From an uncultured Alphaproteobacteria bacterium (GTDB lineage Bacteria > Pseudomonadota > Alphaproteobacteria > Rs-D84 > CACZYB01): DNA of 60,330 nucleotides. Numbering within the stretch: the stretch's first letter is position 1; every line of letters begins with the position of its first letter. Positions 1 through 60,330 of this stretch are shown one piece after another. Position numbers and translations under genes: made by a program. The stretch lies in assembly GCA_963544995.1 (NCBI GenBank), contig CAUUHH010000002.1:1-60330 (forward strand), in the 5' to 3' direction. The notes beneath the pieces are model-generated. The model saw only the letters and a program-made list of their open reading frames with translations, made no database searches and had not been told where the DNA came from.

Positions 1-1
1 C

Positions 2-118
2 AGTTCAGCGACCAGTTTAACAACATCAGCAATATCAACAGATAAACTTAAAAAGCTGATAGAAGATATAAGACGTTGTAAACAAAGTGTATCAGGTCTA
101 GGTATTTTTGTGGATTAA
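2..118 (+). CDS. 3' end of unidentified upstream gene (partial)
   Basis: Frame 2 is open from the window edge to TAA 116-118 (...KLKKLIEDIRRCKQSVSGLGIFVD*) and is followed by a hairpin terminator. Product not recognisable. Confidence 0.3.
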   Translation, partial: SSATSLTTSAISTDKLKKLIEDIRRCKQSVSGLGIFVD

Positions 119-142
119 TTTAGTTATGCTAATCAATCATAT

Positions 143-170
143 AAAAGCCCTATATAGGGCTTTTATTTTT
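143..170 (+). terminator. Rho-independent terminator
   Basis: AAAAGCCC(143-150)-TATATA-GGGCTTTT(157-164) hairpin followed by a T-rich run. Confidence 0.75.
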
Positions 171-246
171 TATTACTATGTTTTAATTTAATTCTTGTAT
201 ATAAAAAATCTATACAGTATATTTCGATGCAATTAGGAAAAGGACG

Positions 247-1884
247 ATGACTAAATATATTTTTATAACTGGTGGTGTTGTTTCTTCTCTTGGAAAGGGT
301 ATCGCATCTGCTGCTATTGCTTCTTTATTACAATCTCGTGGATTTAGTATCAGACAAAGAAAAATGGATCCTTATTTAAATGTCGATCCAGGGACCATGT
401 CTCCATTCCAACATGGTGAAGTATTTGTAACTGATGATGGCGCAGAAACAGATTTAGATTTGGGTCATTATGAAAGATTTACCGGGGTATCATCTCATAA
501 AAGTGATAGTATTTCTGGTGGTAGGATTTATTGGAATGTTTTAAATAAGGAAAGAAAGGGTGAATATCTTGGCGCAACTGTTCAGGCAATACCTCATATA
601 ACAAATGAAGTTATAAATTTTATAAAATCTGATTTACATGACGAAGATTTTGTTATCTATGAAATTGGTGGCACAGTCGGCGATATGGAGGGTGTCCTAT
701 TCTTAGAAGGTATCAGACAATTTATGAATGAAGTAGGAAGAGAAAATGTTCTACTTATTCATTTAACATTGGTCCCATATATAAAAACGGCAGGTGAGGT
801 AAAAACAAAACCAACCCAACAATCTGTAAGGACATTATTGGAAAAAGGTTTATATCCTAACATAATATTATGCAGAAGTGATAATCTGATTCCAGAAAAT
901 GAAAAACGAAAAATTGCGATGTTCTGTAACGTAAAAACCGAAGATGTAATTTCTGCTCCTGATGTTGATAATATTTACAAAATTCCTATTGTATACCACA
1001 ACGAAGGATTAGATACAAGAATACTGAAATATTTTGATATAGATGAAAATAAAAATAAGGCAGATATTTCTAAATGGAAAGACATTGTATCAACTATACA
1101 AAATTTAGAACATAAAGTTACAATAGGTATTGTTGCAAAATATTGTGGATTTGCTGACGCATATAAATCATTAAATGAAGCTATCTATCATGCTGGTATT
1201 GCCAATAAAGCAAATATAAATATAAAATGGATTAATGCAGAGGAATTAGAAACATTAAATCAAAATAAAATAAAAGAAACTTTTTCTGATATAGATGGAA
1301 TTATAGTTGCTGGTGGTTTCGGTTATCGCGGTGTAGAGGGTAAAATTATAGCAGCAAATTATGCAAGAATTAATAATATACCTTATCTTGGTATCTGTTT
1401 AGGAATGCAGGTTGCTGTAATAGAAATGGCAAGGAATATTCTTGGAATAAAGGATGCTAATTCTACTGAATTTACAGATAAGTGTACACCTGTTGTATCA
1501 CTTATAACTGAGTGGGATAATAATGGAATTGTTGAAAAGCGAGATGTCGATACTGATAAAGGTGGTACTTTACGTTTAGGAAGCTATATATCAAAGCTTG
1601 AAAGAGCTTCTATCATCAGAAAGATTTATAATAATAGCGAAACTATCACAGAACGTCATAGACATAGATATGAAATAAATATAAAGTATGAAGATGAGTT
1701 GAAAAAACACGGTATAATTATAAGTGGGCATTCTATGGATGGAAAATTACCAGAAACGATTGAGATCCCATCACATAAATTTTTTGTTGCATGCCAATTT
1801 CATCCAGAATTTAAATCACGACCTTTTTCTCCTGCACCATTATTTGATGCTTTGATTAAGGTGTGTTTAAATAGCAAACAATAA
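247..1884 (+). CDS. pyrG: CTP synthase
   Basis: 545 aa. N-terminal 'FITGGVVSSLGKG' synthetase motif. C-terminal glutamine amidotransferase 'GICLGMQ' and 'HRHRYE'. Full length. Confidence 0.95.
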   Translation: MTKYIFITGGVVSSLGKGIASAAIASLLQSRGFSIRQRKMDPYLNVDPGTMSPFQHGEVFVTDDGAETDLDLGHYERFTGVSSHKSDSISGGRIYWNVLNKERKGEYLGATVQAIPHITNEVINFIKSDLHDEDFVIYEIGGTVGDMEGVLFLEGIRQFMNEVGRENVLLIHLTLVPYIKTAGEVKTKPTQQSVRTLLEKGLYPNIILCRSDNLIPENEKRKIAMFCNVKTEDVISAPDVDNIYKIPIVYHNEGLDTRILKYFDIDENKNKADISKWKDIVSTIQNLEHKVTIGIVAKYCGFADAYKSLNEAIYHAGIANKANINIKWINAEELETLNQNKIKETFSDIDGIIVAGGFGYRGVEGKIIAANYARINNIPYLGICLGMQVAVIEMARNILGIKDANSTEFTDKCTPVVSLITEWDNNGIVEKRDVDTDKGGTLRLGSYISKLERASIIRKIYNNSETITERHRHRYEINIKYEDELKKHGIIISGHSMDGKLPETIEIPSHKFFVACQFHPEFKSRPFSPAPLFDALIKVCLNSKQ

Positions 1885-1899
1885 TAAAGGAGACTAGAA

Positions 1900-2664
1900 A
1901 TGGATAATAAATTTGAAAAATATAAAATATTGAATGTTAATGTTCTATTATGTTGCTTCGTTGCAATATTTATATCTGCAAATTATTTTAATTTGAATAA
2001 AAATAGTAAAAAAATAAATGTAAGTGGAAATTGTGTTAAAAAAGTAAAAAAAGATAAATTTACTATGGATATAAATATAAAAAATTTAGCAAACGATTCT
2101 TCTACTGCTGTAACAAAATCTTTATCTACATATAAAATTATTGCTACAAAATTAAAGCTAATCCAAGATCAAATGGCTGGGACAATAGATATTGGAACCA
2201 GTGATTATTCTATAAGAGAAAAATATGAATATAACAGAAAATTAGAAAAAGATGTAAAGCAAGGTGTTGAAAGTATAATAGGACTTAAAATCGTAACATC
2301 AAATAATGAAGCTTTAGTTTCTATATTAAATGTTCTAAAAGATTACAAGGATGTTTATACAGATAATTTTGCAAACATAGCTTCAAATAATAATATTAAA
2401 ATAGCAAAAGAAGAATGTTTAAAAGAAGCAGTAATAGATGCAACTAGAAAAGCAAAGCAAATAGCAGATACATCAGGTCAAAAATTAGGTAAACTATTTA
2501 ATATATACATAAATTCCAACAGATATGAACCTGAAATGTATAAAGTTGCTAATCTAATGTTAGAGGAAAAAGCAGCATCATCAGATAGTGTACATTCTTC
2601 ATCTATATTCCAAGGTACAGAAAATGTTAACTTAACTGTTTCAGCAACTTTTGAATTAAACTAA
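1900..2664 (+). CDS. SIMPL/DUF541-like periplasmic or membrane-anchored protein
   Basis: 254 aa with an N-terminal hydrophobic anchor. The overall pattern ('KEECLKEAVIDATRKAKQIADTSGQKLGKL') resembles the BP26/Omp28 SIMPL family. RBS AAAGGAG upstream. Family call is by recall only. Confidence 0.5.
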   Translation: MDNKFEKYKILNVNVLLCCFVAIFISANYFNLNKNSKKINVSGNCVKKVKKDKFTMDINIKNLANDSSTAVTKSLSTYKIIATKLKLIQDQMAGTIDIGTSDYSIREKYEYNRKLEKDVKQGVESIIGLKIVTSNNEALVSILNVLKDYKDVYTDNFANIASNNNIKIAKEECLKEAVIDATRKAKQIADTSGQKLGKLFNIYINSNRYEPEMYKVANLMLEEKAASSDSVHSSSIFQGTENVNLTVSATFELN

Positions 2665-2746
2665 TATTAATTAATAGGAGAGGTAAAATATTCGAATTGC
2701 TATTTCAATATCTGTTGTATTTATCAACTGTGTTTGCAATTTATAA

Positions 2747-3892
<1,146 letters not shown>

Positions 3893-3904
3893 TAGAATAC
3901 AGAT

Positions 3905-4636
3905 TTATATTTTGGAATTATTAAATTTTTCTAAAATCCATTTTGGAATTTTTATTTCTTTAATAGAACCTATTTCTAGGTTCTTCAGATCGATCCCTGC
4001 ATATGAAATCCTGATTAATTTATTAACTTGATATCCAAGATATTTCATAACTTTTCTTATTTCTCGATTCTTTCCTTCTGTAAGTTTTACTGTAATCCAG
4101 GTATTTGAACCATATTCTTTATCTATACTAACATAAATTTTACCATAGTGAATACCATCAACAGTAATTCCATTTTTAAGTTTATTTAGATCTGATTTTT
4201 GAATATAACCATAAATCCTAACTTTATAGATTCTTTCAAATTTATTGTTTGGACTTTCCATAAATCTTTGAAATTCTCCATCATTTGTAAGAAGTAATAA
4301 TCCGGCCGAATTTAAATCCAATCTTCCAACAGAAACAAGTCTTCCATATTCTTTTGGAATATTTTCAAATACAGTCGGCCTTCCATATGAATCTTTATGC
4401 GAAGTAATAAGACCAACAGGTTTGTTATATATAAATAATTTTGTTTTTTCTTTGGTAGAGATTATTTTATTTTCAACTTCTATAATATCATTATCAGTTA
4501 CATTTAATGCAGGTGAAGAAATAACAACTCCATTTACTTTTACTAGTCTTGATTCTATTTTTTTTTCTGCATCTCGCCTTGAACAAAGACCACTTCTTGC
4601 AATAATTTTTGCAATTCTATTAGATTCTTTTTCCAT
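3905..4636 (-). CDS. rluB: 23S rRNA pseudouridine synthase, RsuA/RluB/E/F family
   Basis: 243 aa. N-terminal S4 domain ('RIAKIIARSGLCSRRDAEKKI') and catalytic 'GRLDLNSAGLLLLTNDGEF'. Confidence 0.8.
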   Translation of the reverse strand: MEKESNRIAKIIARSGLCSRRDAEKKIESRLVKVNGVVISSPALNVTDNDIIEVENKIISTKEKTKLFIYNKPVGLITSHKDSYGRPTVFENIPKEYGRLVSVGRLDLNSAGLLLLTNDGEFQRFMESPNNKFERIYKVRIYGYIQKSDLNKLKNGITVDGIHYGKIYVSIDKEYGSNTWITVKLTEGKNREIRKVMKYLGYQVNKLIRISYAGIDLKNLEIGSIKEIKIPKWILEKFNNSKI

Positions 4637-4639
4637 AAA

Positions 4640-5689
4640 TTAAACTTTCTTATTAACAAAAGATGAAATTATAAATAATAAATTGGATAATAAAATATCC
4701 TGAGGAATAACAGAAGTTTTAAATTTTATATCTAACAAATTAATTTCCATGATAATTTTCATTATTTTCGATGTATTCCAAAATCTTAGTTGCTTTTCAT
4801 AGCTAGGTTTCAATTTATAAAAAATAGCAGGTTTCGAATTATTTATTACCTCTATTACGCTTTTACCTTTTTCTACTTCTCCAGCTAAAATATATAAATT
4901 TTTAAAATGATTTAAAATTATTTTAAGCAGTTGTATCGGATTATATCCTTCATTTAATAATCTAGGTAAAATTGATGATAATTTTTTTGAATCTCCATCC
5001 GCAACAATAATTGGTAAATCATATAAATTTATACTGGATGAATCCATTATACAATTTTTTGCATCTTCAATTGTAACTTCATTTTTACCATATAAATAAA
5101 TAGATAACTTTTCTAATTCCATTCTGGTGGTAAGTCTGTCTTCACCAAGATGCTGTTTTAAAAACAACAAAACATCATCTGGAATCTTCCTTATTCCAGA
5201 TTTTACAAGAGTTTCTTTTATTAAATTAGATATGCTAAGGCCATCATCAAGATAATTTGCAAGTACAGCAAGTCTACTATTAGTTTCAAATAAAGTTCTA
5301 AGTTTTGATGACGGAGACAACTCCCCTGCTGATACAACCAATAATGCTTCTAATTTTTCATATTGCGATAATAAAGTTTTTATATGTACGGCCACATCAT
5401 CTGTGGCATCTTTTATCTTTATTATTTTTCTAACTGATAATAATGATATTGCAACAGCTTCATCCATTAATATAGATGGATTGCTTTTTATTTCTGTAGG
5501 ATCCAAATCAAATACAGAAAACCCATCATCAGTATTATTAGAAACAGTATCAACAGTTTCCTTAAAATGCTCTAACACTTGTCCTCTATCAGGACCATAA
5601 AATAATATCCCATCAATAGATTCAAATTTATGATTTTTTAAACTATTAAAATCAGATAACTTTAATTTTACCATATTATCTATTTTCAC
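4640..5689 (-). CDS. holA: DNA polymerase III delta subunit
   Basis: 349 aa with the 'ILFYGPDRGQ' clamp-loader-like N-terminus. Lies directly downstream of lptE as in many proteobacteria. The track start is GTG 5689; ATG at 5674 (MVKLKL...) is an alternative. Confidence 0.7.
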   Translation of the reverse strand: MKIDNMVKLKLSDFNSLKNHKFESIDGILFYGPDRGQVLEHFKETVDTVSNNTDDGFSVFDLDPTEIKSNPSILMDEAVAISLLSVRKIIKIKDATDDVAVHIKTLLSQYEKLEALLVVSAGELSPSSKLRTLFETNSRLAVLANYLDDGLSISNLIKETLVKSGIRKIPDDVLLFLKQHLGEDRLTTRMELEKLSIYLYGKNEVTIEDAKNCIMDSSSINLYDLPIIVADGDSKKLSSILPRLLNEGYNPIQLLKIILNHFKNLYILAGEVEKGKSVIEVINNSKPAIFYKLKPSYEKQLRFWNTSKIMKIIMEINLLDIKFKTSVIPQDILLSNLLFIISSFVNKKV

Positions 5690-6191
5690 TAAAATAAGTA
5701 ATTATTGCAAAGTAAATCTGTTGAGAAATATTTTCTATTACAAGATTTATTGCATCTTCCTTTAATACTTCTGTTGAAAATTGATTCTGCAAAACATTGT
5801 ATGTTGTATCAGCAACAGATGAAGTATCTAATAAAATGGAATAATCACTTTTCCTTTTTAACTTATATTGTGCTTCTAATTTAACTAAATACGATGATGT
5901 AGTTCCATCATTTTTTGTTGTATAACTAGTTATATTTGGTTTATTAATGTAAATTTCTAAAATATATTTTGGCGATTTTGATTTGCCATATGGTGATAAT
6001 TTAGAATATAACTTGTTTCTAAGTTCTATACCATTTCTCCCATCAAATCCCTCTATAGGAGGAATAACAATCTGTTCTGTTGCACTTGCTACATTATTAT
6101 AAACACTACTTGATTTATAAATAGGTTTAAAACCACAAGATGAAATAGAAAACACGACAAAAAGGTAAAATAAACTACTAATTTTTTTCAT
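5676..6191 (-). CDS. lptE: LPS-assembly lipoprotein LptE
   Basis: 171 aa. Lipobox 'SISSC' followed by 'GFKPIY'. Size and position upstream of holA fit LptE. Its start overlaps the aroK stop by 14 nt. Confidence 0.6.
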   Translation of the reverse strand: MKKISSLFYLFVVFSISSCGFKPIYKSSSVYNNVASATEQIVIPPIEGFDGRNGIELRNKLYSKLSPYGKSKSPKYILEIYINKPNITSYTTKNDGTTSSYLVKLEAQYKLKRKSDYSILLDTSSVADTTYNVLQNQFSTEVLKEDAINLVIENISQQIYFAIITYFSENR

Positions 6192-6723
6192 TTAAAAACC
6201 TTTCTAATTCATATAGAACTTTTTGAACAGTAATATATATTGGCTCATCTTTTGTCTCCACTATAATATCTGCTTTTTCATATACAGGATAGCGCTCATC
6301 TATAAGTTGCTTTAAAATACCATTTGGATTGTCATTAAGAAGTAATGGCCTAGTATCTTTTAAACTTGTTCGTTTAACTAATAAATTTAAATCTGCCTTT
6401 AACCAGATTGTAATTGCCTTTTCTTTTGTAATTTTTCTTACTTCATCTATTATAAATGCACCTTCTCCTGTCGATAATATTTTGGGCCTATTATCTGACA
6501 AAATTTTTTCTATAACTTTTAATTCAACACGTCTAAATTCCTTTTCTCCATAAAGTGAAAATATATCAACTACAGTACAACACGCAGATTTTTCTATTTC
6601 TATATCTGAGTCTACAAACTGCAAATTTAATTTCTTCGCAATTCTGCTACCGACTGAGGTTTTACCAGCTCCCATCAAGCCAACTATAACAACAGGTTTA
6701 TTTAAATTATCTAAAATATTCAT
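6178..6723 (-). CDS. aroK: Shikimate kinase
   Basis: 181 aa. Walker A 'GLMGAGKTSVG' and 'FVDSDIEIE'. Confidence 0.9.
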   Translation of the reverse strand: MNILDNLNKPVVIVGLMGAGKTSVGSRIAKKLNLQFVDSDIEIEKSACCTVVDIFSLYGEKEFRRVELKVIEKILSDNRPKILSTGEGAFIIDEVRKITKEKAITIWLKADLNLLVKRTSLKDTRPLLLNDNPNGILKQLIDERYPVYEKADIIVETKDEPIYITVQKVLYELERFLNEKN

Positions 6724-6848
6724 CTTAAAATCTCAGACAGTATACTAGCATCATCTAATACTTTTTCAAACTAAAAATATAATATAACTATATATTTACA
6801 AAAATTAAATTTAGTATAATATAATACAGTAATATACGAGGTGACAAA

Positions 6849-7199
6849 ATGACATTATTCGATAAATTTTTATCAAAAATGGAAAATGTTAAAATTGACA
6901 GAGTTAGTGCAGTTGTTGATATTGCAGCAAATTTAACACCATGGATAGTTGGTGGCGCTTGTGTATTATCAGGATGTTACGGCGTGGGAGCTTATTTAGC
7001 AGTGGATTTTGCAAAATCACTTACAGATAATTTAAAAAAAGCTGAACTAATTTCTGATCCCGTAAAAGATTGGTATATAGCAATAGGGAATGAATTAGTA
7101 GAAGAAACAGACTATACAAAAAATCAAAATAAAAAATATGGCAAAATAAGTGACGAAAATTCAATACTAGCAATCTATAAAAGTATATACGAAAAATAA
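6849..7199 (+). CDS. Hypothetical small membrane protein
   Basis: 116 aa with one hydrophobic segment ('TPWIVGGACVLSGCYGVGAYLAV'). RBS GAGGTG upstream. No recognisable family. Confidence 0.4.
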   Translation: MTLFDKFLSKMENVKIDRVSAVVDIAANLTPWIVGGACVLSGCYGVGAYLAVDFAKSLTDNLKKAELISDPVKDWYIAIGNELVEETDYTKNQNKKYGKISDENSILAIYKSIYEK

Positions 7200-7253
7200 A
7201 ATTAACATTATCAAAATAATTTTTATGCTATTACTAAAAAATATTACAAATAA

Positions 7254-8594
7254 TTAATTAAGTGGAAATTTTATAGTAACCATCAATCCGCCAAGCTTAT
7301 TGCTATCTCCAAGAATTATATCTCCATTGTTTTGGTGTATTATATCTTGAACAATAGATAGACCAAGTCCAATCCCAGAAACATTATTGTCCGATTTCAG
7401 TTTTACAAACGGTTTAAATACTTCATTTCTCATACTTTCTGGTATTCCATTTCCATTATCTTCAATATTTATAATTATCTCATCAATAGTTTTTGATATA
7501 GAAACTATAATTTTTTTATTTCCATATCTAATTGCATTAATTAATATATGATTAATAGCTTTTTCAAATGCAAAAGACCTTACATTATAAAAATAATCTG
7601 CCTTTGATATAAATTTTATTTCAAAACTACCTTTGTTAAATTTACTAACCAACCTTTTTAAGGTTTGAGTTAAATTAATCTTCCTTGGTATTTCATTTTC
7701 AATTCCCTTAGAAAACTCTAAATAATTATCTATTATTTTCTCCATATATGAAATATCATCCAATAAAGCAAATTGCAGATTCTTATCTTCTGCAAATTCT
7801 AGCTCTAATTTCATATGGGTAAGAGGATCTTTCAAATCATTGGATATCGATGTTAGCATGCTTGTCCTAGAATTCATTAAACTTTGCATTTTGTCATATG
7901 TTTTTAAAAATGCTTTCCCAGCTTTTCTAATTTGCACTGCCCCAGTAGGCTTAAACCAAGATATGTCCATTCCCTTACCTGCAAAAACTATCACCCTAGT
8001 AAGTTTTTTTATAGACGATAATTGCCCTTTGATAAAAGGAATTATAAATAAGATGAAAATAACAGAACTAGATAATATCCATATAAAAAATATATAAAAT
8101 GTTTTTGAAAAAACAGAAGATAATGAAGACCTAATACTCAAAATTCCATCAGGATACTGTATATTTATATTTAATGAATTTGTTTTTTCATCAGCTTCAA
8201 GAGAATATGGTTTACCCAAATTTTGATTCAAAAATCTGTATACATATTTAAGTGATAATTTTGTAAGATGCTTAGAATTTCTTTTTTTAGATATTTTTGC
8301 ATCTTTTATCCATTCTAAATCCATAAAAAAATTTTTTTTCGCAATATTTTCTATCTCTTCATTAATAGATTTAGAGGTATTATTTGCTTTAAGATCAACA
8401 ATTGTAAGGACATTTCCAGCAAAGGTAATTGCACTTTGATTTGTTATATTCTTCCAATGTCTTTGATAAAAGATATAACCTGTTAAAAATTGAGAAACAA
8501 TTATTGGAAAAATTATCAGCAAGAAAAATCTAGCAGTAATTCCCTTTGGAAAATATGTTTTCAACGTTAAATATTTTTTTAATTGATAATACAT
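7254..8594 (-). CDS. EnvZ-like sensor histidine kinase with degenerate H-box (His->Asn)
   Basis: Two TM segments and a HAMP-like region. Intact N box ('INAIRYG'), G1 ('EDNGNGIP'), F ('FKPFV') and G2 ('GIGLGLSIV'). The H-box reads 'SISNDLKDPLT'. ATG 8594 is preferred over the track's TTG at 8609. Confidence 0.8.
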   Translation of the reverse strand: MYYQLKKYLTLKTYFPKGITARFFLLIIFPIIVSQFLTGYIFYQRHWKNITNQSAITFAGNVLTIVDLKANNTSKSINEEIENIAKKNFFMDLEWIKDAKISKKRNSKHLTKLSLKYVYRFLNQNLGKPYSLEADEKTNSLNINIQYPDGILSIRSSLSSVFSKTFYIFFIWILSSSVIFILFIIPFIKGQLSSIKKLTRVIVFAGKGMDISWFKPTGAVQIRKAGKAFLKTYDKMQSLMNSRTSMLTSISNDLKDPLTHMKLELEFAEDKNLQFALLDDISYMEKIIDNYLEFSKGIENEIPRKINLTQTLKRLVSKFNKGSFEIKFISKADYFYNVRSFAFEKAINHILINAIRYGNKKIIVSISKTIDEIIINIEDNGNGIPESMRNEVFKPFVKLKSDNNVSGIGLGLSIVQDIIHQNNGDIILGDSNKLGGLMVTIKFPLN

Positions 8595-8658
8595 AACACC
8601 ACCACACAAATATCAACAAGATATTAAATTGTAATAAATATTATGTAAACAAGTAATT

Positions 8659-9495
8659 TTATTTTTCTTTAAAAGGTAATATTTCATACTGCCCATCAGG
8701 AATTTTATAATCTTCACTGCAAACACCGTTTTCACATTCACCATGTTTTAAATTTATAATTGTATCATCTGTATTTTTAAATTTAAATAATACATAACCA
8801 AATTGACCACCATCATTATTATAAGAATTGTCAATTCCAACAGAATAATATGCTCCCATTATTCCATAATCCAAATCTACGTAATCAACATTATACATAT
8901 TTGATACAAATACAGGTAAATCAGTATTAAACTTACATGTATAATAATTGTCTTTAATAACTGGTTGTTTGTGCCTAGAAATTTCAAGCTTATTCTTAGA
9001 TGTAGTACAAAGAGATTTTAATCCATTGGCATAAACATCATATAAAAAATCAAAACGAATACTTTTTAAATTTTTTGAAAATTTAACACTTGAAATAGTA
9101 AGTGATGGCATATTTACAACAGCTGCAGTTCCAGCACCAATATTCATTCCAAACTTAAGTCCATTAAATTTACAAATTCTGGTATTTTCATCTGCTTCAC
9201 ACAAATAAACTTTTGTTTTATCATTAACATAAAGTAAATTAGTTATCTGATTAAAAATAGATGAATCAGTAACTCTATCTGTTAACTCAGAACATCCTTT
9301 TCGTCTACATACAACAAAAGGTCTATTTTTAAAGTTTGCCCCTGGGTTATTTGCTTTACGAGTTGGAACAGCAGCCTTTTGCAAAGGTGCTTTCTTATCC
9401 TCAAATAAATCACCAAAAAATCCCGCATTAACATTTAAGGTAAATACAAAAGAATAAAAAACAAAGCCAAGAACTAAAAATACAGATTTTTTCAT
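8659..9495 (-). CDS. Hypothetical secreted protein (8 Cys)
   Basis: Signal peptide 'MKKSVFLVLGFVFYSFVFTLNVNA' begins at ATG 9495, with SD GAGAGGA 5 nt upstream. The track start 9522 adds 9 non-signal residues. No family recognised. Confidence 0.5.
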   Translation of the reverse strand: MKKSVFLVLGFVFYSFVFTLNVNAGFFGDLFEDKKAPLQKAAVPTRKANNPGANFKNRPFVVCRRKGCSELTDRVTDSSIFNQITNLLYVNDKTKVYLCEADENTRICKFNGLKFGMNIGAGTAAVVNMPSLTISSVKFSKNLKSIRFDFLYDVYANGLKSLCTTSKNKLEISRHKQPVIKDNYYTCKFNTDLPVFVSNMYNVDYVDLDYGIMGAYYSVGIDNSYNNDGGQFGYVLFKFKNTDDTIINLKHGECENGVCSEDYKIPDGQYEILPFKEK

Positions 9496-9631
9496 ATTGT
9501 TCCTCTCAAACTCCATAGACAATTTAATAACACTATTAAATCATAAAGTCTATAACGAATTTTGAAAATTTCTTTCCTTGCATATATAGCATATTTTATA
9601 GTATTATATACAAAAATTACAAGGACATATT

Positions 9632-10279
9632 ATGGATATTATTTTATCAAGTTTAACTGGAAATTTGCATGCAAGTTATTTTAAAAACGATAATCCAAAA
9701 GCTCCTATCGCAGTAGTATTTCATGATATCCCAGAAAATAACGGTAATATGAATGAAAAAGTAAATTATACAATATTTTATTCATTAATAAAAAATGGTT
9801 TTTCTGTTATAAGATTTGATTTTAAAGGTTGTGGCAAAAGTAAAGGTACTTTCGAAAATGGTGAGCAAGAATTAATTGATGCATCAACAGTAATAGATTA
9901 TATACAATCAAAACATGAGGAAGCGTCAGAATTTTGGCTTGCTGGTGTTGGCTTTGGAGCTTGGGTAGCTATGCAAATTTTAATGAGAAGGATAGAAATA
10001 ACTAATTATATAGCTGTCTCTCCATATCCAAAAAAATATGATTATAATTTCTTTTCTACTCCACAATGCAATGGCGTTGTAATAGGTGCATCAAATGATG
10101 AAGTTATAAAAGAAGATAATCTAAAACAACTAGTATCTAATCTAAACAAATCTAAATATGGTAAAGTAGATTATATCTCTATAAAAAATGCATCGCATAA
10201 TTATATTGGAAAATTAAATGAATTATATAATTATATAACAAAATATATAAAAAAGAATTTAAAACCTATAAATCAATAA
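9632..10279 (+). CDS. Alpha/beta-hydrolase-fold protein, nucleophile elbow degenerate
   Basis: 215 aa. Pattern 'RFDFKGCGKSKG...LAGVGFGAW...SNDEV...ASHNY' matches the small bacterial alpha/beta hydrolase family (normally 'AGFSFGA'). Confidence 0.7.
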   Translation: MDIILSSLTGNLHASYFKNDNPKAPIAVVFHDIPENNGNMNEKVNYTIFYSLIKNGFSVIRFDFKGCGKSKGTFENGEQELIDASTVIDYIQSKHEEASEFWLAGVGFGAWVAMQILMRRIEITNYIAVSPYPKKYDYNFFSTPQCNGVVIGASNDEVIKEDNLKQLVSNLNKSKYGKVDYISIKNASHNYIGKLNELYNYITKYIKKNLKPINQ

Positions 10280-11006
10280 AGTTTTCTTTTGTAAATTCTC
10301 CAGAATAAAAAGTTTTTACTTCTGAATCTATATCAAGTAATAATGCGCCATCATAATTAATTCCAACAAATTTACCAGTAAATATATTATCGTTAAAATT
10401 AAATATTATATTTTCATTTAGTTTATACAAATAAGGAATAATATTTTTTATAATTTTTGAAAAAGTATATTTTTTGCATATGTTTATATTGTTTATTAAA
10501 TTTTTTGTAAAAATATTTAATAAGTCATTTTTTTCTATATAACAGTCCTCAGATAATAGATTGGTTGATGGATATCTGGTGTAATTTCTATCTGGATTAC
10601 TATTTATATTTATACCAATCCCTATTATGGCAAAAAGATCTTCCTTTTCTATTAATATTCCTGATAGTTTTTTATTATTTAGCAAAATATCATTTGGCCA
10701 TTTTAATTTTATATTAATATTGTCAAATTTTTGTGTTATTGTTTCTATTAATGAAATTGCTGTAATAAATGATAATTGGTGAAAGAACTTTTCTTCATTT
10801 TCTTTTAATTTTATAATATATGTAACATATAAATTACCGACAGGACTAATCCAATTAGTATTTTTAGTTGTTTTCCCATTTGTTTGTTTATCAGCAATAA
10901 TGACAGTATTATTTATATTATGATTAGATAACACTAAATTTTTTGCATAAACATTCGTGCTATCAATTTCATTAAAATGTAAAATTTCAAAATTATGTTT
11001 TAACAT
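10266..11006 (-). CDS. birA: Biotin-protein ligase
   Basis: 246 aa. Motifs 'KWPNDILLNNKKLSGILIE' and 'GIGININ'. No N-terminal HTH domain. The glycine-rich loop is divergent. Confidence 0.75.
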   Translation of the reverse strand: MLKHNFEILHFNEIDSTNVYAKNLVLSNHNINNTVIIADKQTNGKTTKNTNWISPVGNLYVTYIIKLKENEEKFFHQLSFITAISLIETITQKFDNINIKLKWPNDILLNNKKLSGILIEKEDLFAIIGIGININSNPDRNYTRYPSTNLLSEDCYIEKNDLLNIFTKNLINNINICKKYTFSKIIKNIIPYLYKLNENIIFNFNDNIFTGKFVGINYDGALLLDIDSEVKTFYSGEFTKENFIDL

Positions 11007-11056
11007 ATTTTTAATAAAAGGTTGTTTTTAACAAAAAATATAAATATTTTAAATAA

Positions 11057-11281
11057 ATGCTAGTAAAATTATTTATATTTATAATAAAAATATATCAAAA
11101 ATTTATTTCTCCTATAATAGGAGGAAGCTATAGGTGTAGGTTTTATCCAAGGTGTTCAGACTATTCTATTGAAGTTTTAAAAACCTTTGGTATATTGAGG
11201 GGAACTTATTTAACCATAAAACGAATTATACGGTGCAATCCATTTTTCAAAGGAGGATTGGATCTGCCACCAAAGAAATAG
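11057..11281 (+). CDS. yidD: Membrane protein insertion efficiency factor YidD
   Basis: 74 aa. '[29 protein letters not shown]' is the typical YidD signature. Lies directly upstream of yidC. Confidence 0.9.
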
Positions 11282-11289
11282 GATTTATC

Positions 11290-12942
11290 ATGGAAAAAAA
11301 TATAACACCAAATAATGTTAAAAAAACAGATTTTTTAAGGACATTTTTACTGACTCTTTCAGTATTTTTATTGCTAAATCTAATTTTTGGTAAAAAACCA
11401 GAACCAATAAAGCCAGTTACTTTTAATAAAGAGGCCAATAATTCTAATATAAAAAGAGTTTTACATAAATTTAAAACAGATACCGTATCTGGAAATTTTA
11501 ATTCCAATGGAATAAGAATTGATGATTTTGTATTAAATAAATATAAACAAAATAAATCAAATACATCACCCAATATAGAAATGCTAAATTATTCAAAAAA
11601 TAGCAAAGATAACAGATATATAGAAGTCGGCTTTTTATCGTCTGATGATAAAAATATTTTTCCAGATAGGTTAACTACTTGGAAAGTTATTGAAAAAACA
11701 AATAATTCAATAAAATTATCTTGGTTTAATAAAAATAATATAAAATTTTTAAGAACTATTTTATTAGACGATAAATATATGTTAAGGATAAATGACGAAA
11801 TAATAAATAATTCTAATAATAAAATCGAATTTTATCCATATATTAGAATGGTAAATAACTTTGATATATTAAAACAAGTATTTGCTTCACACCATGGATT
11901 TGTTGGCTTTTTAGGTAACAATTTGTACGAATATGCGTACAAAAGTATGGATACAAAAATTAATGAAATTAATGCTAAAACTGGATGGTTTGGTTTTACG
12001 ACAGATTATTTTATGAATATTTTCATTCCTCAAAATAATGACAAACCATTTACTGTAAGGACATTTGCACTAGATAATGATAAAACTGCAAAAGATGGAA
12101 AATTAATAAAACAATTTCAATCTGATTATATAAGTGAGGCAGTAACCATAGATAAAGAGAAAAGATTTGTTAACAGTTCATTATTTTATATAGGTCCAAA
12201 ACAACAAGAAATAATAAAGGAATATGAAAATAAATATAAGATTGAGAAATTCGATTTATCAATAGATTATGGATACTTTTATATATTAACTAAGCCTTTT
12301 ACAAAAATATTAAAATATCTATATGAATTTACAGGTAATTTTGGCATTGCAATAATAATATTTACTATTTTAATAAGATTACTTTTCTTTCCAATAGTTC
12401 AAAAATCATTTAAGAATATGGCCCTTATGAAAAAACTACAGCCAGAAGTTACCAGAATACAACAGTTATATTCAGGTAATAAACAAATGGCAAGTATTGA
12501 AATTATGATGCTATACAGAAAAAATAAAGTAAATCCTTTATCTGGTTGCTTACCTATTCTATTACAAATTCCAGTATTTTTTTCTTTATATAAAGCATTA
12601 ATTATATCAATAGAAATGAGACATGCTCCATTTATATTATGGATTAATGATTTATCATCTGCAGATACAACAACTATATTTAATTTGTTTGGATTATTGC
12701 CTTTTACTCCATACAAATGGCTTCCAGTTATTGGAATATTACCAATAGTTATGGGAATAACTATATATCTACAACAAAAAATGCAACCAATTGTTGCAAA
12801 TATGGATAAGGTCCAATTAAGAATATTAAAATTCTTTCCTATATTTTTAGTATTTATTTTTGCAAAATTCCCTGCAGGACTTTTAATTTACTGGATAGTG
12901 AATAACATATTAAGTATACTACAGCAAAGATTAATTAAATGA
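11290..12942 (+). CDS. yidC: Membrane protein insertase YidC
   Basis: Large periplasmic domain plus the conserved C-terminal 60-kDa insertase core ('GCLPILLQIPVFFSLY'). ATG 11290 follows the yidD stop; the track start 11233 would overlap yidD by 49 nt. Confidence 0.9.
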   Translation: MEKNITPNNVKKTDFLRTFLLTLSVFLLLNLIFGKKPEPIKPVTFNKEANNSNIKRVLHKFKTDTVSGNFNSNGIRIDDFVLNKYKQNKSNTSPNIEMLNYSKNSKDNRYIEVGFLSSDDKNIFPDRLTTWKVIEKTNNSIKLSWFNKNNIKFLRTILLDDKYMLRINDEIINNSNNKIEFYPYIRMVNNFDILKQVFASHHGFVGFLGNNLYEYAYKSMDTKINEINAKTGWFGFTTDYFMNIFIPQNNDKPFTVRTFALDNDKTAKDGKLIKQFQSDYISEAVTIDKEKRFVNSSLFYIGPKQQEIIKEYENKYKIEKFDLSIDYGYFYILTKPFTKILKYLYEFTGNFGIAIIIFTILIRLLFFPIVQKSFKNMALMKKLQPEVTRIQQLYSGNKQMASIEIMMLYRKNKVNPLSGCLPILLQIPVFFSLYKALIISIEMRHAPFILWINDLSSADTTTIFNLFGLLPFTPYKWLPVIGILPIVMGITIYLQQKMQPIVANMDKVQLRILKFFPIFLVFIFAKFPAGLLIYWIVNNILSILQQRLIK

Positions 12943-13541
12943 AATTAAAAGAATTTTATAATAAAAAACCTGTATTTATAGGAAGTTTTCCATCTATATC
13001 AGATATTCCTTATACAAAGTTAAATGAAATTGCATTTATAGGAAGATCTAATGTCGGAAAATCATCTCTTATAAATGCTATTTTTTCATCCCCTATTGCT
13101 AAAACATCATCTACTCCCGGTAGAACACAAATGCTAAATTTTTTTAATATGCAAAATGTAATAATGATAGTTGATTTACCAGGGTATGGTTTTGCTAAAG
13201 CCCCCAAAGATATTGTAAAAAAATGGAATAACAATGTTAATTTATATTTAAAAGGTAGATCACAATTAAAAAGAGTGTTTTTATTAATAGATGCAAGGCA
13301 CAGTATAAAAGATATAGATTTAAAAATGATGAAAATGCTAGATGATAATGCTGTAAATTATCAAATAGTTATAACAAAATTAGATAAAATAGCCTTAAAA
13401 GATATAGATAAAGTTATAAAAGATATAGATGATATATATAAACAACATCCAGCTATGCACCCAATTATTTTAAAAACTAGTAGTCAAAATGGTGATGGAT
13501 TATTAGAAATCCGTGGAGAAATTTTTGATTTAACAAAATAA
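12939..13541 (+). CDS. engB: Ribosome biogenesis GTPase YihA/EngB
   Basis: 200 aa. G1 'GRSNVGKSSLINA', 'DLPGYG', 'TKLDK'. 4-nt overlap with yidC. Confidence 0.9.
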   Translation: MKLKEFYNKKPVFIGSFPSISDIPYTKLNEIAFIGRSNVGKSSLINAIFSSPIAKTSSTPGRTQMLNFFNMQNVIMIVDLPGYGFAKAPKDIVKKWNNNVNLYLKGRSQLKRVFLLIDARHSIKDIDLKMMKMLDDNAVNYQIVITKLDKIALKDIDKVIKDIDDIYKQHPAMHPIILKTSSQNGDGLLEIRGEIFDLTK

Positions 13542-13621
13542 TATCTTTTGTATAAAATATATTGACAAAATAAAAAATTTCGTATAAAAATTATATCAAA
13601 TAAGAATAAGGAGTAGTTTTT

Positions 13622-14524
13622 ATGAGATTTTTTATAAGATCTATTATAATTTACAGCATATTATTTTCTTTAAATAATTCTGCAAATAGCAGTAAATTAT
13701 ATGCTATGCAAAATTCCAATGATAGATTATTTTTAGCAAAGGAAGATAAAGATATTGAAGAAAAAAACACAAAAGAAAATATAAATAATAAAAAAGATAA
13801 AATAGAATATAGACAAAAATATTTATATGCTTCTGCTTCAATTGGATATTTTTTACCAAAAAATAATATGAATTTCTATGATATGGAAGATTGTGGCGGT
13901 CCATATAATGCAGATTTTATATGCAATAGTAGAAAAGATAGACCTATATCTGCGACTTATGATAATAATTACTTTTTATCTGCAGCATTTGGTATAAATT
14001 CTGAAACTTTTTTAAGATTTGAATTTTCTTATTTACAATTATTAAAAAAATTAAATATAGAAGGTGTTAATAGAGTAGGTGTAGATAACAGAAAATATTT
14101 CAGCAATATAAAATTAAATACCAGTAGTATAAATGTATATTTTGATTTTATTAATAGAAGAAACGAACCATATTCAGTATTTGTTCCATATATGATGGCA
14201 GGTATCGGTTTAAGTAATATTAGACTTAATGATTTTACATTTACAGGAACAATGGATAAGAAATATACTGTATTTGGTAAAAAACAGGAAAATAAAACAA
14301 TAATATATGGATTTGGACTTACCGCTGGTATAAACAGTTATATATCTATGGATATTGGATATCGTTATTATGATTTTGATACAATAAAAACTGATATAGT
14401 TACACAAGAGGAAGAAACTATACCAGGCCCACCTCCAAGTGTTAATACAAATAACTTTGATATAGGATTAAAGTCTCATTTAAGAGCAAATACTATAATG
14501 ATAACAGGTAAAATACAGATATAA
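13622..14524 (+). CDS. Putative outer-membrane beta-barrel protein (porin-family-like)
   Basis: 300 aa with a signal peptide and alternating-hydrophobicity strands rich in Y/F/G ('GFGLTAGINSYISMDIGYRYY'). RBS AAGGAG. Family not certain. Confidence 0.5.
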   Translation: MRFFIRSIIIYSILFSLNNSANSSKLYAMQNSNDRLFLAKEDKDIEEKNTKENINNKKDKIEYRQKYLYASASIGYFLPKNNMNFYDMEDCGGPYNADFICNSRKDRPISATYDNNYFLSAAFGINSETFLRFEFSYLQLLKKLNIEGVNRVGVDNRKYFSNIKLNTSSINVYFDFINRRNEPYSVFVPYMMAGIGLSNIRLNDFTFTGTMDKKYTVFGKKQENKTIIYGFGLTAGINSYISMDIGYRYYDFDTIKTDIVTQEEETIPGPPPSVNTNNFDIGLKSHLRANTIMITGKIQI

Positions 14525-14554
14525 AAATAGTGAGGATACAACCTCACTATTTTT
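14523..14554. terminator. Bidirectional hairpin terminator between convergent genes
   Basis: ATAGTGAGG(14527-35)-ATACAA-CCTCACTAT(14542-50), flanked by an A-run and a T-run. Sits between the OMP gene stop (14524) and the leuS stop (14556). Confidence 0.75.
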
Positions 14555-14555
14555 A

Positions 14556-16958
14556 TTATACAACTATATTAACTAACTTATCTTTTACTATAATAAATTT
14601 CTTTATCTCTTTATCTTTTATATATAAATTAATAGCAGGAATATTTTTTACCTTTTCTTTAATTTCGTTATCAGACAATGATCTATCCAAATCTATCTCA
14701 GCTCTCTTTTTCCCATTCACAGAAACAACTAAATGTATTTTATCTAAAATCAAAGAATTTTCATCATGATTAGGCCAATTTTCAAAAGTAATAGTTTTAT
14801 TATGACCAAGTATCTGCCAAACTTCTTCCGCAATATGAGGAGCAAAAGGATAAATCAATTTAGCCATAATTTCTAACATATAAACTGGAATACTTTTCAT
14901 ATCTGTCATATAGTTACAATAAACCATAAGTGATGATATAGCTGTATTAAACTTCATACTCTCTATTCTTTCACTTACTTCTTTAATAGTTTGATTTAAA
15001 ATAAAATTATCAGCTTTTGAAATATCAACATGTCCAACTTTATTTGTTAAATCATAAACTCTATTTAAAAATCTATAAATCCCAATCATTGAACTAGTAG
15101 ACCACATAGCCGCTTGATCAAACGGTCCTATAAACATTTCATAAACACGAAGAGTATCTGCCCCATATTGAGAAACTATGTCATCAGGATTTATTACATT
15201 TCCTTTTGATTTACTCATTTTTTCACCATTTTCAGCAAGTATCATCCCATGTAAAGACCTCTTTTTATATGGTTCATCAAATGGAACTAATCCCATATCA
15301 AATAAAGTTTTATGCCAAAAACGAGAATATAATAAATGTCTTGTAATATGTTCCGCACCACCTTCATACCAATCTACTTGTCCCCAATATTTAAGAGCTT
15401 CCTGTGATGCAAATTCATTTTTATTACGTGGATCCATATACCTTAAATAATACCATGATGATCCAGCCCAATTTGGCATAGTGTCAGTTTCTCTAACTGC
15501 ATGCCCTTTACACTTAGGGCAAGTAGTATTTATCCAATCAGTTGCCTTTGCAAGAGGGGATAATCCTTCATCAGTTGGCATATAATCATCTACATCAGGA
15601 AGTAATAAAGGTAACTCTGAAACAGGAAGTGGTACCCAACCACACTTTTCACAATATACCATAGGTATTGGTTCCCCCCAATATCTCTGTCTCGTAAAAA
15701 TCCAATCTTTCATCTTATATTTTACAGACTTAACACCAAATCCCATTGATTCAATTTTTGAATTAATTATTTCAATAGCCTCATCATACTCTTTGTCATT
15801 TAAAAACTCTGAATTTATATACGTCCCCTTTTTATCAGTATATGGTAAACTGCTATTTTTAATATCATTTATAACAGGGATAATAGGAAGTTTAAATTTC
15901 ACAGCAAAGTCATAATCTCGTTCATCATGCGCTGGTACTGCCATAACGGCACCAGTTCCATATTCCATCAAAACATAATCAGAGACAAAAACAGGGATAA
16001 GCTTATTGGTAAACGGATGGATAACAGATATACCATCTATTTTGAGACCTGTTTTATCTTTATTTAATTCTACACGTTCGAAATCTGTTTTTGCTGAAGA
16101 ACTAGATTTATAATTTAATATTTCATCAATATTACTTATTTTATCTTTTAATTTCTCTAAAACAGGGTGTTCTGGTGCAATAACTAAATAACTAACACCA
16201 AATATAGTATCAGGTCTAGTTGTATATACTTTTAATTTTTCATTAGTTCCATTTATATCAAAATTTATTTCCATGCCGGATGATTTTCCTATCCAATTAG
16301 ATTGCATCTTTTTAACATTATCTGGAAAATCAACAGTTTTAAGGCCATCTAACAATTTATCAGAATAAGATTGCATTTTTAAAATCCATGCAGATTTTTT
16401 CTTTTTAACAACCTCACTTCCACATCTTTCGCAATGTCCTTTTTCTAACTCTTCATTTGAAATTCCTATCTTACATTCCGGACACCAAAATATTGTTTCT
16501 TCACCTTTATATGCCAAACCATTATTAAACATCTGAATAAACATCCACTGCGTCCATTTATAATAATCTGGATCAGTCGTATTAACAGTACCTTTCCAAT
16601 TAAATGAGTATCCAAGAGATTTAAGTTGTCTTGTAAAAGTTTCTACATTAATTTTGGTAGCAACAGCAGGATGTATTCCTGATTTTATAGCATATCTTTC
16701 TGTTGGCAATCCAAACGCATCAAATCCTATTGGAAAAAGAACATTATATCCTTCCATTCTTCTTTTCCTCGCAATAATATCCATTGCAGTAAAAGATCGA
16801 GGATGTCCGACATGAAGTCCAGCACCAGATGGATATGGAAACTCTACAAGTGCATAAAACTTTTTTTTATTTTTATCTATTTTAACATTAAATATATCAG
16901 TTTCTTCCCATATTTTTTGCCACTTTTTTTCTATATTTTTAAAATCATAATTAGACAT
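14556..16958 (-). CDS. leuS: Leucyl-tRNA synthetase
   Basis: 800 aa. 'HVGHP' (HIGH) and 'KMSKSKGN' (KMSKS), plus the CP1 editing domain. Confidence 0.95.
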   Translation of the reverse strand: MSNYDFKNIEKKWQKIWEETDIFNVKIDKNKKKFYALVEFPYPSGAGLHVGHPRSFTAMDIIARKRRMEGYNVLFPIGFDAFGLPTERYAIKSGIHPAVATKINVETFTRQLKSLGYSFNWKGTVNTTDPDYYKWTQWMFIQMFNNGLAYKGEETIFWCPECKIGISNEELEKGHCERCGSEVVKKKKSAWILKMQSYSDKLLDGLKTVDFPDNVKKMQSNWIGKSSGMEINFDINGTNEKLKVYTTRPDTIFGVSYLVIAPEHPVLEKLKDKISNIDEILNYKSSSSAKTDFERVELNKDKTGLKIDGISVIHPFTNKLIPVFVSDYVLMEYGTGAVMAVPAHDERDYDFAVKFKLPIIPVINDIKNSSLPYTDKKGTYINSEFLNDKEYDEAIEIINSKIESMGFGVKSVKYKMKDWIFTRQRYWGEPIPMVYCEKCGWVPLPVSELPLLLPDVDDYMPTDEGLSPLAKATDWINTTCPKCKGHAVRETDTMPNWAGSSWYYLRYMDPRNKNEFASQEALKYWGQVDWYEGGAEHITRHLLYSRFWHKTLFDMGLVPFDEPYKKRSLHGMILAENGEKMSKSKGNVINPDDIVSQYGADTLRVYEMFIGPFDQAAMWSTSSMIGIYRFLNRVYDLTNKVGHVDISKADNFILNQTIKEVSERIESMKFNTAISSLMVYCNYMTDMKSIPVYMLEIMAKLIYPFAPHIAEEVWQILGHNKTITFENWPNHDENSLILDKIHLVVSVNGKKRAEIDLDRSLSDNEIKEKVKNIPAINLYIKDKEIKKFIIVKDKLVNIVV

Positions 16959-17087
16959 ATTAACCTCATAACAAAAAGAAAAAATTCAAACAGTTTTCTT
17001 ATTTACAAATAATTTTTCAAGATATACACTGAAATTAATATATTATTAAAAACTTTTAAAAGTCAATTAAATTTATAGAGGCATTAA

Positions 17088-18200
17088 ATGATAAATAATT
17101 TATATAATAAATATAATAACAGTAAATTAGGCCAGCAAAAAAAATCTGTGCAATTTGTCCTTATAATTATACTTTTCATAATATTATGGTTTATAATAGG
17201 AATATTATTTGGGCATAAAAAAGCAGAAGAAGTAAAGCAACCCAGCATTGTTAATGTCGATGTAGAAACATTAAAGCAAAAGAGTATAGTATCTAATATA
17301 ATCATATATGGACAAACAAAAGCCAGTGAAAAAATTACTTTAAAAAGTAGAACTTCAGGAATAGTAGAAAAAATATACAAACATAAAGGAGAATATGTTA
17401 AAAAAGGAGAAACAATATTTAAACTTAAAATAGAAGATAGAAATGAAAAATTAAATGCAGCTATTGCTATGAAACAAAAGGCAGAAATTGCATATAAAAC
17501 TGCTGAAAATTTATTAAACCAAAATCTTATATCAAAAATGGATTTTATTTCAAGTAAAGCTTCATTTGAAGAGGCTAATGCAACAGTATCTAAAATTAGA
17601 TTAGATATTGATTATACAAATATAAAAGCTCCATTTGATGGAATAGTTGATGATTTATTTGTAGAAGAAGGTGGATATGTATCCAGTATGACTAGGGAAA
17701 ATGAAATAGGAACATTTGTTAATTTAGATCCTGTAAAAATAAGTGCAGATATTCCAGAAAAATATATTAACAGAATATCGAAAGGAGTTGTTGCTAAAGT
17801 GACTCTTTCAAACAATTCAATAGTTGATGGTTTATTAACATATATTGGCTCTGTTGCAAATACATCTACCAGAACATTTAATATAGAGTTAGAAGCAAAT
17901 AATAAAGATATGAAAATTGTTGAAGGTATGACAGCAGAAATAAGTTTGCCACTTAATAGTATTTTTGCTAGCAAGTTAAGTGTATCTTCATGCTTAACTT
18001 TTGGAGATGATGGTTCAATAGGGGTAAAAACGATAAATGATAAAAATATTGTTGGTTTTTATCCTGTAGAGATAGTTAAAGAAGAAGATAAAGGACTTTG
18101 GGTTTCGGGCCTTCCAAATATTGCTAATGTGATTATTGGTGGTGGAGAGTTCGTAAAGATAGGTAACAAGGTTAATCCAAAATTCATAAATAATAAATAG
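17088..18200 (+). CDS. RND efflux periplasmic adaptor (membrane fusion protein)
   Basis: 370 aa. N-terminal TM anchor, lipoyl/coiled-coil/beta-barrel pattern ('IKAPFDGIV'). Immediately upstream of the RND permease. Confidence 0.8.
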   Translation: MINNLYNKYNNSKLGQQKKSVQFVLIIILFIILWFIIGILFGHKKAEEVKQPSIVNVDVETLKQKSIVSNIIIYGQTKASEKITLKSRTSGIVEKIYKHKGEYVKKGETIFKLKIEDRNEKLNAAIAMKQKAEIAYKTAENLLNQNLISKMDFISSKASFEEANATVSKIRLDIDYTNIKAPFDGIVDDLFVEEGGYVSSMTRENEIGTFVNLDPVKISADIPEKYINRISKGVVAKVTLSNNSIVDGLLTYIGSVANTSTRTFNIELEANNKDMKIVEGMTAEISLPLNSIFASKLSVSSCLTFGDDGSIGVKTINDKNIVGFYPVEIVKEEDKGLWVSGLPNIANVIIGGGEFVKIGNKVNPKFINNK

Positions 18201-18220
18201 TTTAATTAATAGGTGCTAAT

Positions 18221-21200
18221 ATGTCTTTAATAAAAACAGCAATGAATAAAACTAGAATTTTTCTTTTTAGTTTATTTATGTTAACAGTTTTAGGATTAAA
18301 TACTTACATAAAAATGCCTAAAGAATCTTTCCCAGATGTAAATATTCCAAGGATGATAGTTACAGTAAAATATACAGGAATATCTCCAGAAGATGGAGAA
18401 AGGCTCTTAGCAAAACCTCTTGAAAAAGAATTTAAAACAGTTACCGGTTTAAAAGAGATGAATACAAAATGTTACGAAGGATATTGTCGTACCATTTTAG
18501 AGTTTAATGCTGGATATAATGTTGATAAGGGACTCCGCGAAACAAAAGATGCTGTTGATAATGCAAAATCCAGTATGCCAAAGGATATAGAGGAACCAAT
18601 AATAAAAGAAATAAATACATCAGAATTTGCAATAGCAATAGTTAACATATACGGTTCTGCTCCTGAAAAGACTTTAATGAATATTGCAAATGAGTTGCAA
18701 GATGCTTTAGAGGGTATTCCAGGAGTATTAGAAGCAGATATTGGCGGTAAAAGAAAAGAACAAGGAGAAATTTTAATAAATCCAGCAAAATTAAATTCAT
18801 ATAAAATTTCAATAAATAATATAGGTGCATTTTTTTCTGGCTCTAATATACTTGTTCCCGCTGGTAATATTGAATCAGAAAAAGGTTCATTTCCAATAAA
18901 GGTTCCTGGGTTAATTGAAAATGTAGAAGATATATTAAATCTTCCAGTAAAGGTTAATGGAGATGCAGTTATAAAATTATCTGATATAGCTGATGTTAAA
19001 AGAAATTTTGCAAATGCTACAGAATATGTGCGTATGAATAAAGAACCAGCATTATCTCTTGAAATAAAAAAAAGATCAGGTGCAAATACAATAGAAACTG
19101 TTGAAGAAGTAAAAAAAGTATTAAAAGAAGCTGAATCTATTCTTCCAAATAATGTTGTTTTAAGATTAACAAATAATTCTGCAGAAACTATTAAAAACAA
19201 TCTTATTGATTTACAAAATAATGTTATATCATCAATAATATTGGTAATGATCTGTGTAGTTTTAATGCTGGGTGTTAGAACAGGGTTGCTAGTTGGACTT
19301 TCTATTCCTGCGTCATTTTTAATAGGAATATTATTTTTGGGAGCAATAGGTGTAAGTATAAATATGGTTGTTTTATTCGGGTTAATACTGGCTGTTGGTA
19401 TGTTGGTCGATGGAGCAATAGTTATAACCGAATATGCAGATAAAAAAATGACAGAAGGATTAAATAGACAGGATGCTTATGCAGAAGCATCAAGTCGTAT
19501 GGCTGTATCTGTTATTGCATCAACGGCAACTACTCTTATTGCATTTTCACCATTGTTATTTTGGCCTGGTATTATGGGTGAATTTATGAAATATTTACCT
19601 TTAACTGTTATATGTATATTAAGTGCATCATTACTTGTTGCTTTGGTTTTTGTGCCAATACTTGGTGCTTTATTTGGAAAGGCAGGAAGTATAACAGATG
19701 AGGAAAAAGAGTTAACACTTGCATCAGAAACAGGAAATTATCATAAATTAAAAGGTTATATGAAGACTTATTATAATATACTTACTTGGGCTTTAAAACG
19801 TCCATGGAAAGTTATTGTAGGAATCTTTGGCGTTTTAATATTGTCATTTTTTACATATGGAATATTTGGAGTAGGAGTTGAATTTTTCCCAGATTTAGGT
19901 TCAGATTTTATCAATATCAATATACATGGCAGAGGTAATTTATCAATAGATGAAAAATCAAAATATATATCAGAAGTTGAAAATAAAGTATTCAAAATGC
20001 CTTATTTTAAAAATGTTTATTCCAGAAGCGGAGCAAGATCTTATAATGCAAGTGAAGATGTTATTGGTTATATACAGGTTGAATTAAAAGACTGGCAAGA
20101 AAGACCTCATTCAAAAGTTGTAATTGAAAAATTAAAAAATAAATTAAAAGATACATCTGGTGTATTGGTTGAGGTTTTAAAACAGGATAAAGGACCAGTT
20201 TCTGGAAAACCTATACAAATAGAAATATCTTCATCAACAGATGATCATAAAATACTGGAAAGTGGATTAAAGTATATTCACACAGCTATGAATAAAATTG
20301 GTGATTTTATCGATATAGAAGATACATCAGATTTGCCAGGTATTCAGTGGCAAATGCAAATAAATAAATCTCAAGCTGCAAAATTCGGTGTAAATATATC
20401 ATCTATTGGTGCAATAGTTCAAATGATAACAAGGGGGGCAATAGTATCAAAATACAGGCCTATTGATAGTGACGATGAGTTAGATATAGTCGTAAGATTC
20501 CCTAAAAAATTTAGAGCTTTGGAAATGATAGATAATCTTTATGTCGTTGTTGCATCTGGCGCATCTGTTCCTATATCAACTTTTGTAAAGGTTATTCCTA
20601 CACCAAAAGTAAATATGATACAAAGGATAGATGGTAAAAGGATTCTAAAGGTATCAGCAAAGGTAAAAGAAGGTGTTTTTGCTGCTGAAAAAATAAAAGC
20701 TTTGAAAAAGTATTATAAAGCAAATCCTCTTCCAAAAGGAGTAAGGATAGCTTTAAAAGGGCAAGATGAAGATAGTAAGGAAAATTCTGCATTCATTGGT
20801 CGTGCATTTATGGCAGCAGTATTTTTTATGGGATTCATACTATTGCTACAATTTAACAGTTTTTATTCAACATTTATGATTCTTTTTTCAATATTACTTT
20901 CTATGATTGGCGTTATTTTAGGATTGGTTATTACAAGAGACCCATTTTCAATAGTTATGACTGGACTTGCTGTTGTATCTCTTGCAGGAATAGTCGTGAA
21001 TAATAATATAGTATTAATTGATGCTTTTGATGAAATAAAACAAAAAATTTCAGACCCGGTTGATGCAGTAATAAGAACAGGTCTTCAAAGACTTCGTCCA
21101 GTTTACTTAACAACAACTACTACTATATTAGGTTTGGTTCCTATGGCATTAAAATTAAATATGGATTTTGTTAACGCTGATATAACAATAGGTGCTCCAT

Positions 21201-21364
21201 CTATGGATATGTGGTCTGCTTTTTCTAAATCTGTTATTTTTGGTTTAGGATTCGCAACTATTTTAACATTGGTTGTAACACCATGTATGCTACTTGTTGG
21301 TGTAAGGATGAGAAAACAATTCAAAGATTGGTGGCAAAGAAAAGTTTTAGCAAAATTTAGCTAG
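18221..21364 (+). CDS. RND efflux permease, AcrB/AcrD/AcrF family
   Basis: 1047 aa. 12-TM architecture with two large periplasmic loops and typical TM4 'GLILAVGMLVDGAIV'. Confidence 0.9.
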   Translation: MSLIKTAMNKTRIFLFSLFMLTVLGLNTYIKMPKESFPDVNIPRMIVTVKYTGISPEDGERLLAKPLEKEFKTVTGLKEMNTKCYEGYCRTILEFNAGYNVDKGLRETKDAVDNAKSSMPKDIEEPIIKEINTSEFAIAIVNIYGSAPEKTLMNIANELQDALEGIPGVLEADIGGKRKEQGEILINPAKLNSYKISINNIGAFFSGSNILVPAGNIESEKGSFPIKVPGLIENVEDILNLPVKVNGDAVIKLSDIADVKRNFANATEYVRMNKEPALSLEIKKRSGANTIETVEEVKKVLKEAESILPNNVVLRLTNNSAETIKNNLIDLQNNVISSIILVMICVVLMLGVRTGLLVGLSIPASFLIGILFLGAIGVSINMVVLFGLILAVGMLVDGAIVITEYADKKMTEGLNRQDAYAEASSRMAVSVIASTATTLIAFSPLLFWPGIMGEFMKYLPLTVICILSASLLVALVFVPILGALFGKAGSITDEEKELTLASETGNYHKLKGYMKTYYNILTWALKRPWKVIVGIFGVLILSFFTYGIFGVGVEFFPDLGSDFININIHGRGNLSIDEKSKYISEVENKVFKMPYFKNVYSRSGARSYNASEDVIGYIQVELKDWQERPHSKVVIEKLKNKLKDTSGVLVEVLKQDKGPVSGKPIQIEISSSTDDHKILESGLKYIHTAMNKIGDFIDIEDTSDLPGIQWQMQINKSQAAKFGVNISSIGAIVQMITRGAIVSKYRPIDSDDELDIVVRFPKKFRALEMIDNLYVVVASGASVPISTFVKVIPTPKVNMIQRIDGKRILKVSAKVKEGVFAAEKIKALKKYYKANPLPKGVRIALKGQDEDSKENSAFIGRAFMAAVFFMGFILLLQFNSFYSTFMILFSILLSMIGVILGLVITRDPFSIVMTGLAVVSLAGIVVNNNIVLIDAFDEIKQKISDPVDAVIRTGLQRLRPVYLTTTTTILGLVPMALKLNMDFVNADITIGAPSMDMWSAFSKSVIFGLGFATILTLVVTPCMLLVGVRMRKQFKDWWQRKVLAKFS

Positions 21365-22225
21365 TTATAAATCCAATAATTGATTAACAAAATCATTTGA
21401 ATTAAAGGGTTTTATATCGTTTAAAGTTTCACCAAATGTTACAAAAAATACAGGAATTTTATATTTCTGTGCTAGTGTTATAATAAATCCAGATTTTGAT
21501 GAACCTTCCGTCTTTGTTAAAATTATACCAGTAATTTTAATATTTTTACTGAAAGTTTCCATTTGTATAATACTATTTTGTCCACCATTTCCATCTAATA
21601 CTAAAATAGTTTCTGATGGTGCATTATTATCAATTTTAGTAACAGTTTTTATTATTTTTGATAGCTCAGCCATCAAATTGTCATTATTCCCAAGCCTGCC
21701 TGCTGTATCTATCATAATTATATCACAATTTTGACTTTTCGCTTTATTATATCCGTCATATGCAAGTCCTGACGGGTCAGAATTATCTTTTGATATGAAC
21801 AAAGTATCAGTTCTAGTAACTAAATCTTTTAATTGTTCAGTTGCTGATAGTCTGAAGGTATCACATGCGACAACAGCAACTTTTTTATTCTGTTTACTGA
21901 AATAATTTCCCATTTTCCCAATAGTGCTGGTTTTGCCACTGCCATTAACTCCTATCATTATAATAGAAAATGGTTTATATGAATTTACATCAAACACAAC
22001 TTCTACAGGCTTTAATATTTCAATAAATTTCTCTTTTAAAAACTGTTTAATACTGTTTAAATTATCAATGTTTCTATTTTTTATTTCAGAAATTATATTT
22101 TCAACTATTTCGTATGATATATCAGATGTTATTAACAATTCTTCTAATTGTTCCATTAAATCATTATCTAATTTAGAACTAGCAGAAAATAAATTTGATA
22201 ATTTTTGTCCAAATTTTCCAAACAT
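21365..22225 (-). CDS. ftsY: Signal recognition particle receptor FtsY (NG domain only)
   Basis: 286 aa. 'GVNGSGKTSTIGK', 'DTAGR', 'LTKTEG'. Its stop abuts the RND permease stop with 0 nt between them. Confidence 0.85.
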   Translation of the reverse strand: MFGKFGQKLSNLFSASSKLDNDLMEQLEELLITSDISYEIVENIISEIKNRNIDNLNSIKQFLKEKFIEILKPVEVVFDVNSYKPFSIIMIGVNGSGKTSTIGKMGNYFSKQNKKVAVVACDTFRLSATEQLKDLVTRTDTLFISKDNSDPSGLAYDGYNKAKSQNCDIIMIDTAGRLGNNDNLMAELSKIIKTVTKIDNNAPSETILVLDGNGGQNSIIQMETFSKNIKITGIILTKTEGSSKSGFIITLAQKYKIPVFFVTFGETLNDIKPFNSNDFVNQLLDL

Positions 22226-22292
22226 AATTTAACCTTTGATAATTAAAACTTATCCAATTATTATTAATTTAGTATAGTTTTCAAGGTATTTT

Positions 22293-23159
22293 ATGGATAA
22301 AGACATCACAGTAAATATTATTTATGGTCCAACCGCCAGTGGGAAAAGTAGTTTTGCAATAAATGAAGCTATAAAAAATAATGGGATAATCATAAATGCA
22401 GACAGTCAACAAGTTTATAAGGAATTACCAATATTAACTGCATGTCCAACAACAGAAGATTATACAAAAGTAGAGCACAAATTATATCAATTTATTGATG
22501 GCTTTATTGGTATTGATGTAAATTTATGGCTTAAAAATACAGTAAATGAAATAATAAATGCAAATAATAAAGGTAAAATTCCATTCATTGTTGGTGGAAC
22601 AGGTTTTTATATTAAATCATTAATAGAAGGTTTATCTCCAATCCCAGAAATAAATTTAAATATAAGAAATAAGATCAGGGAAAAATATAAAAATATAACA
22701 ACTTATGAAATATATGAAGATTTAAAAAAAATAGATATCGAACTTGCAAATAAATTATCAAAAAATGATAGGCAAAGAATATTACGAGGAATAGAGGTTT
22801 TCTATTCAACAGGTATAAAATTATCCAATTGGCAAAAAAAAGAAAAAATAAAATTACTTCCAAATGCAAAATTTAACTTAAAATTTATAAATCCGGAAAT
22901 GAAAATATTAGAAACCAGAATTAAGCAAAGAACAGAATTTATGATAAATAACAGAGTAATAGATGAGGTGAAAACTTTACTAAATAAAAATTATAAACCA
23001 AATTCTCCTATATTTAAAGTTATAGGGGTGAAATCAATAATAAATTATATAAATAAAAACATGAATATTGATGAGTTACAAAGTAAACTAATATTAGAAA
23101 CCAGACAATACGCAAAACGACAAAAAACATTTTTCAAAAATTCTATACAAAATATATAA
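22293..23159 (+). CDS. miaA: tRNA dimethylallyltransferase
   Basis: 288 aa. 'GPTASGKSS' P-loop, 'DSQQVYKELPILT', 'RQYAKRQKTFF'. Confidence 0.9.
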   Translation: MDKDITVNIIYGPTASGKSSFAINEAIKNNGIIINADSQQVYKELPILTACPTTEDYTKVEHKLYQFIDGFIGIDVNLWLKNTVNEIINANNKGKIPFIVGGTGFYIKSLIEGLSPIPEINLNIRNKIREKYKNITTYEIYEDLKKIDIELANKLSKNDRQRILRGIEVFYSTGIKLSNWQKKEKIKLLPNAKFNLKFINPEMKILETRIKQRTEFMINNRVIDEVKTLLNKNYKPNSPIFKVIGVKSIINYINKNMNIDELQSKLILETRQYAKRQKTFFKNSIQNI

Positions 23160-23212
23160 TTGCTAAATTTAAAATTTTATGATAAAATACAGAAAAATTT
23201 TAGGAGTAAGAA

Positions 23213-24448
23213 ATGGGTATAATAGAAAGAGCAAATACATTAGCTATATATTCAAACATATTACGCAAAATTGAAGAGCAATATTCATATATAAGAACAC
23301 AATTCGAAGATTTATATATGATCTATGATGAGGTTAAAAGTGATTTTGCGAAAGGGAAAATATATGACAAAGAACACATTGAACTCGAAAATTCTTTTTT
23401 TACAAAATTTGATGAAACAAAATCAGAACTAAGAAAATTTGTAGAAAAGCAACCAGGATTTAAAGATTTTTATAAACAAAATTGGCGTGAGTATAATTTA
23501 GACTTTTTAATAGGAACTACTCCTATTCCTACAGCAAAATTTGGAGAAAGTTATAGTGAAACTTCAAATGAAAATATTTCTGGTGAAGTACAAGATGAAG
23601 GAAAATCAGAATCAGAGCAAGAAAATAATGCACTTCATCCTTTGGCTTATATTTATAGAATAGTATCTCAAGATGAAATAGAAGAAAAATTTAAAAAAAA
23701 TTTTAAGTTAAAGGATAATGATGGAAATATAAATGATTTAGGTAAATATGATTTATTAGAAGTAATTGATGATAGTTACAGAATTGAAAATAATAAAGAT
23801 ATTATTACTGGAGTAAAAGAAGAAAATTCTTTGCAAATAACTCATCCAAAAGGGGCAGATATAGAACAATCTAGTGTAATGTGGGGTTTGGACGCCATGG
23901 TTTTATATATGAAGGAGTCAGGGCAAAGTCCTTTTGAATTAGATTTAGATGTGAAAACTGATGAGTTTGCATCTGGGCTTGTTGTCACAATAATGAACAA
24001 ATATGCCAAAAATGGCAAAATAGATGAGACTATTTTAAAAGGGATTATCGTAAATGGTAAAAAAATAGATATTAGTAATGTAGAAAAAGAAGAAGATTTA
24101 GCAGTTAAATTTACAGAAGTAATGTATCCTTTTCCTAAAGTATCAAATGATTATGATGTTGATTTTAATAGTAATGCGCAACCAAATCCCCAAGGTGCAA
24201 CCGCAAACAACCAAGGTGTAGCCGCTCCTCAAGGTGCAACCGCAGTCGTTCCCCAAGATGAATCCGAAAACAAGCAAGGTGTAACCGCTCCTCAAAGCGC
24301 AAACCAAGACGCAGCCGCAAAAGGTCAAGGTGAAACTGCAAAAGGTCAAGGCAAAGAAGAAAATTTCGAACAAGGAATATCTAACTTAAATGAGAATATT
24401 GGAAAAGTTTTTGAAGCTCTTAATGCTCTTGAGGGTAACAGTATATAA
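23213..24448 (+). CDS. Hypothetical cytoplasmic protein with C-terminal Q-G-[AV]-[TA]-A-P repeat tract
   Basis: 411 aa, no signal peptide. RBS TAGGAG upstream. No family recognised. Confidence 0.5.
   Translation: MGIIERANTLAIYSNILRKIEEQYSYIRTQFEDLYMIYDEVKSDFAKGKIYDKEHIELENSFFTKFDETKSELRKFVEKQPGFKDFYKQNWREYNLDFLIGTTPIPTAKFGESYSETSNENISGEVQDEGKSESEQENNALHPLAYIYRIVSQDEIEEKFKKNFKLKDNDGNINDLGKYDLLEVIDDSYRIENNKDIITGVKEENSLQITHPKGADIEQSSVMWGLDAMVLYMKESGQSPFELDLDVKTDEFASGLVVTIMNKYAKNGKIDETILKGIIVNGKKIDISNVEKEEDLAVKFTEVMYPFPKVSNDYDVDFNSNAQPNPQGATANNQGVAAPQGATAVVPQDESENKQGVTAPQSANQDAAAKGQGETAKGQGKEENFEQGISNLNENIGKVFEALNALEGNSI
24176..24355 (+). repeat. Imperfect coding tandem repeats, locally GC-rich
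   Basis: CAAGGTGCAACCGCA at 24191 and 24230. CAAGGTGTA[G/A]CCGCTCCTCAA at 24212 and 24275. GCAAAAGGTCAAGG at 24317 and 24338. Confidence 0.85.
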
Positions 24449-24463
24449 TAAAAATATTTGTAA

Positions 24464-26416
24464 TTGATTTATTTTTGTGATATAAATGAGTATAAGGTAA
24501 GAGGGAAAGTAAAAATTAAAAATAAATTTTGGATATTTTTAAATCTTTTATTGATAGGCAGCTTAATGCTTCCTAATAGCTCTTCCTATGCAAAGAAAAA
24601 AAAGAAAAATAGTAGTAAGTCGTCAAAACATAAATCTGGATCTCCTGTAATTTCAAATAATACTACTACGTCGGTTAGTCAATCAAATGAGGCGAGATCT
24701 GTTGCAGTCGATAGGGCAGCAAGAAATGGAGGTTCTTCATCATCTGCTCAAAAACAAAAACCAAAAGATCCAGATGTGGAAATAGAGGAATTAAGGTCTA
24801 ATTTGCTTGCATGTCTTGCTGCACCATGTGATGGTAGTGTAAGTTATGAAGGGTGTTTTAAAGAAACGAATCAGGAAATAAAATACAGACAAAGCTCTGA
24901 TTGTATGGGGTATATAAATAACGCATCAGATGCAGGGATTGTTGCCAGGGCAAAACTACAGGTAAGCCAAAATATTAAAGCCATGTTAAAGGAAGCGTGC
25001 GATGGTATTGGAGGTAAGGTATCTGGCTCTACATGTAAAGTTGATATTTTTTATAAGGCTAAATCTCCCGATGGTAAACATTCTGTGGAAAATAGCAGAA
25101 CATTTACTGTTGGGCAAACTGTAACTTGTTCATATGCTTCATTTGGATTAAGTCAGCAAAGCTTAGAGTATCAAAAAGAAATGTCAACTGAACAGAAAAT
25201 GGCATTATTAAATGCTGGTATAGGTGCTATAACTCCTTTGGTGCAGGGGGGTATGGCTCTATTCCAGGCTCATAGATTAAAAAAAGAACTCGCAGAAACA
25301 GACAGAGTAATTGGAAGTGGTTGGTTTAAATTTAATGGTAAAAGTTTGGAAAATTGTTGCTATAGCAAAAAGAGAGAATATGGGGCAAAAAAAGATCTTG
25401 TAGCAAAGGGTGAGGGCTTCCCTACAAAAGATTCTTCTGGTTGGTATATAGATATAGATGAACCGAATTGTAGTCAAGATGAATGCAAAACTGTTAATTT
25501 ATGTAGTGACAGCAATTTTAAGATTGAAGCAAAAAAACCATCTTGTGCTATTGAATTAACAAATGTTAGTGATTTAAAAATAAAGGAAAAATTATCTGAA
25601 TTAATCAGAACAAAGGTTGATTTAGAAGGGTTAAAGGCAGAACACGATTTTGCAAAAAGTACACAAGGCCTAAGACAGATGATTGGAACTCAAATGTATG
25701 CAAGGCAAATGACTAATAGTATAGAAAAGCTAGTCGGAAATAATGAACCACAACCTTGTAGCGATGTTAAATACATAGGTTCGTCTTGTACTACTATAGA
25801 TGGAAAAAAAGAAGATGTTGTTAGCGCAGATAAAGCGAGAGATTGTATAACAAAAGGTCAGGTATACGATAAAAATTGGGAATGCTATCACACAAATTCA
25901 GGATGGTCTTGTGCTGACAAAAATACGTGTTCCTGGACTGGAACTGATTGGAAACAAACTATTAGTAATAACAAGGGAAATGGTGAAGGTAGTACGAGAG
26001 GTGCAGGTAGTACGAGAGGTGCAGGTAGTGAAGAGTATAATATTAATAATTTTAATGAAGATATAAACAAAATAGGCAATAGTTATAAAACACTTATGCA
26101 AGGAGATGAGACTACTAGAAAATCAATATCAGAATATAAATCTACTTTATCTGCATATGAAACAAATCAAAATTCACTAAATGAGGCAAATAAGTCTAAG
26201 GAAGAATTAAGAAAAAAAGTGGATGAAGTAGGTCAGCAAGGCCTTGCACAACTTTCTCAAGGAGCAATAGGGGGTGCAACTCAAATTGCGACATCTTTAA
26301 TGTCACAACAGGAAAATAAAGGAATAATGACAGGAAATTGTTATATAGGTTCCGGAAACGGTCCATTATTTATAACTGATGGTGAAACAAAAAAGATAAC
26401 ATGGAAAGGAATGTAA
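24464..26416 (+). CDS. Large secreted Cys-rich protein of unknown function
   Basis: Signal peptide 'FWIFLNLLLIGSLMLPNSSSYA', a K/S-rich spacer and more than 25 Cys. There is no in-frame ATG before the signal peptide. The track start is TTG 24464. The only good SD (AGAGGGA, 24500-06) precedes an in-frame ATT at 24515, so the start is uncertain. Confidence 0.6.
   Translation: MIYFCDINEYKVRGKVKIKNKFWIFLNLLLIGSLMLPNSSSYAKKKKKNSSKSSKHKSGSPVISNNTTTSVSQSNEARSVAVDRAARNGGSSSSAQKQKPKDPDVEIEELRSNLLACLAAPCDGSVSYEGCFKETNQEIKYRQSSDCMGYINNASDAGIVARAKLQVSQNIKAMLKEACDGIGGKVSGSTCKVDIFYKAKSPDGKHSVENSRTFTVGQTVTCSYASFGLSQQSLEYQKEMSTEQKMALLNAGIGAITPLVQGGMALFQAHRLKKELAETDRVIGSGWFKFNGKSLENCCYSKKREYGAKKDLVAKGEGFPTKDSSGWYIDIDEPNCSQDECKTVNLCSDSNFKIEAKKPSCAIELTNVSDLKIKEKLSELIRTKVDLEGLKAEHDFAKSTQGLRQMIGTQMYARQMTNSIEKLVGNNEPQPCSDVKYIGSSCTTIDGKKEDVVSADKARDCITKGQVYDKNWECYHTNSGWSCADKNTCSWTGTDWKQTISNNKGNGEGSTRGAGSTRGAGSEEYNINNFNEDINKIGNSYKTLMQGDETTRKSISEYKSTLSAYETNQNSLNEANKSKEELRKKVDEVGQQGLAQLSQGAIGGATQIATSLMSQQENKGIMTGNCYIGSGNGPLFITDGETKKITWKGM
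25988..26029 (+). repeat. Exact 18-bp tandem repeat x2 plus a 6-bp partial third copy (GSTRGA GSTRGA GS)
   Basis: GGTAGTACGAGAGGTGCA at 25988-26005 and 26006-26023, then GGTAGT at 26024-26029. Confidence 0.95.
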
Positions 26417-26440
26417 TAAAAACATTCCTTTTATATTTTT
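26406..26440 (+). terminator. Hairpin terminator overlapping the stop codon
   Basis: AAGGAATGT(26406-14)-AATAAAA-ACATTCCTT(26422-30), then a T-rich tail. Sits between convergent genes. Confidence 0.55.
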
Positions 26441-26445
26441 ATTAT

Positions 26446-28434
26446 TTATTTAATTTCCAATAAAATTTTTTCAATTATTTTTTCTGCTTTAAAATTCATA
26501 TATTCTGCAACGTCATTTCCGGGTGCTGATGTCCCAAATTCATCTATACCTATATTAATTTTTGCATATTTGCTCCACCCAAATGTACTGCTTGCCTCTA
26601 TTGATACAGTAGTTACAGTTTCTGGTATAATATCTTTTTTATATTTTTCATCTTGTAACTCAAATAAATATATTGATGGCATTGAAACAACAGATGCATT
26701 TATATTATATTTTTCTAATAATATTTTTTGAATATTGATTGATAAATTTACCTCTGTTCCTGTCGCAATTATAATCATATTATGATTTTTAGCTTCTTTT
26801 TTATCAGATACAATATATGCACCTCTTTGAACTTTATTCTCTATATTTAAATCATTTCTAATAATTGGTGCAGCCTGTCTTGATAATATTATTACAGTTG
26901 GTTTACTTTTTGCATATAGTGCAATTTCCCATGCTTCTAGTGTTTCTATTGCATCAGCGGGTCTTATAACATTTACATTAGGAATGCTACGAATAGCAGC
27001 TAAATGTTCCACAGGTTGATGTGTTGGGCCATCTTCTCCAACAAATATGCTATCATGAGAAAATATATAAATAGGTGACAATTTCATCAATGTTGATAAC
27101 CTAAGTGCAGGTTTTAAATAATCAGAAAAGGTTAAAAATGTTGAACCAAATGCTTTAAATCCAGAAAGTGATAATCCATTTAATACAGCCCCCATTAAAT
27201 GTTCTCTGATTCCATAATTTACAAAATTACCATCAAAATTATTTGCAGTAATAGATATTGTTTTATTTGTTTTTACTCCAGTAGGGGTGGATAAATCTGC
27301 ACTACCTCCTATCATATTTTGTAAATAATCACTAATATCTTCTAATATAACTGTATTTGCATTCCTTGTCGCTTTACTAAAATTTGCATCTATAAATTTC
27401 TTTTTTATATTCAAAAATATTTCGGATAAATCTGTATTATCAATAGAATATAAATTATTTAAAATTTTCTGCTTATGTTTATCAAGGTGTTCTACTTTTT
27501 TATTCCATTCATTTATAGATTCTATATTTTTATTTCCAACATTTAACCAATCATTTTTTATATCATCTGGAATTTTAAACGATTCTATTGGATAACCAAT
27601 TTGTATTTTTGATTCTATAACTTGTTCTGGTGATAATGGTGTCCCATGAACTGTAGAGGTGTTTTCTAATTCTTTACATCCTTTTCCTATGGTTGTATGT
27701 ATATCAATAAATACTGGTTTTAAACAATTTCTTGCTTTTGATAAAATATTATCGATTTCTTCTATATCATATCCATCAATAATTTCTAAAACATCCCAAT
27801 TATTTGCTTTAAACCTAGCTTTCATATCAACTTTATTTGCAATAGTTGCCTGTCCATCAATTGTGATATTATTATCATCCCATAATACGATAAGGTTATT
27901 AAGGTTAAGTGTTCCAGCAAAAGAAATTGCCTCCTCACTTATTCCTTCCATCAAACAGCCATCACCAACTAGAACATAAACTTTATTATTTATTATATCG
28001 CTACCAAGCTTTTGTTCTTTTATCTTATTACCAAGTGCTATGCCAACTCCTGTTGCAATACCTTGTCCTAATGGACCAGTTGTTGTTTCTATTCCATCCA
28101 GTAATCCATATTCTGGATGACCAGCAGCTTTTGACCCTAATTGTCTGAAATTTTTAATATCATCTAAGGTTATATCCTTATATCCAGAAAGGTATAAAAT
28201 ACTGTACAACAGGGCAGAACCATGTCCCGCAGATAAAATAAATCTATCTCTGTTTTCCCATTTTGGATAACTTGCAGAAAATTTTAAATGTCTTGAAAAT
28301 AAAACCGTTGCAACCTCTGCCATTCCCATAGGTAGGCCTGGATGTCCTGATTTTGCCTTTGTTATCATATCAATAGATAAAAATCTAACTGCATTAGCCA
28401 TATTTTGAATCTTAATTATTTCTTTTTGTTGCAT
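26446..28434 (-). CDS. tkt: Transketolase
   Basis: 662 aa. 'SGHPG', 'GDGCLMEGI' ThDP motif, and 'DSIFVGEDGPTHQPVE'. Confidence 0.95.
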   Translation of the reverse strand: MQQKEIIKIQNMANAVRFLSIDMITKAKSGHPGLPMGMAEVATVLFSRHLKFSASYPKWENRDRFILSAGHGSALLYSILYLSGYKDITLDDIKNFRQLGSKAAGHPEYGLLDGIETTTGPLGQGIATGVGIALGNKIKEQKLGSDIINNKVYVLVGDGCLMEGISEEAISFAGTLNLNNLIVLWDDNNITIDGQATIANKVDMKARFKANNWDVLEIIDGYDIEEIDNILSKARNCLKPVFIDIHTTIGKGCKELENTSTVHGTPLSPEQVIESKIQIGYPIESFKIPDDIKNDWLNVGNKNIESINEWNKKVEHLDKHKQKILNNLYSIDNTDLSEIFLNIKKKFIDANFSKATRNANTVILEDISDYLQNMIGGSADLSTPTGVKTNKTISITANNFDGNFVNYGIREHLMGAVLNGLSLSGFKAFGSTFLTFSDYLKPALRLSTLMKLSPIYIFSHDSIFVGEDGPTHQPVEHLAAIRSIPNVNVIRPADAIETLEAWEIALYAKSKPTVIILSRQAAPIIRNDLNIENKVQRGAYIVSDKKEAKNHNMIIIATGTEVNLSINIQKILLEKYNINASVVSMPSIYLFELQDEKYKKDIIPETVTTVSIEASSTFGWSKYAKINIGIDEFGTSAPGNDVAEYMNFKAEKIIEKILLEIK

Positions 28435-28505
28435 TTTTACCTCTTTTTAAATAATCTGTATAGATAGGAAAAGTCTTATCAAATAAAAATATTAAAAGCA
28501 ATAAA

Positions 28506-28967
28506 ATGAATAAAGAATTAATAGTTTATACTGACGGAGCATGCAGCGGAAACCCAGGAAAAGGTGGATGGGGAGCATTAATTATTGATGATAAAGAAAA
28601 GACAGAATTATATTCTGGAAGTAAATTAACAACAAATAATCAAATGGAATTACAAGCAGTAATAGAAGCTTTACAATTTATAGATAAAAAATATAATGTG
28701 ACAACCTGTAATATTTCAATCTGGACTGATAGCCAATATGTAAAAAATGGTATTACAACTTGGATTAAATCATGGAAAATTAATGGGTGGAAAAATTCTG
28801 CAAAACAGCCAGTAAAAAATAAAGATTTATGGATAAAATTAGATGAATTAACATTAAATAAAAATATTTCTTGGAATTGGGTAAAAGGTCATAACGGACA
28901 TACAGAAAATGAATATGTTGATGCTCTTGCTCGAAGGGGAATTACTGAATTAAATGAAACCGTATGA
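28506..28967 (+). CDS. rnhA: Ribonuclease HI
   Basis: 153 aa. 'YTDGACSGNPGKGGWG', 'TNNQMEL', 'TDSQYV', 'GHNGHTENEYVDALA'. Confidence 0.9.
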   Translation: MNKELIVYTDGACSGNPGKGGWGALIIDDKEKTELYSGSKLTTNNQMELQAVIEALQFIDKKYNVTTCNISIWTDSQYVKNGITTWIKSWKINGWKNSAKQPVKNKDLWIKLDELTLNKNISWNWVKGHNGHTENEYVDALARRGITELNETV

Positions 28968-29670
28968 TTATTCATTTTTAATAAAACATCCAAATGGAAG
29001 TGTTGATATATTTCCAGTTATTTTTGAACGGTCATTGAAATCAAAAGCAATAAAAATAATTCCTAATCTTGCAAAACGTACAATAAAAATTTCTTATCCA
29101 ATATATGTATTAAAGAAAAAAGCTGTGGAATTTTTAGAAAACAACAAATCATGGATATCAAAACAGCTAGAAAATATTCCAGAAACAATTAATATTTCAG
29201 ATAATACAGATATTAATTTTATTGGTGATAAATATAAAATAAGACATGTACCAACTGCAAGACGTGGTGTATGGATAGAAGATAATTATATATTTGTATC
29301 TGGTGATAAAGAATTTTTAAATAGGCGTGTAAAAGATTTTTTAAAGGTAGAATTTAAAAAATATTTAAATCTTCGTGTCAAATTTTATGCGGATAAAATA
29401 AATAAATCATATAATAAAATATCAATAAAAGATACCAGCAGTAGATGGGGAAGTTGTGCAAGTAATGGTAATTTATCATTTTCATGGCGTTTATGTTTCT
29501 CTCCAATTGGGGTAATAGATTATGTTGTAGCACACGAAGTGGCACATCTAAAAGAACTTAATCATTCAAATAATTTTTGGAAAATAGTTTATGATATTTG
29601 TGAGTACAATGTTGATGAAGCAATAAAATGGCTTTCAGATAAAGGATTATTAATACATTATATTGATTAA
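28954..29670 (+). CDS. YgjP-like M48-type metal-dependent hydrolase (DUF45)
   Basis: 238 aa. 'SSRWGSC' and zinc motif 'VAHEVAHLKELNHSNNFW'. 14-nt overlap with rnhA. Confidence 0.8.
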   Translation: MKPYDYSFLIKHPNGSVDIFPVIFERSLKSKAIKIIPNLAKRTIKISYPIYVLKKKAVEFLENNKSWISKQLENIPETINISDNTDINFIGDKYKIRHVPTARRGVWIEDNYIFVSGDKEFLNRRVKDFLKVEFKKYLNLRVKFYADKINKSYNKISIKDTSSRWGSCASNGNLSFSWRLCFSPIGVIDYVVAHEVAHLKELNHSNNFWKIVYDICEYNVDEAIKWLSDKGLLIHYID

Positions 29671-29733
29671 ATTTATCTTGAAAGAATATATTTAATTATT
29701 TAGTATCTTAAAGCTTAAAAGGAAAGAAATGTC

Positions 29734-32295
29734 GTGCAGGATAATATAATAACAAATCAAAGTTCTATAAAAGTTAAACATAAAAGTAAATTAGAACTAT
29801 TTTTTATAGGATTTTTTGTATTATCTGTACTATTTACATTTTTGCTCACTTTCGTTTTATTCAAATATGGAACTAATTTACCAGACTATAATCAACTTGC
29901 AGAATACAGACCTCCAGTTACAAGCAGATTTTATTCTTCCGATGGAACATTACTTACTGAATATGCAACTGAACAAAGAATTTTCGTTCCATTAAAAGAT
30001 ATACCTCCCAACTTAATAAATGCTTTTATTGCAGCAGAGGATAAAAAGTTTTGGTCCCACCATGGAATAGATCCAATCGGAATAATAAGAGCCACTATTG
30101 TAAATGTAAAAAATAAGATATTGGGAAATAAAAGGGGAGCAATTGGGGCATCAACAATAACTCAGCAAGTCGCAAAAAATTTCTTTTTAACTTCAGAAAA
30201 GTCTATATCAAGAAAACTTAAAGAAGTAATACTAGCCTTAAAAATGGAAAGAGCGTTTTCTAAACGTCACATACTTACGCTATATTTCAATCAAATATTT
30301 TTAGGTTTCAGATCTTATGGTGTTGCGGCAGCAGCATTAAATTATTTCAATAAATCTTTAAATGAATTAACAATTGCTGAATGTGCATTTTTAGCTGCAT
30401 TACCAAAAGCTCCAAATAATTATAACCCAATTACTAATAAAGAAAGAGCAATAGATAGACGAAATTGGGTTTTAGAACGTATGCAAGATGATGGTTATAT
30501 AACAAAAGAAGAGTCAGAGTTTGCTCAAACAGAGGATATAGTTTTAAGCGAAAGTTTTGTTTCAAAAAACCAAAGATACTCATTGTATTTTTCAGAAGAA
30601 GTAAGAAAATTTTTATCTGATATATATGGAGAAGAGCAATTATATGCAGGTGGATTAAGTGTAATGACAACTTTGATTCCTGAATATCAAAAAATAGTAA
30701 CTGATTCTTTACGGAAAGCATTAATAAATTTTGATTTATCAAAAGGTTGGCGTGGCGCAGAAAAAAATATAGATATTGATAGTGATGAATGGGTATCTGA
30801 TAAAAAAATTATAAATACATTAAAAAATACTAATAAACAATTATGGGAAATATTATTGGATAAAACAAAATTATATTCTGGAGCAGAAGATAATGGTTGG
30901 GAAAAAGCAATAGTTTTAAATGTTGATAATAATGAAGCTAAAATAGGATTAAAAAATGGTAGGACTGGTTTAATAACTTTAAAATCAATAGGTTGGAATA
31001 AATATATAAAACAAATAGATACAGAAAATACTATTGATGACAAATCTAAAAAAGAGATAACAAAAACTTTTAAAATAACATTTATGACAGAAGTCTTGAA
31101 AAAGGGAGATATAATTTTTGTAAAGAAAACATATGATGGTGAAACCTATTCTTTACAACAAGTTCCAGAATTAAATGGGGCAATTATATTAATGAATCCT
31201 CATACAGGACAAATTTATGCAATGGTTGGTGGATTCTCATATACAAGAAGTAAGTTTAATAGGGCCACCCAAGCATACAGACAACCAGGGTCTACTATAA
31301 AACCTTTTGTGTACCTTACTGCGTTAGAAAACGGGTATAATCCATCATCGATATTATTGGATGCCCCAGTCGTATTGGAAAAAACAGATGGATCTTTATG
31401 GAGACCAGAAAATTATGATAATACATTTACCGGAGAAATAACACTTAGAAGAGCTTTGGAACAATCAAAAAATAATCCTACTATCAGAGTAGCAAAAGAT
31501 GTCGGTATAAGAAAATTTTTAAAAAATGCTCAAAAATTTGGTATTTATAAAAATATAAAAGAAGCAAATTTGGCTATGACATTAGGTAGTGGCGATACAA
31601 CTTTAATAGATTTAACTTCTGGTTTTGCAAAACTCGTAAATGGTGGTAAAAATATAACTCCAACTTTAATAGACAGAGTTCAAGATAGAAATGGTAAATC
31701 AATATATAAAAGTGATGGCAGAGAATGTAAACTATGTAACACAAAATGGGAAAATAATATAGAAGTTCCAGAACTTAATGATGAAAAAGAAACTATTTCT
31801 GATACAGCATCTTTATATCAAATAATAAATATTTTACAGGGAGTTGTGGAAAGAGGTAGTGGTTGGAAAGCAAAAATAGAAAATAAAACAATTTTCGGTA
31901 AAACAGGAACATCTAATGATCAAAAAGATGTTTGGTTTATAGGTGGAACACCAGATTTAGTTGCAGGAGTATTTTTAGGTTATGACAACCCTCATAGTCT
32001 AGGTGATTATGCAGCAGGAGGATCTTTAGCAGCCCCAGTATTTAAAGATTTTATGAGTATTATTTTAAAAAATAAAAAAAATATAGCATTCAGACAACCA
32101 AAAGGGATAGATATAATAAGGGTTAACAGAGAAACTGGAAGACCGGCATCTCAAAATGATAAATTGTATAATACAGTGCTAGAGGCATTTAAAACTGGAA
32201 CAAATCCTTTCTCATCTAATAATGGTATAGATAGTATTCATAGTGGTAAAATTGATAATATAGAAGAAAATAATAATTTCGATGGTATATATTAA
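29734..32295 (+). CDS. mrcA: Penicillin-binding protein 1A (bifunctional glycosyltransferase/transpeptidase)
   Basis: 853 aa, GTG start. GT51 motifs 'AAEDKKFWSHHG' and 'GASTITQQ'. Transpeptidase motifs 'STIKP', 'SKN', 'KTGT'. Confidence 0.9.
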   Translation: MQDNIITNQSSIKVKHKSKLELFFIGFFVLSVLFTFLLTFVLFKYGTNLPDYNQLAEYRPPVTSRFYSSDGTLLTEYATEQRIFVPLKDIPPNLINAFIAAEDKKFWSHHGIDPIGIIRATIVNVKNKILGNKRGAIGASTITQQVAKNFFLTSEKSISRKLKEVILALKMERAFSKRHILTLYFNQIFLGFRSYGVAAAALNYFNKSLNELTIAECAFLAALPKAPNNYNPITNKERAIDRRNWVLERMQDDGYITKEESEFAQTEDIVLSESFVSKNQRYSLYFSEEVRKFLSDIYGEEQLYAGGLSVMTTLIPEYQKIVTDSLRKALINFDLSKGWRGAEKNIDIDSDEWVSDKKIINTLKNTNKQLWEILLDKTKLYSGAEDNGWEKAIVLNVDNNEAKIGLKNGRTGLITLKSIGWNKYIKQIDTENTIDDKSKKEITKTFKITFMTEVLKKGDIIFVKKTYDGETYSLQQVPELNGAIILMNPHTGQIYAMVGGFSYTRSKFNRATQAYRQPGSTIKPFVYLTALENGYNPSSILLDAPVVLEKTDGSLWRPENYDNTFTGEITLRRALEQSKNNPTIRVAKDVGIRKFLKNAQKFGIYKNIKEANLAMTLGSGDTTLIDLTSGFAKLVNGGKNITPTLIDRVQDRNGKSIYKSDGRECKLCNTKWENNIEVPELNDEKETISDTASLYQIINILQGVVERGSGWKAKIENKTIFGKTGTSNDQKDVWFIGGTPDLVAGVFLGYDNPHSLGDYAAGGSLAAPVFKDFMSIILKNKKNIAFRQPKGIDIIRVNRETGRPASQNDKLYNTVLEAFKTGTNPFSSNNGIDSIHSGKIDNIEENNNFDGIY

Positions 32296-32311
32296 AATAT
32301 AAAGGTTTAAA

Positions 32312-33637
32312 ATGGATTATTTTAGAATAAAAGGTGGCAAAAAATTAAATGGAATAGTTAATATAAGTGGTGCAAAAAATTCTGTACTTGAACTTATGTC
32401 TGCTAGCCTTTTATCTGCAGAGCCTGTAACTTTAAATAACGTTCCAAATTTAACAGATATAGATACATTAAATGATTTATTAAAATCTTTGGGAACAATA
32501 GTTGATTGGGATAGAGATAATCATAAATTGGTCTTACACACTCCTAAAATAACTAATGTAAAGGCATCATATGATATAGTAAAAAAGATGAGGGCATCTA
32601 TATATGTTTTAGGCGCATTAATGGGAAGGGAAGGAAGAGCAAAAGTATCTATTCCCGGAGGATGCGTTATAGGACAAAGGCCAGTAAATATTCATTTAAC
32701 TGCGTTAGAAAATTTGGGCGCAAAAATAGAATTGCATCATGGTTATATTATTGGAGAAGCTCCCATAAATAATAGTAAACAAAGATTAATAGGTGGAACC
32801 ATAAATGGTTTGGTTAGAATGAGTAATGACATTGCAATTACTACTCATGGAGGAACAGTTAATGCAATACAAGCAGCAGTATTAGCAGACGGAGAGACTG
32901 TTATAAAACATGCTTCAATAGAACCAGAAGTCGACGATTTAATAAATATGTTAAATAAAATGGGTGCAAAAATTAAAAGAAGCACAGAAAATGGAATAAA
33001 TATAATACACATAATAGGTGTAGAAAAATTAAATGGTTGCGAATATTCGGTTATGCCAGACAGATTAGAGGCTGGAACATACGCAATTGCTGCATTTATG
33101 ACTGGTGGAATAATAAATATAAATAATTCGGATATTTCAGTAATGAATGCGGTTATAGATAAATTTAAACTTGCAGGTTGTGTAATAGAAAAAACAGATA
33201 CAGGTTTTATTGCTGATGGTTCTAAATCAAAAATATTGGGAACTAATATTGATGTTGAACAATATCCAGGTTTCCCAACTGATATGCAATCTCAATTTAT
33301 GGCCATGATGTCTATAGCAAAAGGTGAATCTATATTAAAAGAAAATTTATTCGAAAATAGACTTATGTACGTACCAGAGTTATCAAGAATGGGGGCAAAT
33401 ATAGAAATAATTAATGATAACATGGTAAAGTTTATTGGGGTTAATGAATTAACCGCAGCTGATGTTATGGCATCAGATTTAAGATCAGGTGCTGCTTTGG
33501 TTTTGGCTGGATTAGTTGCAAATGGAGAAACTAATTTACACAGAGTTTACCATATTTACAGAGGTTATGATAATTTTGTAAATAATTTACAAAACTTAGG
33601 TGCAGATATAGAAATATTTAAAGAAGATACTATGTAA
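32312..33637 (+). CDS. murA: UDP-N-acetylglucosamine 1-carboxyvinyltransferase
   Basis: 441 aa. 'ISGAKNS' and active-site loop 'PGGCVIGQRPV'. Confidence 0.95.
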   Translation: MDYFRIKGGKKLNGIVNISGAKNSVLELMSASLLSAEPVTLNNVPNLTDIDTLNDLLKSLGTIVDWDRDNHKLVLHTPKITNVKASYDIVKKMRASIYVLGALMGREGRAKVSIPGGCVIGQRPVNIHLTALENLGAKIELHHGYIIGEAPINNSKQRLIGGTINGLVRMSNDIAITTHGGTVNAIQAAVLADGETVIKHASIEPEVDDLINMLNKMGAKIKRSTENGINIIHIIGVEKLNGCEYSVMPDRLEAGTYAIAAFMTGGIININNSDISVMNAVIDKFKLAGCVIEKTDTGFIADGSKSKILGTNIDVEQYPGFPTDMQSQFMAMMSIAKGESILKENLFENRLMYVPELSRMGANIEIINDNMVKFIGVNELTAADVMASDLRSGAALVLAGLVANGETNLHRVYHIYRGYDNFVNNLQNLGADIEIFKEDTM

Positions 33638-33646
33638 GAGGTATTT

Positions 33647-34198
33647 ATGCGTTGTCCTTTTTGTTTATCAGATGATACCCAAGTAAAAGATTCAAGAGTA
33701 GCAGAAGATGGTTCTTATATAAAAAGGAGAAGATTTTGTAGCGAATGCGGAAGCAGGTTTACAACATTCGAAAGAGTTCAATTAAAAGAAATAATGGTAA
33801 AAAAATCAAGTGGAGAACTAGTTCCTTTTTCTAGGGATAAATTATTAAATTCTATAAAACTAGCATGTAAAAAAAGACCTATTACAGATGATAGAATAGA
33901 TAAAATAGTATCCTCTATACAAAGACAACTTGAAACAACAGTTGATGGAGAAGTTACATCAAAAGAAATAGGTGTTCTTACCATGGATGTCCTAGCTAAT
34001 TTAGATTTAGTGGCATATATAAGATTTGCATCAGTTTATTATAATTTTGAAAAAAAAGAGGATTTTTCAAAATTTATAGATGCAATTAAAAAAGAAGTTA
34101 TGAATAAAGAAGACGAATTACTATCAAACGATACATATAAAGAATGCAAACTAGACTCACAATTTTTAACTATAACAAATCAAAACTCAAACAGATAG
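33647..34198 (+). CDS. nrdR: Transcriptional repressor NrdR (with C-terminal extension)
   Basis: Zn ribbon 'MRCPFC...CSECGSRFTTFE' plus ATP-cone. At 183 aa it is longer than my recollection of ~150-160 aa for typical NrdR. Confidence 0.9.
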   Translation: MRCPFCLSDDTQVKDSRVAEDGSYIKRRRFCSECGSRFTTFERVQLKEIMVKKSSGELVPFSRDKLLNSIKLACKKRPITDDRIDKIVSSIQRQLETTVDGEVTSKEIGVLTMDVLANLDLVAYIRFASVYYNFEKKEDFSKFIDAIKKEVMNKEDELLSNDTYKECKLDSQFLTITNQNSNR

Positions 34199-34210
34199 TA
34201 TTTATAAATA

Positions 34211-35299
34211 TTATTTATTGCTTTTTCGTCTATTGTCATCTTTACATAACATTTGACAATTTTCTATAGTAGTATGTCCACCTTCACACCAAGGAGTTAT
34301 ATGATCTGCCTCCATTTCCTCTATTTCGAAATGTTTTTTACAAACCGGACATATTCCATTTTGCCTTTCATAAACTGATCTTTTTTCACTATCTTTAAAG
34401 GCCCTTATATTTAAACACCTATCATTACCACTTAACACATATTCATAAATACCTTTTTTTGAAGTTATTTCATCATATTCATCTTTCATCAATTTTGAAA
34501 TTTCTGTTTCTAATTCTTCTGGGTTATAATCATTGCTTTTATATTTATTATATAATTCCCCCCACTGTAAACCTTTCATCTCTTTCCTGTATTTTGGAAA
34601 TAAATTTTCAATCCAACTTATTACAGATTGAAAATAATTCCATAATTCTATCGCACTATGATTATGTTGATGGGTTGCCATATATTCTTCTATATTATTA
34701 TCACTTATCCACTTTATTGCTGTTTCTAAATAATCTTGCCTTATTGGACTGCCATTCAGATAATTGCTTGCAATCTTGTATGCTAAGCAATTATTTTTAC
34801 TAAAATAATGTTTTGCATCTGATAACCATTCACCTGTATAAATTGCATTTCTTAATTCTTGATCTGTTAATTTTTCACCCGCAATATTGATAACTTTAAA
34901 CCACTCCAACTTTTCCTTATCATTTCCTTCACAAATATAAATCATAAGTTCATAGTCTAAAATTTTATTTTTTTCAGTATCTGTTAAATTGTGAAAATAT
35001 AAATTATTAATAGAATAGGAACCTTTAACATATTCACAAATACTAATAGTCCTTTGTTGCCCGTCCAAAACCTCAAAACTACCATCTTCATTTTTGCACC
35101 AATACATTACATTTAATGGAAAATTTTTATTTACAGTATCAATAACCGCATTTCGTTTCTTTTCATCATAAACAAATTCTCGTTGATATTTTGGCCTTAT
35201 ATTTAATCTATTATTATATCCAATAACTCCTTCTTCATCATTGTTTTTATAATTTTCAACTACATCTTTGATTTTTATATGCTTTAATTCTATTTTCAT
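34211..35299 (-). CDS. DUF262 (ParB/Srx-like NTPase, DGQQR motif) - HNH endonuclease fusion
   Basis: 362 aa. N-terminal 'RPKYQREFVY' and 'VLDGQQRT'. C-terminal HNH 'CPVCKKHF..ADHITPWCEGGHTTIENCQMLCKDDNRRK'. Its ATG directly abuts the stop of the upstream MTase. Confidence 0.75.
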   Translation of the reverse strand: MKIELKHIKIKDVVENYKNNDEEGVIGYNNRLNIRPKYQREFVYDEKKRNAVIDTVNKNFPLNVMYWCKNEDGSFEVLDGQQRTISICEYVKGSYSINNLYFHNLTDTEKNKILDYELMIYICEGNDKEKLEWFKVINIAGEKLTDQELRNAIYTGEWLSDAKHYFSKNNCLAYKIASNYLNGSPIRQDYLETAIKWISDNNIEEYMATHQHNHSAIELWNYFQSVISWIENLFPKYRKEMKGLQWGELYNKYKSNDYNPEELETEISKLMKDEYDEITSKKGIYEYVLSGNDRCLNIRAFKDSEKRSVYERQNGICPVCKKHFEIEEMEADHITPWCEGGHTTIENCQMLCKDDNRRKSNK

Positions 35300-36229
35300 T
35301 TAAATTATTCCTTTCTTTTTTATTAGAATTCTTCTATACAATAATTTTCCATTTATAATATTTATATCATCTGCAAAATTTTGACCATTGTGATAACGAC
35401 TATCACCTAAAATTTCAAATTGATCTGGATTGTATTCATCCAGAAAAGTTATTGGAACACCCATAACACCATCATAATCAACTGGAACATCACTTACTTT
35501 ATCGACATTTATTGCATCATAATTATCATATTTTTGATATTCATTTAGATTATATTTTTTGTATAAATCCAATCTTTCCTGCCTTTTTGAAATTTCTAAA
35601 TTGGTAAACCATCTTGTTAAACCTCCTAATTTCCCTAAACTGCCATCTGGTTGTATAAAATTTTTTGGCGTACTGTATCCAAGCCATATTTTATTTTCTT
35701 TAATAAGTTTAAATATTTCTTTATAGGTAATAGCATTTTTATTCCCAATAATAATAAATTTTTTATTGTATTCTACCAGTTGTGCTACATATTCACGAAA
35801 CAATGAAAATGGAGGATTCGTGCAAACTATATCTGCCTGTTTTAAAAGTTCTATGCATTCATCACTTCTGAAATCTCCATCGCCTTTTAATGGTTTTATA
35901 TCTATTTCATTGGTATCTGGTACTCTGTTTTTATTTGTGTCCCCTGTGTATTCAAGATATATCGCCACTTCATTCTCATTTTTTGAAAATAAATTTACAT
36001 CTTTATTTTTATAACAAGTTGTTATTAATTTTTTAAGACCTAAATATTCAAAATTATATGAAAAATAATGGAAAAAATTACTTACCCTTGGATCATCACA
36101 ATTACATAAAACAACCTTATCTTTAAAGAAATCTTTATAATGTTTTAATTCGTTTTCTATATCACTTAGTTCAGTATAAAATTCATCATTTTTATTTTTC
36201 TTTGCTGCTTTTAAATTTGTATTTCCCAT
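35300..36229 (-). CDS. N6-adenine DNA methyltransferase, EcoRI-methylase-like family
   Basis: 309 aa. 'NDEFYT' near the N-terminus, catalytic 'IVCTNPPFSLF' (NPPF), and 'GVPITFLDEYNPDQFEILG' near the C-terminus. Confidence 0.75.
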   Translation of the reverse strand: MGNTNLKAAKKNKNDEFYTELSDIENELKHYKDFFKDKVVLCNCDDPRVSNFFHYFSYNFEYLGLKKLITTCYKNKDVNLFSKNENEVAIYLEYTGDTNKNRVPDTNEIDIKPLKGDGDFRSDECIELLKQADIVCTNPPFSLFREYVAQLVEYNKKFIIIGNKNAITYKEIFKLIKENKIWLGYSTPKNFIQPDGSLGKLGGLTRWFTNLEISKRQERLDLYKKYNLNEYQKYDNYDAINVDKVSDVPVDYDGVMGVPITFLDEYNPDQFEILGDSRYHNGQNFADDINIINGKLLYRRILIKKKGII

Positions 36230-36317
36230 AACTTATCTTTCAATATAGATGTAGGTTTATGGAGATATAAAAAACAATAAATTGAAAAATAATAATTATT
36301 GATAAATGTTTAAAAAT

Positions 36318-36352
36318 AACTATAGTTAACAATATTGAATCTAAACGTACGT
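36318..36352. promoter_or_regulatory. Cluster of four short perfect palindromes in the divergent MTase/recombinase control region
   Basis: AACTATAGTT (36318-27), GTTAAC (36325-30), CAATATTG (36330-37), ACGTACGT (36345-52). Confidence 0.4.
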
Positions 36353-36436
36353 CTATAATTAAAAAACTTGTTTTTTATTAAATTTCTGTGATTTAAGTAT
36401 CTTCTTATTCAATAAATTGTAAAAGGAGATTATAGA

Positions 36437-37030
36437 ATGACAATTATAGCATACATAAGGGTTTCAAATGATAAACAAACATGCTTAAATCAACATTATG
36501 AAATAGAAAATTATTGTAATAGTAATAACATAATAATTGATAAATGGATTGAAGAAATTATATCATCCAGAAAAGATTTAAAAGAAAGAAAACTTAATAA
36601 ACTTTTAAATTCTATAAAGGTTAATGATATTGTTATTACATCAGAAATATCAAGGCTTGGTCGTAATTTATTAGAAGTAATGAAAATTTTAGAAATATGT
36701 TTAAATAAAGGATGTAAAATCATTACAATAAAAGAAAATTATATTTTATCCCCAGATATACAAAGCAAAGTTTTGGCTTTTGCCTTTGGACTTGCGGCCG
36801 AGATAGAAAGACAATTAATATCACAAAGAACAAAAGAAAGCTTAAAAAGATTAAAAGCAGAAGGAAAACACCTGGGACGTCCATTTGGGTTTAAATATTG
36901 TAAATTGGATAAACAAAGACACATAATTCAAAATTTATTACAAAATAATACAAGTAAATATAAAATTTCAAAATTAATGAATTGTAGTTGGAATACACTA
37001 CACAGATTTTTAAAAAATAATCAAATGTAA
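36437..37030 (+). CDS. Small serine recombinase (resolvase/invertase type)
   Basis: 197 aa. N-terminal catalytic 'AYIRVSNDKQ', 'SEISRLGRN', 'ERQLISQRTKESL', and a C-terminal HTH. RBS AAAGGAG. Confidence 0.8.
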   Translation: MTIIAYIRVSNDKQTCLNQHYEIENYCNSNNIIIDKWIEEIISSRKDLKERKLNKLLNSIKVNDIVITSEISRLGRNLLEVMKILEICLNKGCKIITIKENYILSPDIQSKVLAFAFGLAAEIERQLISQRTKESLKRLKAEGKHLGRPFGFKYCKLDKQRHIIQNLLQNNTSKYKISKLMNCSWNTLHRFLKNNQM

Positions 37031-37139
37031 ATATTTTATAATTAAAAATTATTTATTTTTTTATAATTAGACAAAATATTTTATTCTTGACTATAAATTT
37101 TCGATGTTTTATTTTTGTTCTAATAATAAAAGGAACAAA

Positions 37140-38636
37140 ATGCTAGCAAAAATTATAACTCCAGCATTCAGTGGGATAAACGTTATACAGGTTTCTGTTG
37201 AGGTTATGATATCTTCTGGCCTTCCTAAATTTTCTATTGTTGGTCTTGCAGATAAAGCAATTAGTGAGGCAAAAGAAAGAATACAAGCGGCATTTTCCGC
37301 AATGGGATTTTCATTACCTGCAAAAAGAATTACTGTTAATCTTGCTCCTGCAGATGTGTTAAAAGAGGGATCTCATTTCGATTTACCAATAGCAATAGGA
37401 ATTTTAAAAGCATTAAATATTATCACAGATGATTTAATTAATGATTATATTGTATTGGGTGAATTAGGGCTTGATGGTAGTATCAAGGCAGTAAATGGAA
37501 TATTACCAGCAGCAATTTTTGCAAATTCAATAAAAAAGGGAATAATATGTCCTAAATCTCAGGTAAGTGAAGCTTTATGGGCAGGAAATAAAATGGTGAT
37601 AGGTGGAGAAAATATTTTATCTCTTATCAATCATTTTAAAGGAACTCAAATAATTTCAGATATTAGTACACCATTAAAATATGAAGAAACTTACTCTGTA
37701 GATATGAGTGATATAAAAGGTCAAGAAACTGCAAGATTAGCATTAGAAATAGCAGCTGTCGGTGGCCATCATTTACTTATGATTGGCCCGCCTGGTGTCG
37801 GGAAATCTATGTTGGCATCACGATTACCTACTATATTACCACCAATGACAGCAAAAGAAGCTCTTGAAATATGTACAATAAAATCAGTTGCAGGATCATT
37901 GGATAAAAATGGATTTAGTATATCACGACCTTTTAGATCTCCTCATCATACTGCATCTCAAGTTGCATTAACAGGTGGGGGGCTTCATTCAAAACCTGGT
38001 GAGGTTTCATTGGCTCATAATGGAGTACTGTTTTTAGACGAATTACCAGAATTTTCATCCTCTGCATTAGATAGTTTAAGGGAACCATTAGAAACAGGTA
38101 AGGTAAGTATAGCAAGGGCAAACAGCCATATAACTTATCCAGCAAAATTTCAATTAATTGCAGCAATGAATCCATGTAAATGTGGTCATTTTGGAGAATC
38201 AAGTTGTACATGTTCATTATCATCAGCATTAAAATATCAAAATAGAATAAGTGGTCCTCTATATGATAGAATAGATTTAACAGTAGGAGTAGATAACATA
38301 AATCCATGGCAATTAAATGATTTAAAACCTAGTGAAAATTCAAAAATAATAAAAGAAAGAGTAATTAGTGCCAGATTATTTCAATATGAAAGAATAAAAA
38401 ATATTGTAAAAGAATATAAAACAAATGCATCTATGTCAGGGGAGGAAATAGAAAATACAGCGAACTTAACTGACAAGGCTAGAACATTACTTACAAAATC
38501 AGCAGAAAAATTTAAATTGTCAGCAAGAGCTTATTACAAAACAATAAAGGTAGCTAGGACAATAGCCGACATGAATTTTAAAAATAATATAGATGAAAAT
38601 GATATCGCTACAGCATTAAATTTTAGGAAAAAATAA
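37140..38636 (+). CDS. comM: Mg-chelatase-like ATPase ComM/YifB
   Basis: N-terminal Lon-protease-like domain, Walker A 'GPPGVGKSMLA', 'LFLDELPEF'. ATG 37140 with AAAGGA upstream is preferred over the track start 37104. Confidence 0.9.
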   Translation: MLAKIITPAFSGINVIQVSVEVMISSGLPKFSIVGLADKAISEAKERIQAAFSAMGFSLPAKRITVNLAPADVLKEGSHFDLPIAIGILKALNIITDDLINDYIVLGELGLDGSIKAVNGILPAAIFANSIKKGIICPKSQVSEALWAGNKMVIGGENILSLINHFKGTQIISDISTPLKYEETYSVDMSDIKGQETARLALEIAAVGGHHLLMIGPPGVGKSMLASRLPTILPPMTAKEALEICTIKSVAGSLDKNGFSISRPFRSPHHTASQVALTGGGLHSKPGEVSLAHNGVLFLDELPEFSSSALDSLREPLETGKVSIARANSHITYPAKFQLIAAMNPCKCGHFGESSCTCSLSSALKYQNRISGPLYDRIDLTVGVDNINPWQLNDLKPSENSKIIKERVISARLFQYERIKNIVKEYKTNASMSGEEIENTANLTDKARTLLTKSAEKFKLSARAYYKTIKVARTIADMNFKNNIDENDIATALNFRKK

Positions 38637-39020
38637 TTATTTCAATATATTACTCACATTATAAAAATTATCATTAAACCATTGTTCAACTTGATTTGGA
38701 TATAATGATAAATTTAAATCTTTAATAATTTTTACAGACAATAAATGAAAAAATTTTTTTATATTTTCTTTTTTTATATTAATATCATAAGGAATAAAAC
38801 TATCAGAAATAATACACTTCATTTCTTTCTTTAATTTAAATATATTATCGTTATTACCTACTACTGGCTTTATAGAAATATTATCATCCAAAGAAATATT
38901 CGAAGTTTCTTTTAAACTACTTGATCCCACTTCTTGCTCTTTTCTTTTCCTTAAAGCGATTTTTATCCTATCTAATATTTCCTCCATTGATGGAGATGCA
39001 GAATAATTTGACATAAACAC
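38637..39020 (-). CDS. DUF2497/PopZ-like protein
   Basis: 127 aa. The N-terminal 'PSMEEILDRIK' resembles the alphaproteobacterial PopZ/DUF2497 N-terminal motif, and there is a conserved-looking C-terminal helix. Its stop abuts the comM stop. Confidence 0.45.
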   Translation of the reverse strand: MFMSNYSASPSMEEILDRIKIALRKRKEQEVGSSSLKETSNISLDDNISIKPVVGNNDNIFKLKKEMKCIISDSFIPYDINIKKENIKKFFHLLSVKIIKDLNLSLYPNQVEQWFNDNFYNVSNILK

Positions 39021-39147
39021 CTCTATATAATATATATTAATAATATAATATTTTTTGCATAAAAGAAAGTTATAAAATAGGAGATTTTAAATTATTACAA
39101 TATTAGAACAATCATTTGATTTTTTATTAAATAAAGATAATTTATTA

Positions 39148-39411
39148 ATGCTGGTTATCCATGCAAGGAATTCTGAACCTCAAAATCCATTTTTAGTATT
39201 TGATAAAAAAAATACAGTTATTTTAGCTAGGGATGCAGAAGAAGCCATAGAGCTAACCTGTATAGATAAACAAGTTTTAAATATTTTAAAAAAAATACAA
39301 AATTTAACTATTACTGAAATGGCCGAAAATAATAATGCAATAAGGAAATATAGTGTAAAAGTTATAATAGATAAAAAATTAAATATAAAACGAAATAGCC
39401 CTTTCTTTTAA
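39148..39411 (+). CDS. Hypothetical protein
   Basis: 87-aa ATG ORF. The frame is open upstream to 39091 (ATT), 7 nt after a strong SD (TAGGAGA), so the true start may be non-ATG. Confidence 0.3.
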   Translation: MLVIHARNSEPQNPFLVFDKKNTVILARDAEEAIELTCIDKQVLNILKKIQNLTITEMAENNNAIRKYSVKVIIDKKLNIKRNSPFF

Positions 39412-39491
39412 AATAATATTCTTCAGATAAATATTGTTTTTAAAATAAATTTATTATAAAAATAACAAAATTTTAAATACAGGAGAAATAA

Positions 39492-40190
39492 ATGAACCCA
39501 TCGACATTTTCTTTATTTAGTCTATTTACTCAGTCAGATATAATGACAAGATTTTCTGCAATAATGCTTGTATTGTCATCAATTTATGCTTGGACAATAA
39601 TAATAGAAAAAACTTTTACATTAAAAAAAATAAAATTTAAAAGTAGCATATTTGAAAAAAAATTTTGGAGCGGAGGATCATTAGAAGAATTATTTGCCTC
39701 AATTAGGACAAAAGCATATGATCCTATGTCCATAGTGTTTATTGCAGCAATGAAGGAATGGAAAAAATCATCATCTATTTTAAAAGGGAAAAACACATTA
39801 GGTAAAACTATTGGAGTTAATGAAAGAATTGAAAAAGTTATGGATATAACAATAGAGCGAGAAATGGGTAAATTAGAACAACATATAGATTTTTTATCCA
39901 TGATTGGAAGTACTGCTCCACTTATAGGTTTATTTGGAACAATATGGGGAATAATGAGTAGTTTTTCAGCAATAGGTTCTGCTAATAATGCTACACTAAA
40001 CGTAGTTGCTCCAGGTGTTGCAACTGCTCTATCAACCACTGCTTTGGGATTAATAGTCGCAATTCCTGCAGTAATAGGATATAATAAAATTACCTCGGAT
40101 CTATCAAGCTATGGAACAAAGTTAGAGTCATTTTCAGGTGAATTTACAGCAATTATTTCAAGACAAATTGATGAAAGTACGAATAATTAA
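39492..40190 (+). CDS. tolQ: Tol-Pal system protein TolQ
   Basis: 232 aa. MotA/TolQ/ExbB signature 'GSTAPLIGLFGTIWGIM'. RBS CAGGAG. Confidence 0.9.
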   Translation: MNPSTFSLFSLFTQSDIMTRFSAIMLVLSSIYAWTIIIEKTFTLKKIKFKSSIFEKKFWSGGSLEELFASIRTKAYDPMSIVFIAAMKEWKKSSSILKGKNTLGKTIGVNERIEKVMDITIEREMGKLEQHIDFLSMIGSTAPLIGLFGTIWGIMSSFSAIGSANNATLNVVAPGVATALSTTALGLIVAIPAVIGYNKITSDLSSYGTKLESFSGEFTAIISRQIDESTNN

Positions 40191-40201
40191 AGGTTTTATA
40201 T

Positions 40202-40624
40202 ATGATTATAAAAAAATACAGAAAATATAAAAATGTAAAACCAGAAATAAATTTAACATCAATGATTGATGTTATGAGTATTTTGATGTCTGTTTTTATG
40301 GTGACTGCTCCAATGCTTACAACTGGTATAAATGTAAATTTACCAAAAGGTGGTAAATCAGTAATAGAAGGATCAGAAAAAGCAATAGATATAATTATCA
40401 ATAAAAATGGTAATATATATATAGGTAATAACGAGGTAAAAAAGAATAATTTATCTAAAACTATATCTTCTATGTTAAAAGAAAATCCTAAATTAAATAT
40501 AGTTATAAGTGGTGATGCCAATACATACTATAATAAAATAGTTGATGTTATGAGTATTCTAAAAAATGCGGGATTTAAAAAGATCGGATTAAAAACAGAA
40601 TTAGAAACTGTAATCAAAAAATGA
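40202..40624 (+). CDS. tolR: Tol-Pal system protein TolR (ExbD family)
   Basis: 140 aa. 'PEINLTSMIDVMSILMSVFMV' TM segment plus the ExbD periplasmic domain. Confidence 0.85.
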   Translation: MIIKKYRKYKNVKPEINLTSMIDVMSILMSVFMVTAPMLTTGINVNLPKGGKSVIEGSEKAIDIIINKNGNIYIGNNEVKKNNLSKTISSMLKENPKLNIVISGDANTYYNKIVDVMSILKNAGFKKIGLKTELETVIKK

Positions 40625-41547
40625 TATATTCAAAAAAATACCCAATATTAAACAACTTAATATCTAAAATAGATCCATATTTTTTTAGTGATAGTTTTAT
40701 TGTTTCAATTGTACTTCACATATTCATTTTATTTTTAATTTTTATAAGTCCATATATAAAAACTTCATCAACAATACTAAAAATAAAAAATAATGATAAT
40801 ATAGAAATAAATTTAGAAAATTTTACAGTAACCAAAAAAACTATTATTCAAAAACAAAATAAAATAAATAATACTCAAAAAAAAGAAATAAAGTATCCTA
40901 AACCCATAAATAAAAAAGAAAGTATCAAAAACAATGTTAATAGCAATACAATAGAAAAAGAAAAAATTGATAAAATTGCAGATTATGTAAGTAAATTAAA
41001 TACAAAAAAATCAAAAATAGATAAAAAACTATCCAAAAAAAAGAAAGATATTAATAATAAAGAAAAAAGATTAGGCGGTTTGGATAAATTGTTGGCATCT
41101 GTTGATAATTTGAAAAAAAATAACAAAAATACTTCGATACCTAAACTTACAGAAATAAAAAAAGGAATACAAAAGGTTGAAACATCAGATAATATTAAAA
41201 ATTACCCTGTAACAGATACTAATTTTGTAAAAAATCAAATAGCTATTTCTTATATAGATGCAATAAAAATAAAACTTGCATCATGCTGGAATTTAGACGC
41301 AGGAGCAAAAGGTATAAAAAATATGAAAATAGTTATTCAAACTTCATTAACACAAGATGGTAAGGTTATATAAATAGATATATTAAACAGTAACGAATAT
41401 AATAAATCTCCATGGTTCAAAGCGGTCGCTGATAGTGCAAAAAGAGCAGTAATAATTTGTAGTCCATATAATTTGCCAAAAGAATTTTATAACGATTGGA
41501 AAAACATAATTTTTACATTTTATCCAGATAAAAAATCCATTAAATAA
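40621..41547 (+). pseudogene. tolA: TolA interrupted by an in-frame TAA (41371-41373); the conserved C-terminal domain continues in frame to TAA 41545-41547
   Basis: TM anchor, K-rich linker, then 'CWNLDAGAKG..IQTSLTQDGKVI*IDILNSNEYNKSPWFKAVADSAKRAVIICSPYNLPKEFYNDWKNIIFTFYP'. This matches the alphaproteobacterial TolA C-terminal pattern across the stop. Confidence 0.7.
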
Positions 41548-41607
41548 AGAAATATTGAATTTATTTTTATAAATGTTACGATTAATAAGAAATAAGGAAT
41601 TTTAATT

Positions 41608-42924
41608 GTGAAAAAAATAACGATAAAAAAATATCCTGAAAAAAGTTCTATTTTAGAAATAATTTGTTTATATTTGCATAAAATATTTCATGAAAGAAAA
41701 ATTTTAGTACAAAAATCTGGTAAATTAGTTTCATATAGTTTTTCATCATCTTCACAAATTATACTATTTTCTTTCATTTTGGTATTTATTATTTGGAGTT
41801 TATTTACAACTAAAATTTATTTAGAAAATATTAATATCATTCAAAGTAAAGATATTCAAATAGAAAATTCTAAAATACAATTCGAAAAATTAATTTCAGA
41901 TATAGGTGTATATCGTAATAACTTAAGCGAATTAAATAAAAAATTAGAATTATCTCATAACAACGTAATTGAATTAATTTCGAAAAATAATAAATTAACA
42001 TCTAAAGAAAAAAATGATCTACTAAAAAAAAGGACATTATTAACAAGTGAGTTTGAATATGTTAATAATTCGTTTAACAAATTTATAACTAAAATTAAAT
42101 GGGACAATAATTTTCAAAAAGATAACATAAATTCCAAAAATACAAAAATGGAATTAGAAAGAAATATAGCACTAAACGAAAATATCTTTCTTAAAAAGAA
42201 AAATGATATTATCGAAAAATCATTAAGTGATATGGTATTACTTCAAAATAATTTATTGGATAAAATTATTGTTCTTGCTGATGGTAAGCTTAAATCGATA
42301 GAAAGTGTATTAAATAAAATAGGTGGAGTATTGTATAGTATAGATTTAAAAGATAATTCCAAATTAATAAACAAATTATCATTATCTGGAATAAATGGAG
42401 TAGGTGGTAAGTATATCCCTTTAAAAAATATAACATTAAATGATAAAAATTTAGATAGTAAATTTAAATCGATTAATAATAAAATAAATTTATGGGAGGG
42501 ATTATCTATGGTAAAATCAATGCTTCCATTAGGTGCTCCTGTAAAAAAAATGCGAATAACATCTCCATTTGGAGTAAGAAGTGACCCATTTCTAAAAACT
42601 CCAGCAATGCATACAGGGATTGATTTTGCTGGTAAACATGGAACTCCACTTTATTCAACATCTGCTGGTAAAGTTATATATGCTGGGAAAAGAGGTGATT
42701 ATGGTTTAGCTGTTGAAGTAGATCATGGATTAGGTTTTTCAACTTTGTATGGGCATTTAAGCAAAGTATCTGTTAATAAAGGAGATATTATTGAGGAAGG
42801 AGCAAAGGTAGGTCTAGCTGGATCAACAGGAAGAAGTACAGGTACTCATTTACATTACGAAATCAGATATAATTCAAGACCTTTAAATCCTTATTCTTTT
42901 TTACATATAGAAAATAATTCATAG
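41608..42924 (+). CDS. Membrane-anchored coiled-coil M23 (LytM) peptidase, LmdC/EnvC-like
   Basis: 438 aa, GTG start. Cytoplasmic tail, TM segment, long coiled coil, and an intact M23 site 'HTGIDFAG' ... 'GTHLHYEI'. Confidence 0.85.
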   Translation: MKKITIKKYPEKSSILEIICLYLHKIFHERKILVQKSGKLVSYSFSSSSQIILFSFILVFIIWSLFTTKIYLENINIIQSKDIQIENSKIQFEKLISDIGVYRNNLSELNKKLELSHNNVIELISKNNKLTSKEKNDLLKKRTLLTSEFEYVNNSFNKFITKIKWDNNFQKDNINSKNTKMELERNIALNENIFLKKKNDIIEKSLSDMVLLQNNLLDKIIVLADGKLKSIESVLNKIGGVLYSIDLKDNSKLINKLSLSGINGVGGKYIPLKNITLNDKNLDSKFKSINNKINLWEGLSMVKSMLPLGAPVKKMRITSPFGVRSDPFLKTPAMHTGIDFAGKHGTPLYSTSAGKVIYAGKRGDYGLAVEVDHGLGFSTLYGHLSKVSVNKGDIIEEGAKVGLAGSTGRSTGTHLHYEIRYNSRPLNPYSFLHIENNS

Positions 42925-42933
42925 GAGTAAATT

Positions 42934-43281
42934 ATGTTTGGTATATCAAAAAAGGTTAGTTCATCTACTTTAATTAGTAGTAATATGTATATAAAAGGAA
43001 CTGTAAAATCTAACACTGAAATTTACAATGATGGAGTTATAGAAGGAGAGGTTGATTGTAAAATTTTAATTATTGGTTTAAATGGTAAAATAAAAAGCAA
43101 TACAATTCACGCAGAAAAAATAGTAATCCATGGTGAAATAGAGGGAAATATCGATGCTGCTTCTGTATATCTAGGAGCATCAGCAAGAATAAATGGAAAT
43201 ATATTACACAATGAAATATCAATTCAGAATGGAGCATTTATAAGTGGAGAAATTAAACAAAAAAGGTCAAATGGAAAATAA
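42934..43281 (+). CDS. Bactofilin (polymer-forming cytoskeletal protein)
   Basis: 115 aa. Repetitive beta-helix pattern 'GTVKS..IYNDGVIEGEV..KILIIGLNGKIKS..IHGEIEGNI'. Confidence 0.8.
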   Translation: MFGISKKVSSSTLISSNMYIKGTVKSNTEIYNDGVIEGEVDCKILIIGLNGKIKSNTIHAEKIVIHGEIEGNIDAASVYLGASARINGNILHNEISIQNGAFISGEIKQKRSNGK

Positions 43282-43729
43282 TAATAAAGAATACAAAAAT
43301 ATTATTATTGGATGCGATCATGCTGGTTTAGACTTAAAACAAACAATAATTGACTATTTAACTAACAATAATTTTAACATATATGATATAGGGACTTATT
43401 CAAAAGATTCTTGTGATTATCCTGATATCGCTAAAAGTTTAGTTAATAAATTTAGATGGCTTAATAATTCTTTAGGAATTCTTATATGTGGAACAGGAAT
43501 AGGTATGTCTATTGCTGTGAATAAATTCAATGATATCAGGGGAGCCTTAATTTATAACTCTGAAACTGCAAAACTAGCAAAAGAACATAATAATGCAAAT
43601 GTTATAATATTTGGAGCAAGGATGTTTTCTATAGATGTAAATTTAAGCTATTTAAAAATATTTTTAGCTTCATCTTTTTCAAATGAAAAAAGACATATAA
43701 ACAGAATAGAAAAATTATCATTGCTATAA
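43271..43729 (+). CDS. rpiB: Ribose-5-phosphate isomerase B
   Basis: 'IIIGCDHAG' and 'CGTGIGMSIAVNK'. ATG 43271 is preferred; the track start 43244 lies deeper inside the bactofilin gene. Confidence 0.9.
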   Translation: MENNNKEYKNIIIGCDHAGLDLKQTIIDYLTNNNFNIYDIGTYSKDSCDYPDIAKSLVNKFRWLNNSLGILICGTGIGMSIAVNKFNDIRGALIYNSETAKLAKEHNNANVIIFGARMFSIDVNLSYLKIFLASSFSNEKRHINRIEKLSLL

Positions 43730-43804
43730 AACTAAATTTTCAATTGAAACTTGATAGATAAAATTTTAACATAAAATAATTAATTTTTATTATAGGAGGA
43801 TGAT

Positions 43805-45067
43805 ATGCAAAATTTTTTTACAGATTCTTTAGAAAACAGAGATAATACAGTATTTTCTATAATAAAAAAAGAATTAGATAGACAACAAAATCAAATAGAA
43901 TTAATTGCATCAGAAAATATAGTATCCAAGGCCGTTTTAGAAGCCATGGGATCAATCCTTACAAATAAATATGCAGAAGGATATAGTGGAAAAAGATATT
44001 ATCAAGGTTGTAAATATATAGATGAAATAGAAACATTATGTATTGAACGAGCAAAACAAATCTTTAATTGTAATTTTGCAAATGTTCAACCTCATAGTGG
44101 AGCACAAGCAAATACCGCTGTATTATTTGCTTTATTAAATATTGGTGACACAATAATGGGGATGAGTCTTGATGCAGGGGGCCATTTAACTCATGGTGCA
44201 AAACCTACTATCAGTGGAAAATGGTTTAAATCTGTTTCATATAGAGTAAAGAATGATGGGTATATAGATTATAATGCTGTAGAAAAATTAGCTTTAGAAA
44301 ATAAACCTAAGTTAATTATAGCTGGTGGTTCCGCCTATCCACGATTAATAGATTTTAAAAAATTTAGAGAGATAGCAGATAAAATTGATGCATACTTAAT
44401 GGTTGATATGGCACATTTTGCAGGATTAGTTGCAGGTAAAGTGATCCCATCACCGATAGGTATTGCTGATATTGTTACCACTACAACGCATAAAACTTTA
44501 CGAGGCCCTCGTGGTGGAATGATTCTAACTAATAATGAAGAGTTAGCAAAAAAAATAGATAAGGCTGTATTCCCTGGAATTCAAGGAGGTCCACTAGAAC
44601 ATATAATCGCAGCTAAAGCTGTCGCTTTTGGTGAAATTTTATCCCCAGATTGGAAAAGATATGCAGAACAAATTATTAAAAATGCAAATACATTAGCGCA
44701 TAAACTTATTGAAAATGGTTTTGATTTAGTAAGTTCGGGAACAGATACTCACTTGATATTGGTAGACTTAAGAAAAAAAGGAATAACAGGAGCAGATGCT
44801 GATAAAGTGTTGGAAAACGCAGGCATTACATGTAATAAAAATGGAATACCAAATGATCCAAATCCACCATCAATAACATCTGGAATAAGATTGGGAACCC
44901 CAGCAATAACAACAAGAGGATTTATTGAAACTGACGTAATACAGATTGCAGATTTTATTACAGAAGCAGTAGATGATTTTATTTTAAACAAAGAGTACAA
45001 TTCAATTAAGATTAAAGAGATAAGAGAACAAGTTAAAATTTTATGTGGTAAACATCCAATATATTAA
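43805..45067 (+). CDS. glyA: Serine hydroxymethyltransferase
   Basis: 420 aa. 'ELIASEN' and the PLP site '[14 protein letters not shown]'. Confidence 0.95.
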
Positions 45068-45098
45068 AAAATAGGTAGTAAAAACTACCTATTTTTTT
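45066..45098. terminator. Bidirectional hairpin terminator
   Basis: ATAGGTAGT(45071-79)-AAAA-ACTACCTAT(45084-92), flanked by an A-run and a T7 run. Sits between convergent glyA and a TM2-domain gene. Confidence 0.8.
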
Positions 45099-45113
45099 AT
45101 AACAATTTTCATT

Positions 45114-45527
45114 CTATTTTTGTTTATCTGTTTTCATTCCTTCCTTTAATATTTGTGATTCTACAGGCTTATTTTTATTAGTAGAAAGATTTACAATATT
45201 AGCAACATGTATTGCAGATATAGAAGCATAAATCAACATAATAACAGCAATAAGAAATTCTTTAGATGAATTATCTTTTTTTATTAATAATTGAATTGAA
45301 TATATCAAAGATGCAATAATTGTGAAAAGTGCTCCAACAATAGTCAAATCTAATAAAATATATAAATAGCCTTGCTTTCTTTTTCCTTCATAAAATTTAC
45401 ACGCACCAAGCCATCCAGCCAAAGAATTTATAATAATAACTTTAGATCTTTCTGTTATAAATCCATTCAAATTATCAACTTTAGAAGTTTTCAGAATAGC
45501 AGAATTCTTATTTCTATTTACAACCAT
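45114..45527 (-). CDS. TM2-domain membrane protein
   Basis: 137 aa. 'LAGWLGACKFYEGKRKQGYLYILL' matches the TM2 pattern (G.lG.hrFY.g). Has an additional C-terminal TM helix. Confidence 0.65.
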   Translation of the reverse strand: MVVNRNKNSAILKTSKVDNLNGFITERSKVIIINSLAGWLGACKFYEGKRKQGYLYILLDLTIVGALFTIIASLIYSIQLLIKKDNSSKEFLIAVIMLIYASISAIHVANIVNLSTNKNKPVESQILKEGMKTDKQK

Positions 45528-45552
45528 TTAATTTACCTCCTATTTTATATAA

Positions 45553-46002
45553 TTAAATTTTGATAGTTGATACTGTTTCAGAAATTATATCCCTAGAATT
45601 TTCTCTATATTGAACATATCTAGTCTTTTTATTATATGTAGGTTTGTTTTCCATAAATAATGCAAAAGACACAACAATTAAAATAATGCCAACAATAAAT
45701 TCATAATCTGTGGATTTTTTATTTACAACTAATCTTAATAAATCAATAAATGAAAATGTATATGATAAAATTATCCCTATAATAGCAAAATAAGATCTTG
45801 TATCTACCATAGGAATTATAATTCCTATTAAAGAAAGTAATATATAAAAAATACCAGAAATATATTTTCTTTCATAGAATCTATGAACACCTAAAAATCC
45901 AAATAAAGAACACAAAAAGATACTTCTCATTCTATCAGTATTAAATTTATTAATAGACTTAGATAATGATTTACTTAAGCTTTTATCTGATTTCACTGCC
46001 AT
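45553..46002 (-). CDS. TM2-domain membrane protein (paralogue of neighbour)
   Basis: 149 aa. 'LFGFLGVHRFYERKYISGIFYILL'. Same architecture as 45114-45527. Confidence 0.7.
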   Translation of the reverse strand: MAVKSDKSLSKSLSKSINKFNTDRMRSIFLCSLFGFLGVHRFYERKYISGIFYILLSLIGIIIPMVDTRSYFAIIGIILSYTFSFIDLLRLVVNKKSTDYEFIVGIILIVVSFALFMENKPTYNKKTRYVQYRENSRDIISETVSTIKI

Positions 46003-46021
46003 AAAACTCTCCTTTCTTAAT

Positions 46022-47215
46022 CTATTTCTTTAATGGAACTATTGCTGGTAATTCCTTACCTTCCAACCACTCTAAAAAGGCTCCACCAGCTGTTGAAATA
46101 TAACTAAATTTATCATAAACATCTGCATGCTTTAACGCTGAAACAGTATCTCCACCTCCAGCAACAGATATAACAGAATTTAATGCAGTTAAATCCGCTA
46201 TAAAGTTTGCAAAATCATTTGTACCTCTATCAAAAGGTGGAATTTCAAATACTCCAAGTGGTCCATTCCAAAGAACTGTTTTTACATCAGAAAACTTTTC
46301 TTTTAAAAATTCAGATGTTTTTATTCCTACATCAAATATTTTTTCATCACCAGAAACATTATCTATATCAACTACATGATTTGAAATATTTTCTTTTAAT
46401 TCATTTGCCACACATACATCAATAGGCAAAACTATTTCGCAATTACTTTTTTCTGCTTCATTTATTATAGAGTTTGCAACATCTAACATATCACTTTCTA
46501 CCATAGATGCTCCTATATTATACCCTTTTGCAAGCAAAAATGTATTTGCCATTGCTCCACCTATAACTATTGCATCAACTTTTTTAGTTATATTTTTTAG
46601 TACATCTATTTTTGTTGAAACTTTTGAACCACCTACTACAGCAATTGCTGGATGAACAGGAGCTTCAAGAGCATTCGATAAAGCATTAACTTCCTCTTCC
46701 ATCAAAAAACCAGCATATGATGGTAAATATTTTGAGATTCCTTCTGTGGAAGCATGAGCTCTATGAGAAGTTGAAAATGCATCATTAACAAAAACATCTC
46801 CTAATTCAGATAATTGTTTTGCAAAATCAGGATCATTTTTTTCTTCCCCATCATAAAATCTTACATTTTCAAGAATACAAATATCTCCAGAATTCATAGC
46901 AGATATTTGTTTTTTTACATTATCTCCAATAACATCATCTACAAATAATACAGACTTTTCAATAAATTTAGATAAAGTATCTAATAAAATCCTTGTAGAA
47001 AATTCTGGATTTTTTCTACCTTTTGGCCTTCCAAAATGAGTAATAATAACAACTTTGGCTCCATTATCAGATAGATATTTTGCAGTAGGGACAAACCTTG
47101 CAATTCTTTCACTATCAGTAATAATACCATCAATTACAGGAACATTCAAATCTGCTCTAACAACTACAGTTTTATTTTGTAAATTTTTAATATCTTTTAT
47201 TGTATTTAATAACAT
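46022..47215 (-). CDS. pgk: Phosphoglycerate kinase
   Basis: 397 aa. 'RADLNVP', 'ITHFGRPKG', 'STAGGAFLEWLEGKELP'. Confidence 0.95.
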   Translation of the reverse strand: MLLNTIKDIKNLQNKTVVVRADLNVPVIDGIITDSERIARFVPTAKYLSDNGAKVVIITHFGRPKGRKNPEFSTRILLDTLSKFIEKSVLFVDDVIGDNVKKQISAMNSGDICILENVRFYDGEEKNDPDFAKQLSELGDVFVNDAFSTSHRAHASTEGISKYLPSYAGFLMEEEVNALSNALEAPVHPAIAVVGGSKVSTKIDVLKNITKKVDAIVIGGAMANTFLLAKGYNIGASMVESDMLDVANSIINEAEKSNCEIVLPIDVCVANELKENISNHVVDIDNVSGDEKIFDVGIKTSEFLKEKFSDVKTVLWNGPLGVFEIPPFDRGTNDFANFIADLTALNSVISVAGGGDTVSALKHADVYDKFSYISTAGGAFLEWLEGKELPAIVPLKK

Positions 47216-47235
47216 TGTCCACTCCTAATAATAAA

Positions 47236-49161
47236 TTATTTTATAACAACTCTACGATTTTCAGCTTTTCTTTCTCCAGGCTTGTTTGGAACTTTTGGAT
47301 CTGTTGATCCAACACCTTGTAATATAATTTTATCTTTTGGAATTCCATATGACATAACTATATTACCCACATTTTCTGCTCTTTTATCTGATAAAATCTG
47401 ATTATGTTGAGCAGTCCCACTTGCATCTGTATGCCCCTGTATAACTATCATCTCTTTTGATTTTAATGCTTTATTAGTTATTTCTTCTAACTCATCATTA
47501 TATTTTGATTTTACATCTGCTTTATCCCAATCAAAAAACAATTCATAAGGTAATAATTTTGCGGATTCCCCTATAACCTCTGTTTCAATTGAATCATTTT
47601 CAGTAATTTTTGTAAAAGCATCTTTTTTTATTTCTTCATTAATAATTTCTTTTTTATCATTATTTGTTTTTTCATGTTGTATAACGTCAGTATCACTATC
47701 TTTTTTAGTTTCTTCTTCATCTTTATTTTCAACTTCTTCTTCCTCATCTTTCTCAATTTCTGTTTCTATTGGTAAGGCTTTAACATCAGTCTTGTCTTCT
47801 ATATCTTTATTTGTAATTTCTGTAGATGGAGTAACAGAAATTACAGAGGTATCTGTCTTATCCATACTTGTCACTAAATTATCATCTGTAATTTTTGTAG
47901 AAATATCGTCAGAAACTTTTGATACTTCAGCCGATTCTGAAATACCAGAATCATCTTCTTTAACCACAATAACCTCTTCATTATCATTATTATTATCAAC
48001 AATTTCACCAGTTACAATAATTGGATTTTCTTTTACTTCTACCTTCTCATTACCGTTTTCATTTGTTTCTGCAACAGTTTCTGTTTCTTTTGCTACTTCC
48101 TTACTTAAAATTGCAGCCTCTTTTGCTAAATCAGAAATATTTGCAGGTGATATAGGCTTTTCAGCAACAATAGGATATTTTAAAGAATTTAATTTAGATG
48201 ATAATTCATCTATTTTCATTTTAATTTCTGCTATATCAAGATTTTTATTAGTATTATTTTCTATCCCATCAACTCTTTTTGATAAAGACAAAAGGGTACT
48301 TTCAATATTTTTTAAAGAATTTTCTAAATTTTTTATATCAGAATTATCTTGCTTTTTTACATCAGCAACAAATGAGTTAGTTTTAATCTCTTTTTCAATA
48401 GGCCTGATAAATGGAGCATTATCCACATATGTAGACTTATTAATCGGTTTTCTTATACCATTTAAAGGAAAAATCTCAACATCCTTATTAAGCATAGATG
48501 AACGAGGTTTATGTTTTAATCCTTTCAAAATCAAATTATTTACATTCTTTTTATCAGGTAATGTATCTGTTTGGTTTTTCTTTGAAAAGCTTCTATTCCT
48601 TTTTGCAAGTTGACATTTTGTATCGCAAACTTTGTCTAATTTTTCATATAAATAATCCATTGCTTTCTTAAATCTTTGAAAACATCCTTTTGCTTGTCTT
48701 TGTTCATTCCTCAACATTTCACTATCTATCCAACAATCAAACTTAGACTGCGCTTCCGCCATCAAAAGTGGATATCTACGTTCCAATGCATTATCAAACA
48801 AAAAAATAAAATCATCATATAAATTAGTTGCTTTAATTAAAATACTAGACGGCAAATTTAAATTATAAATATTTATTGGTTTAACAAATGTACCAGTATG
48901 TGCCTGCAAAGCTTTTTTAGCAAAATTATTTGCTCCATTAAAATCATTAGTATAGGCCGATTTATAAAGTGCAAAAGATTTATATTCCCTTGCAAGAGAA
49001 GATAAAAAATAATCTTTTTGTGTTCCTATATCAAGATTCGTTTTCCTTAATGCAGATAAATAATCAAGTTTAACAGCAAAAGCAAACTTTGAATTAATAA
49101 AAACAAAATTGAAAAAAAACAATAATACAAAATGCAAGTTTTTTATTTTAATAAATCTCAT
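47236..49161 (-). CDS. OmpA-family peptidoglycan-binding protein with long acidic low-complexity spacer
   Basis: 641 aa with a signal peptide. C-terminal OmpA-like domain 'IQGHTDASGTAQHNQILSDKRAENV...NRRVVIK'. The middle is rich in E/D/K/T. Confidence 0.8.
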   Translation of the reverse strand: MRFIKIKNLHFVLLFFFNFVFINSKFAFAVKLDYLSALRKTNLDIGTQKDYFLSSLAREYKSFALYKSAYTNDFNGANNFAKKALQAHTGTFVKPINIYNLNLPSSILIKATNLYDDFIFLFDNALERRYPLLMAEAQSKFDCWIDSEMLRNEQRQAKGCFQRFKKAMDYLYEKLDKVCDTKCQLAKRNRSFSKKNQTDTLPDKKNVNNLILKGLKHKPRSSMLNKDVEIFPLNGIRKPINKSTYVDNAPFIRPIEKEIKTNSFVADVKKQDNSDIKNLENSLKNIESTLLSLSKRVDGIENNTNKNLDIAEIKMKIDELSSKLNSLKYPIVAEKPISPANISDLAKEAAILSKEVAKETETVAETNENGNEKVEVKENPIIVTGEIVDNNNDNEEVIVVKEDDSGISESAEVSKVSDDISTKITDDNLVTSMDKTDTSVISVTPSTEITNKDIEDKTDVKALPIETEIEKDEEEEVENKDEEETKKDSDTDVIQHEKTNNDKKEIINEEIKKDAFTKITENDSIETEVIGESAKLLPYELFFDWDKADVKSKYNDELEEITNKALKSKEMIVIQGHTDASGTAQHNQILSDKRAENVGNIVMSYGIPKDKIILQGVGSTDPKVPNKPGERKAENRRVVIK

Positions 49162-49214
49162 AATATTTCTCTCTAAATATTCTTTGTATATAATAGCTCA
49201 ATTTCAAACCAAAA

Positions 49215-49844
49215 TCAATCTTCTAACACATTATCAAAAATTACAGGAATAGATTTTTTCAATTCTTTTGTAAGTGGTATCATTAATTCTCTCATGCTAG
49301 GATGAGCTGCATTAGAAGTTCGAAGCTTTAAAATATGCCTCCATTCACGAAGATTCGTTGTTATAACTATCTCTGTTTTTATATCTATTGGCAGTATTCC
49401 TCTTGCAATTTCAGTGGTTGCTCCTTTCTCTATCATCTCCATATATGATCTTTCTGCATTTTGCATAGCATTAAGCCAAATATCATATGTTTCAGTTCCT
49501 TCATTTAAACCAGATGGCTTTATAACTGTTATTTCAGAACCAAATTTATCTTTCGTATAATTGCAATACCTCGTTGATTCTTGAGAAAATGAAGCAAGCC
49601 TATGTCTAACTAATTCATGAGTAAAACCTCTATTGCAAATAAATTGAACAGTTATATTAAAATGCTCTATTACAGATTCATGACCTCTTTTAGATATTCT
49701 TTCTACAAATCCCACTGCTGAATCCTCTGTAATTAAATTATTAGATTTGTAACAGGTCCTTCCAGCAAGCTCTATCAATTTCAATATTTCATTACCATCA
49801 ATTTTTGTAAGTATTTTATAACAAGGTTTTATTACTTTTACCAT
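49215..49844 (-). CDS. thyX: FAD-dependent thymidylate synthase
   Basis: 209 aa. ThyX motif 'RHRLASFSQESTRY'. Confidence 0.95.
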   Translation of the reverse strand: MVKVIKPCYKILTKIDGNEILKLIELAGRTCYKSNNLITEDSAVGFVERISKRGHESVIEHFNITVQFICNRGFTHELVRHRLASFSQESTRYCNYTKDKFGSEITVIKPSGLNEGTETYDIWLNAMQNAERSYMEMIEKGATTEIARGILPIDIKTEIVITTNLREWRHILKLRTSNAAHPSMRELMIPLTKELKKSIPVIFDNVLED

Positions 49845-49862
49845 GGTATACTCCTATAACTA

Positions 49863-50789
49863 TTACTTTTTAAATTCTAGTGGTTCCATATTAACTATAT
49901 CTATCGATGTATCTATATCGTTAACATAACTAGTATTTGTGTTTTCGCTTTTTTTCTTTCGTCCTTTTCTTAAAAAGAAAACTCTTTTTAATTTTTTCAA
50001 TAAAAATAAAATAAGTATTAAAAAGTATTTAATAAACAGAATAAAAAAAACAATCATAAAAATATGAATATATTTTAATATGAATAAAGCTGTTCTTTGT
50101 ACGCTATATTTAACAGCGCTATATACAGAATTAAAATCTTTTTTTATAATAATATTAATATGGTCTTTCCCTTGAGTGTTTTGTAAATAATTTATATTTT
50201 TCTTTAATGCAAAAATTTGTTCATTAAGTGACAATTTTTCTTCTTGCATCTTTTTTTGTTTTTCAAAGCTAAATACTTCTGCTTTCTTTGTTAAAGAATT
50301 TTCTAATGAATTTAATAAAGTTATTTTTGAATCTAAAATCAAATTATAAAAATCTATAATATTTTGAATATTATTATTTTTGGTAAAATTATATTCCTGA
50401 ATTTTTCCATATTGCTTTATTGTATTAAAAAACTCATTGTAATTTTCTGTTGGTATAAATAAATCTATTTCAAAAATAGGTGTATCTATAAAACTATAGC
50501 CTTTCCCTATAAATTTATTATTAATAGAGCAATCTAGTCTACTACACTCAGAAAGAACAGAATTGAAAACTTGTTCTTCATTGCTATTTTTTGTATTTAA
50601 CGATATTGACTGAGACTTTGAATATAAATGATTTGTAGCAATTTTAGATGAAGTAATAAAATTATAATAAATAGATTTGTAATCAAATGTAAATATATCA
50701 TTAGTTATTTTTTCTACAGAAAACTTATCAAATGCAAAAACACTATTGCTAAAAAGCGCAATAAAAAACAAAAATACAATTTTCTTCAA
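49863..50789 (-). CDS. Hypothetical protein with signal peptide, coiled coil and C-terminal TM anchor (DUF4349-like topology)
   Basis: 308 aa. 'MKKIVFLFFIALFSNSVFA', a C-terminal hydrophobic segment 'IFMIVFFILFIKYFLILILFLL', then a basic tail. Family guess is weak. Confidence 0.45.
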   Translation of the reverse strand: MKKIVFLFFIALFSNSVFAFDKFSVEKITNDIFTFDYKSIYYNFITSSKIATNHLYSKSQSISLNTKNSNEEQVFNSVLSECSRLDCSINNKFIGKGYSFIDTPIFEIDLFIPTENYNEFFNTIKQYGKIQEYNFTKNNNIQNIIDFYNLILDSKITLLNSLENSLTKKAEVFSFEKQKKMQEEKLSLNEQIFALKKNINYLQNTQGKDHINIIIKKDFNSVYSAVKYSVQRTALFILKYIHIFMIVFFILFIKYFLILILFLLKKLKRVFFLRKGRKKKSENTNTSYVNDIDTSIDIVNMEPLEFKK

Positions 50790-50864
50790 AAATAAACTCC
50801 CATTCCTCTATTCCAGAGTTTTTATATCAATCTTGTATAAATTGCAACAAAATAGATAAAAATC

Positions 50865-50892
50865 TTGACAAATATTAATTTTTGCCTACAAT
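50865..50892 (+). promoter_or_regulatory. Near-consensus sigma70-type promoter
   Basis: TTGACA (50865-70), 16-nt spacer, TACAAT (50887-92). Lies about 95 nt upstream of the small ORF/secG. Confidence 0.55.
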
Positions 50893-50986
50893 CAGGCACA
50901 ACCATTAATTTTACAAAATCTACTAGACAATTTTGCTTTTGCATGATATCTATGTTTCAGTGGAGAAGTAAAGAAAGAGGTTACAT

Positions 50987-51154
50987 ATGACAGATAAAAA
51001 AGATATATTCGAAAGTGCTATTGTTAAATTAGATTTCTTAAGTAAAGGTGATAGTGATTTTAATGGTGCAATTTCTGCTTTAAATAAAAAGATAGAAACA
51101 GAAAATAATATTTCAAATATAGTTTCAGATAAATTAAGCAATAATACTAAATAA
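50987..51154 (+). CDS. Small ORF (55 aa) upstream of secG, not in the ORF track
   Basis: ATG 50987 is preceded by GAAAGAGG with a 6-nt spacer; TAA at 51152-54. Sequence MTDKKDIFESAIVKLDFLSKGDSDFNGAISALNKKIETENNISNIVSDKLSNNTK. Same strand as secG, 9 nt before it. Confidence 0.45.
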   Translation: MTDKKDIFESAIVKLDFLSKGDSDFNGAISALNKKIETENNISNIVSDKLSNNTK

Positions 51155-51163
51155 GGTTATAAA

Positions 51164-51562
51164 ATGATAAATACATTGTTTGTATTAAATATAATAGTTG
51201 TTGTTCTTTTAATAGGGATTATCCTACTTCAAAAATCTGAAGGCGGTGTACTTGGAATGGGTGGATCTGGTACAAGAAATGGCGTTTTTTCTACCAGAAC
51301 TGCAAATACTTTTATAACTAGATTGACTTATATACTTGCAGGATTATTTTTTACAATATGTATGTTACTTGCTGCACTGGTTTCGCATAGAGAAAAACAA
51401 AAATCATTTATAGAAACTATGGCTGAAAAAGAAAATAAAGCAAAAGAAGTAAAAACTCCAAATATCAATAAAATTCCAGAGGGAAAAGTAAAAAGAGAGT
51501 TATTACAAGAAACTGTAAAAAGACAGGCTTTTAAAAATAAACCAAAACCACCAACAAATTAA
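51164..51562 (+). CDS. secG: Preprotein translocase subunit SecG
   Basis: 132 aa. 'LLIGIILLQKSEGGVLGMGGSG' signature, a second TM segment, and a basic C-terminal extension. Confidence 0.85.
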   Translation: MINTLFVLNIIVVVLLIGIILLQKSEGGVLGMGGSGTRNGVFSTRTANTFITRLTYILAGLFFTICMLLAALVSHREKQKSFIETMAEKENKAKEVKTPNINKIPEGKVKRELLQETVKRQAFKNKPKPPTN

Positions 51563-51625
51563 TTAATTTATTTGTTTTGCTCCTTAAATTATGATATTAT
51601 AATCAAAAATTATAAGGAGTAATTA

Positions 51626-53086
51626 ATGAATAAAGTAAGTATACTCACAATATTAAGTTTATTTATATCAAATTTTTCACATCTTGTTTCTGCATCATCA
51701 AGAAGCAGAATAAATGGCAGAAGAGGTGCTTTGGCAAAGGAATTAGCTAAGTTAACAAAGAATGGAGAGTTAAAAACAAAACCAGGGAAAATTAAGTGCT
51801 CTGCTGGAACTTATCTAAATTCTAGTTCTAAAACTTGTATTTCTTGTAATAATGGAACTTGGTGTCCTGATGCTGCAACAGCTCCACTTCCTTGCAATAA
51901 TAAACCAGAAAATTCCTCCTATGATGTAACTGTAGCAAATAAAACATCAAATTGTGCTTGGAATTGTAATACTGGATATAAAAGAAATGGTGATAAATGT
52001 GTAAAAATTACTGGAAATTCAGATTATACGGAGGAACAAAAGAAAGAAACTCAAAAACGTCTTACAACTTTATCAAAGGCACTTGGTGATGTACAAAAAA
52101 ATTGTACAAAAATAGATGCTAATATAAATGATATAATGGGATGGCTTGGAACAACTATTGGATTAAATGTTGTTTCAACTGCATCATCAGGGGCAGGTTT
52201 AGTAACCAATTTAGTAAAGTCTAGCAAAGAAAAAATGAAAATTACTAATAGGGTCACAGAAAATTCAAAGGAGTATTCTGAAGAAGAATTGTTTGAAAAA
52301 GCAAAAAATATGATAAACAAAGAAGTTCCAGACAATAATTGTAAAGACAAAGATAATTTTAATGACTGGAAAAATTGTTGGGGAAGTGATTATAATTATA
52401 ATAAAGGAACTATGACTATAAGTACTAATAGCAAAACATTTGTTAACTCTGGAACTTATTTTTATGAAGATAAAGGAATAAGTGAGAAAGTAGAAGCAAA
52501 AGGATTAGGTATTGCAACAACTGCTCTACTTGGTACAGCAACAGCAACCGGGGCTGGTTCTCTTGTAACAGGTATTGTCAGTGCAAAAAAATTAGAACAA
52601 GTAAAAAATGAAGTATCAAATTGCCAGAAATCTATAAATAATTTAAAGATAGCTGATAAAGCAATAACTGAAGAAGATGAAAAAATATCTCAAACTATAG
52701 AAACAGAAGATAATAAATACAGATCTAATGCTGATTTACTTAATAAATCAGAAAATATAATAAAAGGTTGTGATGCATTAACATCAAACAAAACAGAACG
52801 TGATTTAGAAAAATCATACAACTTCATTATTTCTGGTAATATTTCAAATGGTATCGGCAGTGTCGCAACATTAACGGGTGCAATTACTTCTGGTATTGCT
52901 ACAAATAAAAAATGTGGAGAAGCTGGTAAAGAGTATAATTGTAAAGATGGTTTAAATACAACAACTAATATTATGGCTGCTATTGGAACAGGGGCTGGTG
53001 CTGTATCAACTACAACAAACAGTATTGCAATAGATAATATAAAAAAGATAAAGGATCAAGCAACAACTTGTCAAAATTCTTTATAA
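51626..53086 (+). CDS. Secreted Cys-rich protein with four Gly/Ala/Thr-rich (glycine-zipper-like) segments
   Basis: 486 aa. Signal peptide 'ILTILSLFISNFSHLVSA', Cys-repeat module aa 58-125, and G/A/T-rich hydrophobic stretches. RBS AAGGAG. Confidence 0.6.
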   Translation: MNKVSILTILSLFISNFSHLVSASSRSRINGRRGALAKELAKLTKNGELKTKPGKIKCSAGTYLNSSSKTCISCNNGTWCPDAATAPLPCNNKPENSSYDVTVANKTSNCAWNCNTGYKRNGDKCVKITGNSDYTEEQKKETQKRLTTLSKALGDVQKNCTKIDANINDIMGWLGTTIGLNVVSTASSGAGLVTNLVKSSKEKMKITNRVTENSKEYSEEELFEKAKNMINKEVPDNNCKDKDNFNDWKNCWGSDYNYNKGTMTISTNSKTFVNSGTYFYEDKGISEKVEAKGLGIATTALLGTATATGAGSLVTGIVSAKKLEQVKNEVSNCQKSINNLKIADKAITEEDEKISQTIETEDNKYRSNADLLNKSENIIKGCDALTSNKTERDLEKSYNFIISGNISNGIGSVATLTGAITSGIATNKKCGEAGKEYNCKDGLNTTTNIMAAIGTGAGAVSTTTNSIAIDNIKKIKDQATTCQNSL

Positions 53087-53103
53087 ATAATTATTTTAGA
53101 AAC

Positions 53104-53140
53104 AAAAATAGGACTAATTCTAAATTTAGTCCTATTTTTT
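53104..53140. terminator. Bidirectional hairpin terminator
   Basis: AATAGGACTAA(53107-17)-8 nt loop-TTAGTCCTATT(53126-36), flanked by A-run and T-run. Sits between convergent genes. Confidence 0.8.
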
Positions 53141-53161
53141 ATAAAAATTACATAATAAAAA

Positions 53162-53758
53162 TTAAATTAAAGTATCATAAAATCTTTTAACTTCTTTTAT
53201 ATCTTGCCACATCTGCCACTTCGGTTTGCCAACTTCATTAGATGGATTTCGTAATAAATATGCAGGATGATATATTGGCATAACCTTCGCATTAAATGCA
53301 TCGAACCATTTCCCGTGTATCTTTGTAATACCAAGTTTATTATCTGGTAAAATTGATGCTACAGAAACAGCTCCACAAAGTAATATTATTTTTGGTTTTA
53401 ATAAATTTATCTGTTCATCTAAATATTCTTTACAGGATAATTTTTCTTCTGGTAATGGATTTCTATTTTTAGGTGGTCTACATTTTACAGTATTACAAAT
53501 ATAAATATTACTTTTCCTACTAAAGCCTACACATTCTAAAATTTTATCTAATAATTGCCCTGATCTTCCAACAAATGGGCTTCCTGCTAAATCTTCTTGT
53601 TCACCAGGAGCTTCCCCTACCAGCATAATTTTAGAATTAGGAACACCAGCTGAAAATACGGTATTAGTCTTAGTTTTATATAAGTCACAAGCTCTACAAT
53701 TTTTACATCTTTCTTCTAATAATTTTAATTTATTTAAAATATCTGGATCAATTATCAT
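53162..53758 (-). CDS. Uracil-DNA glycosylase, family 4
   Basis: 198 aa. Fe-S cysteines 'CKNCRACDL', 'GEAPGEQEDLAGSPFVGRSGQLL', 'HPAYLLR'. Confidence 0.9.
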   Translation of the reverse strand: MIIDPDILNKLKLLEERCKNCRACDLYKTKTNTVFSAGVPNSKIMLVGEAPGEQEDLAGSPFVGRSGQLLDKILECVGFSRKSNIYICNTVKCRPPKNRNPLPEEKLSCKEYLDEQINLLKPKIILLCGAVSVASILPDNKLGITKIHGKWFDAFNAKVMPIYHPAYLLRNPSNEVGKPKWQMWQDIKEVKRFYDTLI

Positions 53759-53787
53759 AATGACACTAAAAATCTAATTTACAAGAG

Positions 53788-53877
53788 TGGCGGAAGAAGA
53801 GGGATTCGAACCCCCGGTGGAATTGCTCCCACAACGGTTTTCAAGACCGCCGCATTCAACCGCTCTGCCATTCTTCC
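53788..53877 (-). tRNA. tRNA-Ser (anticodon UGA)
   Basis: The reverse complement folds as a cloverleaf: acceptor GGAAGAA/TTCTTCC, anticodon loop CTTGAAA, long variable arm, T-loop GGTTCGAATCC, discriminator G, and an encoded CCA. Length 90 nt. Confidence 0.92.
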
Positions 53878-53960
53878 AACGCCAGAAGATTATAAAAATA
53901 TTTTACAAAAAAAAGCAAGTATAAAGTTCAAAAATAGCTAAATAGAGTTATAAAATGTAA

Positions 53961-54449
53961 TTACTTTTGTTTTGAGTTATTAACTTTATGAAGTAAAAAT
54001 TCATCCGGTACTATTGTTAATGCCCTAATTAAATTATTATAATGGTCCAATTTTGCATAAATTTCACTAAATACAGATAAAAATTCTTCATCACTTACTT
54101 CTTTTAGTAAATTTAAGCTAGAATATACTTTCATTCTATTTATAAGATGCAAAGAATTTTGACATCTATATTTGGATACATTGGTATAAATGACATCACA
54201 AGTATTTTTAGTAATCCTATTTTTAATTTTATTAAAATTTAAATATATAGAAACAATACTTTTAAGTGGTTTCAAAATTTCATCAATATTAGAATACTGA
54301 TTTGTTCTAAATAAAGTCATGTACAGATTTATTTCTTGTGCTATCTGCATCTTTAAACTAGTAGATATAAATACTAATTGAGAATGTAATTTATTCTTAG
54401 AAGATAACTTTAAATCAAAACTATCAGATCTTATATCCATTTTGCCCAT
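53961..54449 (-). CDS. Hypothetical protein
   Basis: 162 aa, predicted helical, no signal peptide. No family recognised. Confidence 0.4.
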   Translation of the reverse strand: MGKMDIRSDSFDLKLSSKNKLHSQLVFISTSLKMQIAQEINLYMTLFRTNQYSNIDEILKPLKSIVSIYLNFNKIKNRITKNTCDVIYTNVSKYRCQNSLHLINRMKVYSSLNLLKEVSDEEFLSVFSEIYAKLDHYNNLIRALTIVPDEFLLHKVNNSKQK

Positions 54450-54522
54450 TTCAAAATTTATATTAAAAGATATACAAAATATTAAGCTAATAAAATATTT
54501 TTGTCAATATTAAATTTAAAAT

Positions 54523-54548
54523 AAAAAAAAAGCCCCAAATCAGGGGCT
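54523..54548 (-). terminator. Rho-independent terminator of the DsbA-like gene
   Basis: On the minus strand: AGCCCC-TGATTT-GGGGCT followed by T9 (plus-strand A-run 54523-31). Confidence 0.8.
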
Positions 54549-54570
54549 AAAACAAATATAAAAATATATA

Positions 54571-55395
54571 TTATTTTCTAGCAGCTTTAATTGCATTCAT
54601 CATAACAGGAACATCTACATATCCACGGAAAAATTCATTTCCAACTACAAATGCTGGTGTCCCCTGTATGCCAAGCTTACTTGCAAGTTTTCTTGTACGA
54701 AGTAGCTCTTCTTCAACAGATGAAGATGCCATATCTTTTTCAAGCTTTTTTACATCCAACCCAGACTTTTTAGCAATAGTCATAACAATAGATTTTATTG
54801 CTTTATCCATATCCTTTGCTCCTTTTTCTGGACTTAAATTTGCTTCAAATAAAGCATGATGGAATACTGCAGATTTTTCAAGACCTTGTTCACGTGAAGC
54901 AATAGCTGCTTTTGCAGGAAGTCTTGATGGTGGGAATATAGGATAATTCTTAAGGACTACCTTAACATCTTTTTCAGATTTCAACACCTCTTTTACAACA
55001 GAATTACCCTTTCTACAATATCCACAATTATAATCAAAGAATTCATAAATAACAATCTTACCATCTGCATTACCAAGAATCGGAGCGTACTTTGAATCAT
55101 CCTCAGTTATATTCTTAAGAGCTTCTTTTGTTATCTCCATCTGCTTTTTTTTATCTGCTTCTTCTAATTTTTGAATAGTATCTGTAAGTATTGTTGGATC
55201 AGACAACATTGCATATCTAACAATAGACCAAGATATTATATAAATAGACGACGCTAAAAAAAATCCAGAAACAGCTGTATAAAAAACAAACTTCTTCCTA
55301 TTATCTGAAAAGTTTTTTTTCATATTAAAAATAACATTCACATAAATAGCAAATGATATTGATAATAAAAGGCCTACTATTAACCAAAAATTCAT
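54571..55395 (-). CDS. DsbA-family thiol:disulfide oxidoreductase, membrane-anchored
   Basis: 274 aa. N-terminal TM segments and a thioredoxin fold with the active site 'NCGYCRK'. Confidence 0.8.
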   Translation of the reverse strand: MNFWLIVGLLLSISFAIYVNVIFNMKKNFSDNRKKFVFYTAVSGFFLASSIYIISWSIVRYAMLSDPTILTDTIQKLEEADKKKQMEITKEALKNITEDDSKYAPILGNADGKIVIYEFFDYNCGYCRKGNSVVKEVLKSEKDVKVVLKNYPIFPPSRLPAKAAIASREQGLEKSAVFHHALFEANLSPEKGAKDMDKAIKSIVMTIAKKSGLDVKKLEKDMASSSVEEELLRTRKLASKLGIQGTPAFVVGNEFFRGYVDVPVMMNAIKAARK

Positions 55396-55496
55396 ATCTT
55401 TTCTCCTTTCTTAACTATGAACAGAAAACATAATAATACTTAACAATAAAAAGTAAATAAAAAAATATTTAAATAAGGATTTTTATTGAAAACTTT

Positions 55497-55530
55497 TTGA
55501 TAAATGATACTTATTTATCAAATTTATCAA
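55497..55530 (+). promoter_or_regulatory. 9-bp perfect inverted repeat plus a third direct copy immediately upstream of lepA
   Basis: TTGATAAAT (55497-505), 7 nt, ATTTATCAA (55513-21), then ATTTATCAA (55522-30). The lepA ATG is at 55546. Confidence 0.35.
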
Positions 55531-55545
55531 AACAGGATGAAATTT

Positions 55546-57351
55546 ATGACTAGTTTTAAAGATAATATAAGAAATTTTTCTATAGTAGCTCATATAGATC
55601 ATGGTAAATCTACTCTTGCAGACAGATTGATTCAAAAATGCGGTGCTGTCACTGATAGAGAGATGAAAGATCAAATACTTGATAATATGGATATAGAAAG
55701 AGAGCGAGGAATAACAATAAAATCCCAAACTTGCAGATTAAATTATAAAGCAAAAAATGGAAAAATCTATCAATTAAATTTAATTGATACACCAGGACAT
55801 GTTGATTTTTCCTATGAAGTATCAAGATCTCTTTCTGCATGTGAGGGAGCATTATTAGTGGTAGATTCTTCTCAAGGAGTTGAAGCGCAAACTCTTGCAA
55901 ATGCATATAAGGCAATAGATGCAAATTTACAAATAGAGTTAGTTTTAAATAAAATAGATTTACCAGCAGCAGATCCTGAAAGAATAAAAAAACAAGTAGA
56001 AGATGTTATAGGTATCGATGCATCAAATGCTATTTTAATATCTGCAAAAACAGGAATAGGAATAGATGAAGTCCTAGAAGCAATAGTCGAAAGATTACCG
56101 GCTCCTAAAAATACAGATGAAAAACCTTTAATATCTCTTATTATCGAAAGTTGGTATGATATATACCTTGGAGTAGTTATGCTTGTTAGAATAGTCGATG
56201 GTATAATTAAAAAAGGTGATGAAATTAAGATGATGTCTAATAACAATTGTTATAAGGCGGAACAAATTGGAGTATTTACACCAAAAATGCAATCAATGAC
56301 AGAACTCAAATCTGGAGAGGTAGGTTATATAATAAGCGGTGTTAAACAATTATCTGATTGCAGAGTAGGTGATACAATTACTTTAATAAATAATGGAGCT
56401 ATAGAACCTTTAAAAGGTTTTAAACCTTCTGTCCCTGTCGTATTTTCTTCAATATTTCCTGTTGATGCATCTGACTATCCATTACTTAAAGAAGCTGTTG
56501 CTAAATTAGAACTAAATGATGCTAGTTTTGTTTATGAAATAGAAAATTCTAGTGCTCTTGGTTTTGGATTCAGATGCGGATTCTTAGGTTTATTACATAT
56601 GGAAATAATAGAAGAAAGATTAGAAAGAGAATTTAATTTAGATATTATTACCACAGCGCCATCTGTTGCATATAAAATTCATTTAACTAATGGAGAAACG
56701 ATAACACTTACAACTCCTGCTGATATGCCTGATCCATCTAAAATACAAAGTATGGAAGAACCATTGGTTACTGCAACTATTATGACACCAGATGAATATC
56801 TAGGGGCAATTATAAAACTTTGTACTGATAGAAGAGGAATTCAACAAAATTTAACTTATGTCGGAAGTCGTGCAATGGTTGTATATAAAATTCCTTTAAA
56901 TGAAATAGTTTTTGATTTCTATGATAGATTAAAATCTATCAGCTCTGGTTATGCTAGTTTTGATTATGAACTTGCAAATTATGAAGAGGCAGAACTTGCA
57001 AAAGTTTCAATATTAATAAATGAAGAACCAGTAGAAGCATTATCGTTTATTGCCCATAAAACAGAAGTTGAAAAAAGGGGTAGAGCTATTTGTGAAAAAT
57101 TAAAAACTCTTATTCCACGACATATGTTTAAAATACCAATACAGGCAGCAATAGGAGGCAAAGTTATTGCAAGAGAAACCATATCTGCATTCCGCAAAGA
57201 TGTTCTTGCAAAATGTTATGGTGGAGATATCTCTAGAAAACGAAAATTATTGGATAAACAGAAAAAAGGTAAGAAAAAAATGAGAACGTTTGGTTCTGTA
57301 GAAATTCCTCAGGAAGCGTTTATAAAAGCTTTAAAAATAGATGATAATTAA
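55546..57351 (+). CDS. lepA: Elongation factor 4 (LepA)
   Basis: '[20 protein letters not shown]', 'DTPGHVDF', 'NKIDL', and the LepA C-terminal domain. ATG 55546, 8 nt after AGGA, is preferred over the track start 55504. Confidence 0.92.
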
Positions 57352-57414
57352 GTTGAAAATCCAATCTTAGTTTTATAGACTTAAGAATAATTTAAATTGT
57401 AAATAGGTGCTGCA

Positions 57415-58182
57415 ATGGATAGTATATCTGCAAATCTTAATGTTTTAATAATGGCTTGTCAAAAAATTTCAAGATTTATTTTACATGATTTTGGAGAAAT
57501 AGAACAACTTCAATCTTCAGTAAGAGGAACAGATAGTTTTGTTTTATCATATTTAACAAGAATAGAAAGAGTTCTAACGGATGTTTTGTTGGATGTAAGG
57601 CCAAGATATGGAGTTATAAGCAGAAATTTTGAAAAAAAAGGTTTAGACATTGCTCACAAATTTATAATAAATATAACAGATGGAATAAATAATTTTAAAA
57701 GAGGAATTCCTTTTTTTACTATATCTATATCTCTTCAGGAACAAAAAAAAATAATAGCATCTATAATTTATATCCCAGCATTAGATAAAATATATTACGC
57801 AGAATTAGGTAATGGTTCATATATTTCAGAAGCAAGAATGGTAAGAAGAATTAGGGTTTCTCCAAAGAAAGATTTATCTAATTCTAGTATTGCAGAAGTT
57901 GGGTTATTTAAACATATATCTACTGCAAATATACTAAATTTTGGTTCTATTGGATTACCTTTGGCATACATTGCTTCTGGAACATTAGATGGTTATATAG
58001 GAATTAAACAGGATATATTTGATTTATCAGCAGGTGTTTTAATAATAAAAGAAGCTGGTGGTTTTATTTCTGCATACGATAGTAATAAAAAGGAAACAAA
58101 CGATATATTTTCGTCAGATATGATTATTTGTTCAAATAATTATTTACAAGAAGAAATCAAAGATTATATTATTAACAAGTAA
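57415..58182 (+). CDS. suhB: Inositol monophosphatase/SuhB-family protein with degenerate metal-binding motifs
   Basis: 255 aa. Family-wide alignment is recognisable ('FIINITDGINNF' vs 'W.IDP.DGT.NF'; 'FDLSAGVLIIKEAGG' vs 'WD.AAG'). Confidence 0.7.
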   Translation: MDSISANLNVLIMACQKISRFILHDFGEIEQLQSSVRGTDSFVLSYLTRIERVLTDVLLDVRPRYGVISRNFEKKGLDIAHKFIINITDGINNFKRGIPFFTISISLQEQKKIIASIIYIPALDKIYYAELGNGSYISEARMVRRIRVSPKKDLSNSSIAEVGLFKHISTANILNFGSIGLPLAYIASGTLDGYIGIKQDIFDLSAGVLIIKEAGGFISAYDSNKKETNDIFSSDMIICSNNYLQEEIKDYIINK

Positions 58183-58198
58183 ATCTCGGAGGAATAAT

Positions 58199-58918
58199 AT
58201 GAAAAAAATATTATTTTTATTTGTAAGTGTTATATCATTATTATCAGATGCTGTATTGGGTAAAAATTTTAAATTATTTGAAAAAATACAGTTGATAAAA
58301 CCAAAAAAAATTGAATATGAGATATTATTGGACAATAATTTAAAAGATAATACTAATAAAAGTCTTATTAATACAAATAAACAAATAAAACCAATAATCC
58401 TTGAATTAAAAAATGATATAAAAGAAGACAGCGTAAAAAAAGAAAATAAAAAATCAAGAACAGATAAAAATATAGATGAGGCTAAGAATTTATTAAAAAT
58501 AGCTGAAAATATAGCATCATCTGTGAAAAATATAGAAACAAAGACACAACCCCATATTGTTAATGACAAATTAGTCATTAATAAAAAATTTGATGCAGAA
58601 GATATAAATGCAGATATTAAAGGAATAGAGTATATATCAGATCTAAAAATAAATGATGTGAAAGATGGTATAGAACTAGAATTACTAGAAAAATATGGAA
58701 AGAAATTTATAGATAAACTTAAAAAAGATAGTTTTGCAATATTACAAATATTTTCATTCTATAGTGGTAATGATGATAGAAATACAGCGTTTTCAAGATT
58801 ATTAAATGTTAGAAAATATTTCCTTGATAAAAATATAGATACTTCAAAAATTATTATAAAGGTGAAAGAAATTCCTAATCAGAATAATAGTAATATTATT
58901 AGATTATATATTGAGTAA
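58199..58918 (+). CDS. Hypothetical secreted protein, possibly with a degenerate OmpA/MotB-like C-terminal domain
   Basis: 239 aa. Signal peptide 'ILFLFVSVISLLSDAVLG'. The C-terminus 'LQIFSFYSGNDDRNTAFSRLLNVRKYFLDKNIDTSKIIIK' loosely follows the OmpA-C pattern. RBS GGAGGA. Confidence 0.4.
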   Translation: MKKILFLFVSVISLLSDAVLGKNFKLFEKIQLIKPKKIEYEILLDNNLKDNTNKSLINTNKQIKPIILELKNDIKEDSVKKENKKSRTDKNIDEAKNLLKIAENIASSVKNIETKTQPHIVNDKLVINKKFDAEDINADIKGIEYISDLKINDVKDGIELELLEKYGKKFIDKLKKDSFAILQIFSFYSGNDDRNTAFSRLLNVRKYFLDKNIDTSKIIIKVKEIPNQNNSNIIRLYIE

Positions 58919-58948
58919 ATATATAATATATCATTATGTGAGGTTATT

Positions 58949-59920
58949 ATGAGTGATATGAAAGAATTAGTATCTAATGTTCTGGATAAAGAAGTAGAAG
59001 CAATAAACACATTAAAAGATAATTTTCCTTATAAAGAGTTTGATGAAGTTGTAAATTTTATTACAAAAAAATTAAAGGGTAAAATTGTTGTAACAGGTCT
59101 TGGTAAATCTGGTGATGTAGGGAAAAGACTTGCAACAACTTTAACATCAACAGGAACAACAGCTGTTTATCTTCACTGTGTAGAGGCATCACACGGTGAT
59201 ATGGGTATAATAAATGATAATGATATAGTAATAGCATTATCAAACAGTGGTGAAACAAAAGAAATGGCAGATGTGATAAGTTATACCAGACGATTTAATA
59301 TAAAATTAATATCAATTTGTTCTAATCCAGAAAGTGCCCTCGCAACAAGCGCAGATATAAATTTAATAATACCTAGTCTTCCGGAGGTTTGTTTGATAGG
59401 TAAAGCTCCAACTACATCAATAATTTTATTAACATCTATGGTAAATTTATTAATAGTTGCATTAGAAAAAACAAAAAAATTTACATCAGATATGTACAAA
59501 AATTGGCATCCACATGGAAAACTTGGTATTTCTCTTATAAAAGTATCTGAACTTATGCATACAGCTTCAGAAATACCATTGGTAAATAAAGAAGCAGATA
59601 TGACAAGAGTATTAGATGTTATGAGTAAGAAAATAAGATTCGGATGTGTCGGCGTTGTTGATGATGATAATAAACTTTGTGGAATATTCACAGATGGAGA
59701 TATAAGACATAAGTTAGTAGAAGGGGTGGATATAATTAATAAAAAAGTAAAAGATGTTATGAAAGAAAATCCTAAAACTATAGATGCATCTTCTCTTGCT
59801 TCAGCCGCTCTTTTAAAAATAAATGAGAATAATATACAAGTATTATTTGTTGTTGATGCAGATAATCATCCCGTTGGAGTAATATCATTCCACGATTTAT
59901 TAAGGGCAGGTATTGCATAA
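58949..59920 (+). CDS. kdsD: Arabinose-5-phosphate isomerase (KdsD/KpsF; SIS + tandem CBS)
   Basis: 323 aa. 'TGLGKSG', 'ALSNSGET', and C-terminal CBS pair. Confidence 0.9.
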   Translation: MSDMKELVSNVLDKEVEAINTLKDNFPYKEFDEVVNFITKKLKGKIVVTGLGKSGDVGKRLATTLTSTGTTAVYLHCVEASHGDMGIINDNDIVIALSNSGETKEMADVISYTRRFNIKLISICSNPESALATSADINLIIPSLPEVCLIGKAPTTSIILLTSMVNLLIVALEKTKKFTSDMYKNWHPHGKLGISLIKVSELMHTASEIPLVNKEADMTRVLDVMSKKIRFGCVGVVDDDNKLCGIFTDGDIRHKLVEGVDIINKKVKDVMKENPKTIDASSLASAALLKINENNIQVLFVVDADNHPVGVISFHDLLRAGIA

Positions 59921-59921
59921 T

Positions 59922-60330
59922 TGGATTTATATAAAACAATAAAAAAAATATTCTTAAAAATAAGAAGAAAATGTTATTTAAAAATAAAAAGAATTCGTGT
60001 TTTTTATAACAGCGTTTCTTTGCATAGTAGAATTATATTTTTATTAAAAATAGCAATTCCTAGTATCGTTGCAATAATAATTGGTATAATGATAGTACTT
60101 CCAGAATTAAATAATGACATTAAAAGAATAAAATTTTCATTTCCAAATTTAAATACTATAAAACAAATTTCTTTTGATATAGATAATGGTAGTTTCTATG
60201 GACAAAGTAAAAATGATATAATATTTTCTGTAAATATAAATAAAATAACAGAAAGTGTAAAAACCACAAAATTATTCAATATTTCAGGCAATATATTTTT
60301 TGCAAATAACAGAATATTATATTTTAAAAC
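59922..60330 (+). CDS. lptC: LptC-like membrane-anchored protein (5' part; runs off the window)
   Basis: Open frame from TTG 59922 to the window end. TM anchor 'IAIPSIVAIIIGIMIVL' followed by a beta-rich region. Position directly after kdsD matches the kdsD-lptC synteny. Start codon uncertain. Confidence 0.45.

What the first reader, a model, noticed from the sequence alone, without database searches (positions are those of the whole stretch)
34211..36229. EcoRI-like N6A methyltransferase translationally abutted to a DUF262(ParB/Srx-like)-HNH nuclease: candidate non-canonical restriction/defence pair
Seen: on the minus strand the 309-aa ORF ends with TAA (35302-35300). The very next codon, ATG (35299-35297), opens the 362-aa ORF. 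With zero spacing this implies one transcript and probably coupled translation.

ORF1 has the amino-MTase catalytic tetrapeptide NPPF ('IVCTNPPFSLF'), 'NDEFYT' near the N-terminus and 'GVPITFLDEYNPDQFEILG'. I recognise this combination as the EcoRI-methylase-like adenine MTase family. ORF2 has an N-terminal DUF262 module ('RPKYQREFVY', 'VLDGQQRT') and a C-terminal canonical HNH finger ('CPVC...ADHITPW..GGHT..NCQMLC..DN').

Established: DUF262 modules are the NTP-binding halves of GmrSD/BrxU Type IV enzymes and of SspE. In those proteins they are fused to DUF1524 nucleases and target modified DNA, and they are not normally operon-coupled to an amino-MTase.

Inference: here a classical HNH replaces DUF1524 and the nuclease is placed behind a methyltransferase. 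That architecture is expected for a methylation-protected, NTP-dependent restriction enzyme (or an addiction module) rather than a modification-dependent one. This combination does not fit the standard Type I-IV descriptions. It is also the only defence-like locus in an otherwise purely housekeeping window of a reduced genome.
Basis: partly seen in the sequence, partly recalled or inferred. Interest (0 to 1): 0.75.

Follow-up and report, generated by a model that had tools for sequence, protein, structure and literature searches.

The report
Common mobile restriction-modification gene pair
The two abutting genes are an intact copy of a very widespread, horizontally mobile restriction-modification pair, made of an EcoRI-family adenine methyltransferase followed by a DUF262-HNH nuclease, so the locus is real but ordinary, although nobody seems to have tested this nuclease family at the bench.

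Summary
On the minus strand a 309-aa EcoRI-family N6-adenine methyltransferase (36229..35300) ends in TAA, and the next base starts the ATG of a 362-aa DUF262(GmrSD_N)+Zn-HNH nuclease (35299..34211).

The pairing is the rule for this nuclease family, not an oddity:
- At least 561 species-representative genomes encode relatives.
- In 86 of 88 fetched loci (many bacterial phyla, two archaea, plasmids, a phage) an EcoRI-family methyltransferase lies upstream on the same strand. The other two loci are cut too short to tell.
- 51 of the 86 junctions overlap or abut.

PADLOC-DB models both proteins full length as Type II MTase and Type II REase, so the pair fits existing classes. The methyltransferase is 51% identical over its full length to genuine M.EcoRI, which suggests a GAATTC-like target, but I could not show this.

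The nuclease has an invariant DGQQR motif and an invariant Cys4-HNH. There is no DUF1524, no solved full-length relative, no NCBIfam model and no paper that I could find. Its biochemistry, including any NTP gating, is therefore untested.

The genes are under strong purifying selection and match the host's base composition. Verdict: a new member of a catalogued kind. The family is of modest interest; this copy is not.

The parts
35300..36229 (-). Methyltransferase gene (309 aa plus TAA stop): EcoRI-family N6-adenine DNA methyltransferase
   Evidence: ORF. PF13651 full length, E 9e-124. PADLOC MTase_II, E 1e-113. 51% identical over residues 3-308 to genuine M.EcoRI, which sits next to 'type-2 restriction enzyme EcoRI' on an E. 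coli plasmid.
35807..35818 (-). Codons for NPPF (residues 138-141), the catalytic motif IV of the methyltransferase
   Evidence: Read from the sequence. T137-N-P-P-F-S142 is invariant in an alignment with M.EcoRI and eight partner methyltransferases.
35297..35302 (-). TAA stop of the methyltransferase directly followed by the ATG of the nuclease (zero spacing)
   Evidence: Sequence. Overlap or abutment in 51 of 86 homologous loci.
35309..35312 (-). AGGA Shine-Dalgarno-like site, 9 nt upstream of the nuclease ATG, inside the methyltransferase coding region
   Evidence: Sequence. Purine-rich GGA/GGAG stretches occupy the same place in many homologous loci (printed junctions).
34211..35299 (-). 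Nuclease gene (362 aa plus stop): DUF262(ParB/Srx-like) - helical middle region - Zn-HNH
   Evidence: ORF. Pfam. PADLOC REase_II full length, E 1e-147. AlphaFold2 model, mean pLDDT 85.4.
34838..35203 (-). DUF262 / GmrSD_N domain (residues 33-154)
   Evidence: PF03235, E 1e-19. Foldseek matches ParB CTPase-fold structures and BrxU 7p9k.
35051..35065 (-). Codons for DGQQR (residues 79-83), the nucleotide-pocket motif of DUF262 proteins
   Evidence: Sequence. Invariant in 41 sequences from both nuclease subfamilies. The role of the motif is taken from the GmrSD/BrxU literature (PMC11322646).
34214..34351 (-). HNH nuclease domain (residues 317-362) with a Cys4 zinc site (C317, C320, C348, C352) and D332-H333...N347...N356
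   Evidence: PF01844, E 1e-12. These residues are invariant. Matches the Gme HNH nickase 4h9d and McrA 6ghc by sequence and by fold.
36230..36436 (.). AT-rich (about 20% GC) intergenic region upstream of the methyltransferase, shared with the divergent recombinase gene; presumed promoter region
   Evidence: Composition and sequence. Promoter-like hits are no more frequent than in shuffles, so the promoter is not located.
36437..37030 (+). Neighbouring serine recombinase (resolvase/invertase type). It is context and possibly a mobility partner, not a conserved part of the module.
   Evidence: PF00239, E 5e-31. NF009949 Mpi-type invertase 257 bits against a cut-off of 272. A homologue is adjacent in only 1 of the 88 other loci.

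Best explanation
This is a two-gene, methylation-protected restriction-modification operon of Type II organisation, and it belongs to a very widespread, horizontally mobile family. The upstream gene encodes an M.EcoRI-family N6-adenine methyltransferase that marks the host's copies of a short target, probably GAATTC-like or with an AATT core. The downstream gene is translationally coupled, so it is not made without the methyltransferase. It encodes the restriction nuclease, in which a Cys4-zinc HNH (beta-beta-alpha-Me) domain cuts DNA lacking the mark. Its N-terminal DUF262 (ParB/Srx-fold) domain keeps an invariant DGQQR pocket. That domain, together with the helical middle region, most likely supplies target binding and a nucleotide-dependent switch for the HNH domain, by analogy with BrxU, GmrSD and SspE. 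Shown here: the domains, the operon structure, the conserved pairing, the mobility and the purifying selection. Inferred: protection by methylation, the identity of the target and NTP gating.
For: Domains. Model and fold matches. Pairing: an EcoRI-family methyltransferase lies upstream on the same strand in 78 of 80 genome loci and 8 of 8 plasmid or phage loci. The two exceptions are a contig with only 245 bp upstream (L076) and one where a RhuM gene lies upstream of the nuclease and the contig ends soon after, an arrangement also seen as an insert in L052. Junctions overlap or abut in 51 of 86 loci. One representative carries both halves in a single 688-aa ORF. The pairing holds even in a second nuclease subfamily that is only 40-44% identical, found on E. 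faecium plasmids and in Flavobacterium phage laban6-1. PADLOC models label the two proteins MTase_II and REase_II, the nuclease end to end. Mobility: the flanks are unrelated between loci. The module sits between gyrA and lpxK in the closest relative L009, and in an integrase/recombinase/KwaB island in L046. It occurs on conjugative and small plasmids. Nucleases 58-68% identical occur across many bacterial phyla and in two archaeal MAGs. Integrity: the window copy keeps every invariant residue. dN/dS against L009 is about 0.05 for the nuclease and 0.10 for the methyltransferase. Target lead: the methyltransferase is 51% identical over its full length to genuine M.EcoRI. M.EcoRI falls within the spread of the partner methyltransferases: 45-59% identical to them, against 46-72% between the window methyltransferase and the other partners.
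Against: No member of the nuclease family could be tied to an experiment. NCBIfam has no family model for it, PGAP calls it only 'DUF262 domain-containing protein', and no open-access paper on it was found. I could not establish where the PADLOC REase_II model came from, so it may rest on REBASE predictions rather than on a characterised enzyme. Site avoidance did not single out any target: GAATTC observed/expected is 0.70, rank 13 of 64 palindromic hexamers. By sequence the DUF262 domain is only distantly related to BrxU (E 0.05 with a family profile), so carrying NTP gating over from BrxU is weak. The window methyltransferase has a shorter segment after 'NKIWLG' than M.EcoRI, which could change its specificity.
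Confidence: 0.8

Rival explanations
1. The same biochemistry, but the pair persists mainly as a selfish addiction (post-segregational killing) element in a small, otherwise housekeeping genome region, with little or no anti-phage benefit.
For: Frequent on small non-mobilisable plasmids and next to toxin-antitoxin genes. Inserted as a bare two-gene unit between housekeeping genes here and in L009. Extreme horizontal spread. Type II R-M systems are known to behave this way (Kobayashi 2001, cited in PMC4619093).
Against: Not exclusive of defence. The pair also sits in defence islands (KwaB neighbour in L046) and has other genes embedded in it (RhuM, DUF2130, T5orf172). It is also carried by a phage.
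Confidence: 0.08
2. The nuclease is a GmrSD/BrxU-like Type IV enzyme that attacks modified foreign DNA, and the methyltransferase is a functionally separate neighbour.
For: The DUF262 domain with DGQQR is shared with GmrSD, BrxU and SspE. NCBI names one subfamily 'GmrSD restriction endonuclease domain-containing protein'.
Against: No DUF1524. Strict methyltransferase-then-nuclease synteny with overlapping stop and start codons across phyla, which stand-alone Type IV enzymes are not expected to show (my own knowledge; the neighbourhood survey of GmrSD in PMC4619093 lists Type I R-M elements among its neighbours). A nuclease that depended on the partner's own m6A mark would kill its host.
Confidence: 0.04
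3. The HNH protein is a homing or mobility endonuclease that spreads the cassette, and the methyltransferase is cargo or an orphan regulator.
For: HNH domains are common in homing endonucleases. The module moves as a minimal two-gene unit, usually with no recombinase of its own.
Against: No conserved ends or target sites flank the module. Insertion contexts are unrelated. The nuclease is more conserved than the methyltransferase and is always downstream of it, as expected for a methyltransferase-REase pair.
Confidence: 0.03
4. The locus is an inactive relic in a reduced genome.
For: AT-rich small-genome context. GC and GC3 are equal to the host's, so the acquisition is not recent or came from a similar donor.
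Against: Both ORFs are full length, with all family-invariant residues. dN/dS is 0.05-0.10.
Confidence: 0.03

Closest known systems
EcoRI restriction-modification system (M.EcoRI with R.EcoRI)
   Same: The methyltransferase is a clear homologue of M.EcoRI: 51% identity over the full length, with the same DEFYT / CNCDDP / TNPPFS / GVMGVPITF motifs and the same short C-terminal tail. Both are two-gene systems carried on mobile DNA.
   Different: The nuclease is unrelated: R.EcoRI is annotated as an EcoRI-family type II endonuclease, while here it is DUF262+HNH. Gene order is REase then methyltransferase in EcoRI and methyltransferase then REase here. The target sequence of the window system is unknown.
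GmrSD / BrxU Type IV restriction enzymes (DUF262 + DUF1524)
   Same: N-terminal DUF262 ParB/Srx-like domain with DGQQR. Overall layout of DUF262, helical linker and His-Me-finger nuclease. BrxU 7p9k is among the best fold matches.
   Different: The C-terminal nuclease is a canonical Cys4 HNH (PF01844), not DUF1524 with EHxxP. It is always coupled to a methyltransferase. The protein is much smaller (362 aa against 580 for the BrxU chain). Sequence similarity to BrxU is marginal (E 0.05). It is expected to be blocked by modification rather than to depend on it.
HNH-type Type II restriction endonucleases (KpnI, Hpy99I, PacI, NlaIII, SphI and others; PMC2441816)
   Same: A beta-beta-alpha-Me HNH catalytic domain in an REase partnered with a separate methyltransferase. 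PADLOC files the protein under REase_II.
   Different: None of the 14 HNH REase subfamilies listed in PMC2441816 could be matched to this one with the tools available. I am not aware of an N-terminal DUF262 domain in the characterised ones (my own knowledge, not tested).
SspE (phosphorothioate-sensing DUF262-DUF1524 effector)
   Same: A DUF262 NTPase domain coupled to a nuclease, working alongside a host DNA-modification module (PMC12707154).
   Different: SspE senses the host's phosphorothioate mark and carries DUF1524. Here the modification is m6A and the nuclease domain is HNH.
Menshen NsnA (DUF262 component of the NsnABC antiphage system)
   Same: The N-terminal half (residues 6-206) matches the PADLOC NsnA model, E 1e-26.
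   Different: No NsnB or NsnC partners. The C-terminal HNH and the methyltransferase partner are specific to this family. I saw only the title of the Menshen paper and did not read it.

Membership tests
Type II restriction-modification system (Roberts et al. 2003 nomenclature; PADLOC RM type II) | Separate methyltransferase and endonuclease genes, adjacent to each other | tested here: met
   Abutting ORFs. MTase_II and REase_II model hits. Pairing conserved in 86 of 88 loci.
Type II restriction-modification system (Roberts et al. 2003 nomenclature; PADLOC RM type II) | Cleavage at a fixed position in or near a defined recognition sequence, blocked by the cognate methylation | not testable with these tools
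   Needs biochemistry or a methylome. Site-avoidance statistics were inconclusive.
Type II restriction-modification system (Roberts et al. 2003 nomenclature; PADLOC RM type II) | Mg2+ only, with no NTP requirement | not testable with these tools
   The invariant DGQQR pocket raises the possibility that this feature is not met.
EcoRI_methylase family (Pfam PF13651) N6-adenine methyltransferases | Full-length match above the gathering score, with the NPPF catalytic motif | tested here: met
   413.6 bits against a cut-off of 26.4. NPPF invariant. 51% identity to M.EcoRI.
EcoRI_methylase family (Pfam PF13651) N6-adenine methyltransferases | GAATTC specificity (M.EcoRI itself) | tested here: inconclusive
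   The similarity suggests a related site. GAATTC observed/expected is 0.70 (95% CI 0.57-0.83) in host flanks, but this ranks 13th of 64.
GmrSD / BrxU Type IV family | N-terminal DUF262 with the (I/V)DGQQR motif | tested here: met
   PF03235, E 1e-19. LDGQQR is invariant.
GmrSD / BrxU Type IV family | C-terminal DUF1524 with EHxxP | tested here: not met
   No PF07510 hit. PF01844 HNH is present instead.
GmrSD / BrxU Type IV family | Modification-dependent cleavage, with no cognate methyltransferase | tested here: not met
   A methyltransferase is always coupled upstream. Substrate preference itself was not testable.
HNH (His-Me finger) nucleases | Beta-beta-alpha-Me motif with the catalytic His and the Asn/Asn residues, and a Cys4 zinc site | tested here: met
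   PF01844, E 1e-12. D332, H333, N347, N356, C317, C320, C348 and C352 are invariant. Fold match to 4h9d and 6ghc.
Characterised REBASE enzyme family (named prototype) | Close homologue with an experimentally determined recognition site | not testable with these tools
   REBASE is not available here. There is no NCBIfam 'XxxI family type II restriction endonuclease' hit, and no source gives the protein an informative name.

The most novel reading that the evidence does not exclude
The DUF262-HNH proteins coupled to EcoRI-family methyltransferases are a large, uncharacterised class of restriction enzymes. They are blocked by modification but gated by a nucleotide through a ParB/Srx-fold NTP pocket, making them the methylation-sensitive mirror image of GmrSD/BrxU. 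They may cut the same GAATTC-like sites as EcoRI with a completely different nuclease, having swapped REase partners within one methyltransferase lineage.
Probability: 0.3. Interest if true: 0.55.

Novelty: new member of a known kind. Interest (0 to 1): 0.3.

Why it matters
This particular locus matters little: it is one more copy of a catalogued R-M module, and it shows that even a small AT-rich genome keeps an intact one. The family matters more. It is among the most widely transferred R-M pairs seen here, reaching candidate phyla radiation (Patescibacteria) bacteria, archaea, plasmids and a phage. Genome annotation still calls it 'DUF262 domain-containing protein', and no biochemical study turned up. 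Showing what the DUF262 domain does in a methylation-blocked enzyme would link the Type II and Type IV (GmrSD/BrxU/SspE) mechanisms. The close kinship of its methyltransferase to M.EcoRI also offers a clean case of REase replacement within one methyltransferase lineage.

Tried and rejected
1. Naming the prototype enzyme. CviAII was considered because I recalled (not checked) that it too has a methyltransferase-then-REase arrangement with overlapping stop and start codons. It was dropped because Orlowski & Bujnicki list it as of unknown fold. The HNH subfamily list in the same paper includes a putative 'Mae7806ORF5066P' group that might be this family, but I could not check it.

2. Provenance of the PADLOC REase_II model. 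The two PADLOC papers do not say how it was built.

3. Inferring the target from palindrome avoidance in 502 kb of host flanks and in the window. Only the usual biases appeared (GGCC, CTAG, GATC, CTGCAG). GAATTC is unremarkable.

4. Looking for the recognition site as a conserved palindrome upstream of the methyltransferase genes. Only AT-rich hexamers turned up.

5. Island boundaries. No tRNA lies nearby. No ends are shared with other loci. GC is only slightly lower than in the neighbours and GC3 matches the host.

6. A 19/23 inverted repeat brackets the operon and is rarely reached in shuffles (2 of 300). It has no counterpart in L046, so I did not build on it.

7. PDB by sequence. There is no structure for the methyltransferase family, and only the HNH domain and a marginal BrxU hit for the nuclease.

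8. Literature searches on DUF262 with HNH, Type II, EcoRI or DGQQR found only work on Type IV, SspE, BREX and Menshen. The cap on papers was reached before PMC7230728 and PMC6219065 could be read.
Full report
**Observation.** On the reverse strand the methyltransferase ends in TAA (35302-35300) and the next three bases are the nuclease ATG (35299-35297). An AGGA lies 9 nt upstream of that ATG, inside the methyltransferase coding sequence. Every quoted peptide motif is present.

Pfam gives PF13651 EcoRI_methylase over the whole of ORF1 (E 9e-124). For ORF2 it gives PF03235 GmrSD_N/DUF262 (residues 33-154, E 1e-19) plus PF01844 HNH (residues 317-362, E 1e-12), with no DUF1524.

**What the databases already say.** PADLOC-DB matches ORF1 to an MTase_II model (E 1e-113). 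It matches ORF2 end to end (1-362 against 1-372/372, E 1e-147) to a model labelled 'Type II restriction enzyme'. Weaker hits cover only the DUF262 half: NsnA of the Menshen system and PD-T4-2_A.

NCBIfam has no model for the nuclease. It returns only sub-threshold HNH-region hits to Cas9d and IscB. Public sources call the protein 'DUF262 domain-containing protein', 'HNH endonuclease family protein' or 'GmrSD restriction endonuclease domain-containing protein'. The pair is therefore already catalogued as a Type II R-M by a defence-system database, but general annotation does not name it. I could not establish whether the PADLOC model rests on a characterised enzyme.

**How common the pair is, and whether the pairing is real.** Each protein has more than 8000 homologues in the 90%-clustered collection. 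The top 120 nuclease hits are 66-83% identical and about 360 aa long. An exhaustive search of 1.84 billion 50%-identity representatives finds 504 clusters at E<=1e-30.

The best 80 are 58-83% identical. They span Alphaproteobacteria, Patescibacteria (candidate phyla radiation), Bacteroidota, Bacillota, Chloroflexota, Actinomycetota, Campylobacterota, Verrucomicrobiota and others, plus two archaeal MAGs.

I searched all 88 fetched loci with the window methyltransferase. An EcoRI-family methyltransferase lies upstream on the same strand in 78 of 80 genome loci and in all 8 plasmid or phage loci. Of the two exceptions, L076 has only 245 bp upstream. In L077 a RhuM gene lies upstream of the nuclease and the contig ends shortly after. 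RhuM also forms part of the insert between the methyltransferase and the nuclease in L052.

The stop/start junction overlaps or abuts in 51 of 86 loci (ATGA in 32) and is at most 24 nt in 75. One representative protein (P0377, 688 aa) carries EcoRI_methylase, GmrSD_N and HNH in a single ORF. This could be a true fusion or a one-base assembly error.

A second nuclease subfamily of 387 aa is only 40-44% identical to the window protein. It is found on E. faecium plasmids and in Flavobacterium phage laban6-1, it is just as abundant, and it too follows an EcoRI-family methyltransferase. Here coupling is the rule.

**Mobility and state of the window copy.** None of the window's neighbours (PBP1A, MurA, NrdR, ComM) recurs beside the module elsewhere, apart from an unrelated PBP1A-like gene in L026. 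The non-coding flanks have no counterparts in other loci.

- In the closest relative (L009, 83% identical) the bare two-gene unit sits between gyrA and lpxK.
- In L046 it lies in an island with a tyrosine integrase, a serine recombinase and a KwaB-like gene.
- On plasmids it lies near conjugation, resistance or toxin-antitoxin genes.

In the window it is wedged between nrdR and a serine recombinase/comM. No tRNA lies nearby. GC is slightly lower than in the neighbours, but GC3 cannot be told apart from the host's.

Both genes are intact and keep all residues that are invariant across the family. Against L009, dN/dS is about 0.05 for the nuclease and 0.10 for the methyltransferase, with dS close to saturation. 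The copy looks functional and is not a recent arrival, unless it came from a donor of similar composition.

**Anatomy of the nuclease.** The AlphaFold2 model has mean pLDDT 85.4 and pTM 0.62. It shows three parts: an N-terminal alpha/beta domain, a helical middle region (about residues 155-300) and a C-terminal beta-beta-alpha unit.

Foldseek against the PDB returns ParB/Noc CTPase-fold domains and BrxU (7p9k) for the N-terminal part. For the C-terminal part it returns the Gme HNH nickase 4h9d, EcoKMcrA 6ghc and Cas9 HNH domains. No solved structure covers the whole protein.

Sequence searches of the PDB agree, and BrxU is only marginal (E 0.05 with a family profile). Across both subfamilies the following are invariant:
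- P36-x-Y-Q-R40;
- L78-D-G-Q-Q-R83;
- the Cys4 set C317, C320, C348, C352;
- D332-H333, N347 and N356.

In GmrSD and BrxU the DGQQR motif forms the nucleotide pocket, and NTP binding or hydrolysis controls the nuclease (PMC11322646; PMC12707154). Its invariance here is the basis for the inference that this enzyme is also nucleotide-gated. That is an inference by analogy and has not been tested.

**The methyltransferase and the likely target.** Small E. coli and Klebsiella plasmids carry genuine EcoRI systems, with 'type-2 restriction enzyme EcoRI' followed by the methyltransferase. The window methyltransferase is 51% identical to that M.EcoRI over residues 3-308.

In an alignment and neighbour-joining tree of 77 methyltransferases, M.EcoRI is 45-59% identical to the DUF262-HNH partners. 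The window methyltransferase is 46-72% identical to the other partners. M.EcoRI branches between the methyltransferases of the two nuclease subfamilies. One methyltransferase lineage has therefore been combined with two unrelated nucleases, the EcoRI-type and the DUF262-HNH type, and in opposite gene orders.

This makes a GAATTC-like or AATT-core target a reasonable lead. However, the segment after 'NKIWLG' differs in length from M.EcoRI, and avoidance statistics do not single out GAATTC or any other site. The target remains unknown.

**Mechanism.** The best-supported reading is a methylation-protected R-M operon. The methyltransferase is translated first and the nuclease is translated by coupling or re-initiation. 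The HNH domain cuts unmethylated target DNA, and the DUF262 and helical regions provide recognition and possibly an NTP switch.

- A Type IV reading conflicts with the absence of DUF1524 and with the invariant upstream methyltransferase.
- A homing-nuclease reading lacks any conserved insertion site.
- A relic reading conflicts with the intact motifs and the low dN/dS.
- Whether the module serves its host mainly as defence or persists as an addiction element cannot be decided from sequence.

**Comparison and novelty.** In organisation the locus works like an orthodox Type II system. Its methyltransferase is a true member of the M.EcoRI family. Its nuclease shares the DUF262 module with GmrSD, BrxU, SspE and Menshen NsnA but fails the DUF1524 criterion, so it is not a GmrSD-family member.

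Fusion of COG1479/DUF262 to HNH nucleases was already noted in comparative genomics (PMC3632139). The window locus is therefore a new member of a known, catalogued kind.

What remains open is the biochemistry of the family as a whole. I found no characterised prototype, no structure and no paper. REBASE itself could not be consulted.

**Verdict.** Observation confirmed and interpretation partly supported. Interest is low to moderate (0.3), and it attaches to the uncharacterised family rather than to this copy.

Noticed in passing
window 36437-37030 (+); L046 3268-3873: A serine recombinase (Resolvase domain; Mpi-type DNA invertase model at 257 bits, just under its 272 cut-off) sits divergently next to the methyltransferase. 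A 50%-identical recombinase also abuts the methyltransferase in a Rickettsiales MAG, but co-directionally, and there it is beside a tyrosine integrase and a KwaB-like gene.
   Followed up: partly
window 34152-34174 and 36321-36343: A 19-of-23 inverted repeat brackets the R-M operon, and its left arm lies inside the 3' end of nrdR. Only 2 of 300 shuffles of the two flanks reach this match, but nothing similar is found in L046. It could be a recombination site or chance.
   Followed up: partly
window 36345-36352: An ACGTACGT palindrome stands out in the roughly 20% GC intergenic region between the methyltransferase and recombinase genes. It might be an operator or a recombinase site.
   Followed up: no
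L052 1444-4525; L061 3085-4999; L077 189-1204: Where the methyltransferase and nuclease lie 0.5-3.6 kb apart, the gap holds other genes: RhuM-family, DUF6978, DUF1828/DUF1829, DUF2130 and T5orf172 proteins. These are genes embedded inside the R-M operon.
   Followed up: partly
protein P0377 (688 aa): A single ORF carries EcoRI_methylase, GmrSD_N and HNH. It is either a natural methyltransferase-nuclease fusion or a frameshift artefact at the ATGA overlap.
   Followed up: partly
L027 and L070 (archaeal MAGs): Nucleases 61-66% identical to the window protein, each with its methyltransferase, occur in an uncultured archaeon and a Nitrososphaerota MAG. This suggests transfer across domains, unless the bins are contaminated.
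   Followed up: no
window, whole 60 kb outside 34211-36229: GATC is strongly under-represented (76 observed against 159 expected, O/E 0.48, z -6.6), more than any other 4-bp palindrome with a usable expected count (only CGCG is lower, on an expectation of about 7). This hints at a past or present GATC-specific restriction pressure unrelated to this locus.
   Followed up: no
L089 1855-3698; L090 2076-3924: Genuine M.EcoRI falls inside the diversity of the methyltransferases partnered with DUF262-HNH nucleases. One methyltransferase lineage has therefore been paired with two unrelated nucleases, in opposite gene orders.
   Followed up: yes
L004 4986-6149; L005 3977-5140: A second, equally abundant nuclease subfamily (387 aa, 40-44% identical, with extra inserts near the N-terminus and before the HNH domain) occurs on optrA/erm(A) E. 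faecium plasmids and in Flavobacterium phage laban6-1. It is also coupled to a methyltransferase, so it may represent a second specificity.
   Followed up: partly
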